Assembly: GCA_964036045.1 (NCBI GenBank)
Contig: OZ038378.1
Location: 190,464,001-190,528,000, forward strand
Direction: 5' to 3'
Origin: Eutreptiella sp. 'Long Island Sound 2002'
Taxonomy: Eukaryota; Protista; Euglenida
Length of the DNA stretch: 64,000 bases
A model generated the notes under the pieces. The model searched no databases and was not told the origin of the DNA. It saw nothing but the letters and a program-made list of their open reading frames with translations. This document shows, piece by piece, positions 1 to 64,000 of this stretch. The stretch's first letter is position 1, and every line of letters starts with the position of its first letter. A program made the translations under genes and the position numbers.

Positions 1-88
1 AGGTTCAGCTGACCCACTGTCCTGATTTTTTGGGGACAGGGCCATGCGAGGTGCTGTGGTTGTGCCTGTGAGAGAGCGAACAAAAATA

Positions 89-370
89 AGCAGCGAGGAG
101 CCACAATATGCCTGAATTGTGTTTTGCTTTGTTCGTAAAACGACTGTTAGCTTTGCTAACTGGGGTTTTATATGTCTGTCTTATTTGTTCCAGATTGTTT
201 TTGAAATTTTGCCTGGGGAAGCCCGCCCACCCGCCCGGAATGACAGGAGGCCCGCCCACCCACCCAACGAACAACATGTGTATCTATGGCGTCATAGCGC
301 CTTTGTGGAGTATGGTACAGCAGCGAGGAGCCACAATATGCCTGAATTGTGTTTTGCTTTGTTCGTAAAA
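89..370. repeat. Perfect 52-bp direct repeat (89-140 and 319-370)
   Basis: AGCAGCGAGGAGCCACAATATGCCTGAATTGTGTTTTGCTTTGTTCGTAAAA occurs twice, 230 bp apart. Confidence 0.95.
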
Positions 371-1139
371 TAAGGCCCTAGTCACCAGCAAGTGTTCTTA
401 GTTAGTGTACAATTGCTGAAAATGCGTTTTCAACATTTGAATAGTTGAGCCTTGCTGCCAAGCAAGCCCCATCAAGGTCATGGATATTAGGTCTCCCAGG
501 CACTTGGTTTTTGGGATACCAAATGAGGGACTGCCCGACAGTGTTGGAGACCTCAAGCTAGGGTATTTGCTTGGGGAATGCCGTGCACGCAATGCGAAGT
601 TTTGGATGTCGGCAAATACTCGGACCCTACTTTCGGCCCCCTTTGACAAGTTTTTGGTTCCATACTGGGTTTTTTTTTTAGCTTCCTATGCATTTGGGAT
701 GTGGCACATTTGAATTGTCACCCTTTGTTGCCCATTTTCAACCATTTTTACCCATTTTCCATCCCCCATATTGAAGTCTCCCCACTATGGGGACCCCGAG
801 AAGGCAGGGGTGATGTAGCCATACATAGCCCGCGGACCTTGAGGAGTTTGTGGTACGGCCTTCATCCCCACCACATCACTGTCCTTGCTCGCCATCAACA
901 AGTGTGTCGCGTCCACGCTCAGAATCACCACCGCCCTCCCCTTCACTCTATTCGCAGTCCCCATTACCCAAGAGACCACGGACAACGCGTTCCCCGTGCT
1001 CTGAGTCAAGGGACACCTCATCGCCGCCTCCAACAGCGAAGCCACGGGCACCGAAACAGTCGAAGCAAGCGGACTTTACAAGGCTGAGTGGTTTGTTCAT
1101 AGGGACAGTGGAGTACCAAGTTGAAGGCAGTTTCGTTGT

Positions 1140-2100
1140 TCTCATGTGGGCTTTGTTGCTTTGCTGTGCAACCAGTCAAGTGACAGGTATTCTTGGGTGA
1201 GTATCCCGGCCTCTGCGTGCGCAGTATGCACGCAGTGCTCACGCAGTGCAACAACTTGGCCCTGGTTGCCGCCCATGTTTGAGTAACAAATGGAGACGGG
1301 GATTATTGCCCGTGGCGGTAAAATGGCTCCAAAAATGTCAGCGGTGGTCCGAGGCACATACGGTGTGGAGGATCTTCCGGGACAATAAAAATGTGCGTCG
1401 CCCGGGTGAAGGCACATCTGCCGGATCGCTTTTTTCATATGTTGCATATAGAAGTCAAAAATCTGCTTTTTTTTTTCACTAATGACTGCCACTTTCACTC
1501 AAGCGTTGGGGAGGGTGTGGGACAGGCACGGCGCCATCCCGATGAGCGGCCTAGGCATGGCAACATCCCGCTGAGCGTCCTGTTCAGTGCCGGGAGCGCC
1601 AGCCTTTGGTTTGTTTTGGGAGTGGGATTTAATGCGGCGCTTGGGCACCATGAATTTCCCCGAGCATGGCCATCCAATTTGGACCACGCCGTGCGGCAAC
1701 CATGTCTCCCTCTCATAGTTTCGGGACAATGTCATGGTGGCCGCGTGCGGCGCATTGGCACGCTCCACTATGACCCGGGTGACCGACATCCTAACTGAAG
1801 TTTGGGATTTGCCCGTTCTGTGCCCCTGTATCATGGAGACTGCTCACTGGTGCACAACACATTGCATGGCGTCCACTGTCACGGTAATGGGAATCACGGT
1901 GCACCTTCACCGGCACCATTCGCCCCTAATGTACACGCAACTTCAGGTTTGGCAGGGGGCTAGTGTCCTGAAATATTCTGTGATGCCAAAAAGCCCCGGG
2001 GCCCACAAACACATCTCTCGCACCATTGTTAGTGTAGTTCTCAATGTGCAGCACTTCTTTCACTCTTGGTTTGGGGTTCTTTTGAGCATTACTGCTTGGC
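1140..2100 (-). pseudogene. Decayed pogo-like DDE transposase relic
   Basis: TVDAMQ...GKSQTSV...TWLPHGVVQIG and IFDFYMQH...CPGRSST.YVP..ADIF resemble DDE_1 motifs in order; several stops and frameshifts. Confidence 0.3.
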
Positions 2101-5100
2101 ATCAAATCTTGCTGCTCTGAAGTCAAATGTGGGGCGCGCAAGTGCAAAAAGTGCCGTAAACACAACAGACATTTCCATGAAGTGTAAGGATTGCCAAAAG
2201 GGTAGGCGGTTTGGCACACTTCTACCGTAAGCGTGTACGGCATCACTACCGTAAACGTTTACGGCGCACGGGTATTGGAAGGGAAGCAGGTAGGCAGCAA
2301 GGAGATTTGAACCCCCCACCAGAGGAATTGAGACTACACCCCTCCTTGGATTCCTGTCTGATGGAGAAGGGCAGAGATGGGCAAACTGGGAGGAACCTGC
2401 ATAGTCCACCTGTTGCATCATGCTGATATGCTCAAAAGCTTTCCACACAAGCCAAACGGGACACACCAGTGAACTCCCCCAATGGGAGGGGGGGGATCAT
2501 TTTGTAGTGGGTACACATTTACTCCTAGGTCTCCTCGGGTTAGGCCAAAGGAGTGCTACACTTAGCAGCTTGACAAACAAGAGCAAGTGGTAGCATGCAG
2601 TTGCTACATTTTGCAGTTGCTACATTTTGCAGGGATCAACTGTTGCAATAAGGGATGTACGATCAATAGTAAGTTGGGAGACAATTGACCTGAACCCGCT
2701 GAGCTACCACCACATGATATGCTATTGTTCGTATGATAGTGGAGCACCCCAACCAAGAAGGGGACACGAGCAATTGTGTGGAACTTTCTGACTGATGCTT
2801 CACTTATGAACTAATGGCTGAAATTGTCTACAGCGGGGACATTTAGTCGACCAGTACCAATCATTGATCCCCCAACCAACGGTATGTTGAGTCAAAGAAC
2901 GCTCTTGAGAGGGTTATTGGTAAGGGATACACTTTTTGCACCACACTTTATTGTGATTTGTTGCAAAGAGCAAAGCTTCCTTGTTTCATTTCCCTTGCCT
3001 CTATTGATCACAACAAATTTACTTTGTAAAAGAACGCTCTACTATGTGGAGAATTTTCGTGTAGATTGCCTTTTTTTTAATCATTGTTTCCAATTGTTGT
3101 TTCAAGGAACGCCCTTAAGAGTGTGCTTTTTGCATTACCAACATTTATGACATTTGAAGCAGTGGCATCCCCTCAGTGCACGGTTCAAGTAACCTCTCTC
3201 CCCCTTGCGAAAACGACAGAAAAAGCACTGAAAATGATGGAAACGCAATAACAAGTGCGCCGTGAAAGACACAGGCAGCAAAGCAATGCATCATCGAGAC
3301 CTAGATAGCCATGTCTATGGAGGTGGATTCAAGCCATGTACTGAAGGAAGGGCAAAAAATGGCACAACAATCGGCATCCCTGAAATACTGTCCCTGGCCC
3401 CGAATCACAGGAAAAATTTCAACTTCACGGACAACCAGAACATGGGACACCCAACTTCGATGATTCCAAAAGTTACGCAAACAACACCTCATGTAAGGCG
3501 TTGCTCTTGCATGGGGAAAGGGGATGATGACTTGCATGCTTGGACAACTAGACATGTGGCAACAAGTGGCACAATAGTGATCGGCATCCCCAAAACGCCA
3601 TCCGTAGCCGCAAATCAGAAGAAAATTGATGCCGCCATGATCTGATGCACACTGCACTCACCTCACGAGTTGATCTTGGCAACACACTGCTCGGCAGTAG
3701 CATGCGTGCCTCACAGCCACGCGCAAGCGATGGCTTGGCTTTGACCGCTCCAGATAGCACACGGCCTCCACCTCCACCGCGCCGAAAGATTTTCTCTCAT
3801 GTGTTACCTGTGGATAGCTGAGCGGGCCAAACACTTGCGCCAACATTGTCCCGACGCCAAAAAAGCATGCTGCCATCGTCTAGGTTTGTTGGGAAGCGCC
3901 CCTGCGTAGACACAGATGAGTGCGCCAAGTGGCACCAAAGTGACGCCATGGCCATGCAGTTCCTTTGGGAAAGCGCAAGTCAACAATGAAGGATCCAAGT
4001 ACCCACATTTGATTACCATCGTACCTCCGTAAAGGCTTTTGCCATTGTGCCAAGCGTGGCGGTTGCTTGCCGCGCTAGAGAGTGCCTCCTCTTTCCTTGT
4101 ATATGAGCTATGGGTCTGTGCCCTGTGCCCTTGTCTAACAGGGATCAAGTCTATCATATACTTGAGTCGCCCACTTTTCAAGAACTATCTTGAGAACTAT
4201 CTTGAGTACTCGTGAACATTTCGAGTCAGCCCCCCAAAAAAATCAGAAGGAAATTGACATTGCGGTGTTTCCGTCATTTTCAGTGCTATCACCATTGTTC
4301 TTGGATTGGGGGAGGGGGGCTATAGCATCGACTACAATCTGCACCACAGAGACCCCCACACTCTGCAGAACTACTGCAGCAGGATTCTGGGCATTCTAGG
4401 CATCTCACCAATTTGTACGGGTGCTTGTCTGCAGCTGACGATGGAACCAATAGCTTTGGGTACCCTGGCACAACCTTTGCTGATGTGCTGCTCTGGTGCT
4501 CCAGGATGATCACATAATGCCCACAGTGGAAGCCCCTTCGGGGGGCAATGATGCCATTGATGACATTGCGTCTGTACCCTCAGAGCCGCATGCAGATGTG
4601 ACAGGTATTGCCCAGGCTGCATGCTTTTAAGAAAGCCCCAGCCTCCAGTCACCCCAGGCATCACACCCTCAACAAACTGTAAGCAGTCCAACGTCAGGCG
4701 ACCATGCTGATGAGCTGTTTCTGCTTAGAACAACATTGTGTTTCAGACTGCAACCTGCTTCGGGATCTGTGTCTAACCGTCGTTTGACCTCGGCTGGCTT
4801 TGCGCAGCAAGCGGCGTGGGTGAGCAGGGCATGGTGGTGTGGCATGGGGAAATTTTCGCCTTTCAGAAAGGTGGCGAAATTTTCCCTGGCGAAGTTTTTT
4901 GGGGTCGTGCATACGGCTGTCACACATGTGTCCGTTTTTAGGCAGCGTTCGTGATGGGATTTTGGCAGCAACAATGGCCATGTAGTACCTGTGATTTACG
5001 ATTTTGCCCATAGAGCTTTTGCTTGCTTCTTCATGACTGTTTATATGTCTGAGGTTTTTTGACATCATCTGGTTCATGCAACGGCAACCTGGTGTCCAGA

Positions 5101-5685
5101 GGGATGCTGCTGTGCAACAGAGATGCTGCAGGAGCAAAATTGCTCCCTGAAAGACAGTTGTGCATCGTCTCATACAATCCGATAGATCAAGGAATGCCAC
5201 ATCCACGTGATGCTGCTGGCCCTAGTCTGCCTATGGTTATGATTAGTACCATTTGCGCATGCTGGCTTTGGGGATTTTAACAAAGGCGAAATCGTCCCGA
5301 GGCGAAATTTTCATAGCCCTCTTTACCCGAGAAGATAGTCTGCACAGCTCCCTGCGGCCCCATTGCATAATATGGTCTCTTGGCATGTTGCTTAATGTTG
5401 TGCAACATGCCGACAGTGTGTACAGTAAGCGGACTGCGTCTACTTGTAGCAGGTAGTGTCTACAAACCACAGAAGGTGTGGACATATCCCCCTTCTTACC
5501 CCCTGCCCCAACCCTCCCACACCTCCAAGGTGTGACTTCGTGCAATCTTTGCCAAGAAGGCACAGCCTGAGGCAGGCAGAGCTTGAGCCCTTTTCTACCC
5601 TTGTCACTGCCCCTGATCCTTGTATGCGCTCCCTGTGGCCCCCCATCTTCCCCATCCCCCATGCCTCCCTTTTTGCAGCTTGCAG

Positions 5686-5788
5686 GCTGCCACCTGTCTC
5701 CATCATTATACCGGTGTACAACGCGGAGCGGTGGTTGGACGAGGCCTTTGGCAGTGTCCTGAAGCAGACATACACCGGGCCTCTGGAG
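5686..5788 (+). CDS. B3GNTL1: B3GNTL1/QTGAL-like GT2 glycosyltransferase, first visible exon (LPPVSIIIPVYNAERWLDEAFGSVLKQTYTGPLE); true start or upstream exon uncertain
   Basis: Classic GT2 N-terminal motif VSIIIPVYN..WL.E...SVL.Q; pyrimidine tract + CAG acceptor at 5683-5685; donor GAG|GTGTCC at 5789. An in-frame ATG at 5624 is an alternative start. Confidence 0.85.
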
Positions 5789-7884
5789 GTGTCCTTTGCG
5801 TATCTGCTCATGTCGCACGAGGACTTCGTGCAAGTCAGCCCCTTCTCGTCCTAGATATGCCCTTCCCATCGCAGGGTACAGTGCAGAAGTGAGCCTGCCG
5901 GAGCAGCAGATTGGAGGGATAGTTAATGGGGCTGGTGATGACAGTGATGCGTTTTCTACAGATGTGAGTGCTACCCGGGGGAAACGGCGCAGGGCTGGAG
6001 GAGAGAGGGAGTAGTTAAGATGGTGTAAGCCCATGTCAAGTGCTTTGAGGACGTCTGGCGGCGCCTTGTTGGACATCTTGGACAATCTGTGGAGGTACCT
6101 AACGGCGCCCTGCCGACATTGCACTTTGACGTGTGGTTCACGGTGACGGCCATCATCGAATCTACGGCCAAGCAATGCCCTTTGCAGACAATGCATGCAT
6201 GAGTGCACCAGCGGTTCTCCGCTGTTTTGCCAAACACATGCAACCACTCTGAGCATGCCTGTGATCGCCAAAAGACATCAGAATTCCGTGTTTGAGTGCG
6301 CTACGACGCTGCACTGTCGGGCGCCAGACACCAGAAGAGTCTGCAACCTCTTGGCTGCAGGTTTCCCTGTGGCATTGGATCTTCCATTCTTCCAGAGTTG
6401 CAGGCAAATACTGCTGATGTAGAGTCCAGGCTACCCTTCCCCAGTGCCCTGTGTATCATGCCGCTGTTGCACATACGCTCAAACAAAAATAAGCGCTGAC
6501 CATGCGTGCATGCGCCTGAGATACCTCCTGGTGAGATGCCAGAGGGTAGCGACCACCGCTCATCTTATGGCCAAGAGACGCCGTTGTCCAAAGCAAAGTG
6601 GACACCTGCAGAAGAGTCTTACATGCCCGTGAATCTAGAGGGTGACAACCATCGTCGCTCTATGGGCAAGGGGTTCTATTCCACAGCTCCTGATGTCCCT
6701 GATGGGGCAGTGAGGACCTCCAGAACTTGCTGAAATTTGCCTGCACACTGTTTTCCAGTCAAATGTGCTTAGGGTGAGGTATGGGCAGGTTTTCGGTGAC
6801 ATACGTCCTTTTGGTACCGCGCGTCGCACGCAAGGAGGAGGATTCGACGTAATCAAGGATCGCCTCACCTTGCCTGAAGGCAAGACCCGCTGAACCTCTG
6901 ACCCATCCGTGTGGGCGCCCACGGCGCCTTAACACAACACCATGACTGTTAATGTCAGCCCCCATGGCGCCGTATGTGCACTGCAATCTGTGTATGTGTG
7001 TCGCGGCTTCGCCACTTTGAGACCTGTTGTACTTTGGAGAATGCTGGAGTGACCGGAACGTCGCAATTTGGGACCTAACTTGAATGGGTGCCAAATGTTG
7101 TGATGCATAGAGAAGGACGCTAAGGTTGCCCTGTGTGTGTCTCAACTTTCAAGAGGTGTCACGAGTGTCTCACAGCCCTTTCTCGCTTTTGTAGTCCTAC
7201 GTGGTTTGTTCCCCAGATTCTGGCGAAACAACCATCTTTGAAGGATTTTTGTTGATGTACTGTGTGTCTTGGAGGGTGGTCGGCCAAGATCTCTGCGCTC
7301 TGTTCTTGGATTTCATGTATCCCATGTGTATCTCACGCTTCAAGAGTGTGTATCATGTGTGTATCCCCCCGGCCACCCCCGCCAAAAAAAGTACACCTCG
7401 TGCGAGCAGTGGTACGCTTTATCTATACGTCGACCGTCTGGTGTAGCAAAAATGTGAGCAACATACGGCATTGCAAGCACAGTGGACGCTCTATTTGGGG
7501 CCGTTTCAGACTCGTCATAGTGAAGTCGTACGTCACCTAAGGGTGCCCTGCTGGAGGGGTCGCCCGACGAATCTGTGCTGGGCACAAATGGGATCTGTGA
7601 GGGCGCCTGTGGCGCCCTTTGGAGCAAGCGAGAGATTGCAGGCACTATGCACTGTACTGTTTTCAGTGTGTTGAGTGTGTGAGGCCTGTGGCGACGACCA
7701 TCTTCAGACGATGGCTGAGGTGCAGGAGGCCCGGACCACATTAGTTTGGGATCGGAATGCATCCATCGAATTGGCACTCAACATGGCACTGGTGCTGTTC
7801 CCGCTGCTTGTCCCTCTGCTCCTGCTCCTGCCTTTCCCTTGCCCCTGCCCAGGCTCGTGCTCATGCATGCCGCGCTTTTCTCAG

Positions 7885-7987
7885 GTGTCGGTGTATAATG
7901 ACTGCAGCACTGACCGATCCCCCGAAATCATTCGGCAATGGGCAGAGCGGCTTCGGGCAAATGGAATCAGTGCAGTTTACAGTGGAG
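7885..7987 (+). CDS. B3GNTL1: B3GNTL1-like exon 2 (VSVYNDCSTDRSPEIIRQWAERLRANGISAVYSG)
   Basis: TTTTCTCAG acceptor, AG|GTGCCT donor; ND.STD.S motif as in GT2/B3GNTL1 (LSVFNDASKDKS); phase matches exon 1. Confidence 0.9.
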
Positions 7988-10900
7988 GTGCCTTTCCCCC
8001 CCTCACCTCACTGCAATGGCAGGCAAGTGGACATGCGGGGCAGAACGCTGCAGTTGCAAGCAGTGGGACAGACATTCCACACACACCGACAAAACTGCAG
8101 CCCCGTCTCCTCTCCCCCCTCCCCTCCCTCATGGCGGCCAAGTAACAGAGACCAGGGGGGGCATGTGGGCAGCGCCCCAGCAGGCAGCCCGGTGAGCAAG
8201 AGGGTGGCGCAGTCCCTTGCGGCTCTTCCTTGACAGAATGAAGCAATTGTCTTTGACGAATCTTTGTTGATATATCATGTGTATTGTGGGGGATGGCCAA
8301 GTTCTCTTCCCCCTGTTCTTGGATGTCATGTATCCCATATGTATCCCACACTTCAACACGCTTTATCTACACATCTGCCCCCAACCTGCCCACACAATGC
8401 TTTATTCTCGAACTCCAGGTGGGCAGTCTGCTGGACACGCCCCCCTCCATTCCTCCAAGGGGCAGCATAGTGCTCCCCTGCCAACGGGCATGCGGATCAC
8501 AGTGCTGTTTTTCAGACCGCAGCATCGCTGGGGATGAATCTGAGTTTTTAAGCATGAACTTGCAAGGGGGGCTGGTCCGGGTGGGTGGGTCTTCAGCCGG
8601 GTGGGCAGATATAAGGCTCGCCCCCCCTCCCTCCTCTGATAATTCTGGGGGTTAGCTGGGTTGGGGTCCTGCCACACCTTCCTCCCCTGTTGAACAGAAG
8701 CCTTGTCAGGTTTTGTGTGGTTGCGTAAAGGAATGGACAAGGGAACCCTGGGGCCCACCTCCATACAATTTCTCCATAACGGCCCGGAGATTCATCAACA
8801 ATCAATGACACGACAAGAAGCTATGGGTGGGGCCGTACATTTTTCGGCATTTGTGGCAGCATGAATGGGTGATTTGCATGTTGATGATTGTCCTGTTAAA
8901 ATGTACGTCATTTTTTTGGGCTGAGATACCTGACGGGGGAGCGCCTTGGCTTCAATTTAACTTGGCAAAAATGCGCCCTACAGAATTATAAGAGGGGGGA
9001 ATCTGGGTCGTTTAAAGTCGAGTGGGTGGGGCTCATCCAAAGTACCCCTCCCCGCCTCTTAAGGACGCGGCCTGCTGGAGATGATTTTGAATGCAGACCT
9101 TGTCAGGGGTTTCTGAAGCAATGGATTTTGTTTATACTAACTTAAGGGAAGTCCGGCACTGCCGCAGGCGATTAAACCCCAAACCACTGACGGCCAACCG
9201 CCAGCATCCGACAAGTGATGGTCAACCTCCCCCCCCCCCCCCGTGCCTAGGAACCGCCTTGCGCAAGAACCGCCCGCTGGTTCCGCGGTCGAATTCTTGC
9301 ACCACTTTTTTTTTATCACGGAATCGGGTTTTTCATGGTTCTGGTGGATGCAAGACAGCTATTCAGGTGTGCTGGACAACATTTCATGTGTGTTGTATGG
9401 TTTGCAGTATTTGGAAGCTCATATTTGCTTTTGTACCACCTCTTCCATTCCTTGTTATGTACCATAGACGTTCCCATGTACACTGCCGGTGAGTCTTCTT
9501 TCGGCGATCTGTTCACGTCCAAACCAGTTGAACATTAGATCATTCCATGCACGTTGGAAGGCACACTATAGCCCAGTCAGCTGAGATTCGCTCCTTTGGC
9601 GTTCATTTGTCAATGTGGTTAACTGTGGGAAAGGAGAGGGCGTGCATGCCCCGGCGCAATGCGCCGGAAAATTTTTTTTCTGCGGTACAGGGCTGCCCAC
9701 GGTCATGCGCAAGAACCAACCCCTGGTTCCGCGGTCGAATTTTGGGCGGAAAGCGTGTGCAAGAACCACCCCCTGGTTGCGCGGTCAAACATTGCCGGTT
9801 CCCGGAAACCGGGGGGGGGGGGGGGGGGCTATGACCGGTTGTTGGCATTTGCTTGAGGGTTTGCACTGTGAGTTCATTCCAGGCCCTTCAGGCCCAATTA
9901 AAGGGAGTGGTACCAATCTTGCACTGCAAAGTAATGGGATGCAATCTGCTTTTTCTTTTTACTTGGGAAAAGTCCTGCGCCTTGTTTGGCTTTACTTTGC
10001 TGAGACTGGGCCTGTCGTGAGCCTAATGGGGCAGTTTCTGGCCTGTTGCATGCGATGTCAGTGCATGGCTCCCAACCCATCTCTCACTACTGCCCTCTAG
10101 GGACACTCTGTATTTCCAAAGGCATTGCCAGAGATGGTGTTATGCGTAGAGGCCACCGAGGGCTCCAAACGACCCGCCTACCCCGGGCCACAGTGCCAAG
10201 TCACCCCCCCCCCCCCCAAAGGCAGCAGGCCTGAAAATGCTGTGCACCACTGATGTGCAACGCTTGGTTGTCCGGAACCACTGTTCACATTTCCCACATC
10301 CCTAGTGGGGCGCACCCTCCCTCCCAACTTCACTGTCATGGGAATGACTGAATATGAAACATGCGGGCATGGGCACGAGAGGGAGGGGCAGAAGCAGCAC
10401 TTGTGAGCAGAGGGACGACTGTCCCACTCTCACCTATTGAAAATACCTTACCCCGGTGCTTTGGGACAAACGACCTAGACGATTTCCACCAACTGGCACA
10501 CTCACTCAGTCTTCATAATCATCCATCCGGGGGGTTATGAAGCCCAAGCCTCATCCTATCCTTTCTAAAATGAAGGACTTGCAGCGATCGGCACAGGTCA
10601 GGCGTTTTGAAGGAAGGAATTTGTAGCGCAGCAATGCATTCAAGTCGCACCCCCTTACCCCCAACCCGTTGTGTGGTCACAGTTTTCGTATGAGCAGAAA
10701 TGGGTGAGTCATTGGAAGCCATCGAACGCTCTTTCACGGGGACTGAGCTCAATGAGTGGATGACTGCCACCACGCATAAAGGGTTGGGGGATGCCTTTGC
10801 ATCCAGTGCCCATGCAGTGCAAAGTTTTGTACTCCCGGCATCCTATTTCAAGCCTTACTCTGCTCTGGGTATCAATTAGTGTCAGGGTGATGGGCTCATG

Positions 10901-11343
10901 ATGATGCAAGGATGTGTTTTGGTGCATGTTTTTGTACTCTCAGGAGGTCATGGTTTGCATGGGTATAGAATCCGGGTCCCAACAACAAATATGCACGCAG
11001 TGCATAGTTGTCCCCTTGGGCACAGGATTGGGCAGGAGACCAATTTTGGCAGAGCCCAGTTTTGTGAAGTGTTGTACCACCGTCGGGTTGTCACCAACAA
11101 TCTTGCGGTGGTCATCCAGCGATCTGACAGGCTGCTAATCTACATCTGACCCTTTGCTTGTTCGACTGTGGAGTTTCGGAGGGGATTGAGGGGAGGCCGG
11201 AAGGAGGTCGCTGGGGGACAAAGGGGCTCGGGAGAAGTGGCGCTTGGACGTGGCCAGGAGGGTGTTGCCCTAAGGTAGCCCGTAGCCGCAGCCCCGTACC
11301 CTGTGATGAGGGTCTCCTGATGCCGGCGGTTTTGTGTGTGCAG

Positions 11344-11457
11344 GCGTCCTCAGCGAATCTTCTGATGTCGTCCCCAAGAGCCCTGGTGGCTGCGGCTTCG
11401 CGAAAAACCGAGCAGTGGAGCAGTGCTCCGGGGCCTTTTTGTGCTTCTTTGATGCAG
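11344..11457 (+). CDS. B3GNTL1: B3GNTL1-like exon 3 (VLSESSDVVPKSPGGCGFAKNRAVEQCSGAFLCFFDA)
   Basis: TGTGCAG acceptor, AG|GTGCTG donor, phase 1/1; G.G.AKN.AV.Q.SG..LCF.D motif leading into the DxD. Not in the ORF track because it has no start codon. Confidence 0.9.
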
Positions 11458-12719
11458 GTGCTGTGCACTTGGGATTGCAAGCCTGCTTGCCCGTCACGGT
11501 ACAATCATGATAGCCTCCAGGAGGAGACAATTGAATATCTCTGGACACGTCAGCACAAACGATGGCTTGTCTCAGCTTAGCTTACCTGTTGGGGATGCAT
11601 GGGAGGGGCAGGTGCTTCTACCTGCAGTGGTCATCGGTCCCGACGCCAGGTTTGAATCCAACCAACCCCAAGTGACCGACCACACAACCAACCAACTACA
11701 CCCTATCCTACTTGGAAGTACCCTCCACCACTTGGAGTCATCTACAATTACCCTCCGCTTGGTGCGTGTAGCAGTGGAGGTATGCCCAAGAGTTGCCACA
11801 CTGAAGTTTGTTGCCCCAAAAGAAGTACAAACCACTATCGGTCCAAATGAAGGCGGCTGTTACCATGCCAGTATGGTCGTCCTCAGCGGTTGTTGTGGCA
11901 TTGCCAACCGCCTGCGGTCAGCCACCCATCGCACATCACCAATTTTGTGGGCAGGGGGCCGCACCGCTGCAGGCTTGTCCAGACCTGTGGCGCACGACAC
12001 AAAGGCAAGGTGCCCGGGGCAGGTGGAGGGGGGGGGGTCAAAGGGGCTGGGGGCAGAAAAAATCTCCTCCTCTTCCCCCGAGTCCCCAATTCCCAGGTCA
12101 GCATGGGCCTCTGGGCCCAACCACAAAACCTACTTCCATCCCCTTTATCCCCGAGGTCAGTCAAATACCGCTGCATCCCCTTTCCTAGCTTCCTCTGCCC
12201 TCCATGACAAATTGGGCTCTTTTTTTCCCCAAGTGGCAGGGATGGATATCATAGAGATGTATTCATTTTGGTCAGGGTGGGAGGCTCTGCTGAGGTGCCC
12301 GAGATGACGGACGACAATTACACGATTCCCAATTTTGCTATCAGCGTCTTTACAGGTATGAGCTGTGCATCATACTGGTACTGCTGACTGAACTGGTTGA
12401 TTCCTGTGATGATGCTTGAAATTTGTCCAATTTTGATGACCGCAATGTCATCTCAAATCTCAGTAACATTTCTTTTCCATCACTTTTGGCACCATTACCA
12501 AACCTGTTGCAGTGCTTTGTCCCTCAGACAGGGCGCTGCTGATGTTACCATGGGCTGTACCAACCGTACTGGATTTCATAATTGTCATTTCATCATCCTG
12601 GGGGGCACCCCACTCCTACCCTGCTGAGTAGGGTGTATTGTCATGTGGACCTCTTTTTGTCCAAATTACGGAGCACTCTGGACGCACACCACACACCATC
12701 GCTACTTGTCCGCTTACAG

Positions 12720-12862
12720 ACGATATGATGCACCCGGACCGCGTACGGCTGCAGCTGGCCGCTGCCCAAGCGTGTCCCGGTGCAATCGTGGGGTCCAACG
12801 TTGTGCGGTTGCCGCCCGATTCTCAGCACCGCTTCACCGACTGGGCCAATAGCCTGACGCAG
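12720..12862 (+). CDS. B3GNTL1: B3GNTL1-like exon 4 (DDMMHPDRVRLQLAAAQACPGAIVGSNVVRLPPDSQHRFTDWANSLTQ)
   Basis: TTACAG acceptor, CAG|GTGTGC donor; completes the DADD motif; matches B3GNTL1 DDVMMPQRVRLQ...R(Y/F)T.W.N.LT. Confidence 0.92.
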
Positions 12863-15724
12863 GTGTGCAATAACACCAGAACGGGCATGTCCAGGCTTGT
12901 TCCCCAGTGCCAGGCGTACACTTCCCATCGGAGGACTGTAATATGCGGCTTTGTAGCTGTGCTACACCGCGGTGTTCTGTGTGGGTGAGATTGTTGAATA
13001 CGGAGGCCCTGTGGATCTTCGGTCCACTTCGGCCATTTGGGCCTCAACATGCCCCTTGCAGCTGAATAGTGGTCTGGGGACATGTATGAGCAGGGTAACA
13101 GTCATGCCCATCAGGGTTGGTTTCGGAGGGGTCTGTGGTGCGTGTCCGTCATTTTGTGCAATCTTGTCCCATAGGCGATGTTGCGTTGATGTCTGATGTG
13201 TGCCTTAGTGGTGTGAGCAGGTGAGTTGGATGGACAGAGGGAGGGGCAAGGTAGGTAAGGAGGGAGGGAGGGAGGGTGTGAGTGAGTGACAGAGGGAGGG
13301 AGACGGGGTAGGTGGCGCCATACGGTGACCGTGATACGGTGACCGTGGTACTGTTGGACCATGGGAACCAACCCGTTGGTCACTGCAGAGGTCTAAGGCC
13401 AATTGGGATCAAGGGTCGCTGCGTTGGCAGATTGGGGATGGCGGGGGTTTGGCCCGGGTTGACTGAGATGAGTAACCCCCCCCCACTCGTCGAGAGTACC
13501 AACTGGCACACTCACTCAGCCTTTCCCCTCACCCCCCGGGAGAACAACGTGTGCAATGCGTCATTTGCAAATTTGTGATTTGGGCATTCTTCACAAAGGA
13601 CTTTGTGGCACAAGGGATTGGGGTCTGGGCAGCTTTATCTGGTTTGTGGGATGGGTTGAATGCACACGGGGCATTGCTGGTTGACCAAAGGGGTTTGGGG
13701 TCCACTTGCCTGGTGCGTGATTTAATGGTCGGCACTGGAGTCTCACATTGCCTCAGGACGTTCCACGCCCCTCCAAGAATTGACACCAAACATCCAAAAT
13801 GCACCAGAAGGTGATATTAGTCATCCACACCCATTCAGGGATTAACAGGCATTGTCAGGCCAACAAGAATAAATAGTAGTCATCCACGACTCGGCACAAA
13901 GGAATAGCAAGCTTCCAAGAGTCACTGAGAATCAACAACAAGCATTCAGAGGCCGCCAGCAAATGATATTCAAATAATATTCGTCATCTACTAGCCTGCA
14001 CACATGTGCAGGAGGCATCCCGAAGCCACCAGGAGGAAGCATGGTCATCCACAACCGTCAAGCAGCTAATCCGTTCAAGCCGCCTCCTGCGACCCCAAAA
14101 TGCACCATTGGTTACTGTGCCGGCCCCTCGCTTTCATACCCCCCCCCCCCAAGGGATGATTTTAGTAGGGAGGAGGGCTTCATCCCCCCCCCCCCCCTAG
14201 ACCGCCCCCCCCTCCTCCCCTTCTGATGTTTGAGGCTGACAGCCAAAATTTTGCTTTCGCGCCGAGGATTTAAGCTTATAAGTTTTTGGCTCGCCTTCGG
14301 TGGGGACCATAGGGGGACCATGGGAGGAGGGGTGTCCCAGCCAACCCCCCCCCCCCCCTCTCCAGACCTCCCTCCCCCGCCCCCCGTTCTAATACATCCC
14401 TGCCCCCCCCCCGCCCTTAAGTAGAAGTGGGCCAGATGCCCTTTGGGGGAGGGGAGGGGGGGCAGACGGGGGGCAGACCACTCCTTTCAGAGGGGGCACC
14501 AATGCCGGTAGCCCAAGCTAGTTGGGGCAGGGGGCGGGGTAGGAACATTGCCATGCCACGCTTCTTAAAGGTGGAGGGGCAGTGGTCTTATGGGGGTGGG
14601 GGCTTTGGCCATGGCATGCGCACCCCCCAGAAATGCGAATTGGCCTGCCTGGGGCGGCTGTGCACAAGGAAGTTGTACACAGGTTAGGGTTAGGGTTGCA
14701 CAGGTTGTACACAGGTTAGGGGTTGCATACAGGGGGGGTCGTGCGCAGGTGGGCCCCCACTATACACACGCCATATGAGGAGGGGGGGTGCCCCCCATCC
14801 CCCCCATGGACCCCCCCCCTCCCCTTCTAATGTGCAAACAAAAATGGAAAGTTTGTGGAGATGAAAAACCATTGTGGCGCCCTACAACCCCCGCATCACA
14901 GTGCAAAGTGCTTCCGTGTGGATGTATAGTGTGTCATGGCATTGTTGTCTGTTTGGGTTGCAAGACAAACCATGGACCGCCTTCCCCCTCTTAAAAAGGA
15001 GGTGAAAACTGCCATTGTTGAAGAGATGGTTGCTGCCATCATGTATTTTTGTCACACTGACCCTTTCCATGGGAAGCGGAAAGCGGAGGTGGAAAATGAG
15101 GCGCAAATGGCTGCGGTAGAGTGATTCGGATAGTGATAGCCTTGCATAGTATTCCGGACCAGATTCTAGATCACCTGAAAATGCATTACATTGTTCATTG
15201 GAGGAATTGGAATAACAATCGCCACTGCTGTCAACACTGCTGGCATCCTCACCACTAGACTGAGAACAATCCATGCTGTCTCACACAAAATGGCACAACC
15301 TGTCCCTTACATATCTTGGACCCAAGACTGCTTTTCTGTTCCACAAGGGGAGTATTTCCTCTTGCATTTTGTAGTATACTCAATGCCCATCCATCCAGCA
15401 GTATGCTGGGATGCTGCACAGGAAAAAAGATTTTTGGCCATTTTTAGGTTGGACACCTAAGGAGGAGAGTTGTCCCAGCCAACCCCCCCCCCCCTCAAAA
15501 GGAGCAGTGAAACAGGGCAAGTCATCCAAGGGCTCCATTGACATGACCAAAACATGTTTAGACCCACAGAGGGTCAGAACATGCAAGGGCGAGAGGCCAC
15601 ATTGGGAACCTGAGGGGGTGGACTCTTGAGGCGGTCATGGGATTAGAGTTACACCATGCCACAAGACATACATACATACATACATACATACATACCTACA
15701 TACATACATACATACATACATACA

Positions 15725-15756
<32 letters not shown>

Positions 15757-15782
15757 GCGGAGTCCCCCCCGGCGAATCCGAG

Positions 15783-15982
15783 NNNNNNNNNNNNNNNNNN
15801 NNNNNNNNNNNNNNNNNNNNNNNNNNNNNNNNNNNNNNNNNNNNNNNNNNNNNNNNNNNNNNNNNNNNNNNNNNNNNNNNNNNNNNNNNNNNNNNNNNNN
15901 NNNNNNNNNNNNNNNNNNNNNNNNNNNNNNNNNNNNNNNNNNNNNNNNNNNNNNNNNNNNNNNNNNNNNNNNNNNNNNNNNN
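15783..15982. other. Assembly gap (200 N)
   Basis: Run of N. Confidence 1.
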
Positions 15983-16110
15983 TTTCGCCTCACAGGTGCA
16001 GCGAGAGAACCAACCTCGCGCCGTGACGTCAAGACAGCTACGGGCCCCCACCGCCGGCGGGGGTCCACAGGCCTACTCCCTCACTCCTGCGCCCCCCCCC
16101 CCCCTCGCCC

Positions 16111-16600
16111 CCAGCACGCCAGGGCCGCACCAGCTGTGCTGTGCAGGCCCCACAGGCACCCCCGCACGCCAGGGCCGCACCAGCAGTGCTGTGCAGGCCC
16201 CACAGGAACCCCCGCACGCCAGGGCCGCACCAGCAGTGCTGTGCAAGCCCCACAGGAACCCCCGCACGCCAGGGCCGCGCCAGCAGTGCTGTGCAGGCCC
16301 CACAGCAACCCCCGCACGCCAGGGCCGCACCAGCTGTGCTGTGCAGGCCCCACAGAAACCCCGCAAGCCAGGGCCGCACCAGCTGTGCTGTGCAGGCCCC
16401 ACAGGCACCCCCGCACGCCAGGGCCGCACCAGCAGTGCTGTGCAGGCCCCACAGGAACCCCCGCACGCCAGGGCCGCACCAGCAGTGCTGTGCAGCCCCC
16501 ACAGGAACCCCGCACGCCAGGGCCGCACCAGCTGTGCTGTGCAGGCCCCACAGGAACCCCCGCACGCCAGGGCCGCACCAGCTGTGCTGTGCAGGCCCCA
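16111..16600. repeat. ~50-bp GC-rich minisatellite, ~10 copies
   Basis: Unit CCCCGCACGCCAGGGCCGCACCAGC(A/T)GTGCTGTGCAGGCCCCACAGGAA, period 50. Confidence 0.95.
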
Positions 16601-17045
16601 CGGGAAACGGGCAGCGCCCCCCCACGCCCGCGCTCGTGCGGTTCAGGGGCACGCAGGCAGATTGCCCCCTCCCCTGTCGTGGGGGAGCGGCGGCCGGAAG
16701 CAAGGGGAATCGGGGCCCCGCAGGTCCCCGAACAGGTGGTCCCTCCATCCAGCCCCCCCACCCCGCCTCCGTCACACACAGGTCGGGTCACCCTCCCCCC
16801 TGCAGCGGGGGAGGGCTCCAGGGTAACACACACAGGTGGTCCTCCCTCCTCCGTGCGCGCGCACCCCCCCCCCCCCTCCACACCACGGCGCCCCCCCCCC
16901 CCCCCCCTCGGTCGTTGTCGGCACACGCCCGGCCAGCGTGACGCCGGCCGACTGCTCCCTTGCGCCCTGCCCAGGGAGAGCGTGTCTGGCAATTTCTCCC
17001 GCCGGCACGTGCTGGGTGCCTTCACAACAACAACAACAACAAAAA

Positions 17046-17369
17046 TACATACATACATACATACATACATACATACATACATACATACATACATACATAC
17101 ATACATACATACATACATACATACATACATACATACATACATACATACATACATACATACATACATACATACATACATACATACATACATACATACATAC
17201 ATACATACATACATACATACATACATACATACATACATACATACATACATACATACATACATACATACATACATACATACATACATACATACATACATAC
17301 ATACATACATACATACATACATACATACATACATACATACATACATACATACATACATACATACATACA

Positions 17370-17397
<28 letters not shown>
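17046..17397. repeat. (TACA)n microsatellite, ~350 bp (shorter copy at 15666-15754)
   Basis: Direct reading. Confidence 0.98.
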
Positions 17398-17400
<3 letters not shown>

Positions 17401-17509
17401 TACTACACCCCTCTCCCCTTAAATATAGCTAGCAACAAGCAACAACAAGCAAGCACGTCACCATTCCGTTTTGGCCATTGCACCTTCCCAACGCCTCGGG
17501 CTTGACTCT

Positions 17510-19265
<1,756 letters not shown>

Positions 19266-19299
19266 AACTGTGCACGGGCCGGGCTGCCCTCCAGCTGCA

Positions 19300-20402
19300 C
19301 AGCGTTTTTTGGCCCAAAACGGCCCCGAAACCCAGTCAAAACGGCCAAACGAAGGCAAATGGTTGCTACACTCCACGTGCGCCTCGATTGCCCCGTGCCC
19401 AAGAGCCCTTTCTTGCCCTCTAGCTCCACGATATGTCCGAGAAACGACCCAAAAAATGACCGAAAATGGCCTGCATATGCGCTATTTGTGTCAAACAGGC
19501 CCAAAACCAAGAACGGGCCGTATCTTGGCCTATGTGGCTCAAAACCCAATTCCAAGGGCACCTAGTCCACCCGCAACCCCCCACTTTTTGTGGTTTCCAA
19601 GCCTCAGAATCGCCCAGCGAGACGCGTAGACCCCTGTACCAGTGGTCACTTGGTGGAGCCGGAGGGCAGCGCGGCCCGCTCACGGTGGGGACCAACGGTG
19701 TGTCCACCAGGGTCCCCGGGGCGAAAAAATCATTTTTTCCAAAGTTGTTCCTAGACCACTTGGGATGCTCAAACAAGTGTTTTTGGCCCGTTTTGAGCCC
19801 GTGGTGACGCTTTTTGGGCCATGGAAAATCCAAAATGCCTTGAAAATGGGCTGTTTTGGGACTAAAAATGGGTCAAAAATGGGTCAAAAACACATTTTTC
19901 CAAAAGTGACCCTGGACCATTTGGGATGCTCAAACAAGTGTTTTTAGCCAATTTTGAGCCTGTGGGGACGGGTTTTGGCCCATGGAAATCCCAAAATGCT
20001 TTGAAAAGGGGCCATTTTGGACCAAAATTGGGTGAAAAATGGGTCAAAAACACGTTTTTCCAACAGTGATCCTGGATCATTCGGCATGCCCAAACAAGTG
20101 TTTTTAGCCCATTTTGAGCCTGTGGTGACGTGTTTTGGCCCATGGAAAATCCCAAAATGCCTCAAAAAGGGGCCGCTTTGGGAGCAAAATTGGGTGAAAA
20201 ATCGGTCAAAAACGCGTTTTTCTAAAAGTGATCCTGGACCATTGGGGGTGCACAAACAAGTGAAATCAGCCCATTTTGAGCCCGTTTTGACCGAGTTTAG
20301 CCCCTTCCGCCACATGTATGCACCAAGTTGTGCCCTTTGCAGGTACCTTAGAGCCGTATGGTGGAGCCACTTGGAGTTGGGGAGAGGGGTGTAGATTAGA
20401 GG
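19300..20402 (+). mobile_element. Copy 3 of the 161-bp-unit element
   Basis: Colinear with copy 1 (CCAAACGAAGGCAAATGG...GTGTAGATTAGAGGA); end followed by ATTAGAGG repeats instead of (TA)n. Confidence 0.75.
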
Positions 20403-20680
20403 AATTAGAGGATTAGAGGCCAACAGTTAGTTGGGGGGGGTAGTTGGCGTCCAAAAATGATGGGTCGCCCCCCCCCCCCCCTCATTGTTGTGGGAACCAA
20501 GGATCCACAGTGCAGGGGAGGACGACGAGATGGGGGAGTGTACCACCCCCACGAGCTGTCCGGAGACAGCAGAATGGGCCGGTGTGAAGCAGGAAGGGGC
20601 CTTACACCCCTGGCAGGAGCACGTCCCCACAGCACCCGGATTCGTCCTCTTAACTGTCCGTGACCTATCTATGTGCTTAG

Positions 20681-20842
20681 GAAATGTTGTACCTGCACCA
20701 GTTCCGGGAGGCCACGCTTCTGATGCCGACCTGGTTCATGGCCGTGGATATCTTTCGGGCCTGTGGGGGTTTTCACGAAGTGCCGTGTGAGGATGTGTTG
20801 TTCTTGTACGCTCACCTGAGGCTTGGTGGCAAGCTGGACAAG
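20681..20842 (+). CDS. B3GNTL1: B3GNTL1-like exon 5 (EMLYLHQFREATLLMPTWFMAVDIFRACGGFHEVPCEDVLFLYAHLRLGGKLDK)
   Basis: GCTTAG acceptor, AAG|GTGTGG donor, 54 codons; MPTWF and ED..F.Y.HLR.GG motifs. Confidence 0.92.
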
Positions 20843-21024
20843 GTGTGGAGGGTGTGCCTACTGTTTGTGGAGACGCTTATCTCACAGCACATGCCACTTG
20901 CGGCATGTAGCTCGTGCGTATATGGGCACGCGATGGCAGGTCCAGCTACCCGACATCCTGAACACGAAGGCCATCCCTGCACACATGCACACATGGCGGC
21001 ACAAACAGACGTGTGCACATACGG

Positions 21025-21625
<601 letters not shown>

Positions 21626-22736
21626 CAAACTCATGGTCCAGATTGCAGGAGATTGGAGTTGAGCCCCCCCCAATTTGTGCCTGAGTGGAATTGGCTGCCT
21701 GACACACACAGCAGCATTTCTCTGTCGAGCGCTGCAGCTTCTTCCAATTCACTCCATGTGCTGCAAAGGAGGATGGAGGACAGGATGACTGGCCATGGTA
21801 GGGCATCAACTGACCTGACTCTGAACCCTGCACGGAGATCCTGACTCCGCAGAAGGGCTAGGCACAGGCAACAAAGAGGTGACTGCCCTGTTAGCACTGA
21901 ATATGACCTCCAGCTCAAAGCTACACATGGGCCTCCCTCATTGTTATAGCATCCAGGACCTCCCCTCATTACCCATGTCGTGCAAGAGCGTATCGGACCT
22001 TAAGAGACGTCTGCCCTCGAAAAAAAGTACACTTCCTAAACCCTTCTGACTCCCCTCTCATGCAAGGGGCGTGGAGGGCTGTGGATGGCTGTGGATGGCT
22101 GTTGAGAGTTGCCGAGGGTTGTGGAGGACTGTCAGGGTGGTTTTGTGAAGAATCAGTGAGGAATTGCAACGAGGAAAGCGGGCTGTTCAGGGTTCCTGGG
22201 TGTTGACAATGGCTAGCAAAGGAAGTCCCAAGGCTTGTCAACCATTGAAGATGGCCGTCAAGAGACTTTTTGACGTTGTTGAGAGTTGGTGAGGGTACTT
22301 TGAATTGAGGTATTGTTGAGTGATTGCGACGGTTGTTGAGGGTTGAAGAGGCTTGTTGAGGGCGCTGAAAAGGTCGTAGGGTGTTAATGAGTGCAGGATC
22401 GGGCTGGAGGTTGGTGTTGAGGGGGGCTGCGTAGGGTTGCGGGGCGTCAGGGGGGTTGTTCTGGTGACGGCATAGGCGGTGAGTCCAAAGATGCCGGATG
22501 TCCCCCCTATGAGACCCCCAGCCAATGCCTCAGCAGTCAACATCCTTCAGCAGCCTTTATCAACCCCCTTGAATCCTCAATAGCATTTGTCAGTTTTCGT
22601 CTCCCCTGACGAACCCTCAATGAGCCCCAGCCATCTCTCAACCGCCCCTCACCAGCCCTCAACTACAAGAGCTACTCCCGTGTGTGTCAAAGTGTGAATC
22701 AGAGTCGAGCGAAGAGCTACTTCTGTGCCCGTGCAG

Positions 22737-22814
22737 GTACCCCAGCCACTGACGGTGTACCGCTACCATGAGTCGCAGGCTTCACGGGCAGTACCGCGGA
22801 GAGTTTTAATGCAG
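22737..22814 (+). CDS. B3GNTL1: B3GNTL1-like exon 6 (VPQPLTVYRYHESQASRAVPRRVLMQ)
   Basis: GTGCAG acceptor, CAG|GTGCCA donor, phase 0; L..YR.H motif of GT2. Confidence 0.88.
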
Positions 22815-23852
22815 GTGCCACCTGCTTTTGCACACGACACCGCGAGCGCCCTCCCTTTCAGTTTGCAGATTGTTGCATCAAGTGATCGTACCAGCGGTAA
22901 TGTGAAACACAATGCTGTTTCTGGGACATACCAGACACTCCATGACATTACTCATGCGGACCCCGATACACAGGGTTCACCTGATCCATCTGAGTTTTCC
23001 GAATGCTAGAGTCTGGGCCTGCGGGCAATCAGCATGACTTTGTGAGCAACGGAGGAAACAGTTTTCCAAAGGAAACCTGTCACAACAATTACCAACGTTT
23101 GTCCGACCACCGCTGATGTCACCACCTCCTCGGCAACAGTGAGATTTTGTCTCGTTTGTTTTGAGACTGGTTCGAACAACCAGTCATGTTTGAAAATGAT
23201 GGCAACGAGGAAATGGGTGATCCACTCAACATACGCACCATCCTTGACCCCTTCGACAGTCCCGCTTGGGAATTTCAAGCCTCAAATTATAGAGGGTGCG
23301 TACCGCGCTTTCAGAAACCCCTTGATCCCACTGCGTCTGCAGCGCCAGAGCGGCATAGCTTGTGGCCAGATGACGGCCAACAAAAAAAATTGGAAAAAAG
23401 TTTCACTTAAAATTCCAGTCGACACAAACGGGGGTGAAATGGCAAACGCCGTTTGCCGGCTCTTTTAGCCTGCGTGTGAGCTGTGGAGGATTAAAGGCGA
23501 GTGAGCTTGCAAATGGTGGCATTGAAGCCCAACTGAGAACGGCCGATGTACCGTCCTCAAGCTTTGTAAATGGCAGCAGCGATAATGTCTGATGATATGG
23601 TGATAAGATGAGACACTATGGTGTGCTCCAATTTGTAAGTTTAATTTATTGCAGCATTTTTCTACGAAATGACCTGTCCCGTGTCCTCCACCACAAATCA
23701 ACCGAAAAAACGAGTCGGTTGCTAAACCAACCCCCCAAAACGAGTCATTTGGGTATTTGGGTTGGCAGAAGCCTGTGTTAGGGGCTGGGTTTGTTTGCGA
23801 GGGTGATTTTTGGTCGGGGATGTCGTGTACCATCGTGTGTCATCGTGTACAG

Positions 23853-23945
23853 CATCGCACTGAAGCAATCCAGAGCCACGTGTTGTCTACTTGGCAAACG
23901 TTCTCCATTTGGAGCTGTGGCCGGGACGGGAAGGCATTCTTCAAG
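23853..23945 (+). CDS. B3GNTL1: B3GNTL1-like exon 7 (HRTEAIQSHVLSTWQTFSIWSCGRDGKAFFK)
   Basis: GTACAG acceptor, AAG|GTCTGC donor; W..F.IW..G..G motif (B3GNTL1 WAAFTIWNAGKQG). Confidence 0.9.
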
Positions 23946-24898
23946 GTCTGCGTCGCCCCACACCACTGTGTCTCACCTTTGTGTACTCTTCTCCCTGTTG
24001 TGCGTGCTGAAGAAGCGGCAGGTGGGAGATGGGGAGCAGGCGCAACCGCTGCTTGGGCCAGCCTTGCTGGCCAAAGGTGAGGCAGCGAGGGGACTTGGAT
24101 CAGAGCGCCTCCCTCCGCACACATCTTTTTCAGACTGACAGGTGCGGATTGCCTGGAAAGTGGGTGGAAGCATTGCCCACGCGTCCAATAGGGCGAACCA
24201 CAAAAACAAATCATTCCGTGCCATTCCGTGCCATTCTACATCTTCATCAAAATTGGGGCCAGCCTTCGGACCCCCCGTTAGCAGGTGGGGGATACAGAAG
24301 AGGGGCTCCATGCTGAGTACCTTGGTTTTTCTGAAAAAATTTTTAGCCTTCCCTTTTGAGGCCATTTTGAAAAAAAGTTTCAACAAAAACAAAGGATATC
24401 TGGCGAAACATCTGATGAAACGAAAAAGCTACCCTGGAATACCGATCTAGCGTCTTTTGAGCCTGGCTGTACACATTAACGTCCCCAAGCCATGGGCCGC
24501 CTGCCCTTGGACCCTCCTGTCCGAGGGTGGCAGGGTCTGGAAAAGGGGCTCCAAGCCCCCCCCTCCCCCCGGCCTTTTCAATTTGAGAAGGCTTTATCTG
24601 CACCTGCTTTTCACTCCATCTTTTTGTTTTGTCTTCTTGCTGTCCATCTGCTCCGTCTCTGCACCATTGCCTGAGTGAATCTGTGTGCGATGATTGCGTT
24701 TTTCAGCCCTCGAAATGGGATTCCTCCCGCGTGGCGTGCACCGTGCGCCGTGCCACCCCCCCAAAGTCATGTGGGTCATGTGCTGTGGACAAGGTTCGCC
24801 GTCGTCTGGTGTGAATTTTTCGGCGTGTGCGTGGCTTGTGTCATGGTGCGTGCTCGTGTGGCTGGGCATCATCTGTGCTTCTTGTCTTTGTCCCACAG

Positions 24899-25021
24899 CT
24901 GCTCAGCCCTGAATCTCAGCGCAAAGTAGTGTCATTCGCTGAGGTCGACGCAAAGAAAGTGGGCACGGACTACTTTGCTAACCTGCTCCGTCTGCGCATT
25001 CCAATCGTGCATTTCATGGAG
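24899..25021 (+). CDS. B3GNTL1: B3GNTL1-like exon 8 (LLSPESQRKVVSFAEVDAKKVGTDYFANLLRLRIPIVHFME)
   Basis: TCCCACAG acceptor, GAG|GTGTGC donor; SQRKVV.F..VD..K and RIPI.HF motifs. Confidence 0.92.
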
Positions 25022-25498
25022 GTGTGCTCCTCCTGCTAGCACACCTTGAGGCACAGGAGGGTGCCGATCTCACTGATTCATATGATCCAAACGCTCCTCT
25101 TCCACTTTCTCCCTAGTCAGCTGCAAGATGGGCCGAGGTTGCGGAGATTAGATTGGATTGCTGTTGCTGCGTCGGTTGCCATCGTAGTTGCCGTTGCAGT
25201 TGTCGTTGCCGCTGCAACTGCTGTTGTTCGCGTGCATGACGTGGCTATTCATGCACTCACAGGTCCGGATGGGTCATCCGCCAACACCCCCATTTCCCAT
25301 TTTGCACGGCTTTCCTCGATTTCTCCCACTTCCCCCTCCAGTTCGCCCATTGGAGAGGCCGTAAACTCCAGTTTGTCTCGTTGACACCATAGCAGGACAG
25401 GGGCCGGCGAAGCAAGGGACATTACAAATTACAAAAGGCTGTCAGAAACACAAGAAGCCATGCGCCCCAGAGGATGCGCAGTGCTTGCATGGTGCGTA

Positions 25499-26359
25499 CC
25501 GTGCAAACTTTAAAGATTTGCCGAAATATTTAATTCTGTCGGCAACATGTGTTTATACGCAAAAAAAAAACAAATTCAAAAAATGAAATAATTTTTTAGG
25601 GCCAGGTGTTGGAAACGGTAAAAGGGTGCGCAAAAGTGCGCAAAAATTAATTAATTCTGTGTGCGGATGTCCCTGTATTCCTCTTCGTTTGCAGACACAA
25701 TGCTCGGTTTGCAAGTTTTTTTCAAGTTATCCCCCATGAAACTGCTGTGGCCCGCTTTGCAGCTGAAGGCCACAGGGCAGAAATCTCTGATTTTTGTCGT
25801 GGGATTGTCCGTGGTCCGGCTTTCCGTCCCCCGTGACAGGCTGGCATTTATTTAGTGTCTCATTATATTGATGGTCACATATGGGGAAAACCAACAGTGC
25901 TTGTGAGTCCCAGTTTCTGTGTCCCGGAAGGTCGGATTTTGTGCATGTGTTTTCCACGTTGCGGTGTAGAAATTGGGACCCTGAAACCGGTGACAAGCAT
26001 CAGACCAAATTTAGAAATTCCTGGCATGGCGGCAGGGGCTGGTAGGTGCAGAAATTGGGACCCTGGGACCAGGGACAAGCAGCATCATCATACCAGAGCG
26101 CCTTCAAAAGCATCCATTCACGAAGAGCATAATCATTTGTACGAAAGAATTTGGTTGCACAAGATGCGCAAAAAAAAACGCAAAAAAGGAAATACATTTT
26201 GGGTCAAATAGCTGCGCAAAAATTGAAATTTGCAAAAAAAAATCGAAAAAATAAATTAATTTTTCCGAATTCTGGCTGTATGCGCAAAAATTTTGCATGA
26301 AAAAATTCAAATTGGCTGCGCAAAAAATAGGGTTCCGCGAAATTCAAAAGTTTGCACGG
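25499..26359. mobile_element. Tc1/mariner-type MITE (861 bp) in glycosyltransferase intron 8
   Basis: TIR CCGTGCAAACTTT ... AAAGTTTGCACGG flanked by TA on both sides (25497-98, 26360-61); AT-rich, non-coding interior. Confidence 0.8.
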
Positions 26360-26985
26360 TAAACGTGTGGATCGTACCGAGTCCCTGCTGTTGCCGTCAC
26401 TATTGGCCCCGCCGCGTTACTATTGCTCCAACCACGCTTCTACCATCGCTGTCTGCCGCTGTTGTAGTTGCTGATCCCGCTTCTGGTAATGGTTCTGGTG
26501 ACCTGGGGCGATCTCGCGACCCCAAAATGAGATGGTGCCAAACCGCAGGGCTTAGCCCACCCGACACCCGTTTATAAACATGCTGAGCCGCCCTGTTCAC
26601 CACTACACCTGTCGCAGGGTACCACATCCGCTGAGTTGCATCTCACCCTGATCCACCACCTATTTCACCGCCCCATTCTGCCCCTGAGCATGTACTGCGC
26701 TCGAGCCCCAGACAGAAATGGTGGAGCTCGAAAACATAGGATAGTGACCTCATGCGTAACCACCAATAGACAACAACAAGAAGGCCGACCTGCATGGAAA
26801 CACGGTGTTTTGACTGGCAGGACGGAGTGATCACTGAATATCAAAAAAATTGCCGCTCTGTTGCTGGGGCTGTTCCTGTTGTGTGCATGGGCGCATCCCC
26901 TTTGTGTCCGCATCATTCGTGGTGTCCTGCGCATGGCGGTCCCTGCAGATGTATGAACATGCCCTCTTTGCTTGCTGTGGTTCAG

Positions 26986-27111
26986 GTCCCTCCTCCGATG
27001 GTGATCTGCGTGGCCCTTGACCGCACGGGCGGCAATTTTGAGGGCAATCTAGAGGATTGGAAGCGACGGTACAACGCAACGGAGGGTGTGGATTACTGGC
27101 ATTTCTGCTGA
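26986..27111 (+). CDS. B3GNTL1: B3GNTL1-like last exon (VPPPMVICVALDRTGGNFEGNLEDWKRRYNATEGVDYWHFC*)
   Basis: TTCAG acceptor, TGA at 27109-27111; matches the B3GNTL1 C-terminus [20 protein letters not shown]...EG.D..HF. The nine exons sum to 1045 nt = 1 + 348 codons, in frame. Confidence 0.93.
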   Translation, partial: VPPPMVICVALDRTGGNFEGNLEDWKRRYNATEGVDYWHFC

Positions 27112-28299
27112 TCCTCTCGCTGGTTGACGACGTAGGGCGGCTGGCAGCAATCTTCGGTGACAGGGGGCCAGACATTGTGGTTGCCGCTGCAGCTTTTGGT
27201 TCTGGTCCCCGACATGCGGACAGCCCAGAACGGCAGTGTTTGCATTGTCTGGGAAAACCTGTGCGACTATTCTGGTACCATGGATGGCAAAGTAGGCTGG
27301 TGATTGCTCGCTGTTGTATGGGTGACCAAACAATGCCCAGCTGCAGCTGCTAGCTGCTGCACCCAGACGAGCGTCGGCACACCCATTGGTTGCACCTGTG
27401 GAACGCATCGGCCGCAATGCATTGCCCCTTTCGGTTGGAGGTTGGCCGATGTGGTCGAGGCCAAGAGGCAGTCTATTGATGACCAGCGACGCCAACAAAG
27501 GGCCGCAGAAGGCGGATCAAAGGCGATAGAAGAGCGAAAGGACAGTAACATGGGGTGGAAACGGTGGATGGCATCATGGGGGGCCTTGGATACAGGCCAG
27601 CAACAGGCAGATGCCTGTGTTGGCTGACATGCGGTGTTGCTTTGTCGTTGCATGTCTGGTTCCATTGGAAGCGACTTGATGACCCCTGCCTTGTTGGTTG
27701 AGGTTGGACCTCTGCCTCCCGGGAGAGGCTGCAACCCAAGCCTGTCAGCCTCCATACGGATGGTCCTGCAGCAGACAAATTGAAACAATGGCTCATGCCC
27801 TTTCTGACTGCCAGTCTCATTTACTCAGCAGGCGCACCCTTCAAAAGCATGGGAACCGGTGCAAAGACCATCACTCGCATGCTTGCAAGAGAATCCCCCT
27901 ACAACTGTCTTTTGCCTCTCCACAGGGCTTAGCACAGTGGTTGGCCCTTGCGGCGCATTGGATGCTCAGGAACATATCCAGCAAAGGGTGCAAGACCTCC
28001 TTAGATGAATTTCTTTCTGTCTGAATTAACATTGTCAGTTTGATTATTTCCTGGGAACTTCTGGCACATTATGTGCCTGTTTTCCAACACTTTTCTACAA
28101 CTCTGATCACATTTCCCAGCAGGGAGTGTTGACTGACCAGCAATACTTTACATGCCAGACCCACCAGTGTCGCAAGAGCGCCAGCACAAGAGCCTGCTGA
28201 AATATGAGCTCAGGCAAGTTTTGGCAACTCTGGCTTTGTAGGAGATTGCAGAAGCCAGCATGAACGGGTTTCGTCTTTTCTATCCCGACAATTGTGCAG

Positions 28300-30100
28300 A
28301 GTGGGGCAAAAGAGCCGGGTGGATTGGGAGTTACGGGTGTTGTGATGAGATGGGGTGGGAATGTCCCCGCTTCCTTCCCATTGATATTAGGTAAACAGCG
28401 AAACTTTTGGCAGTGTTAACAGTCATACGCAAAACGTGTACTGACACCAGTAGCAGTAGCAACAGACTCTTTGTATGTTTCTGGCGGTGTACAATAACCT
28501 GGTGGGCAAACTTTTGGGTTGCTTCAAAGGAGCTGGTTTGTAATGTAGACCTATGGGTGGACATGCTCGAGGCGTTAGGCAGTGCGCAATCAAAATTGAT
28601 TTCGATGCCAAGCTGGATTTTGAGACTCCAACAGGCCCACAAAGGCAGCAAGATGAATTTGATTTGGAGGTTCTGTCCTCTCCAGAGTATTGAGATAAAA
28701 TGTTTCTGGACCCACAAATGTCTGAGGACGCACAATCACCGATATGTATGCTGGTTGACGACGATTTGCTAGTGTCAGCAGATGAGGCTGTATCTATGGG
28801 TAGTAACAACAGCTCTCAGATGCAAAACCTGCTTGCCATCTTTGTTGTAGCATGTGCAGGGTCCATGGACGTTCAGTCCAGCTGAGTGACTACCAGCACA
28901 AGCAGCGACTGCGCCTATAGAGACTGCAGGGCGTGGGTACCGTAGAACCGGTGAAATTGCGTGAGGGTAGTTTATTCTGGAATTTGTTTGCCTTGTAAAG
29001 GTGCCGTTCGCAAAAAATAAAAAAACGAAAAAAATTAATTAATTATCTTGCGGTGCCTCACAAAATAGGCAAATTCCTCGCAAATTTAGAAAAACAATTA
29101 ATTATTGGTCTTGTGCTTCCCCATGCAGGTTTTCATTGGCTGTTTCCACTTGACAGATGTTCACTTTGCAATCATATTTTTCTTCTTTGCCCCCGGAAGA
29201 TGCCATTGCGCAGCGTTCAGCACGTTTTGAATGGGCAGATGTTGAACAGTTCTGCCGCAATATTGTGATGGGAATGGTTGGCAGATTGGATTGCTGTGTG
29301 TACTCGTCTTGTTTGTCATTGTGACAGGCTTTGTTTGAGCATGAAAAACAACTTCTCCAGGAAGGTGACTTTATTTGGGCAGTTGCCAGAATTGCCCCTA
29401 TAGGGGTTTGAACTAAGGACTCCAGTTTGATTGTCCCATGCTATAATCACTAAGTCACTGAGCTTCGTTCCCGTACCTTGTTCAAGGACTGCGTACAAGC
29501 CGGATGGTGACTTTTTTTTTGAAAATCGGGGAATGTGGGTTTCCGTGTGACTCTAACTGCGCAACAACCAAAAGAAAGGTATGTTTGGGGATGGGGGCAG
29601 AAATCTAGGTCAGTGGGAAGCAGAAAAGCAAACATGGTAGTGGCCTCAAGAACACTTCGCAAAATTGTCAGTGTAACAAAAATAATCGCAAAATTTTTGA
29701 TAAATATTTGCCCGGCTCAGTGTACTTCTGGTCGCAAAACACTAATTCCGAACAAAAAATGCCAAAAAAAACTTTTTGGGTATTCTGCCTTTTCACGCAA
29801 AAATTTTTGACAAAATATTGATTCTTTTTTCACGCGCAAAAATTCACTGTTTGGTTGGTAGTGGTTTGTGTGTACATGCATGAGTTGCAGAAAGTAGGAA
29901 TGTGATAGGAGGCCACTGTGGAAGAACACAGTGCTGAGGAGATCTGAACCTGTGTAACTTCGACTGCGTACCCACAGTCCCTACATACAACATTTTGGCC
30001 ATGGTACAGTCCCGCTCTATGCTTTGAATTTGTTGTTGCAGCCTATGCCAATTTGATTTCAAAAATTCAAACCAATCCATACATCCAGTTGCCACCACCT
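28300..30100 (-). pseudogene. Possible decayed Mutator-like transposase
   Basis: CRDCG...FCNSC zinc motif (~29980-29875), MYAVLEQGTG (~29498) and IHIGDCASS (DGDS-like, ~28740) in the expected order; heavily degenerate. Confidence 0.25.
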
Positions 30101-30649
30101 TCATTTCTGATCGCAGTCATCATCTTTAGATTCATTAGTCAGCACATCCTTGGTCTTTGACTGCTTGTAGCCCTTTTTCAATACCCCCCTGCCCCCACCC
30201 TCCCTGGTGGCGGCACGGTATGCAGGTATGGGCCCTCAATGAGAAGGATGTCATTGATGATGAAACCAACATGTGTATGGTGATTGAGAGTCTTGGGCAG
30301 TGGCATAGAGAACAGGAGGTTTGGCTGCAGTTTGAGATGGTGGGTGAGTCATGTTTTCCGGTTAGGATTGTTGACAAATGTGGGGTGCCGGTACTCATGA
30401 AAGTGCAAGAGCTGTACTCACTAGTTTTGCACATCATCTGGAAGGGTTGAGATTGCAATGATTCACTTGGAGGCTATGGAAGGGCGCACTTTTGGTTGGG
30501 AGGCTAGATTGATGGGGCCATGAGTGAGTGGTAGGAGGACAGTACTTATTTCGGCGGGAGTAAAGGGGGGAGAGTACAGGCTATAGTTTGCAGGTGCGCT
30601 GGATCTATTGCATCATTTTGCCATTTTAGGGGATCCTCCAGTAGCAGTG

Positions 30650-31750
30650 CCTGCGGTGCCTGTGGTGCCATTGTGGTGTGCCCTTGAAATGAGTCACGTT
30701 GCCCAAGCCAAACACTGGGGGGGGGGCTGGAGGACACTGGTGCACAATGTGAAAATTAACTGCACATCCATTCCAGTGTGGCGGGACCGCCGTGGCTGAA
30801 CAAGTGCCCAATCAGGGCCGTGCATATGACTTTTGTAGTACACACGACAGTTCCAGGTTGTCTGACAACATAGGCGTTGTTTTTCGATCGCACAGAAATG
30901 GGGATGCTGCACCACATGGAAAACAAGTCCCCCGAATGGAATGCTATGATGGGTCAGTGAGCAAGCATGCATCAGCGACAGCCAAAACTGAATAGAAACT
31001 CATTGCCCCCTCCTCACACCTCTTGCACAACGAGCGGTAACGTTTCACCTTTTTCTCTCCTTGTAGACAGCGATGGTGTTAACAAATCAACGTGCAAACC
31101 CGCTGGGTACATCCCAAATGGATATTGAATAGTGGATTTTCCCTCGTAGTCCAGGCTTTTGTGTTTTGGAGGTATAAGAGAATTATTTCTAGCTTGTTGG
31201 CATTGCGCCCCATGGCGCGCCCATGGTACGCAAGAGTGCCTCCCATTATTCTGTTTCAATGGTCATAGAGAGGGGCGATGCCGCCCAGTGCTTGTACATT
31301 TTGTTGTGTGGACTGAGAGAACGGACGTATGCATGATGGTTGGGTGTAGATAGGCCCACCGGGTGCCTGTGGTGCTAAATCTGGCCCACCCAGTGATCTT
31401 GGTTGCAAGGGAGGGAGCAAGAGACCTAATCCAACCCAACACCTCATCCAACTGTGGTTTGCATGCGTCACATCTCTGACTAGATGCCACCGTAGCTGCA
31501 TAAGAATGTGCCTAATAATCAGCATGTTCCAACGTTTTCCATCAGAAGAGGACCTTGCACGGGAATTACTGGTGCGCATCCTCCAAGCCACGCCCCCACC
31601 AAACATGCAATTTCCCGAGGGCGCAGATGAAAGAACCGTCAATTCCTGTGGTGCTTCCCATGCTATTGCAGTGGTGTTATTACACTGCTTATGTGGGTAT
31701 GTGGATCGGTGGGAGTTTGGGGCCACTTCTAGCACCCAAGGTACCAACAC
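30650..31750 (-). pseudogene. Possible decayed DIRS/Ngaro-like element (RNase H and tyrosine recombinase remnants)
   Basis: CNNTTAIAW (DNxtavay-like) followed downstream by SVRSKNN, GHLFSHGGPAT (HSfRxGgAt-like) and LGQRDSF. Confidence 0.25.
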
Positions 31751-32152
31751 CCATGCTTCTCAGGGCAGGTGTGCTTCAAGGCACCATCGCAGTGCAACCC
31801 CTGGGTACAAAACTGGGTGAGTGGAATCAAATTCCTCGTTTGTCATCAACTGCTGTCGGTATAACGTGCCACCTCCTCTCACATCGCAGGCGTCAGTGTG
31901 GAGCTGAGGTCATATGGATATGTCGGACTGTGAGGCTGTGGGGCTATGGGAATGTGGGGCTGTGGGGGTGAGGGATGTGGCTGTGGGGGTGGCCTACTGT
32001 TTGTGAGTGTGGCAATTGGGGTTTGGGATGGTGCGGTCGTGGCATTGTGTGCACTGGATCCCGCTGTACGTCTCTTGGCCGAAAACCCATTCACCCCGTT
32101 GCCGCAAAAATACGTCGCGGAGATCGCACTGCCTCGTCTGTGCAGAGAATTC

Positions 32153-32531
32153 ATGTCTGTGGACTACTCAAAAATGGAAGGCGGTGGGTGTCAGCGCGAA
32201 ACTGAATCGCCGTTTCCCGGCATCATGACTCAGACCAAAGCCACACGATCCCTTGCGACCTACGGAACTGCGTTGGTCTCCCTCATGGGGGTGGTGTTCC
32301 TGATTGACGTCTTCCCTTTGCATCGCTATCAAGCCACACACATGAGCCTCGTCTCTTCTGCACGCTCGTCGGTGCAAGTGAAAGATGCGCCGATCGCTAC
32401 GACGCCCCGAACGCAGCCGCATGCTGACGACAACCAGCACCCATCGTCGTCGTCGCAGTTGAGCCTTCTCTTCCTGTCTGTCCTGGCCGTCGGATCGCTT
32501 TGGCTCCAACTCCTGCAGAAGAACTCCACAG
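32153..32531 (+). CDS. PP2C phosphatase exon 1: bipartite euglenid-type plastid targeting presequence (TM1, S/T-rich spacer, TM2)
   Basis: ATG just after a TGCAG acceptor; hydrophobic ALVSLMGVVFLIDVF, a ~55 aa hydrophilic S/T-rich linker, hydrophobic LSLLFLSVLAVGSLWLQLL; phase-1 donor AG|GTCCCC compatible with the exon at 42924. Confidence 0.7.
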
Positions 32532-33289
32532 GTCCCCTTGAACCTCACCCTGACCCACATGCTCACCCTCAGCCTCACCTACCGGGTTTGTGGGTGTGAG
32601 TGGTTGTGTTTCCGGTTTGTGGGTGTGAGTGGTTGTGTTTCCCACTGCACACATGGGCCGCTTTTTGCCTCCGTGGTGTCTGCTCCCCTGCCAGTGACAG
32701 GCTTCATATCCATTCATTCCAGACCGTGAAGTTTGGAGGGTGCTTTCCACCATGTGGGAAGTGGTATCACAAGGCGAGAGGGTTCTGGAAATGTTGCAAA
32801 TCAGTCGTGCACTGCAGATCTAGGCATTCTGCCTGTGGTGTCGCTTGACCAAGATTGCATTGGCATGCGTGGTGGTTTGTGGTGACTGTGCCGTCCCTCC
32901 ACCTCCTTGCTGCTCTGCTGGCCTTGTCCCGACGGGGGCAATGCGATCACATCAAAAAATGCATAAGTTGTATCTTGTCACACCATCTCGCATTATCCCC
33001 TGCAAGTGTTTTGTATGCTGAGCACAAATGTGCAGCGCCGTTGAAACTAAGGGTGTGTGCAAGGCTGCAAAGACGATGCGGCCCTGACCATTCTCCCATT
33101 TCTCACACACACATGCACACACACACACACACAGGCTCTGGCCTAGGTGAGGGTGGCGTACACGGAGGGCGCCAGTGCAGACACCATGAGTGTCATGCTC
33201 TGAAGCACAGGGGCCCGCCTCTCTGACCCACTCGCAGACCCATACAGGCCTTCCTCTATAATATGGCGCCACCCCCCGCCCCCCCCCCA

Positions 33290-35910
33290 CACATGCCAGT
33301 ACAGCAGGAATTTTGGCAGATGGGAGTCGGAGTTCGCACAATGCTGCGAAGGGGCACCGACCCACTGCTCCAGCGCCGCATCGGCATCGGGGAAGCCAAA
33401 AAGGCGTTGAGGAAAACCCGGACCATCCCAGGGGGCTTCGATCGCAAAGCCACGGTGGCAGCAGTCATGATAGTAGCGGCGGCGCTGTTTGGGGTGGAGC
33501 TGGCGGACATATCCCGGAGGGACGCGAGCATCCTGGAGTCGGCCATCATGGGAGCCATCTGGGGACCGAGCAGGCCCTGCAGGGCGAAAGAAATTGTGTC
33601 ACTCTACTATTGCCGGGGCACAGAGTCGCACCGTCGCTGGTGATACCCTACAGGAGGATGTGCTGGCTGGCCCACCTGGCACGCAATCTGGGAACGGCGC
33701 AGACGGTGGCCCAGGCCATATGGGAGGGCACGCAGTCCCCGAAGCCAACAGGCCCGCTCGGCCGAGCACTGTAGGAGTTCAGACGGCTAGGATGGCGCAG
33801 CATGCGGGGGTGGTGGCAGTGGTCGCTGCCACACAGCGCAACGGTGGTGCACCTGGTGCACGCGCCCAAAGAATATGTGGAGCACCTCTTTCGCGAGGCC
33901 CTACGAGAGAACCAACTAACGGCGTTGGAGAAACGGCGGCCGCGCACTTTCGGGGGCATGGGAGCCCGACTGGATAGAACGCTGACACTGAGCGACATCG
34001 CCGCCTGCGACACCGAGTTGGACAAGTCCCTGCTCAGAGGAGTGATGGTAGGGGCTATCTGGACGGCCAATAGAGCCCATCGACGAGGGCTGTGCCCAGA
34101 CGGCGACTGCCCGTACTGCCCCCGAGGAGTGCGGGAGGATGAGGATCACCTACTGTGGAGGTGCGCCGCGTGGAAAACAGCGCAGGACCCCCTCCTACCG
34201 GAAATCATGCTTTTGGCACGGGCCCTCAAACCGGGGCCGCTATCCGAATGGCCACCGTGTCTGCGACTGTGTGGGCTGTTGCCGGAGTCCGTGGTCGCCC
34301 GCAGTGGACTGGAGGAAGGCCCAGGGTGGAAGAAGAGGTGCATGGAGCTGAACATAATATCACGGCACCAGATACCGGACTCGGAGGATGAGGACTTGGA
34401 GTCGGGGCGACAGAGGGATGAGCTCACCGTGGCGGGACAGTAGTGGGCGGAGGAAGGCAACAACCTGCTGGAGCAGTTGGTCCACAAGCTCCACGGCATG
34501 TTGAGAACGGTGCTGCGGGCCCGAATGCAGCGGGAGGAAGAAAAGAACCTCCTCTTTCCGATGCAGACACGCAAGGTGCCGTGGGAGGAGTATCCCTGGT
34601 ACCAGCTGCAGCCCCCCAGAGCTAGGGCTCAGAGAACCTCCCTCCTGGCTATGGGGGCGTTGTCCAGAGAAGGAAGTGGGGTACCGATTTTCTACCGGCT
34701 ATGGTCGCGTGGCTGCAAGACCTAGAATGGCTCCCCACGGATGACACCCTGCCGCAGGGACACGCGCATGTCTCATTTATGGAGCTGGCCTTGGATTTCG
34801 AGACGCACGCGGGCAGGCACGGAGCTGTCACTGTTACGGGCACGGAGCTGTCACTGTAGGAAAAGGGCAGAGTAATGCGCCCGGCGGTAACCCTAATGGG
34901 CAAGGCGGCAGGGAAGGAGTCCATCCTGCCAGCCCGGATCACCAACCACTGCCGCTCTTTGGTGCCGCTGGGGCCAGGCCCAGTGGTAGGAGTGAAGAAA
35001 CGAGCCCTTTTCACGAGGCCTATGGCCGTATGGCATCATCTGAAGCGCCTGCAGAAATACAATGCCATGAGGTGGGCGCAGCAGCGGCAGTCACGAGTGG
35101 CAAAGTAGCGCCAGAAACGGAGACACGCCCAGGGACATTCCGCCAACGGGCAGAAGGACAGCACGCGGCCGCGGGAACGATGCCCCGGCAAAGGAGGGGC
35201 AAAGAAAGCAGCCAAGGCGTACGCCAGCGACTTCTACGCACGACCGGTTCTACCGGAAGGGGCACACAGAGGCGTACAGTGCAGAGTGGAAGAGCCCAGC
35301 GGAGAAGCGGCGACGCCAGCGCCAGGGGGAGGGGCCGTGCTTTTCACACCAGCACAGCGGTGCGCCGTGGCTAGGCGCCCGGAGACTCGACCGCGACTCC
35401 CGCGGCTGTGGCTTTGCGCTGCACACAATCACAGACAATGCGCCACATGCGCGGCGGTGGGCAGGGGGGTGCGGCATTGCTGCGCCAGGTGACATACGGG
35501 GCACCCCCCCTCCCGATACCGCCCGGGGCTCCGGGCAGAGCGAGGGCGGCGGCGCACCCCGGGAGGGGGGGGGGGGTCAGCTAAGTGGCCCAAGCGGGGC
35601 CAGCACGCGTCGGTGAGAGGAGGCCAGGCCTTCAAGAGAGGACGGGGCCACCCCGACCCCCCCCCCCCCCCCGCGCGAAGCGGGCGCGAGTGGCGTAGCA
35701 TGACGCGGCTAGGCATGGACGCGCCGGGACGGAGGTCACATAAGCCCACCCCACCAGAGGTTCTGACCTAGGCAAGGCCCCCAGTTGCGACCCCGGCGGG
35801 CGCCGGACAGGGTGGCACACACACTGTACGCTGCATTGTTTTTGGTGGCGCCCGAGGCGACCACGGGGGCGCTGGACCCATACGGGTCTCCCTCTTTAAT
35901 ATTGTTCTTC
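33290..35910 (+). mobile_element. 5'-truncated, frameshifted LINE relic A (post-RT region, CPYC..EDEDHLLWRC finger, C-terminal domain, long 3' region)
   Basis: ORF pieces 33263-33643, 33313-33774, 33802-34443 and 34875-35108 are colinear homologues of relic B (AIWG.SR..RAKEI, APSL..PY, WPPCL...GLLP, SF..LALDFE). Confidence 0.85.
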
Positions 35911-35946
35911 CTCCACACACACACACACACCCACACACACACACAC

Positions 35947-38900
35947 GTGGACAACTCGTGCGTGGCGGACCTGCTGTGCCTGCACAGCGCACTGTTCGAC
36001 ATGCTGGCTCAACTACTGACGCACATTGAGTCCACATGACTGTGGCCCCGCGTGCTTGCCCGGCTTCGTCTCTTTAATTCCAAAAGGGGAGGGTATGCTC
36101 CCTATGCCACAACGTCCACTCTCGGTGCTTTCACAGCCATACAGAGTGTGGGCTGGAGTCAGGCCGGAGGAATGCATGATCTGGCAGGAGAAACGGGTGC
36201 AACCCCAGACCTATGGATTTCGGAAAAAGAGAGGGGCCACCGATGCAACGGCCCTCATTGCACTGCTTATCGAGCTACACACCGTCATGCGTGCCACGCT
36301 CAAGGGTTTTGGGTTGGATTACGTAAAGTGTTTCGACTTACCCCCCCCCCCCCTTTGTATAAGCTACGCCCTTGTCCAAGATACAGTAGGCGTAGGGACC
36401 GTAATAATTGTGTACGTAATTTTAATCACGTATGAAATGTAGTGCAGCCACATAAGACATGCGTTTGTCGTCACATTTGCCAATTACATGGAGCCATGGA
36501 CACATGCAACATGCCACATGCAAGGCAAATTCATTCCCAAGAATTTGAAGTTGCCCAAGCCCAAACCAGCCCCTAAGCCTCAGCCAAAGGCATCTTCAAG
36601 TGGTGAGCATGCGCAATTGTTCCACATGGTGTATGATCGCAAGAAGGGTTTCCAAGCCGAACATTCTTAGGCTTCGCACTCTTCATTGCTTGTGCCAACA
36701 TGGTTGTGTACCTGAAATTTTCATGTTCCCAAGGCTGTCTTGTGTTTGCATACACTTGGAAATGTGGGCAGAGGTCAAGGTGCACTCATACCATGCGCGC
36801 GCGCACGTTTGTGTCGGTAGTTGTATGTGTTGTGCGCAAGCTACGCCCTTGTCCAAGCTACAGTGGGCGTAGGGACCGTAATAATTCCGTACATTGGCGT
36901 AGCTTATACAAGGGGGGGGGGATACCCCAGCAAGTAGTGCTCCGTGTCGCCCTCGAGCAGGGCATGCACCCAGGCACACACAGAGCATTGTCTGGAATGT
37001 ACACACCGCTAACCCACTGCTTTAAAATAATGGGATGTCTCTACTCCGTTTTCGCCACAACAAATGGCATCCTACAAGGGTGTCCGCTAAGTGTCATCTT
37101 GATTCATCTCATGACAAGCATTTGGAAGAAAATCCTAGATGCACAGTCACAAGCCATACGCATATCCTCCACACGGCTACCGCCAGGGGGGAAACCCGGG
37201 GAAGTGTTAGACTTCATTCTAATAGCACTCGGCTATGCCGATGCCACATACGGCGTGGCAGCGGAACCACACACGGCTAAGCCCCTGTTGGAGTGCACAC
37301 ACGAATGGCTTCAGACCACAGGGCAGGATGTCAGCCCAAGGAAATCAGTCAGTTTTATCATCCCCGACAATGATCAGGAGATCCAGATGCGAGGCGTGCC
37401 TTTTCCCAAAGAAACCGAGTTTTGCTCATTAGGGGCAGGCATGCGCACCACAGACAGCGCAACCTCCGTCCCCCTCATCCTAAAACACATAGGCAAAGCA
37501 TCCGCTCTGCTGGATCGGATACACGGCGTGCAGGGAGATTTTTGACGACAGGTGTAAGGTGGTCGCCACTATGGTCAATGCCACAGGACTCCATGCATCT
37601 GAAATTGTGGCCATCAGCCAAAAAGACATCAGGCCTTTCGAAACACGGATCCTCAAAGCCATTTGGGGAACCTCCAGATCAGGTAGAGCGAAGGAAATAA
37701 TTTTTTGCCTCATGTGTCAGGGACACAAAACTGCCCCCTCCCTGCTTGTTCCTTACAGCCGCGCCGTCTGGCTGGCAAGGCTTTGCAAAACACGTGGCCT
37801 AGCCATGATCACAACACAAGCCGTGTGGGAAGAGAGCCCCCTCACACGCAAGTCGGGACCTTTTGGTCGGGCGCTGAAAAGTGTGCATAACTGGGGATGG
37901 CGACCGCTCTCGGGTTGGTGGGAATGGCAAGTGCCAAGCAATACCGACGCCCTCCAACTGACAGGTGATTTTAAGCTGATCAAGCACAACATCAGGGAAC
38001 AGCTACGGTCACAGCAGATCACACAACTCATAGCCAGGCGGCCCCGTCAGTTTGTAGGCATGCACTATCACACAAACCGGCGGCTGATCTGTGCCAGCAT
38101 CGCCTCTTTCCAGTCAGAACAGGAACGCTCGTTGTTGCGCACATTACCGGCGGGGGGACTGTGGACAACGGTCAGGGCACACCAGCGGGGCATGATCACC
38201 TCCCAGTGCTGCCTGTATTGTCAACAGGCAAATGAAACTGAACTGCACATTCTCTGGGAATGCATAGAATGGGCGGCAGCCAGGGACCTACACATCGCCA
38301 ACGTCCGCGCCTTGGCGGCGAACGTCCCAGATCGACCCCGGTTTGACAGATGGCCCCCGTGCCTGAAAATCAGCGGGCTCCTACCTGAAATAGAGCCACT
38401 AGTGAACAGGCAGGTGGAGCAGCGTGACCTCTCTTTCATACAGGCCCTCCATGCCATGTTTGTAGCCATACTTGCTTGCGCACAAGCTGCGGGACCAACA
38501 GGCACCCAAACTCTTCCCCACAGTGCGCCCGCAGGCGCGCAGCGCATATCCCTACCATCAACTGGCGCACCTACTAGCCTGGCTGCAAGCGCTACAGTGG
38601 ATAGATGACACAGACACAATGTCCTTCCCCGCGCTGGCGCTCGATTTTGAAGAGTACGCGGCACGCACCCTACCGGCGGCACCCCAGGCTAACTTTCAGG
38701 GACACACACTACCACTGCAAGAGAGGGCTAGGGTCCTGCGCCTGGCGCTATGCACACTTAAGAGATTGGTCAAATCGGGCTCACTCCACCCAGCCAAAGT
38801 CATAACACGTGCCATGTCATTAGTGCCGCTGGGCGGGCCGCCCGTGGCGGGCCTCAATCGCCGTCCATATTTTGCATGCCGTGACACCATGCACAAGCAC

Positions 38901-40085
38901 ATCTAGGATCTGGCTTCCTATCGCGAGTCCACATGGACGCTGCACATGCACACGCGCACAAATGCACACAGACCGTACGAGTATCGTCGCAGAAAAATGG
39001 AGCAAGAAGTCGAGGAGGCGCGCCTGCAGCGTGCACTTACGGGCAGCTTGAACACCGGGCTTATGCCCTCATCTTCCCTCTGCGCTAAGGGGGGGGCGGG
39101 CACGACAAATTTTGTGGGGGATTTTTACCCCGTTATGGGGGGGGCAAAGCCGCCCAAGCCCCGTACACAGTCACGCGCAGGCGTGCATCGCAACCGACAG
39201 CCCCGGCCACGTGTATCGCGGTCCCCTCTCCCATGACGTCAGCACATGCATGCCCCGCCCACAAACTACCGGCATGCGTAACATGTAAACGGCTCCGCCT
39301 ATCGGCGGCGGTGTGCTGTGCCAAAGGCCACCACGCTCCAGGGTATGTAGACCACAGACCACTGTCCAAGGTCTGCCGCCGTGCCCGCGCTGCACCCTGA
39401 TGACCACCAACGAGGACATCACAAGGTTAATACCCCGCACAAAAGTCTGGGCAAAAGGACAGCGCCAGCCCCGGCAGGCGCCAACAAACGACCCCGGCTG
39501 CAGTCTGCACCCCCAGCGCATTCGCGGATGCATCCTCGCTCACCTCAATTACCACCAACACCGCTAGCTCCCAAGCGACGGAGACCCAAATCCCCGATCC
39601 CCCCCTGCCCTCAAGCCCCGTGGCCGCGGGGGATGCAGGTGGATGATGACGACACGGCAGTGGTGAGGACCCTGTTTTTCAAGGGCCACGGGCGCGCATC
39701 GTCGGAAGTTACTTGAGCCCGCTACACCACAGAGGTTCTAACTCCGTGAACGGAAACACGGGCACATGCACAGCCCCGCCCAGGTGCCGGGCGAAATATG
39801 CCGATTGCACTACCGCCACATATGGGTCTCCGGGGGTCCAGCAGGGCCGGGAGCAGCAGTGCTGCCACGCGAGGGCACGCAGGAGCCACAGCGCGGCCAC
39901 GGGAGGGCCTCGGAGGAGGGCACATAACCCGAGGCGGACGTCCTTCCGCCGCGCCGCGACACACCGGGGGACCGGGGGTGGGATAGGGCAAGCTTCAGGC
40001 AGGCTCTAACCCGCTAACCCCTAACCCTCCCGTCGCAAGAGCGGCCAGGACATTAAAAGCCATCAACCCTCGTTAATAGTACATC
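35947..40085 (+). mobile_element. 5'-truncated LINE relic B with RT domains, interrupted by a MITE and a premature stop
   Basis: FVSLIPKG, QRPLSV, YGFR, LDYVKCFDL|IPQ, NGILQGCPLS, GYADA (degenerate YADD), CLYC..ETELHILWEC; TGA at 37543-37545; starts directly after a (CA)n tract. Confidence 0.9.
36341..36921. mobile_element. 581-bp MITE inserted in the RT of relic B
   Basis: TIR CnTTGTATAAGCTACGCC ... GGCGTAGCTTATACAAGn; internal ~49-bp direct repeat (36361-36409 / 36838-36886); removal restores RT motif FDL|IPQ. Confidence 0.85.
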
Positions 40086-40620
40086 GTGCACACATACACA
40101 CACACACACACATGCACACACACACACACACACATCCCCGGCTCACTCAACCAGGCTAAGCGTAGGTCTCGCAACCGTAAGGTGGTGGGATCGATCCCTG
40201 GTTAGGACATGTCTGGAGGCGGGTGGTGGTAGCCATGCGTCAAGGGCATCCTTTCTGGAGAAATCGCCAAATTGAGTAGGCCGTGGAGGCCGCCTCGCTG
40301 CCGCGAGCACCACCAGCTGTGAAAACCCCAATATACACACAACACACGGGGCGACATGGCGATGACGGGCTCGTTAAATTATTACCGTGGAGCTGGCCCG
40401 GTGGAAGCCACGGAGCTACCACCCCACTTCCAGGGTGGTCATGGGGCAGCGAGCCAGGTTCTGGCCTACGTGCATATCGCACTGGTCGAGGGGCAATACA
40501 GGGATGCACCCCTGGCCTGCACCGAAGGCCTGCTATAATGGGGAGCGACCCGACCCGAGGATGCCAATGTGGCCATACAGGTCCAACCGGGAAGACCTGG
40601 TAAAAACAGTACTACCCACC

Positions 40621-40663
<43 letters not shown>

Positions 40664-42049
40664 AAACCCTTGATACTACGTTGAGGGGGTCAACTTCGGT
40701 GAGCAGCCCGGTTTCATCATCGCATTCACGTGTTGCTAGTGCCCAGCCCGGTGTCCTCCACGTGTTTGCATGTGGCCCAGCATCCTCTGCGTACTCAGAG
40801 ATAGCGTGTTCACTAACACAGAGCCCGGCATGACTGTGGTACACCACATCGGAATGGCTCGCGGTGGTAGAGCATGCAGTTACCAACCCTGCGGAATGGG
40901 AATCCCCAACAGCCTCGGAGGGTGCATCATAGGGTGGAGGCACAAAAGGGTCAGACGGTTATTTGACTAACCAGCGGCATAGTGCAGTTTGTCAGTTGCG
41001 GTGTTTCCACGATGACCCTGGTTCTGCGCAGTTGGCTGCGGGGGCAGGAGAGACGCTGCCGAGGCCTGCTTGCTTGCTTTGCAATTTCTGATAATCCTCC
41101 CATATCCGGAAGCTGTGAAGCAGTTAGTGGAGGGTCTGCCACCGAGGCCCGTTGAACATTGAACTGATGGTTCGCTGATGGCTTGTAGGATGCTTAGGGA
41201 ATGTTGAACCTCGCAGTTTGGGCATCACACACACACACACACACACTCTCTCTCTCTCTCTCTCTCTCTGAACACATGGTTGCAGTAAGGTAGGATTGCA
41301 TAGGAGTTGTACCTCCCAGTTTGAGCATGATTGGAAGTGATACCTTGATACACCCACCCACCCACCCACCAACCCACCAACCCACCCACCCACCCACCTA
41401 CACACACACACACACACACACACTAACACATACCAATTTGTCCAACAGTGGTATTCCTGATTTTCGTGACCCTATTTCCAAGCTGTGAATCAGTGTGGTG
41501 GAGAACAAGGTCAGCTGCGTATCAGTATGCTAGTCGCCGGCCTGCCATTGAGGCCCTTCAAACTCAGAACTTTTGGTTTCGCTGATGATTTGTAGGATCC
41601 TAGGATGTTGAAACTCGCAGAACCTGGAGCATGATTTGAATTACTTGGGGGTCACACACTCACACACACTCTATTGCAAAACACACACACGCATTTGTAC
41701 ACGCATACCAGAAGTTTCTCTGCAAACGGGGGCAAATGGAAGCTGCCCCCCTCACGGTAGCCCAAAGGCTGCAGAAGATGGGGGTGCATACCGCCAGTGT
41801 CTCAACCGCTTCCGGATTCCTCGACCCCTCGCACACATGTGAGGCCTGTACATGCCTGAATGAATACAAGTTGTAGGTCATTTGCAGCCTCAACAGGATG
41901 GAGCGGCGAGGGTCAACATGAGGAGGCGGAACCTGAGACTGGGTGTGCATGAGTGTGTGAGTGTGAATGGTGAGGGGGGGGGGGGGGCAGTAGAAGTGAG
42001 GGTGAGGGTGACAGTGAGGTGGGGTCAACAGTGTAGCGGCCTTTGGCTG

Positions 42050-42760
42050 CAGCAGAGCCTTGGCGTTGTGCAGCAGTCTTGCAAGGGTGAATTGAACATT
42101 GGCCATGCCACTGGCCTAATGTGAAATTTGCACGTATTTGCATATATTTTCCAAAACGTCCATTTGTTGGGCCACGGCCGTGTTTCTTGTTGTCTATTGG
42201 GTGTATATTGGTGTATATTGAAATGTGTGCACTGTTTGATGATGGATTTGGCAGTCAAAGTCTTGTTTCTTCTTTTTTTTACAGTTTCGACCAAAAAACA
42301 AAAAGTAGAAAAATATGCACCCAACAATACAATCTACTGCGCTGGCCAAAACCCTTCTGGCCATTGCTTATTTCACCCTTGTAGCCTTGTCAACTGCCAA
42401 GCGTTTCGTTTGCTCGCCAACAAATGTCCGCCATAATGAACACCATTGTTGGGTAGTCCCCAGTGGCTGTTGTTTCATTGCCAAACACCAGCGGGCATGC
42501 ACCAACCAGTCTACCCACCCTGCCCTGCACAACAATCTGTTTGCACGTGGGTGGATTGCCATGGGGACCTGTTTTGTCAGAATTAAGCAACGGTAGGTGG
42601 CAGCTCTTCCCAAAGCAGCAGAAGACGGTTGGGTATGCAATGCGCCACGACTGAAAGAGTGCAAAGGGGGCAGTCCGAACGACCAGATCGGTACACCGTT
42701 TCATAGACGTCCTGTGCAGAGGGACAACTGTGCCACTGTCATCGACTAAAGATATTTTCC
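42050..42760 (-). pseudogene. Decayed pogo/Fot1-like DDE transposase relic
   Basis: NSDKTG (NxDETG-like), IVVQG, TATG.YPTMVFI, FDCQIHH (lDgH.SH-like), IIKQC..FNIHQYTPN...RPWP..WTFWK.Y (PxxxxxQPLD-like) in the expected order across frames. Confidence 0.4.
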
Positions 42761-42923
42761 CCCACCGTCTGTGGACAAGCAAAGCGATTGCGCTCATCCG
42801 GAAGGTCCAACCGGCAAACTTGCTGAGCCTTTACGCCCCCCCCCCCCCCCGCCCTTTGGCTTGGGGCTGGGTCGCAGTCTACCCACGGTCCGTGCCCTCA
42901 CCCTCATATCTACTGTTTTGCAG

Positions 42924-43205
42924 CGGAGCCGGACCCCACCTCTGATGAGTGGAAGTCTCTGGACCACAGCAAAGCCCTGGCCTTGCTGAACAACGGCGCC
43001 GCGGCCATGCCAGAGAGCCCCTCACCGAACAAATGGACCGCAACAGAATCTGCGCCTGGGCACTACTACTTCGACACGGCTGCCAGCTGCGCGCGGGCGT
43101 GGGACAAGCAGTCGGATGGGCCCACATGTGAGCCGTGGCGAGGGGAGCAGTACCAGAACATGGACTGTGGGGAGGACAGCTTCATGCTGGATTCCATGGT
43201 CTTAG
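42924..43205 (+). CDS. PP2C (PTC7/PBCP-like) exon 2, ending MDCGEDSFMLDSMVL
   Basis: TTTTGCAG acceptor, AG|GTGTGG donor; GEDSF is PP2C clade-K motif 1; phase 1 joins GVADGVGGW. Confidence 0.85.
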
Positions 43206-43621
43206 GTGTGGGCTGTTTGGTGCGGTATTCCGGTGGGGGGAGCACAGGACACACACGCGGGGAGCCGGGGTTTTTTAATGTCGAGATTTATTTTTTGTCC
43301 CCTAAGGACAGCCCCTTAAGGACCGCCCAATGGGCTGGTGGTTAATCGCCAGCTGCCGGCGGTTAATGGTGCAATTTGTGTATTGGGTGCCGATTGCGGG
43401 TGAAGTTTCATATGTCTTCTCTTCGCCAACCACAGCCTTGAGATGGATGAAGTACTGAGTGATGTAGTGCCTGGTCACCTTCCCTTGCCGTTGCACCGCT
43501 CAAAAGACAACCCCCTTCCAACACTGCTCATGCTGACGGGGCTGGGTCTAGAACTGAACTGAACCATCCACCATTTCTTTCGCTGCTTTTGAATATGGTG
43601 AGCCCTGTTGCCCTCCAAGGG

Positions 43622-43890
43622 CGGGGTCTAAAGTTGGGGTCTAAAGTTGGGGTCTAAAGTTGGCATCGGGGGGTTTAGATTTGGGGTCTAAAGATGGCAC
43701 CGGGGGGTCTAAAGTCGGGGTCTAAAGTTGGCACCGGGGTGTCTGAAGTTGGGGTCTAAAGTTGGCACCGGGGGGTCTAGATTTGGGGTCTACAGATGGC
43801 ACCGGGAGGGCTAAAGTTGGGGTCTAAAGTTGGCACCGGTCGGTCGAAAGTTGGGGTCTAAAGTTGGCAGCGGGGAGTCTAAAGTTGGGA
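43622..43890. repeat. Minisatellite of alternating GGGGTCTAAAGTT and GGCACCGGGGGGTCTAAAGTT units
   Basis: Direct reading; higher-order period ~33 bp. Confidence 0.9.
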
Positions 43891-43983
43891 GCATGCCCAC
43901 AATCTTCTTCTCTATCCGGTCGCTGTTTTGCTGAATCAGTAAGTTGCACTTTGTTGTTGCACCGACCCGTTTCACAATCTCAG

Positions 43984-44366
43984 GAGTCGCGGACGGGGTA
44001 GGCGGATGGAGGGAAGTGGGGGTGGACCCGAAGAACTTTTCCAATTCGTTGATGCGAGGGGTCAAGGAGCAGCTGGAAGGCAGCGACCGGGAGCGGGACC
44101 CTGTCGTGCTGATGGATCGAGCCTACCGCGTCACGCTGGAGCGGGTCGCGCAGGGCAGCTCCACGTGCATCCTGGGCAGCCTCAGTGCTGACGGGGTCTT
44201 GAAGACGGCCAATATGGGGGACAGCGCGCTGGTGGTGATCCGGGCCGGCGTGTGTGTGCACGAGACGGAGGACATGCAGTACTCGTTCAACGCGCCGTAC
44301 CAGCTCACGACGCAGCCGCAGTCCGGGTACATGATGCCGGCCAACAGCAAGACGACCGAGTTCCAG
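43984..44366 (+). CDS. PP2C (PTC7/PBCP-like) exon 3, catalytic core (GVADGVGGW...GSST...ANMGDS...QYSFNAPYQL)
   Basis: TCTCAG acceptor, CAG|GTCATC donor; PTC7-family motifs VADGVGGW, GSSTC, N.GDS, Q..FN.PYQL; GC3-rich codons. Confidence 0.95.
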
Positions 44367-44982
44367 GTCATCCTTGCTGCCCCAAGGCGTGTCTGTACTG
44401 TGTGGACAAAAAATCCCCATCTTTCCAAATTGGCATTTAAATGGTGCTTGGGCTGCTTCTTTGCACCGTCATCTTACGAGCGTTCAGTTGCTGGTGCAAA
44501 AAGTTGAGTAATTCGTATTGGTATTCGTTTGTGAAAAGCACTGACCTGGTGTGCTACAACAAGGAGAGCTTGCTTTGGCTTTTTTTTTGTGCCTCTCTGT
44601 CTGCTTGTGGGAGGCAGCTTGCGTGCAGCCGGCATGCCTACCACCCGCCTGTTCCTCCCCAACCCATTGTACAAGGGGGACGCACTGTGCGCTGTGCGCG
44701 CAGTGTGCGAAAAGTAGGCTATTTTTGACCTGTCTTCCCTGATGGCTCAGGTGCCCGCAGTAACTCCTGTGTTGCCATACACAGGACTGCTCAGAGTCTT
44801 ACTCAGCGCAAAAACTCAGATAATGAATTAAAAACAAACTATGCTTCACACTGAAAATGCCAGATTAATGTGTAAATCTGTGGTTTTTGCCTTGTGGACA
44901 TATGCTTCCGCCACGTTGGGTGGTTTTCAGGGTGGTTAAGGGAAAACTAAATTACTCTTGGGTGCTGTGCCCGTGCTGTGCA

Positions 44983-45917
44983 ACCCCCCCTCCCCAAATT
45001 GGCGGCCGAATTCGGCCGACCTCGCCGATTTGTTCTGCCAATTTGTTGGGTTTCTGAATTTCGCTGAGTTGTTTTGCCGATTGGTCTGGTTTCTGTGATT
45101 TTGCTGATTCGTTCTGCTGGCTTGTTGGGGATTCTGGGATTCTAGGACACCTGATTTGGAGTTGTCAATCTAAGATGTGCATCATTTACTTAGGGACACT
45201 GGATAATACCTTTTCTTTCTACATTGGTTCTTCAGATTGGCACCATGAAGTGTTTTTACTGCCCACAAAAAAGACGCATCTCTGGTCGATTCATTGTCCC
45301 CCAGTGATCAAACTTTTCTGCGCGACAAGTACCCTGATGCTGGTCAGGGGGCAGTTTGCAACTTATGTGTTCGCTCTGCACGCCCCAGTGCGTACTTCAG
45401 CCGCCATTCTTCAAGCACCTCATCATCAGCCCCCGAATCAATGGATTCTGCGCTGCAGGTGCCTTCGGCTCCTCGAGTGTCTGGCGTAGCCACGTCTTTG
45501 GCCACAGAGTCCGTGGAATCTGGGGTTGTGGAGCCTTCAGCTTCTGTTGCAGAGTATTCTACTGCTGCCATCAAGACAAGTGAAAAGAACTGCAAGAATG
45601 AAAAATCCGTTTGGGAAGTGAACCACCCAACAGATTTGCAGACCGCAGTGCATACCACTAGACCACTGCCTTACTCTGCCATATTCATCCTCAGGAACCG
45701 TGTACAGACCGATAGATGAGATTTTTTTTCGACAATTGAGACATATTTTGGGTTTCCACATGACTCCAACTACAGAGCAACCAAAAGGAAGGTGTGTTTA
45801 GGGCCTGGGACTGAGATCCAGGGCACTGGGAACCTGTTTTGCTGAAAAATCGGTTCGCCGATTCGATCCGCCGATTTGTTGGGATTCCTTCGCCGATTTG
45901 GGGGGGGGGGGGGTTGA
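44983..45917. mobile_element. TIR element with poly-C/poly-G termini, flanked by an 18-bp direct repeat
   Basis: Ends CCCCCCCTCCCCAAATTGGCG and CGCCGATTTGn; subterminal GCCGATT repeats; flanks CTGTGCCCGTGCTGTGCA (44965-44982) and CTGTGCCCGCGCTGTGCA (45918-45935). Confidence 0.7.
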
Positions 45918-47337
45918 CTGTGCCCGCGCTGTGCAGAAACGCCACCAAGGACCAGCTCTGCACCAGGCGCTTGCGCCGCCCCCCGTTGCCAGTGGCGTGC
46001 AAGCTCAGCGGGCTGGCGCGTCATGGAACACCGGTTCCCAGCCCCATGTGGAGCTGTTTCCCATGTGCCAGCACGAAGGCCTGCGGGCAGGCAGATTGGC
46101 AGGCAAGCATGCAAGCAGGTAAGACAGACCGGGCAGTCAGGCTCAGGCGAGGTCTGTTTTTCGTGCTGGGGATACCCTACCGGGGGTGGGGAGGTGTTTG
46201 CAGTGGGTGGGTGGGTCCTTGAGATTTGACCCCCCGCCCCCCCCCTCCCCGTGGGGGTGTCATTGATTTCCACGAAACACGGCTCAGTGATCGGGCACTG
46301 GGCCATGAAGGCCAAACAATGGGATGCTGCGGGTATCATTCCTGGGGCACAGGCAGTGCTTGTCCTTGTCTTGCTTTTGCCTTTGCTCTGGTCCACCAGC
46401 TCCCCATGAAAGGGGCATTCCTGAGAGTGTGTGACTGTGGCATGGCATGAAATGCAGGAGCCGGCTGTGTGGGTGGGTGGGTGCGTTGGTTGAGGGGGAG
46501 GTAAATGGGTCGGGGGGTTGCGTTCTGAAAAGTGGGTGGGTGCGTCCAGTTGCAGCCCCCCCCCCCCCCCCCGCCCCCACAAAGCAGAAAAAAAGGGGCT
46601 GACTTGGGCAGGCAGGGCAGACAAGCACACCTGGGGCGCTCATGATTGTCAGGTCGCGGCAGTGGCGGCCAAAAGTCCACGGAGAATCGCCGCGCACAGG
46701 GTGCGCACCGCATCAGTGGCTCCCCCATGGAAGTTGGTTGTAGTATACGCGGAAATAGTTGGGGCGCAGAGAGACAGAGATGTCTCTGCTCCGGAACCAC
46801 CTTGTGCCCCCGGCTCTGTTGGAGCAATGTTGCTTTCAGTGGGGTGTGCAGGGTCCCTCGCAGGCAGGCTGGTGGAGGCAGGCATGCAAGCAGGGAGGAG
46901 GAGGAGGAGGAGGAGGAGGAGGACCTGCGACCCAGCCCTTGCTGGCCGCACGACTAGCACCGCGAGAAACACGCCAATGCTAGCTGGTTCCCGTTAGCTC
47001 CGCCTCGCTGAGATGCAGTGGGTCTTTCGCGGTGCATGCAGGAATGTGCCCTAGGACCTTTCGGCTCACATTCCCCCGCTCACCCTATCCGTGGGTACCC
47101 CAACCGAAGCCTGACAGGTGGTAGCCAAGTGGGACAATATGCTCAGCACATACGGTCCTAGCATCAGCATGATCACCCCGGAATCCAGTTGGCAGTGTGT
47201 CCCACAGATTGCTTTCATTGCTTAACTTGCGTAAGGTGATGCTAGTTACAATGGTCTAGTGGTTTCTCTCTTGGAGTCTGACAATAGCACAGTTCTTGCC
47301 AAGGGCACGCGAGCAAACAAAGGCATTCATGACAAAT

Positions 47338-50300
47338 TCACCAAGGCTCTTCAACCCACTTGTCCATACTGGGTTGAAACTTCAGTCTATAATCTTGTGT
47401 GCTCATCTTGTGAGGTAATCCTAGTAAAGCGAACAGCTGTTGAAATGCCGCCAATAGGGCACGCAATCGTTTGACGGAATATACTTGTTCTTGTACCACT
47501 AAACAAGTGATCATGCGCTGATTCTCTGGATATCCAAACGTCATGCTCCAAAATATGGTACCCTGAAGGTTCGTGCCTATAACAGGCTTTTCAACCGAAT
47601 CAATAAGCCATACAGTGGGAACATTGTGTTGTAGCTTGCGCATGTCCCGCATATCTGTGACAAACCAGTATGTGACTGGTGTGAGCGAATGCGCCATCAA
47701 GCGCATCTTGGGCAAATACACATGAAAATGCATGCGATTTCCTAAGAGGAACAGCAAAGGCGCATGTGGCCACACTACCCACACTTCAGGGTATGATGCC
47801 CATGAGTGCTTTGGTACTCTGTGCTGGTGCGCGAGTACGAAATGTGTCATGGGTGCCCCATTGAGGGCTGCAAAATCTTGGGTTTGTAACATGAGAGGCA
47901 AGGACGTTGCCTCTCGTAATAACTGCAGAGTGGTAAGTATAAAACCCAACAAACGTTGCTGTTTGGATTCGTTCACTCCCAGCTTTTCCATAGCATGTGT
48001 AGTGTCTGTTGTTGCTCCACCGTCTGGATTGATGCACAAAGAGATGTGATCGACCTGTGCTCCTGGATAATACACACAATGCAACAAAATGGTTGCTGCT
48101 CCCCTTTGTACCCAAACTCCCCAAGGGGTAGGAATGCAATGTTTCCAGGATGGGATGACATCGGGTATCATGACTGCCAATTTGGAATAAACCAAATACA
48201 GTATTACATCTCTGTATGGGCATTCCTCACACATGTGCCTGGAGGTATTCTGCATTCCACACCAGATGCATTGTGCAGGATTTGGTTGCCAGATGCCCTG
48301 TCTGCATGCCACAGTATGTAGATGTGTGTTCCATTGAATGTGCCCATTCATGAGGGCATTAGCATACAAATCATACACTGGCTGTGGGGCACAGTACTCT
48401 ACATCATGAGACTTACAATACAGCTCGGTCAGCTTGGTGTGCACATACTTGTCCCAATTATGAAACTGCTGACCTTTACAAGAAAACGTGATCTGTGGTT
48501 CTTGCAATTCGGAAATCCATCCTATGCTTGGCACTTGTGACAGCGCCGTTTCTTTGGCACAGCTATCTACACTGTCTAGAATGATATCCAACAGTGTACC
48601 CTTTCGATGGGAGTAAATATGCACTGGAACTTGATAGTCTTGAGACAATTGTTTACATGCCTGAAGTAAATCTCTCAAAATGGGTACAGTTTGCTCTGTA
48701 TCTGACTGTAGGGCTGTAACATATGACTTAGAATCTGTATATGTATCCGATTTGGTATACCACACTCCATCTTGAGTTCCCAGCTTCTTTCTCACCAGGA
48801 GTGTTACCCAGGCCACATACATCTCTATGGCAAAAGAGTGGTCTAGGCTGATAGGACAATGTATCGGGTATACTGTGTATTCCATCGTGTCATAATCACA
48901 AATGGCAAGAGCACCTCCTACCCTGCCATCTGATAATCTGGAACCGTCTGTGACAAAGAATGGGCGTTTGGGCAAAAACTTGATGTCTGGCAAAATGGCT
49001 GGACACGGAACTGAGGGCAACAGATCCACATTCGGTAAACAGAACATCCAATCCGGGATGGGCCAGCCAGCTTTTCTAGCCGCTGGCAAATTTTTATATC
49101 CAGCCGTCATCCATTCATGCATATGCACAGCTTGCCAATCATGTGTGCATTTATACATGTTGATTTGTTCATCGATCTGCTTGACATATGCTGGGACATG
49201 AATGCGAATGTTCATGTGATGGGTGTATTTGAGAAATCTGTCATAATCTGTGCTGTGTGAGGGACACATCTTTCCAAAGATATCTGGAACACATGGCATG
49301 CCTGGATGAAAATTCTGAGAGGCTCTCCATATACCATGAGTAACTGATTTCCGGACCAAAGGGTTCAGATGTCCTGCCTGCCTCATGATGGTGATGACAA
49401 ATGTGTGTAACATGGTGACTGTGGCTGGATATATACCAGTCCATCCAGACTGTAATGATTGCATGAAGGAGGCTGAAGGAATTTGACCCCAATTCGCTAC
49501 ACTCCTAATGGCAGAAGCAGCTGCAAAATCACATAATCTCATGGTGGCATGTGCTGGAGGCCTCACTCCTGCTATCCATCGTTGGGTACCTCCTGCACTT
49601 GCTGAGTACATAATCAAAGGGTAATTTGCTGGTAGCCTCTCATATCGAAGAGCAATACTTGCTCTTCTGCATGCTGATAACAACTTGATACAATCTTGTC
49701 GGTGGAAGATATGTGGCAAAACATGTCTTCCCAACAACCTGGCATATTCATTACCGTCTAATAACTGCAGAGTGCTCCCTCCTGCTCGAAAATCGTGGCT
49801 GTGGTATTGTACCTTTCCACCTATCATAGACGCTACTATACCCGTCAGTTTGATTACTGAAGTGTGTAAGTGTGTGTATAGCCCTGCTGTCATCTGTCTG
49901 TCTAACAATTGCTGCATATCTTTTGCGCATTCCAAAACAAAGGTTGTATCATCCATATATGTGACTCTAAGGAATCTCCCTCCTGGACTGATAGGTACTG
50001 GAATCTGATGAGTGATAATGGCGATGCGCAATTCCAGGAGTAAACAGAAAATCAAAGCTGAAACAGGGCATCCCTGTGCAATACCTGCCCGAAATGTGGT
50101 GATGGCTAATTTCACTCCCTTTTTTCCGCCCATAAAAATTTTTGATTTGGTTGCTGCACCCATAATGATAGTGATCCATCGTTCATGAAACCCTGCGAGT
50201 CGTAAGATTTGTTCCAATGTGGGGTGCTGAACAGAACCAAAAGCATGACGAATGTCATCTAACACAAGAAAAACTGTGAGATTTCTGTTCCACCCGTCAT

Positions 50301-52707
50301 TAACATGATCATGTATGACCCTCAATACATCATTGGCTGAAGATTTACCCCATAAGGCAAATTGCGTTACTGGTATGACCTGAGACTGACACAGAAGATG
50401 AGTAACGTGTTTTTTTATACTGGCCGAAAAGATTTTCCACAAAGTGTGGAAATTGAGAAGAGGTCTGGCATTTGCGATGGGACCATGAGGTAATTTATTG
50501 GGGAGAGCGTAAAAGTCTCCCCAATATATACCGTCCATGTCCCCTCCTGCCAACCATGTGTTGTAAAGCTGTACCAAGTGTAATAACTGCGAATCTGACA
50601 AGAAATTCACCATTCGGGCCTCTAACAGGTTTCGAAATGGAGTGGATCGTGGAAACTTTTTGAGCACTTTGCGTAGAAAACTTACCGTAAGTGTGAGAGG
50701 GGGAAATTGAGGGGGATCCCACTGGACCCATTGCAGAATATCATTGCGGTTCATATATAAAGGGGGTGAAAGATGTCGTTGACGAAATTGATCCAATGCA
50801 ACCAAACCAATCATGTCTGCATGTGCATTGTGCTGTGATACATATGTAGGCTCAAGTGATGCATTGTATGGTTGTCGAAATATTTTTCGGTAAAGGGGTT
50901 TTCTAGGTGCTTGCGCACCTGCTGACCCCCCCAAATTGTTGAGGGAAACCCGAATCTTGTTCTCCAAATGTATCATATCCCATGCTCGCCATATCTGTGA
51001 TCTATGCTTCTGTAACTGCTGTGCCTGTGTTATATGTAACCACCACTGTGGGTGCTCTGTGATGTATGCTTGCATTCTTTGCATAGCTTTTTGCACTAAC
51101 ATGGGGGTTGAATATGCATCACATGGCTGCCCAAATACCTGCGTGGCTGCCTGTAAAATTGCATGTGTGAAACTTTTCACCGTGATATCCAATGTGTCTG
51201 ATGCATGCTGTGTGTATTCTTTATCGAAAACTCTCTGGAAATGAGCCAACTGAGTGGCTGTAATTTCCACAGGTATGACATACCTATTGGTAGCATGGGT
51301 GCATTCCGGAGGGGGTAATGGGGTCACATCATATATACTCAGAATTAATGGGAAGTGATCAGAAGGGAACGAACAACGATGAATCACCTGTGTTATAGGA
51401 GGTGTGGTGTGTGTGACGGAAACCATGAAGTGATCCAATGCGCCAACATGCCCCTGTGCTGATACCCATGTGGGTCCTTGTGATTGTTTCTTTACTGGAT
51501 GTATGTTGGTATCTAGAAATGCATCGAGTATGGCTTCTGTGCGGGCGGGGCTGGATATGGGACAATCATTATCCCAACCCGGATTCTGATTGAAGTCACC
51601 ACCTACTACCGTGTACCAGTAGGCAGAAATCAAGAATGGTGCAACCCAGTTCAAGGTTGCTCTTATTTCGTGTGCCTCTGCTTTAGATTTGAGGTACAAA
51701 TTGACTACCTGAAAGGGTTTGTCATTGTACAAAAAGCGAACCACAATGGCTCGATGATCTGGGGAGAAATGTTGCTCTTGCATCTGTATTCCCAACACTC
51801 TGCGTAGCAAAATTGCTACTCCCAATGAATTCCGGTCTGTATGCGTGTGAAATGCCATATATAGAGGATGGAACATGAAATCTGAGGGGAGTTTTCCTAT
51901 CTCCTGCAACATGACAATGTCTGGGAATTCCATCTCTTTAATCCATACATGTAACTGTTTTGTCTTGTCTCGGATACTGATCTGAACATTGAATGATATG
52001 CATCGGACCGGCGACGTCTCATGAGGATTTTTTTCTTGGGCAGTGCAGTGAGGGACTGATACAATGTCCATTGTGTGTAACAGGGATTGTCTCAATCTCT
52101 GTGGCAATTTTCCGGGTATTTTTAAAATCCTGCGTATGATGCGTGGTTTGAATATTGCCACCATGAGAGTACTGGCTGCACCTGTGAGCATTGTATGTGT
52201 GATGGAATACTGTGTGAACCAGTACATAGGCAATATGAGCGAGTGTCCGGTGGGTACACGAATTGCAAATTGTGTACTTGTTTTTGTGCATCCTGAGATC
52301 TGCATAGCACCTTTCAGCTGAATGTAATAAAGCACATCAGCCCATTGAGTTAACAATGGAGCTGGCTGGTGTGTGTGCTTGAAATAATGGATGTGTATCA
52401 ATCCAGCAGGGACTGGCAAAAGAGACAGAAGTTCTGCAGGAACTTCTCGGAAACTTACACACCGGTTGTTCTGAAACTGAAAACCCCACTGACTGTCAAT
52501 GGCATTCCCAGTCAGAGGAGACACATACAATATTACTTGCTGTATCGGAAATTCTGACGGAAAGGGAACTGAATCTGGGGGGCTTTTAAGGTTGCCAGGG
52601 GTTTGGCCATCCTTGCTGTTCAGGTGTAGATGGCCAGGCATGGTTATGTACCGGTGCTTGTTGTGGTGCCCAATGATGCTGTGCATGCTGATGGGGTTGC
52701 CAGCCAC
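47338..52707 (-). CDS. LINE ORF2 polyprotein, 1789 aa: unknown/AlkB-like N-terminus, APE endonuclease, reverse transcriptase, RNase H, CCHC-type finger, unknown C-terminus (first ATG at 52686)
   Basis: APE: SFNV, DIVMLQE, GGDFN, LDHF, SDH. RT: RPL, QFA, LDD..HAF.SV, GIAQGCPVS, YMDD. RNase H: TDGS, AIE, TDSKS, VD..AK. Finger: CIWC...TSRHMCEEC. No stop codons. Confidence 0.95.
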   Translation of the reverse strand: MAGNPISMHSIIGHHNKHRYITMPGHLHLNSKDGQTPGNLKSPPDSVPFPSEFPIQQVILYVSPLTGNAIDSQWGFQFQNNRCVSFREVPAELLSLLPVPAGLIHIHYFKHTHQPAPLLTQWADVLYYIQLKGAMQISGCTKTSTQFAIRVPTGHSLILPMYWFTQYSITHTMLTGAASTLMVAIFKPRIIRRILKIPGKLPQRLRQSLLHTMDIVSVPHCTAQEKNPHETSPVRCISFNVQISIRDKTKQLHVWIKEMEFPDIVMLQEIGKLPSDFMFHPLYMAFHTHTDRNSLGVAILLRRVLGIQMQEQHFSPDHRAIVVRFLYNDKPFQVVNLYLKSKAEAHEIRATLNWVAPFLISAYWYTVVGGDFNQNPGWDNDCPISSPARTEAILDAFLDTNIHPVKKQSQGPTWVSAQGHVGALDHFMVSVTHTTPPITQVIHRCSFPSDHFPLILSIYDVTPLPPPECTHATNRYVIPVEITATQLAHFQRVFDKEYTQHASDTLDITVKSFTHAILQAATQVFGQPCDAYSTPMLVQKAMQRMQAYITEHPQWWLHITQAQQLQKHRSQIWRAWDMIHLENKIRVSLNNLGGSAGAQAPRKPLYRKIFRQPYNASLEPTYVSQHNAHADMIGLVALDQFRQRHLSPPLYMNRNDILQWVQWDPPQFPPLTLTVSFLRKVLKKFPRSTPFRNLLEARMVNFLSDSQLLHLVQLYNTWLAGGDMDGIYWGDFYALPNKLPHGPIANARPLLNFHTLWKIFSASIKKHVTHLLCQSQVIPVTQFALWGKSSANDVLRVIHDHVNDGWNRNLTVFLVLDDIRHAFGSVQHPTLEQILRLAGFHERWITIIMGAATKSKIFMGGKKGVKLAITTFRAGIAQGCPVSALIFCLLLELRIAIITHQIPVPISPGGRFLRVTYMDDTTFVLECAKDMQQLLDRQMTAGLYTHLHTSVIKLTGIVASMIGGKVQYHSHDFRAGGSTLQLLDGNEYARLLGRHVLPHIFHRQDCIKLLSACRRASIALRYERLPANYPLIMYSASAGGTQRWIAGVRPPAHATMRLCDFAAASAIRSVANWGQIPSASFMQSLQSGWTGIYPATVTMLHTFVITIMRQAGHLNPLVRKSVTHGIWRASQNFHPGMPCVPDIFGKMCPSHSTDYDRFLKYTHHMNIRIHVPAYVKQIDEQINMYKCTHDWQAVHMHEWMTAGYKNLPAARKAGWPIPDWMFCLPNVDLLPSVPCPAILPDIKFLPKRPFFVTDGSRLSDGRVGGALAICDYDTMEYTVYPIHCPISLDHSFAIEMYVAWVTLLVRKKLGTQDGVWYTKSDTYTDSKSYVTALQSDTEQTVPILRDLLQACKQLSQDYQVPVHIYSHRKGTLLDIILDSVDSCAKETALSQVPSIGWISELQEPQITFSCKGQQFHNWDKYVHTKLTELYCKSHDVEYCAPQPVYDLYANALMNGHIQWNTHLHTVACRQGIWQPNPAQCIWCGMQNTSRHMCEECPYRDVILYLVYSKLAVMIPDVIPSWKHCIPTPWGVWVQRGAATILLHCVYYPGAQVDHISLCINPDGGATTDTTHAMEKLGVNESKQQRLLGFILTTLQLLREATSLPLMLQTQDFAALNGAPMTHFVLAHQHRVPKHSWASYPEVWVVWPHAPLLFLLGNRMHFHVYLPKMRLMAHSLTPVTYWFVTDMRDMRKLQHNVPTVWLIDSVEKPVIGTNLQGTIFWSMTFGYPENQRMITCLVVQEQVYSVKRLRALLAAFQQLFALLGLPHKMSTQDYRLKFQPSMDKWVEEPW

Positions 52708-54562
52708 TTGTGGTGGGAAGGCGAAAATGCTGTGGATTGGTATCTTTTACCCTCCTGTCTGGTGATGGGGACCTGGATCTAGAACGAGAGTAATGTTTCT
52801 TTCCGTTTTTCTTTCGTTTTGGAGATCGTGATTTCGATCTGGATCGGCTCCGCTTCTTCTTGTGTGAGTTCTCCTTCTTTTTTGTACTGCTCTCTCTCCG
52901 ATTTTTGTGGTCATCGGATTGATCCGATTCACTTGAATCATCATTCCCTTTTTTTTGTTTCTTTTTTCCAGATGAATGGCTGGCTTCTGGCGTAAAATAT
53001 GAGGCTTGATGAAATCCCCTGGGAACCCATGGGGACCAGGGTTGTTTGGTGGCTTTTTTCCAATTGATTCGCCACCCTGAAACGACTGTCATACCTGGTG
53101 TATTGGCTTGATCTTTTCCGTCCTCTGAGACTCCTAACATACAGAAAGACCGTGTGCCTTTCACTGAGTCATCTGTGATGGAGCACAGGTTTTTTCCGAA
53201 TACTGGTCTTAATGCAGTGCCCAAAATCCGGGCAGATATATCATGCTCTGGGGGGTCCATCACTGCATTCCATGCCACAAGGATACATATAGGAAATTTT
53301 GCAGGGTCTGATGACCTGGATTGAGATGTCTGTGCTGCTTGCTGATTTCTGTGTTCTGCCTGCTTGACAATGGTATGACCCGTCGAGATCGGGTCTTGGG
53401 GGGTTTCCTGCTCTGCCTGTGTGAAGAAATCTTTGATAACATGATCCAATTTGGGATGTGTAGTATGCATGTTGAGAGTGTTCCATTGCTCATGTAGATC
53501 CGTAGGTGAGAGGTTACGAATCTCTGGCATGTTCAGGCTGACCGTCATGTGGAGCTTTTTGGCAAAGCCACTGATTTTCTCTGTAGGCTGGTGATTGATC
53601 CATTTCAATAGTTTGTGCATAGGCGGTGAACCTGGAATCTGTGTTTTTACTGTAGGAACTGGTGTTTTATCTTGAGCTGACTGAGGTGTGTTGTGTGTGG
53701 GTGACTCTCCTACTGGATCAGTATCATTCAAATACGTCAGTAAGTTTACTGTAGTGGGCCTGTGCTCTGGTATGAGTGCTGTGATAATGGGAAGCAAGTC
53801 CTGCCTGATACCTGTGACTGCTAAAAAAGTTGAGACAAGAGGAACAGAAGCCATATATTTGGCATGGAGTGGGGGGAGACACGTGAAATTTTCGGGAGAA
53901 GACTCTTTCAAGAGGTCCACCAGACTTGGGGACGGTGGGCCTTCCCACTCACTTGCTTTCTGTCTGATTCTGACCAACATGGCGAATGCATTTGCGAAGT
54001 TCTCTGTGAGCTGTGGAAGCGTTAGTTCAGCTGTTTCGGATCTGTCTCTCATTTCTTGAAGCTCTGCTTGTAGAATCTTGATAGTGCCGTGCAATTCTTC
54101 GATCTGTTTGCTTTGCAATTTTATCGTGTTCTCTGCTTGCCGATGTTGCGTCTTGATATGATCCAGGTCCGCCTTGGTTGTTTCCAATCTTTGAGCATTC
54201 ATACGCTGTGTGAAATGCTCCGGAATGAGAGGTTCTTCCTCTTTCTGCGAAAAACCATCATCCAATGCCTGCAATAGGTCTGCACTCGTTCTGCTTGTTT
54301 TCTTCATGTCCAGCAAATTGGGGCTGTTTAGCAAGTCGATATAGTTGTGCTTTGGCTTGAGCAATGCTGCAGTAGGAGCAGTAATCCATGAAGGTTTTTC
54401 CCCAGGCCAGGCTTCTTCAAAAACCGCTTCTGTTGCCACTTCCAAGATGGATTGGCGAATGATATCTTGAGCTTTGTTCTGGTTCATCGCTTGTACGATT
54501 CCCTTGTTTCTGAGTGCATTTTGCTTGTGCGGAGGAGCCAATTTATCACTTGCCCATGCCAA
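52586..54562 (-). CDS. LINE ORF1-like protein, 658 aa (coiled coil, RRM-like region, K/RS-rich tail); frame is open upstream to 54739 and the track start is TTG
   Basis: Long ORF directly upstream of and overlapping ORF2; heptad-like segment ~53960-54210; RSRSRSKSRSP and SRSRSRSPSPDRR repeats ~52755-52870. Confidence 0.8.
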   Translation of the reverse strand: MAWASDKLAPPHKQNALRNKGIVQAMNQNKAQDIIRQSILEVATEAVFEEAWPGEKPSWITAPTAALLKPKHNYIDLLNSPNLLDMKKTSRTSADLLQALDDGFSQKEEEPLIPEHFTQRMNAQRLETTKADLDHIKTQHRQAENTIKLQSKQIEELHGTIKILQAELQEMRDRSETAELTLPQLTENFANAFAMLVRIRQKASEWEGPPSPSLVDLLKESSPENFTCLPPLHAKYMASVPLVSTFLAVTGIRQDLLPIITALIPEHRPTTVNLLTYLNDTDPVGESPTHNTPQSAQDKTPVPTVKTQIPGSPPMHKLLKWINHQPTEKISGFAKKLHMTVSLNMPEIRNLSPTDLHEQWNTLNMHTTHPKLDHVIKDFFTQAEQETPQDPISTGHTIVKQAEHRNQQAAQTSQSRSSDPAKFPICILVAWNAVMDPPEHDISARILGTALRPVFGKNLCSITDDSVKGTRSFCMLGVSEDGKDQANTPGMTVVSGWRINWKKATKQPWSPWVPRGFHQASYFTPEASHSSGKKKQKKGNDDSSESDQSDDHKNRRESSTKKKENSHKKKRSRSRSKSRSPKRKKNGKKHYSRSRSRSPSPDRRVKDTNPQHFRLPTTSGWQPHQHAQHHWAPQQAPVHNHAWPSTPEQQGWPNPWQP

Positions 54563-55334
54563 CAGATGATGATAAATTTGCAGATAATCCGATCGTGTGA
54601 CAGTGGCAGTGCCTAGTGCCTGTGAATGGTACAGTGTCTGGTAATCGGAACAGTTGTTCCTGAATACACTGTAGCCCAGACTTTTGTAATTCTCCCCATA
54701 TTGTCTTGAGATATACAGGAAGAGACTGTTCCATTGGTGTCAGCACAATGTTCTTGAAGAGTGTAGTATTCACCTTCTTGTATTCTTGTCCCTTAATCTG
54801 CAGGAGCTTGCCAAATGTATCCTTGATCTCACTGTTCTCGATCTTTCGATACGTTTGATCCCACATCTTGACAATATTTTTAATTGATGGTAGCTGCACT
54901 TGTATGTGTGCCAAAAGAGCCGGAGAGCGGGCTAGAGCGATTGGTATGTGTTCCACTTGCTGCTTCTTCTTTTCTTGCATGACTTCAGCTGTCACAGTGA
55001 GCAGGTATCCTTGTGGGGCCAATAGTACATTTATGCTGGAGACATAACTGATCTTGCCGACTATGGTAGTCCATCTGAGAGCATCACAGAGAGCTTGTAC
55101 TTGTATTCCAGGCGCGAATGCAGCTGGTAAAGCACTTTCAGCTTCCTTGTACACATGAGCAGGAGTGAGATCAATGTACTCTGTGAGAAGTCTCTGTAAC
55201 TCTGGGTCTGATGAGTCTGCAAGCAGCTGCAACAAAGAAGCTTGATAGGGGACATGTTCCATGTCTGTACACGGGACATGTAGGAAGTGATGTACTGAGG
55301 GAAATTTGTTCACCGATGAACCTGATTGACACAT
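54546..55334 (-). CDS. LINE ORF0, 262 aa, unknown function; possibly the N-terminal part of ORF1 joined by a frameshift
   Basis: Same strand and composition as ORF1/ORF2; overlaps the open ORF1 frame by 194 nt. Confidence 0.6.
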   Translation of the reverse strand: MCQSGSSVNKFPSVHHFLHVPCTDMEHVPYQASLLQLLADSSDPELQRLLTEYIDLTPAHVYKEAESALPAAFAPGIQVQALCDALRWTTIVGKISYVSSINVLLAPQGYLLTVTAEVMQEKKKQQVEHIPIALARSPALLAHIQVQLPSIKNIVKMWDQTYRKIENSEIKDTFGKLLQIKGQEYKKVNTTLFKNIVLTPMEQSLPVYLKTIWGELQKSGLQCIQEQLFRLPDTVPFTGTRHCHCHTIGLSANLSSSVGMGK

Positions 55335-55635
55335 GACAATATATGTGTATCATATATTGTATAGCTTGTTGAAGAGTAAGGAAAGGGAAGCACTGGCCGC
55401 ATGGGGTATGTTCTGATGAACACAGAGCCACTCTGGCTATTCTATGATAGTGAAACTGACCGCACGGGTTGCACTGTGTGCCTTTCCGCTCTGGTCTGTG
55501 ATCCTAATAACTAATGATTGTGCATGCCAGGTTTCAGGAAACACAGCAACATTAGTTAAAAATACCCTATTTTTTCCTGTAGCCTGATTGTGTCGTTTAT
55601 CCCCGGGAGGCCTGGTACATGTCTCACGTGGAGTA

Positions 55636-55705
55636 CTACAAAGGGACTCGAACTGGCGTCGCTGGTGGTTAAAGACGACGAATATAACCACTCTACTATT
55701 GGACG
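55636..55705 (-). pseudogene. Degenerate tRNA-Glu-like sequence / Pol III A+B box head
   Basis: A box TAGTAGAGTGG (55698-55688), B-box-like GTTCGAGTCC (55653-55644); colinear by eye with eukaryotic tRNA-Glu; acceptor stem does not pair. Confidence 0.5.
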
Positions 55706-55793
55706 AGTGCAGTGCTACTAGCTGTCTGACTTCTGATCTGGCTCTAAGTCTGGTATCTCCAATCGTCTACATTATTACTCACTGCACTGTCGG

Positions 55794-55866
55794 TTGCCAC
55801 GTGCTTCAGCGGGAAAACGCTGGAGCTCCACTCGCGGGATCCTGATTTCGATTCCCGGCCACCACG
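55794..55866 (+). pseudogene. Degenerate tRNA-Gly-like sequence
   Basis: GTGCTTCAGCGG D-arm-like segment, gcTCCac loop, TTCGATTCCCGGCCA 3' end typical of tRNA-Gly; stems imperfect. Confidence 0.5.
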
Positions 55867-56134
55867 AGCAGTTTCCGCCGTTCGTGGTGGCTCACGGACG
55901 GGTGGTGTGGCAACCTCCCTCCACCTGTGGGCGGTGGCGGGGCGCACTGCTGCAGGCAGTGGGCAGGCATTTTTTTCTCCTGATCATGACCAAAAAAGGG
56001 GGTTTGTCAAAAGAGAAGCTAAAAGAGAAGCTAAAAGAGAAGCAACATCCCAAAGTGGCTCCGGTCACTCATGTCTGTACCAAAACGGGAGACGTCGCGG
56101 CCTTCTGTCAGTTGTGGGCGGTGGCTGGGCGCAC

Positions 56135-56207
56135 TGCAGTCAGTGGGAGTCGAACCGACGATCTTTCTGTTGACGAGTCTATGTTGTACCACTAGGCCGC
56201 TCCGTCT
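56135..56207 (-). pseudogene. Degenerate tRNA-Asp-like sequence / SINE head
   Basis: GGCCTAGTGGT A-box-like, GTC-centred loop, B box GGTTCGACTCC (56156-56146); T-stem 4/5 paired. Confidence 0.5.
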
Positions 56208-58242
56208 CCATGCCGTAGTCACGCATACCGGTTGCACTCGGATCTTGCAGAAAAAGAAAACTAAGCTATCAAGTCGCATCCAGGGCTCAGTGCCGCAGAG
56301 CATCCACAGGCACCGGCGCCAGCTTTACTTTGGGGGTAGTGTACACTCCCCAGGGATCATGCACACGGGCTTGGCGGTTCCACTGTACACAATATTATCA
56401 ATATCTCTAAGGGGTCTTGTGTGTTTAGAATCTGCTGGTCCCCCCTTATTGACATTGGTAATAGTGGACCCGTGCTCCCTGCTTCGTACTGCCATCTGTT
56501 GAGTGTCTAGTCGCTCCCCTTTTCCGGTCTGTTGGCGCAGTTCTGAGCACTGTCGGGCCCTCACACCACGTCAAGGTCACCGGCCCTAGGGTCTGAGTAG
56601 GGCGTGAGGGTAAGCAGGGGGGGGGTTGGGTTGGGTTGGGTTGGGTCAAGGCCTCGCCTGGTCGCCTACCCACGGTCCGCGCCGCCTTCCCTGCGGGACC
56701 CGACTGGGCGGCCGTACCCGGGTGTCCGGTCACAAGGCCTACCGGACTGTTGACCGCCCCCAGACCCCGCGGTGGCGCTCGCGGGCGGGAGATGCCGCCG
56801 TGCCTGTGTGTATGTGCCCTTGTGTGTCTGAGGGGGGGGGGGGGGGCTGTGGCACACCTGCTTGCTCCATTGTTGTTCGGCGTTGGCGCACATGCCGCGG
56901 GGAAGTGTGTGCCTGGTGCTCCAGGCCCCGGCAGGGAGGCTGGAGAGCCTGACGCTGAGCCCGCCGGGGGAGATGTGGGCCTGGGCTCGCAACCTCCACG
57001 TCACAAGGACATGCTACCCAACCACTCCACGACTGCCTATTGGCACGGGAAGGCGGTGGTACGTGGCACGACTGGGGTCAGACCCGCACTCCTTGACTGC
57101 CTTAGGCACAGGTGGTGCTGCCTCGCGGGCTGGGTCCGGCTCCCACGGCCGAGGGCGTACCCTGGGCAGATGGAGGGGCACCAAGGCGCAGAGTGTGCTT
57201 CCCTGCCCTGGGTGCCACCAGTGCTGGCTGCACTGGCTGCGGCGCTACAGCCCGCGTAGACGAGGGGGCCCAGAGGGCACCACACCCGAATGGCCTCTCC
57301 GTTGAGGAAGGGGGGGGGGGGGCAGGGGTCGGCTGGTGGCTGTCTGGCCTCCAGGGGTCACCCACAACTGCACTGGAGTGCACGGGGCTGTGCTGGCCTA
57401 GGCGTCTGTGATGAAGTTGGTGGGGCACGTGCACACCTGGAGGTTCCCTAGGCAGGCCGCTCAAGGGATACCCACAGCGGTCAAGCTGTGAGCCCTTCAC
57501 AGCCTCCACTTTTTAGGCCCTGAGGGCGCCGACTCCGTGCACCCCTCCCGTCGGGGGCGCAGGCTGGGGGGGGGGGGGTAGGGTGGTGGATGGGTCTACC
57601 TGTTCACTTGCGTGGGAGAGGAGGACCACCTGCTGGGTTACCATGCGGGTCCCAGATCCCAACATACTTGTCGCTCGGCGTCCGCTCCCTGAGGGACCTG
57701 GATCACCATGTGACGGCCTGCAGTGAGGGTGTGAGGGCATGCGGGGGGGGGGGGGTGCTGGGCCTGCTTTCGGTCCGGCCCCATTTCTGTTGGGGGGGGT
57801 GGGGGCAGCAAAAGGTCTGCTCCCCTGTTTCCTGGTCCCCACGAGGAACCAGCCCACGGCCTGCACCCTCGCTTTGTGGTGGCTGAAATTTGGGCCGACA
57901 GAGAGCAGGGGGGGGGGGGGGGCGAGATGAAGAAGACAAGATCACAGGCAGGCAGATCTGGTGGCCAGCATGTAGACAGACAGGCAGAGGCTGGCAGACA
58001 GGCTGGGGGGCTGGCTGTCAGATGTGTCTCAACCCCCCCCCCCCCCCCCGAAAAGACTGACCCGCCGCTTCAGGCAGGTCGAACTGCCCCCATAGAGCCC
58101 CTCTAGTTTTCTTTTTTTGGGGGGGGGGCTCTGGCCTATTTCGAGGTGTGTGCCCCCAAAAGCGCGTGCGGTTCAGCCACCCATAATCCTGCCACCAGCC
58201 GTCGGGACAAACCGGGCTCCAGTTGCACTCGCCGATGTTCAG

Positions 58243-58512
58243 GTGGAAGCAGGCGACGTGGTGCTGGTGGGCAGTGACGGGCTGTTCGATAACCTGTTCA
58301 TCAGCGATATCGCGCAGGTGGTGGCCGCTCAGCCCAGCGCCAGTAGCCAGGAGCTTGCCACCCAACTCAAGGACATTGCAATGAACGTCGCGAAGGACAA
58401 GAGAGCGGAGTCCCCCTTTGCCCAGAGGGCCAAGGCGGCCGGCTATTTCTACGAGGGCGGAAAGCCCGACGACGTCTCTGTTGTCGTGGCCAGGGTGATG
58501 CAGCGTGTGTGA
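58243..58512 (+). CDS. PP2C (PTC7/PBCP-like) last exon (VEAGDVVLVGSDGLFDNL...GGKPDDVSVVVARVMQRV*)
   Basis: GTTCAG acceptor, phase 0; GD.....SDGLFDN, SPF and GGK.DD(I/V) motifs. Four exons sum to 1314 nt = 438 codons. Confidence 0.95.
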   Translation: MEAGDVVLVGSDGLFDNLFISDIAQVVAAQPSASSQELATQLKDIAMNVAKDKRAESPFAQRAKAAGYFYEGGKPDDVSVVVARVMQRV

Positions 58513-59282
58513 TGTGACTGCGAGTAGCGACGGGGGCAGAGGTCAGCTGCAACGGCGTTGTTGCCGCCGCCACTGTTCTCCAACCGCTTTCCCAACCCGT
58601 GGCCAACCGTTTGCCGCAATACCCTGTGCCCCCCCCCCCCCCTCCTTCAGGAGAGCAGGCCTGCCTGTGCCGTGATAGCGAGCGAGTGTCAGAGGGCCGT
58701 GTCTGGGCCCCGGGACACCGCATGACGGACCGTTTGTTGTGTGTGGGCCCATTTCTCCTTCAAGGGGCTCCCCACGTTGATTGTCCCCTCAAAAGGGTCC
58801 TCCACCACCGACAGTATGCCATCCCCCGGGCACCCTCAATCAACAGGAGTGCACCACACCCACATCACCCACCTATAAAGCGATGAAAAGAACAGCAATG
58901 CAATGCCTCCGGGCTGTTTGTCCTAGAGCTTCTTCCCCCTGCCCGCGCTAGAGTAGCCCAGTGTCTGGCATTGCCCGCTGGTAGAAGCTCCTTTCGGCCC
59001 GCCAATGTCCCGCCCCCCAACTCGATTTTGTTATGCGCAACAAATCAGCTCCGATCTGGAGGGGTCGTGCGTGTGTGGGTGGTGCGTGCATGACGGAAGC
59101 ATGCGGTAAATGTGTGCGTCCAGCCCTGACGCAGGCGAGTGGATATTTGCAGGCGGGCGTGCCTCACCGTGCGTTCGCCTGCAGCTGCCGTGTTGGTGGC
59201 ATTCATGTGCTGTGCTCCGGACATGATGGTTCTTCTGCACAAACACACAAACACACAGCCACCCAGCCCCCCCCCCCCCCCC

Positions 59283-59284
<2 letters not shown>

Positions 59285-59371
<87 letters not shown>

Positions 59372-59373
59372 GC

Positions 59374-59411
<38 letters not shown>

Positions 59412-59428
59412 ACACACACACACACACC
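59285..59428. repeat. (CA)n/(CG)n microsatellite
   Basis: Direct reading. Confidence 0.95.
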
Positions 59429-62400
59429 CTGGCACTCCGTCAGGTTTTGTCGCTTTGTGGCAGCACCGGTGACACCATGGGCTAAGCTTTGAAAGTGCGG
59501 CCATTGTACATACCAGGGCTCCCAAAGAGACTTGCGGCATTCCTGATTGGTATAATTGGCATGTCTCATTCATACGCTGGTCTGCACACACACATCTGCC
59601 CGGAAGATGCCTTCGAGCTGGCCAAGCTGAACCAGCATGGTCACAGAGACACAGAGACGTACTCATCCATCCTTATCAAACACATGCACACACAGAGAAA
59701 TACACACAACCTTGAATCGCCCTGCCGACTCCCCTCCGCGTCGTCAGAACACACAGATCCGAACCGAGCCATGTCTTTAACACAATGTCCCAGCTCACAG
59801 GCACAGATGCATGCATGCCACCACACCATAGAGATCATGGGCGGCTTCACATTCAATGGAGCACACCCTCACAATTTTTTTAAAAAAAAGTTTCACACAT
59901 CTGCACACAAACGCCTGCCCGCCTTTCGCACGACCCGTGAGGTGGGGGGCCGGTGGTGAGGGGGGTCCACAGAGCACAGCACAGCACAGAGCGCTGATTT
60001 GTTAGTCGTCAGCGGTCCAATGGGAGTGGTGCCCCTGATACTCTACCTCATTCATTATACTCAGGACAGCTCAAGTTTCGAGGCTTCGAGGCCCCGAGGG
60101 CAGCCTGACCGGGTTCTAGCATTGCGGCCAAGCGCCGGCAGTTGATGGTCCATCGACGTCGGTTGGCGGTTCGCCAACTACATTTGGTGGCGAGGCAATG
60201 GCCGTGGCCGTTCCGCCGGGGTTTTGTTGCGGTCTATGTGTCGAGGATTGTTGCTCGAAAGCACGACAGCCGTGCCCTTTGCGTGTCACCGGAGTGCCAA
60301 TCCGCGCCTTTGCATCCGGCGTCTGGATGCGGGCCCGATATTCCTCCCCTGCACCAGGGTTGGGTGGCCAGCTGCTTGGCCGCCCCCCTCTGCGCCCGCG
60401 AATCTATGTTGTTTCCCACCACGCTGCCTTTGCAAGGCATCCACCCCCCCCCCCCCTGCCCATGAAAACCCAACTGCGACTATGAACTTGCCCTCTTGGC
60501 CTTGGCACTTTCACATTGGCCCATTTGATCAGAAAAAAAAAAGAAAACCCAACCGCTCCCCATCGCCGAGCGGCACACTGCTCTTGTGAATATCATCCGC
60601 CGATCTGCATGACGTTGATCGTTGTCCACTGATTTTGTCAGAGGCGTATTGCGGCAGAGAGGGATCGGAGCAAAGCAGCCCCTAACTGCTCGGATCGGGG
60701 CGATTCCACAGCACAATGCCCACAGGTTTTGGCTGGAAACGCGTCCGTTCAGGTTGACGGAACCATCCAAGTCCCCAAGACGGAGCGGGAAAAGCACAGG
60801 ACAAAGATGTGCCTCTCCAATTCTGGAACACCTTCGGAAAGAATAAAGCCATCGCCAGTTTTGTTGGCTTCCGCCGTTCTTTTGTACGTCTGGGGCCCCT
60901 GCCACGTATCAAGACATTTGCCTGCGTGGCTTCCTCCGGAGGCTTCAATCCGAGGTCTTGGTGGCTTTAAAGGTTGGTTGCAGCCGGTGGCCGTTCTCGG
61001 TCCAATGCCGCCGCCAAAGCCCCACACCAACACTCCGACACCCTGCAACGCACCCAGCAGCCTGCACATGTCGCAGGCCGTTTCCCAACGTGAAGAAGGT
61101 GGCCCCCAAACCCGTTGTCCAAAGCCCAGGGTTGTGCGTGGGGTGTCTGCTGCAGCAGCACACCGACCATGCCGACCTCCACCAAAGACTCCTGAACCCC
61201 CCATGCACACCCTTGGGTTTCGGGCCAGGCAGCAGAAACAGAGTGAGTCTGCCATAGCAAACGGACCACCCTGACCATCACGGGCTCTCCACTCCGCTAC
61301 CCGCATCCAAGAACTTCTGGCAAGCCAGAGGTGGGGTTGGAGGGAGGGAGGGAGGGAGGGAGGCCACCACCAGAACACCACTATCCCGCGCAGTACCATA
61401 CCCTTTGACAATCCACGCTTTGCTTTCAGGAACTGTGCTGATCATATTCGATCCCATGCTCATTTTCGGGCAGGGGCTTTTGAATCCGCCACAAGGGCAC
61501 CTGCTTGACGATGCCCTCGCCGAACACCCAGAAGCTTTGCTGAAAACACCAGAACTACTTCCAACCAACCACTTTCAGCTTGCCCATGAACCTGCCCGCC
61601 CCAAAAAGTCACAGTTGTACAGCGTTTCCGCTTGTGTCCGCTCATGCACTTATGATTGCTCCACGGCCACTATGCCCTGCAACGCGGTGATGCCACGAGT
61701 TGTGCTGTGCGATGCCTGTGCAGCGGTGCGTGGCCATCGCTTTGGTACCCAGTGCACAACTTGTGACGCATGCCGTGGACACAGGCCTCGCTCCTAATAT
61801 ACTGAAGTGCACGCGCTCACCCCTTTGTTGATACATGTCACCACCAGTGCCCAGCACGTCGGGTTGGGGGTGCTGGGCGCTGAGGTGTCACCTCTTCCCC
61901 CTCTGGACCCCCAAATCTACGTCAACGGGGATATGGGGAGACTGGGCGACGAAGCCCAGGGCTGTCAGGCTTGGCCTAGGCCACTCTTTGGCGCTGCAAA
62001 GCAATCACCATGAGTCTGGCCAGCACCGTTTGCATACGCACACCGCGCGGCATGGGCGCCTCTTGGCACGAGAGGGGGCAAGGGTGAACGGGGACCGCGG
62101 GTCTGAAGCAGCACCCGAACGCCTGCAGGGCACGGCAGCGACATCCATGCAGCGCCTGGGGCCTGAAAGCAGCGCCCTCGCACGCACGCGCGCACACACG
62201 CACCCCGCATTGCCGATGCACCGGACGTGTGGCTGCCACAACACCCATGGCAGTGTGCCGGGCACCGGCCCGGCAATCCCGAAAGGCCCCGCACGGAAGG
62301 CGGGGGGTTGTTTGCAGGCTGCACATTCGTAGCGTTGTGGGCGCCGGGTGAACTCCAGGATCGCCCCGCCTCGAGCCATGGCACTGGCTGCCCTTGGCAA

Positions 62401-64000
62401 GCCCAGGCCGTGGCTTCGCACTGGATGAGCAGCTGCACAGGGTCTGGTCCTGGTGTGGGGGTGGGCGAACAAGCCCTCAAGCCCTCCAGTGCACCATCTC
62501 AGGGTACTTCATGTGTCACGGTGAAAGGCGCCCATGGCATTGTCACTGAAGAGCTTTTTGTTCTGACTGTTGTTGCTTGGCAGCCTGTGCCTTGAGAGGT
62601 AAGGGTTAGCATCCACACGTCTGTGTCCCTCAGCGGGGGGCCAGGCACCGGTAAGTTGGGGCGCCGGGCTGCTGATCCGTACCATTTTCCTTCCGGAATG
62701 TCCTGTCCTCCTTTGCACGCACGCATACACAACCCCTGAGAATGTGCAGTTGCACTGGCCTGCCCGTGCTCTTGACCCCCAGGGCCAGAGCTCCCCCCCC
62801 CGCTTCATTGTCTGCACGACCCCGATAGGAATCAGTTCTGTATGGCCGAATGAGTGCCCTGAGCCCCCTCAAGCGGAGCTGTCTCCACCAGTGTGGTTGC
62901 ATGCATGCAGTGAGTATCTGGCAGATGCTGCGCCCATTATCTTCATGACATTCAACAGTCTACATTGCCCCCGGGCTGCATGCAGAATGTACCATACCAA
63001 CACCAATGCGCTGTACATACCCGAATCACACCAATACTGTTGCAGTGGAAATGATGATTGTGCCCCATTGGCTGTCTGCCACCCTGGTCCCCGTCGCCCT
63101 CCCCCCCCCTCCCCCGCAAAGTGACTCGTTCACATGTTGTGGCAAAGCCAACTCCAGAAGGGCGCTCTGCGCGCAACCAGCCCTCCTCACCTCCATGAGT
63201 CCATTGCGGCCGGGCGCAGGGTATGTTTGGCGGATCATTTCAAGGAAGGCAATGGCCTACTCAGGTCTGAGACCCCAATGTAAACGAGTTGCATGACAGC
63301 GAAGGGCTAAGGACTGACAGAAAACAAGGATTGTCCACCGGCCCACTGGCTCTTCCATTGCTCGGGGCACAGCACGACTCAACGTGGCGGTGCCGCTGCG
63401 TACCTTTGATCTGCGTTATATAACAAGGTGCTCCGCATCAGACAACACGGTACAGCACAAGGCATGTGTCGGGCACAGCGCTGTGCAACGGGATGCAGCA
63501 CCACCGCATGTGCCCTCATTATAGCCCCCCCCCACCCCCACCCCTTGTCAGCGATTATGGGGCGCTGCATTGCCTCTGTGATGCTTGCGCCCCCTCCCTC
63601 TCGATGTATGAGGAAAATAAACCCGCGACTTGGGAAGGCTTGCTTCCCTGCATGCTTGTAGAGAATCCCCATCACCGCAGGGGCTTGTGGCCCCCCTCCC
63701 CTGCCCTGTCAGTAGTTCGTCCCTTTGCACACGGGGGATGAGCGGGGGGTCATCGCGCTGCTGATGGGGCTGCTCAAGGGGAGGGGCAGGCTGCGACCTC
63801 ATTGCGTGCAAACCGCAACAGCCGAAGCTGTCGAGATCGAAGGACCGCCCGCAGCAACGCACTATCGAGTGTTGTGTGACGGCGTGCCGTGCAAAGTCCT
63901 ACTCAATGATAAGAGCCGGTCCCTACAGACCAGCATGTCAGATCATCACGGCCCATAGCTTTGCCATGACTCCGCTCCCCTCAAGTACCCCGTGAACTTG

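Follow-up and report, generated by a model that had tools for sequence, protein, structure and literature searches.

The first ~190 residues of ORF2 in an intact LINE within the window (the whole 64,000-nucleotide stretch analysed here) probably adopt a degenerate 2-oxoglutarate/Fe(II) oxygenase fold of the AlkB-like branch. We believe that this module is a probable pseudoenzyme with a putative nucleic-acid-gripping role, and that it is joined by a basic helical linker to the AP endonuclease. The best reading of its conservation is that the module has been kept by selection on the ORF2 protein (ORF2p).

Organization and copies of the LINE

ORF2 is an uninterrupted frame of 1789 codons, and its domain order, an EEP endonuclease followed by a reverse transcriptase, is that of an APE-type non-LTR retrotransposon (LINE). 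The parts of the element are as follows.

54546..55334, minus strand: upstream ORF of the same element, 262 aa, from the ORF frame
52586..54562, minus strand: ORF1, 658 aa, coiled-coil-like in its middle part and RS-rich towards its C-terminus
47338..52707, minus strand: ORF2, whole and intact, 1789 aa
52576..52707, minus strand: His-rich N-terminal tail of ORF2, aa 1–44, overlapping the end of ORF1 in the frame translations
52147..52575, minus strand: predicted AlkB-like double-stranded beta-helix core, ORF2 aa 45–187, from the AF2 model, structure matches and conserved columns
51997..52146, minus strand: basic helical linker from the module to the endonuclease, ORF2 aa 188–237, from the model and the alignment
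51346..51996, minus strand: AP-endonuclease (EEP) domain, ORF2 aa 238–454, Pfam PF03372 and PF14529
49855..50472, minus strand: reverse transcriptase domain, ORF2 aa 746–951, Pfam RVT_1 (PF00078), E 5.3e-10

In Pfam, Exo_endo_phos (PF03372) matches ORF2 aa 238–451 with an E value of 2.5e-8 and PF14529 matches aa 333–454 with an E value of 1.8e-7, which places ~237 aa upstream of the endonuclease; in P0042, an ordinary LINE from the same search, the endonuclease begins at aa 7. The earlier note was thus right that ORF2 carries an extra segment ahead of this domain, and the interval that it gave (52140–52560) corresponds to ORF2 aa 50–189. The frame of ORF2 is +1 relative to that of ORF1, whose stop is at 52586–52588, and the earliest ATG of ORF2 is M8, at 52684–52686. 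A GTG listed as the ORF2 start was discarded, since it is no more than the first codon resembling a start that follows a stop. ORF1 gave only sub-threshold matches in Pfam and the 262-aa upstream ORF gave no family. No PDB or Pfam sequence match was obtained for the last 790 aa of ORF2, so an RNase H domain is not claimed.

The LINE is apparently active. At least 16 gene products, drawn from a 90% cluster of 57 members and encoded on separate contigs within the same assembly, share 98.2–99.6% identity with the window ORF2. An assumed Euglena spliced-leader sequence does not occur in the window. Contigs from four estuary metatranscriptomes cover 52115–52887, with contaminating DNA as a possible source.

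Conservation and predicted fold of the module

The segment is conserved beyond chance. It is found at 21–37% identity in at least six LINE lineages, always adjoining the endonuclease; five of these share an assembly, among them a second intact high-copy family, and the sixth comes from another sample. Two of the six module-bearing lineages are intact, high-copy and young. A HMMER scan of 1.84 billion (1.84e9) protein representatives returned 16 matches at E<=1e-3, comprising 14 real relatives with 25–61% identity and two repeat-driven false positives, and word-index searches with the module returned only near-identical copies or four fragments. The second intact family, family B (P0035, 1764 aa; 385 members in its 90% cluster), shares 30% identity with ORF2 over aa 60–1542 in alignment and matches the module profile with an E value of ~1e-10 and the window module pairwise with an E value of 7e-9; its neighbouring ORFs showed nothing relevant in Pfam. 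The endonuclease comes directly after the module in L002, L003, L004 (the other sample), L086 and L087. Conservation in related copies and LINEs, which the earlier note had set as a test, is therefore found in the 14 real relatives and in family B. The segment shares one reading frame with the endonuclease in every intact copy and likewise in family B, so that untranslated inter-ORF sequence was rejected as an explanation.

The conserved columns of the module are QWG73–75, H105, QWA121–123, Q130, G133, L159–P160, F164 and K187. G75, G133 and L159 are invariant, and alternating hydrophobic patterns are conserved across the families. The module has a pI of 8.3–10.3 and the linker, with nine K/R residues in 50 aa, a pI of 10.9. 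Helices are predicted in the linker at aa 188–195 and 203–216, and its conserved columns are K/R positions, P202 and R204; beyond ~aa 230 the pLDDT falls below 50.

Sequence methods returned no link to AlkB. In Pfam the window module had no match at E<=10 and 15 members had none at E<=1, 2OG-FeII_Oxy included. The phmmer and profile searches of the PDB with the module were empty, hhalign (local and global) against 81 bacterial AlkB sequences gave a probability of 0.2%, and language-model feature comparison gave no AlkB match. An HMM of bacterial AlkB searched against six-frame translations of the window and of L001–L004 found no bona fide AlkB. With every sequence route to AlkB negative, the argument for homology is one from predicted structure.

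The AF2 model of the window module (model 1) has a pLDDT of 84.7 and a pTM of 0.79, with a pLDDT of ~90 over aa 45–187, and the model of a relative 21% identical to it (model 2) has a pLDDT of 80.7. The earlier note had quoted short strings as following the order of a double-stranded beta-helix, and each of them is on a predicted strand: LIHIHYF at aa 104–109, VLYYIQLKG at 123–132, FAIRV at 146–151, SLILP at 155–160, SITHTM at 168–173 and TLMVAIFK at 179–186. In an exhaustive VIA-align search over 48,161 chains, AlkB-family chains took 11 of the 14 top rows for model 1, with ALKBH5 at Z 10.9 (146 aligned), ALKBH6 at 10.7, OsALKBH1 and FTO both at 10.6 and AlkB at 9.5; for model 2 they took all ten top rows. 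A further comparison of model 1 gave ALKBH5 a Z of 11.8 (147 aligned, rmsd 3.5) and AlkB a Z of 10.5 over chain residues 15–212. ALKBH5 is the best match for both models (Z 10.8–11.8, 146–163 residues aligned), followed by FTO, ALKBH6 and AlkB. ALKBH5 was also the top match of Foldseek against the PDB (E 8.6e-6), the best cluster in the ESM Atlas was bacterial AlkB (PF13532; TM 0.60/0.59, 156 aligned), and the BFVD matches were giant-virus AlkB/2OG oxygenases and AlkB domains of plant-virus replicases. TM-scores against PDB chains are moderate (0.45–0.50), and the Z of ~11 has a margin of only 1–2.5 units over some cupins and over other 2OG oxygenases. These models support a predicted folded domain with an AlkB-like double-stranded beta-helix and an AlkB-type N-terminal extension, and to that extent, as a prediction, the AlkB-like fold proposed in the earlier note is upheld.

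The models might be over-confident products of an alignment that is indeed shallow (15–17 sequences, most relatives being decayed fragments), in which case the segment would be a lineage-specific, partly disordered leader with no defined fold. We consider this highly improbable, because the five models agree with one another (mean pLDDT 81–85, with 98 residues of model 1 at or above 90), the second target yields the same strand order at only 21% identity, and the hydrophobic alternation and the three invariant residues hold across families. Another possibility is that the segment is a generic cupin or jelly-roll barrel of no AlkB descent, which AlkB heads only through the commonness of the fold and which would serve in protein contact (with ORF1p or a host factor) or in spacing the endonuclease. 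The failure of sequence methods to give an AlkB signal is consistent with this, as are the VIA-align scores of 3-hydroxyanthranilate dioxygenase (Z 10.4) and the pirins (9.1–9.3) and the tool's own note that Z values of 7–8 are common for unrelated folds. However, almost every leading rank belongs to the AlkB family, across four independent libraries and with either of two different target sequences as query. Its PDB chains (Z 9.3–11.8 over both models) align over 132–164 residues, ~40–55 more than the small cupins, which align over ~90–109 residues of the barrel alone, and the additional residues include the AlkB-typical N-terminal helix and beta-hairpin. A generic barrel is thus unlikely, though it deserves to be kept in mind.

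Catalytic residues and putative role

Strand order and spacing, rather than superposition on the model coordinates, guided the assignment of pocket positions. No HxD/E column pair exists, nor is the motif present in any of the 17 aligned sequences, in agreement with the earlier note, which had seen none in the window; the strand that would bear it (strand II) is vestigial, a short loop and helix in both models. H105 is the only well-conserved His (12/14). Where the window has T112, 6/14 relatives have Asp, and where it has Q166, 11/14 have Arg. Window Y167, by strand order the likely distal-His position, is His in 8/14 relatives and Val in intact family B, and T170 is His in 6/14. The distal His that the earlier note regarded as kept is H171, which is private to the window subfamily, the His of the relatives being at the positions of Y167 and T170. 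Both intact families lack the His kept by older relatives, and one of the two lacks the Arg as well. At the end of strand VIII, aa 187 is K/R in 10/13 sequences; six positions earlier there is no conserved basic residue, in a tentative register against R204/R210 of AlkB, the RxxxxxR pair of the last barrel strand that binds 2-oxoglutarate. With no family-wide metal triad, the oxygenase activity that the earlier note had envisaged as one option is not supported. Given the absence of the HxD/E...H ligands, and the further loss of the His in both intact families and of the Arg in one, the module probably oxidises nothing, and we regard it as probably non-catalytic.

Alternatively, the module might be an active oxygenase whose metal site is non-canonical. 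It would then act on a base, removing or oxidising m6A or m1A of the LINE RNA, or in DNA 6mA or thymine, and so help the element escape host marking, in the manner of the AlkB domains of plant RNA viruses and of the orchid Ty3/Gypsy element. Judged by residue identities, such a site might conceivably be formed by H111/H113/H171 in the window subfamily or by H105/D112/H167 in older relatives. The spacing from H111/H113 to H171 (58–60 residues) is close to the 56 of E. coli AlkB, the basic residue at aa 187 is in its favour together with the AlkB-like predicted fold, and an active AlkB of a retroelement serves as a precedent (PMC9289625). However, HxD/E occurs in 0/17 sequences and its strand is reduced in both models, the candidate His of the window is not conserved in the relatives while theirs is not conserved in the two intact families, and not even a weak match to Pfam 2OG-FeII_Oxy was obtained. 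We therefore give this explanation little credence.

The most likely role of the module is putative nucleic-acid binding. A gripping surface of AlkB type, together with the basic linker, would hold single-stranded RNA or DNA beside the endonuclease. The strand so held might be the RNA of the element itself or, in target-primed reverse transcription, the nicked strand of the target. The module may go back to an ancestral LINE whose AlkB domain was active. A bolder version is that the ancestral LINE possessed an active AlkB demethylase, and that in the present branch the domain then moved into ORF2p as a putative non-catalytic reader of a modified or flipped-out base (m6A on its own RNA; in target DNA, 6mA, hmU or base J), steering the choice of RNA or of insertion site by the endonuclease. 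We hold this version to be distinctly unlikely; if true, it would be an epigenetic or epitranscriptomic reader built by a transposon from an eraser.

Comparison with known systems

The module resembles the AlkB family (ALKBH5, FTO, ALKBH6 and E. coli AlkB; PF13532) in its predicted double-stranded beta-helix of eight strands, to which an N-terminal helix and hairpin are added, in the Gly that ends strand III (G133) and in the basic residue that ends strand VIII (K187); 142–163 residues superpose at Z 9.5–11.8. It differs in being only 6–13% identical in superpositions and negative in Pfam and hhalign, in being ~50 residues shorter with strand II vestigial, in having neither a conserved iron triad nor, with the register read from strand order, an evident RxxxxxR pair, and in its fusion to a LINE endonuclease.

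In the replicases of plant RNA viruses (Betaflexiviridae, Closteroviridae) an AlkB fold likewise lies within the polyprotein that a selfish replicon encodes, and in BFVD the GLRaV-3, vitivirus and other replicases match the module at E ~1e-6 to 1e-5. Viral domains of this kind retain HxD...H...R and act in the repair of methylated RNA, whereas the module has no such motif. Retention of the oxygenase fold after loss of the metal ligands has a counterpart in the JmjC domain of JARID2, a catalytically inactive scaffold of the 2OG-oxygenase fold; that domain, however, is from another branch of the superfamily and is part of a host chromatin protein, not a transposon protein as here.

The Ty3/Gypsy LTR retrotransposon of Phalaenopsis is a retrotransposon with an AlkB-type domain, as is predicted here. 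The orchid AlkB (2-ODD) is reported to be a separate ORF, recently captured, close in sequence to plant m6A demethylases and active in vitro, and is interpreted as an interplay with RNA methylation surveillance (PMC9289625). The element described here is a non-LTR LINE in which the predicted domain is the N-terminus of ORF2p, old, divergent and devoid of catalytic residues. Full-text literature searches turned up no description of AlkB, or of a domain like it, in a LINE, and a preprint on Euglena transposable elements does not mention AlkB; in these searches no LINE paper showed the present arrangement, a predicted AlkB-like domain without iron-binding residues ahead of the endonuclease.

Few accessory domains are known in LINE ORF2 proteins, and each of them has shed light on one step in the cycle of retrotransposition. 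Plant RNA viruses and one orchid LTR element are known to carry AlkB domains, which there point to conflict over RNA methylation. The module described here is conserved through deep LINE divergence while losing its catalytic residues, and would therefore be a natural example of how an enzyme became a putative binding module within a selfish element.

Layout of the element and of ORF2

The element is a non-LTR retrotransposon with three ORFs on the minus strand of the window.

Features of the element and domains of ORF2
54546-55334, minus strand: upstream ORF, 262 aa, without a Pfam family
52586-54562, minus strand: ORF1, with its stop at 52586-52588
47338-52707, minus strand: ORF2, 1789 codons, uninterrupted
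ORF2 aa 238-451: Exo_endo_phos (Pfam, E 2.5e-8)
ORF2 aa 333-454: Exo_endo_phos_2 (Pfam)
ORF2 aa 746-951: RVT_1 (Pfam)

As the Pfam match to Exo_endo_phos starts at aa 238, about 237 residues precede the endonuclease, and the extra N-terminal segment described in the earlier note, whose coordinates translate to ORF2 aa 50-189, is indeed present. In P0042, an ordinary LINE protein recovered in the endonuclease-RT search, the endonuclease begins at residue 7. Over the ~790 C-terminal residues (aa 1000-1789, window 47341-49710), neither Pfam nor a PDB sequence search gave a match; they include a TDGS string reminiscent of RNase H, with no domain detected.

The ORF2 frame is +1 relative to ORF1 and overlaps its 3' end, and the first ATG of ORF2 (M8, 52684-52686) precedes the ORF1 stop by about 100 nt. 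ORF2 may be translated by reinitiation, by a frameshift or from an internal start. In another copy, L001 (3900-4260), the stop closing the ORF2 frame upstream is replaced by TAC (Tyr), and the frame is longer by 78 codons (P0007, 1867 aa). At the ORF1 C-terminus (window 52586-52900), a stretch rich in RS/KR gives way to a tail rich in W/Q/H/P. A similar RS-rich tail is in frame with the module in the decayed sister copy P0017 (L087), where the shared frame probably arose through indels.

Predicted fold and candidate ligand positions of the module

An AlphaFold2 model of ORF2 aa 40-240, with the cleaned alignment A2 of module relatives as input, had a mean pLDDT of 84.7 and a pTM of 0.79, with 98 residues at pLDDT >= 90.

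Secondary structure in the AlphaFold2 model of the module
aa 55-66: helix
aa 71-87: beta-hairpin, then a short helix
aa 104-109, 123-132, 135-140, 146-151, 155-160, 168-173, 179-186: strands
after the last strand: two basic helices

Each of the strings that the earlier note had quoted in AlkB order falls on a modelled strand, in the order proposed. Foldseek against the PDB placed ALKBH5 at the top (E 8.6e-6, TM 0.47), then ALKBH6, ALKBH8, NMAD-1, ALKBH7 and AlkB. A second look with VIA-align gave ALKBH5 a Z of 11.8 (147 aligned, rmsd 3.5), FTO 10.9, ALKBH6 10.7, and AlkB 10.5 over chain residues 15-212. Across all 48,161 representatives, 11 of the 14 top VIA-align rows were AlkB-family chains (Z 9.3-10.9, 132-164 aligned); prolyl hydroxylases scored about Z 8.5, and small cupins Z 8-10.4 with just 90-109 aligned. 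The top cluster of the ESM Atlas shape search was bacterial AlkB (PF13532; TM 0.60/0.59, 156 aligned), and the BFVD viral library yielded giant-virus AlkB/2OG oxygenases and plant-virus replicase AlkB domains. P0020, a relative with 21% identity to the module of the window, was modelled as well; this second model kept the strand order at pLDDT 80.7, with AlkB-family proteins in 10/10 top matches (best ALKBH5, Z 10.8, 163 aligned).

With AlkB-family proteins as best matches of both models, the predictions support the AlkB-like double-stranded beta-helix put forward in the earlier note; that the fold is a modelling artefact is highly improbable. A generic barrel bearing no relation to AlkB would agree with the lack of a sequence link. 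The module had no Pfam, PDB-sequence or language-model match; Pfam on 15 module members gave no AlkB match, a PDB profile search with the module gave no match, and hhalign, run in local and global mode with 81 bacterial AlkB sequences, gave a probability of 0.2% or less. The AlkB-family match also beats other double-stranded beta-helix proteins by just 1-2.5 Z units. We consider a generic barrel unlikely and regard the module, with good confidence, as a conserved AlkB-like fold domain of ORF2p.

Residue conservation was assessed in a 17-sequence module alignment, with per-position counts among 13-14 sequences. G75, G133 and L159 are invariant, Q73, W74, Q130 and P202 are >90% conserved, and H105 is present in 12/14 sequences. 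The HxD of AlkB sits on strand II, between strand I and strand III; compared with E. coli AlkB, the module has five fewer residues between these two strands, and this stretch is modelled as a loop plus helix. No HxD/E column pair occurs in the 17 sequences, in agreement with the first reading of this DNA, while the distal His reported there as kept (H171) proved private to the window subfamily. By strand order and spacing, the distal-His equivalent is likely position 167, just past a short helix (aa 161-166). Of the relatives, 8/14 carry His at this position; the window family has Tyr, and family B, a second intact LINE family with the module in the same assembly, has Val. Window T112 is D in 6/14 relatives and Q166 is R in 11/14; aa 187, ending the last strand, is basic in 10/13 sequences. 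The families intact today (window family and family B) are therefore the most degenerate at candidate ligand positions, which fits a pseudoenzyme rather than an enzyme. The module is probably not a canonical oxygenase, and an active, non-canonical oxygenase seems improbable.

Relatives, copies and occurrence

The window holds one module copy only, and its assembly (ENA ERZ25074135) contains many copies of the element. There, the window ORF2 has 16 counterparts among the gene products of different contigs, at 98.2-99.6% identity and from a 90% cluster of 57 members; the LINE family is young, and presumably it remains active. With ORF2 aa 1-237 as query, a full HMMER scan of 1.84 billion representatives (E<=1e-3) gave 16 matches, namely 14 real relatives at 25-61% identity, several extending into the endonuclease, and two repeat-driven false positives. 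A2 and a further cleaned alignment, A3, show a coherent pattern over about 170 columns. By tblastn, the endonuclease directly follows the module in five loci outside the window (L002, L003, L004, L086, L087), of which L004 belongs to another sample, ERZ28668930.

Family B was found by a search with the endonuclease-RT part of ORF2. Its intact representative P0035 (1764 aa, L086:6001-11295, 90% cluster of 385 members) aligns over ORF2 aa 60-1542 at 30% identity, and the module profile recognises it with an E of about 1e-10; the two modules match pairwise at E 7e-9 and 23% identity. The family B element is GC-rich and has the module-APE-RT layout of the window element; its ORF2 begins at an ATG 9 nt past the ORF1 stop, with an N-terminus, MAGRNEDIP, that is similar to V(GTG)AGNPIS of the window. 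Adjoining it (L086:14858-17295), a very long called gene of 2226 aa begins and then runs off the locus; the 812 aa of it examined gave no meaningful Pfam match.

The module is kept at 21-37% identity in at least six LINE lineages, including two that are intact and high-copy, which argues for selection on a module function. The conservation in related LINEs to which the earlier note had looked is thereby seen in the 14 HMMER relatives, family B and the tblastn loci.

The share of the element's sampled words was 0.87-0.91 in runs of two organisms and 0.20-0.43 in four estuary metatranscriptomes; among estuary DNA metagenomes it reached 0.51-0.89 in three and was smaller in others. Contigs from estuary RNA libraries cover 52115-52887, the module plus the ORF1/ORF2 junction, which is compatible with transcription or with DNA carry-over. 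Several DNA metagenomes and four metatranscriptomes, all from estuaries, have contigs that carry the element (window 49600-55400) at 95-100% identity, and therefore the host or a close relative lives in estuaries; it may transcribe the element.

Possible role and known systems

The predicted AlkB-fold domain and a basic linker (pI 10.9) lie immediately ahead of the ORF2p endonuclease. We propose that the module would work non-catalytically, its most plausible role being to hold single-stranded RNA or DNA; AlkB proteins grip single strands with a lid and the barrel mouth, as in AlkB/ALKBH structures. The template RNA is one candidate for the bound strand, and another is the target strand nicked in target-primed reverse transcription. 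A nucleic-acid-binding role is tentative.

In our literature search, no publication turned up that describes an AlkB or AlkB-like domain encoded by a LINE, and a 2026 preprint dealing with Euglena retroelements and their epigenetic domains makes no mention of AlkB. Human L1 is modulated by host ALKBH5 and m6A (PMC7873242), and orchid Ty3/Gypsy elements are described as carrying an active AlkB domain (PMC9289625). AlkB domains borne by retroelements or viruses are already known. Plant RNA virus replicases carry AlkB domains, and these are among the structural matches of the module in BFVD.
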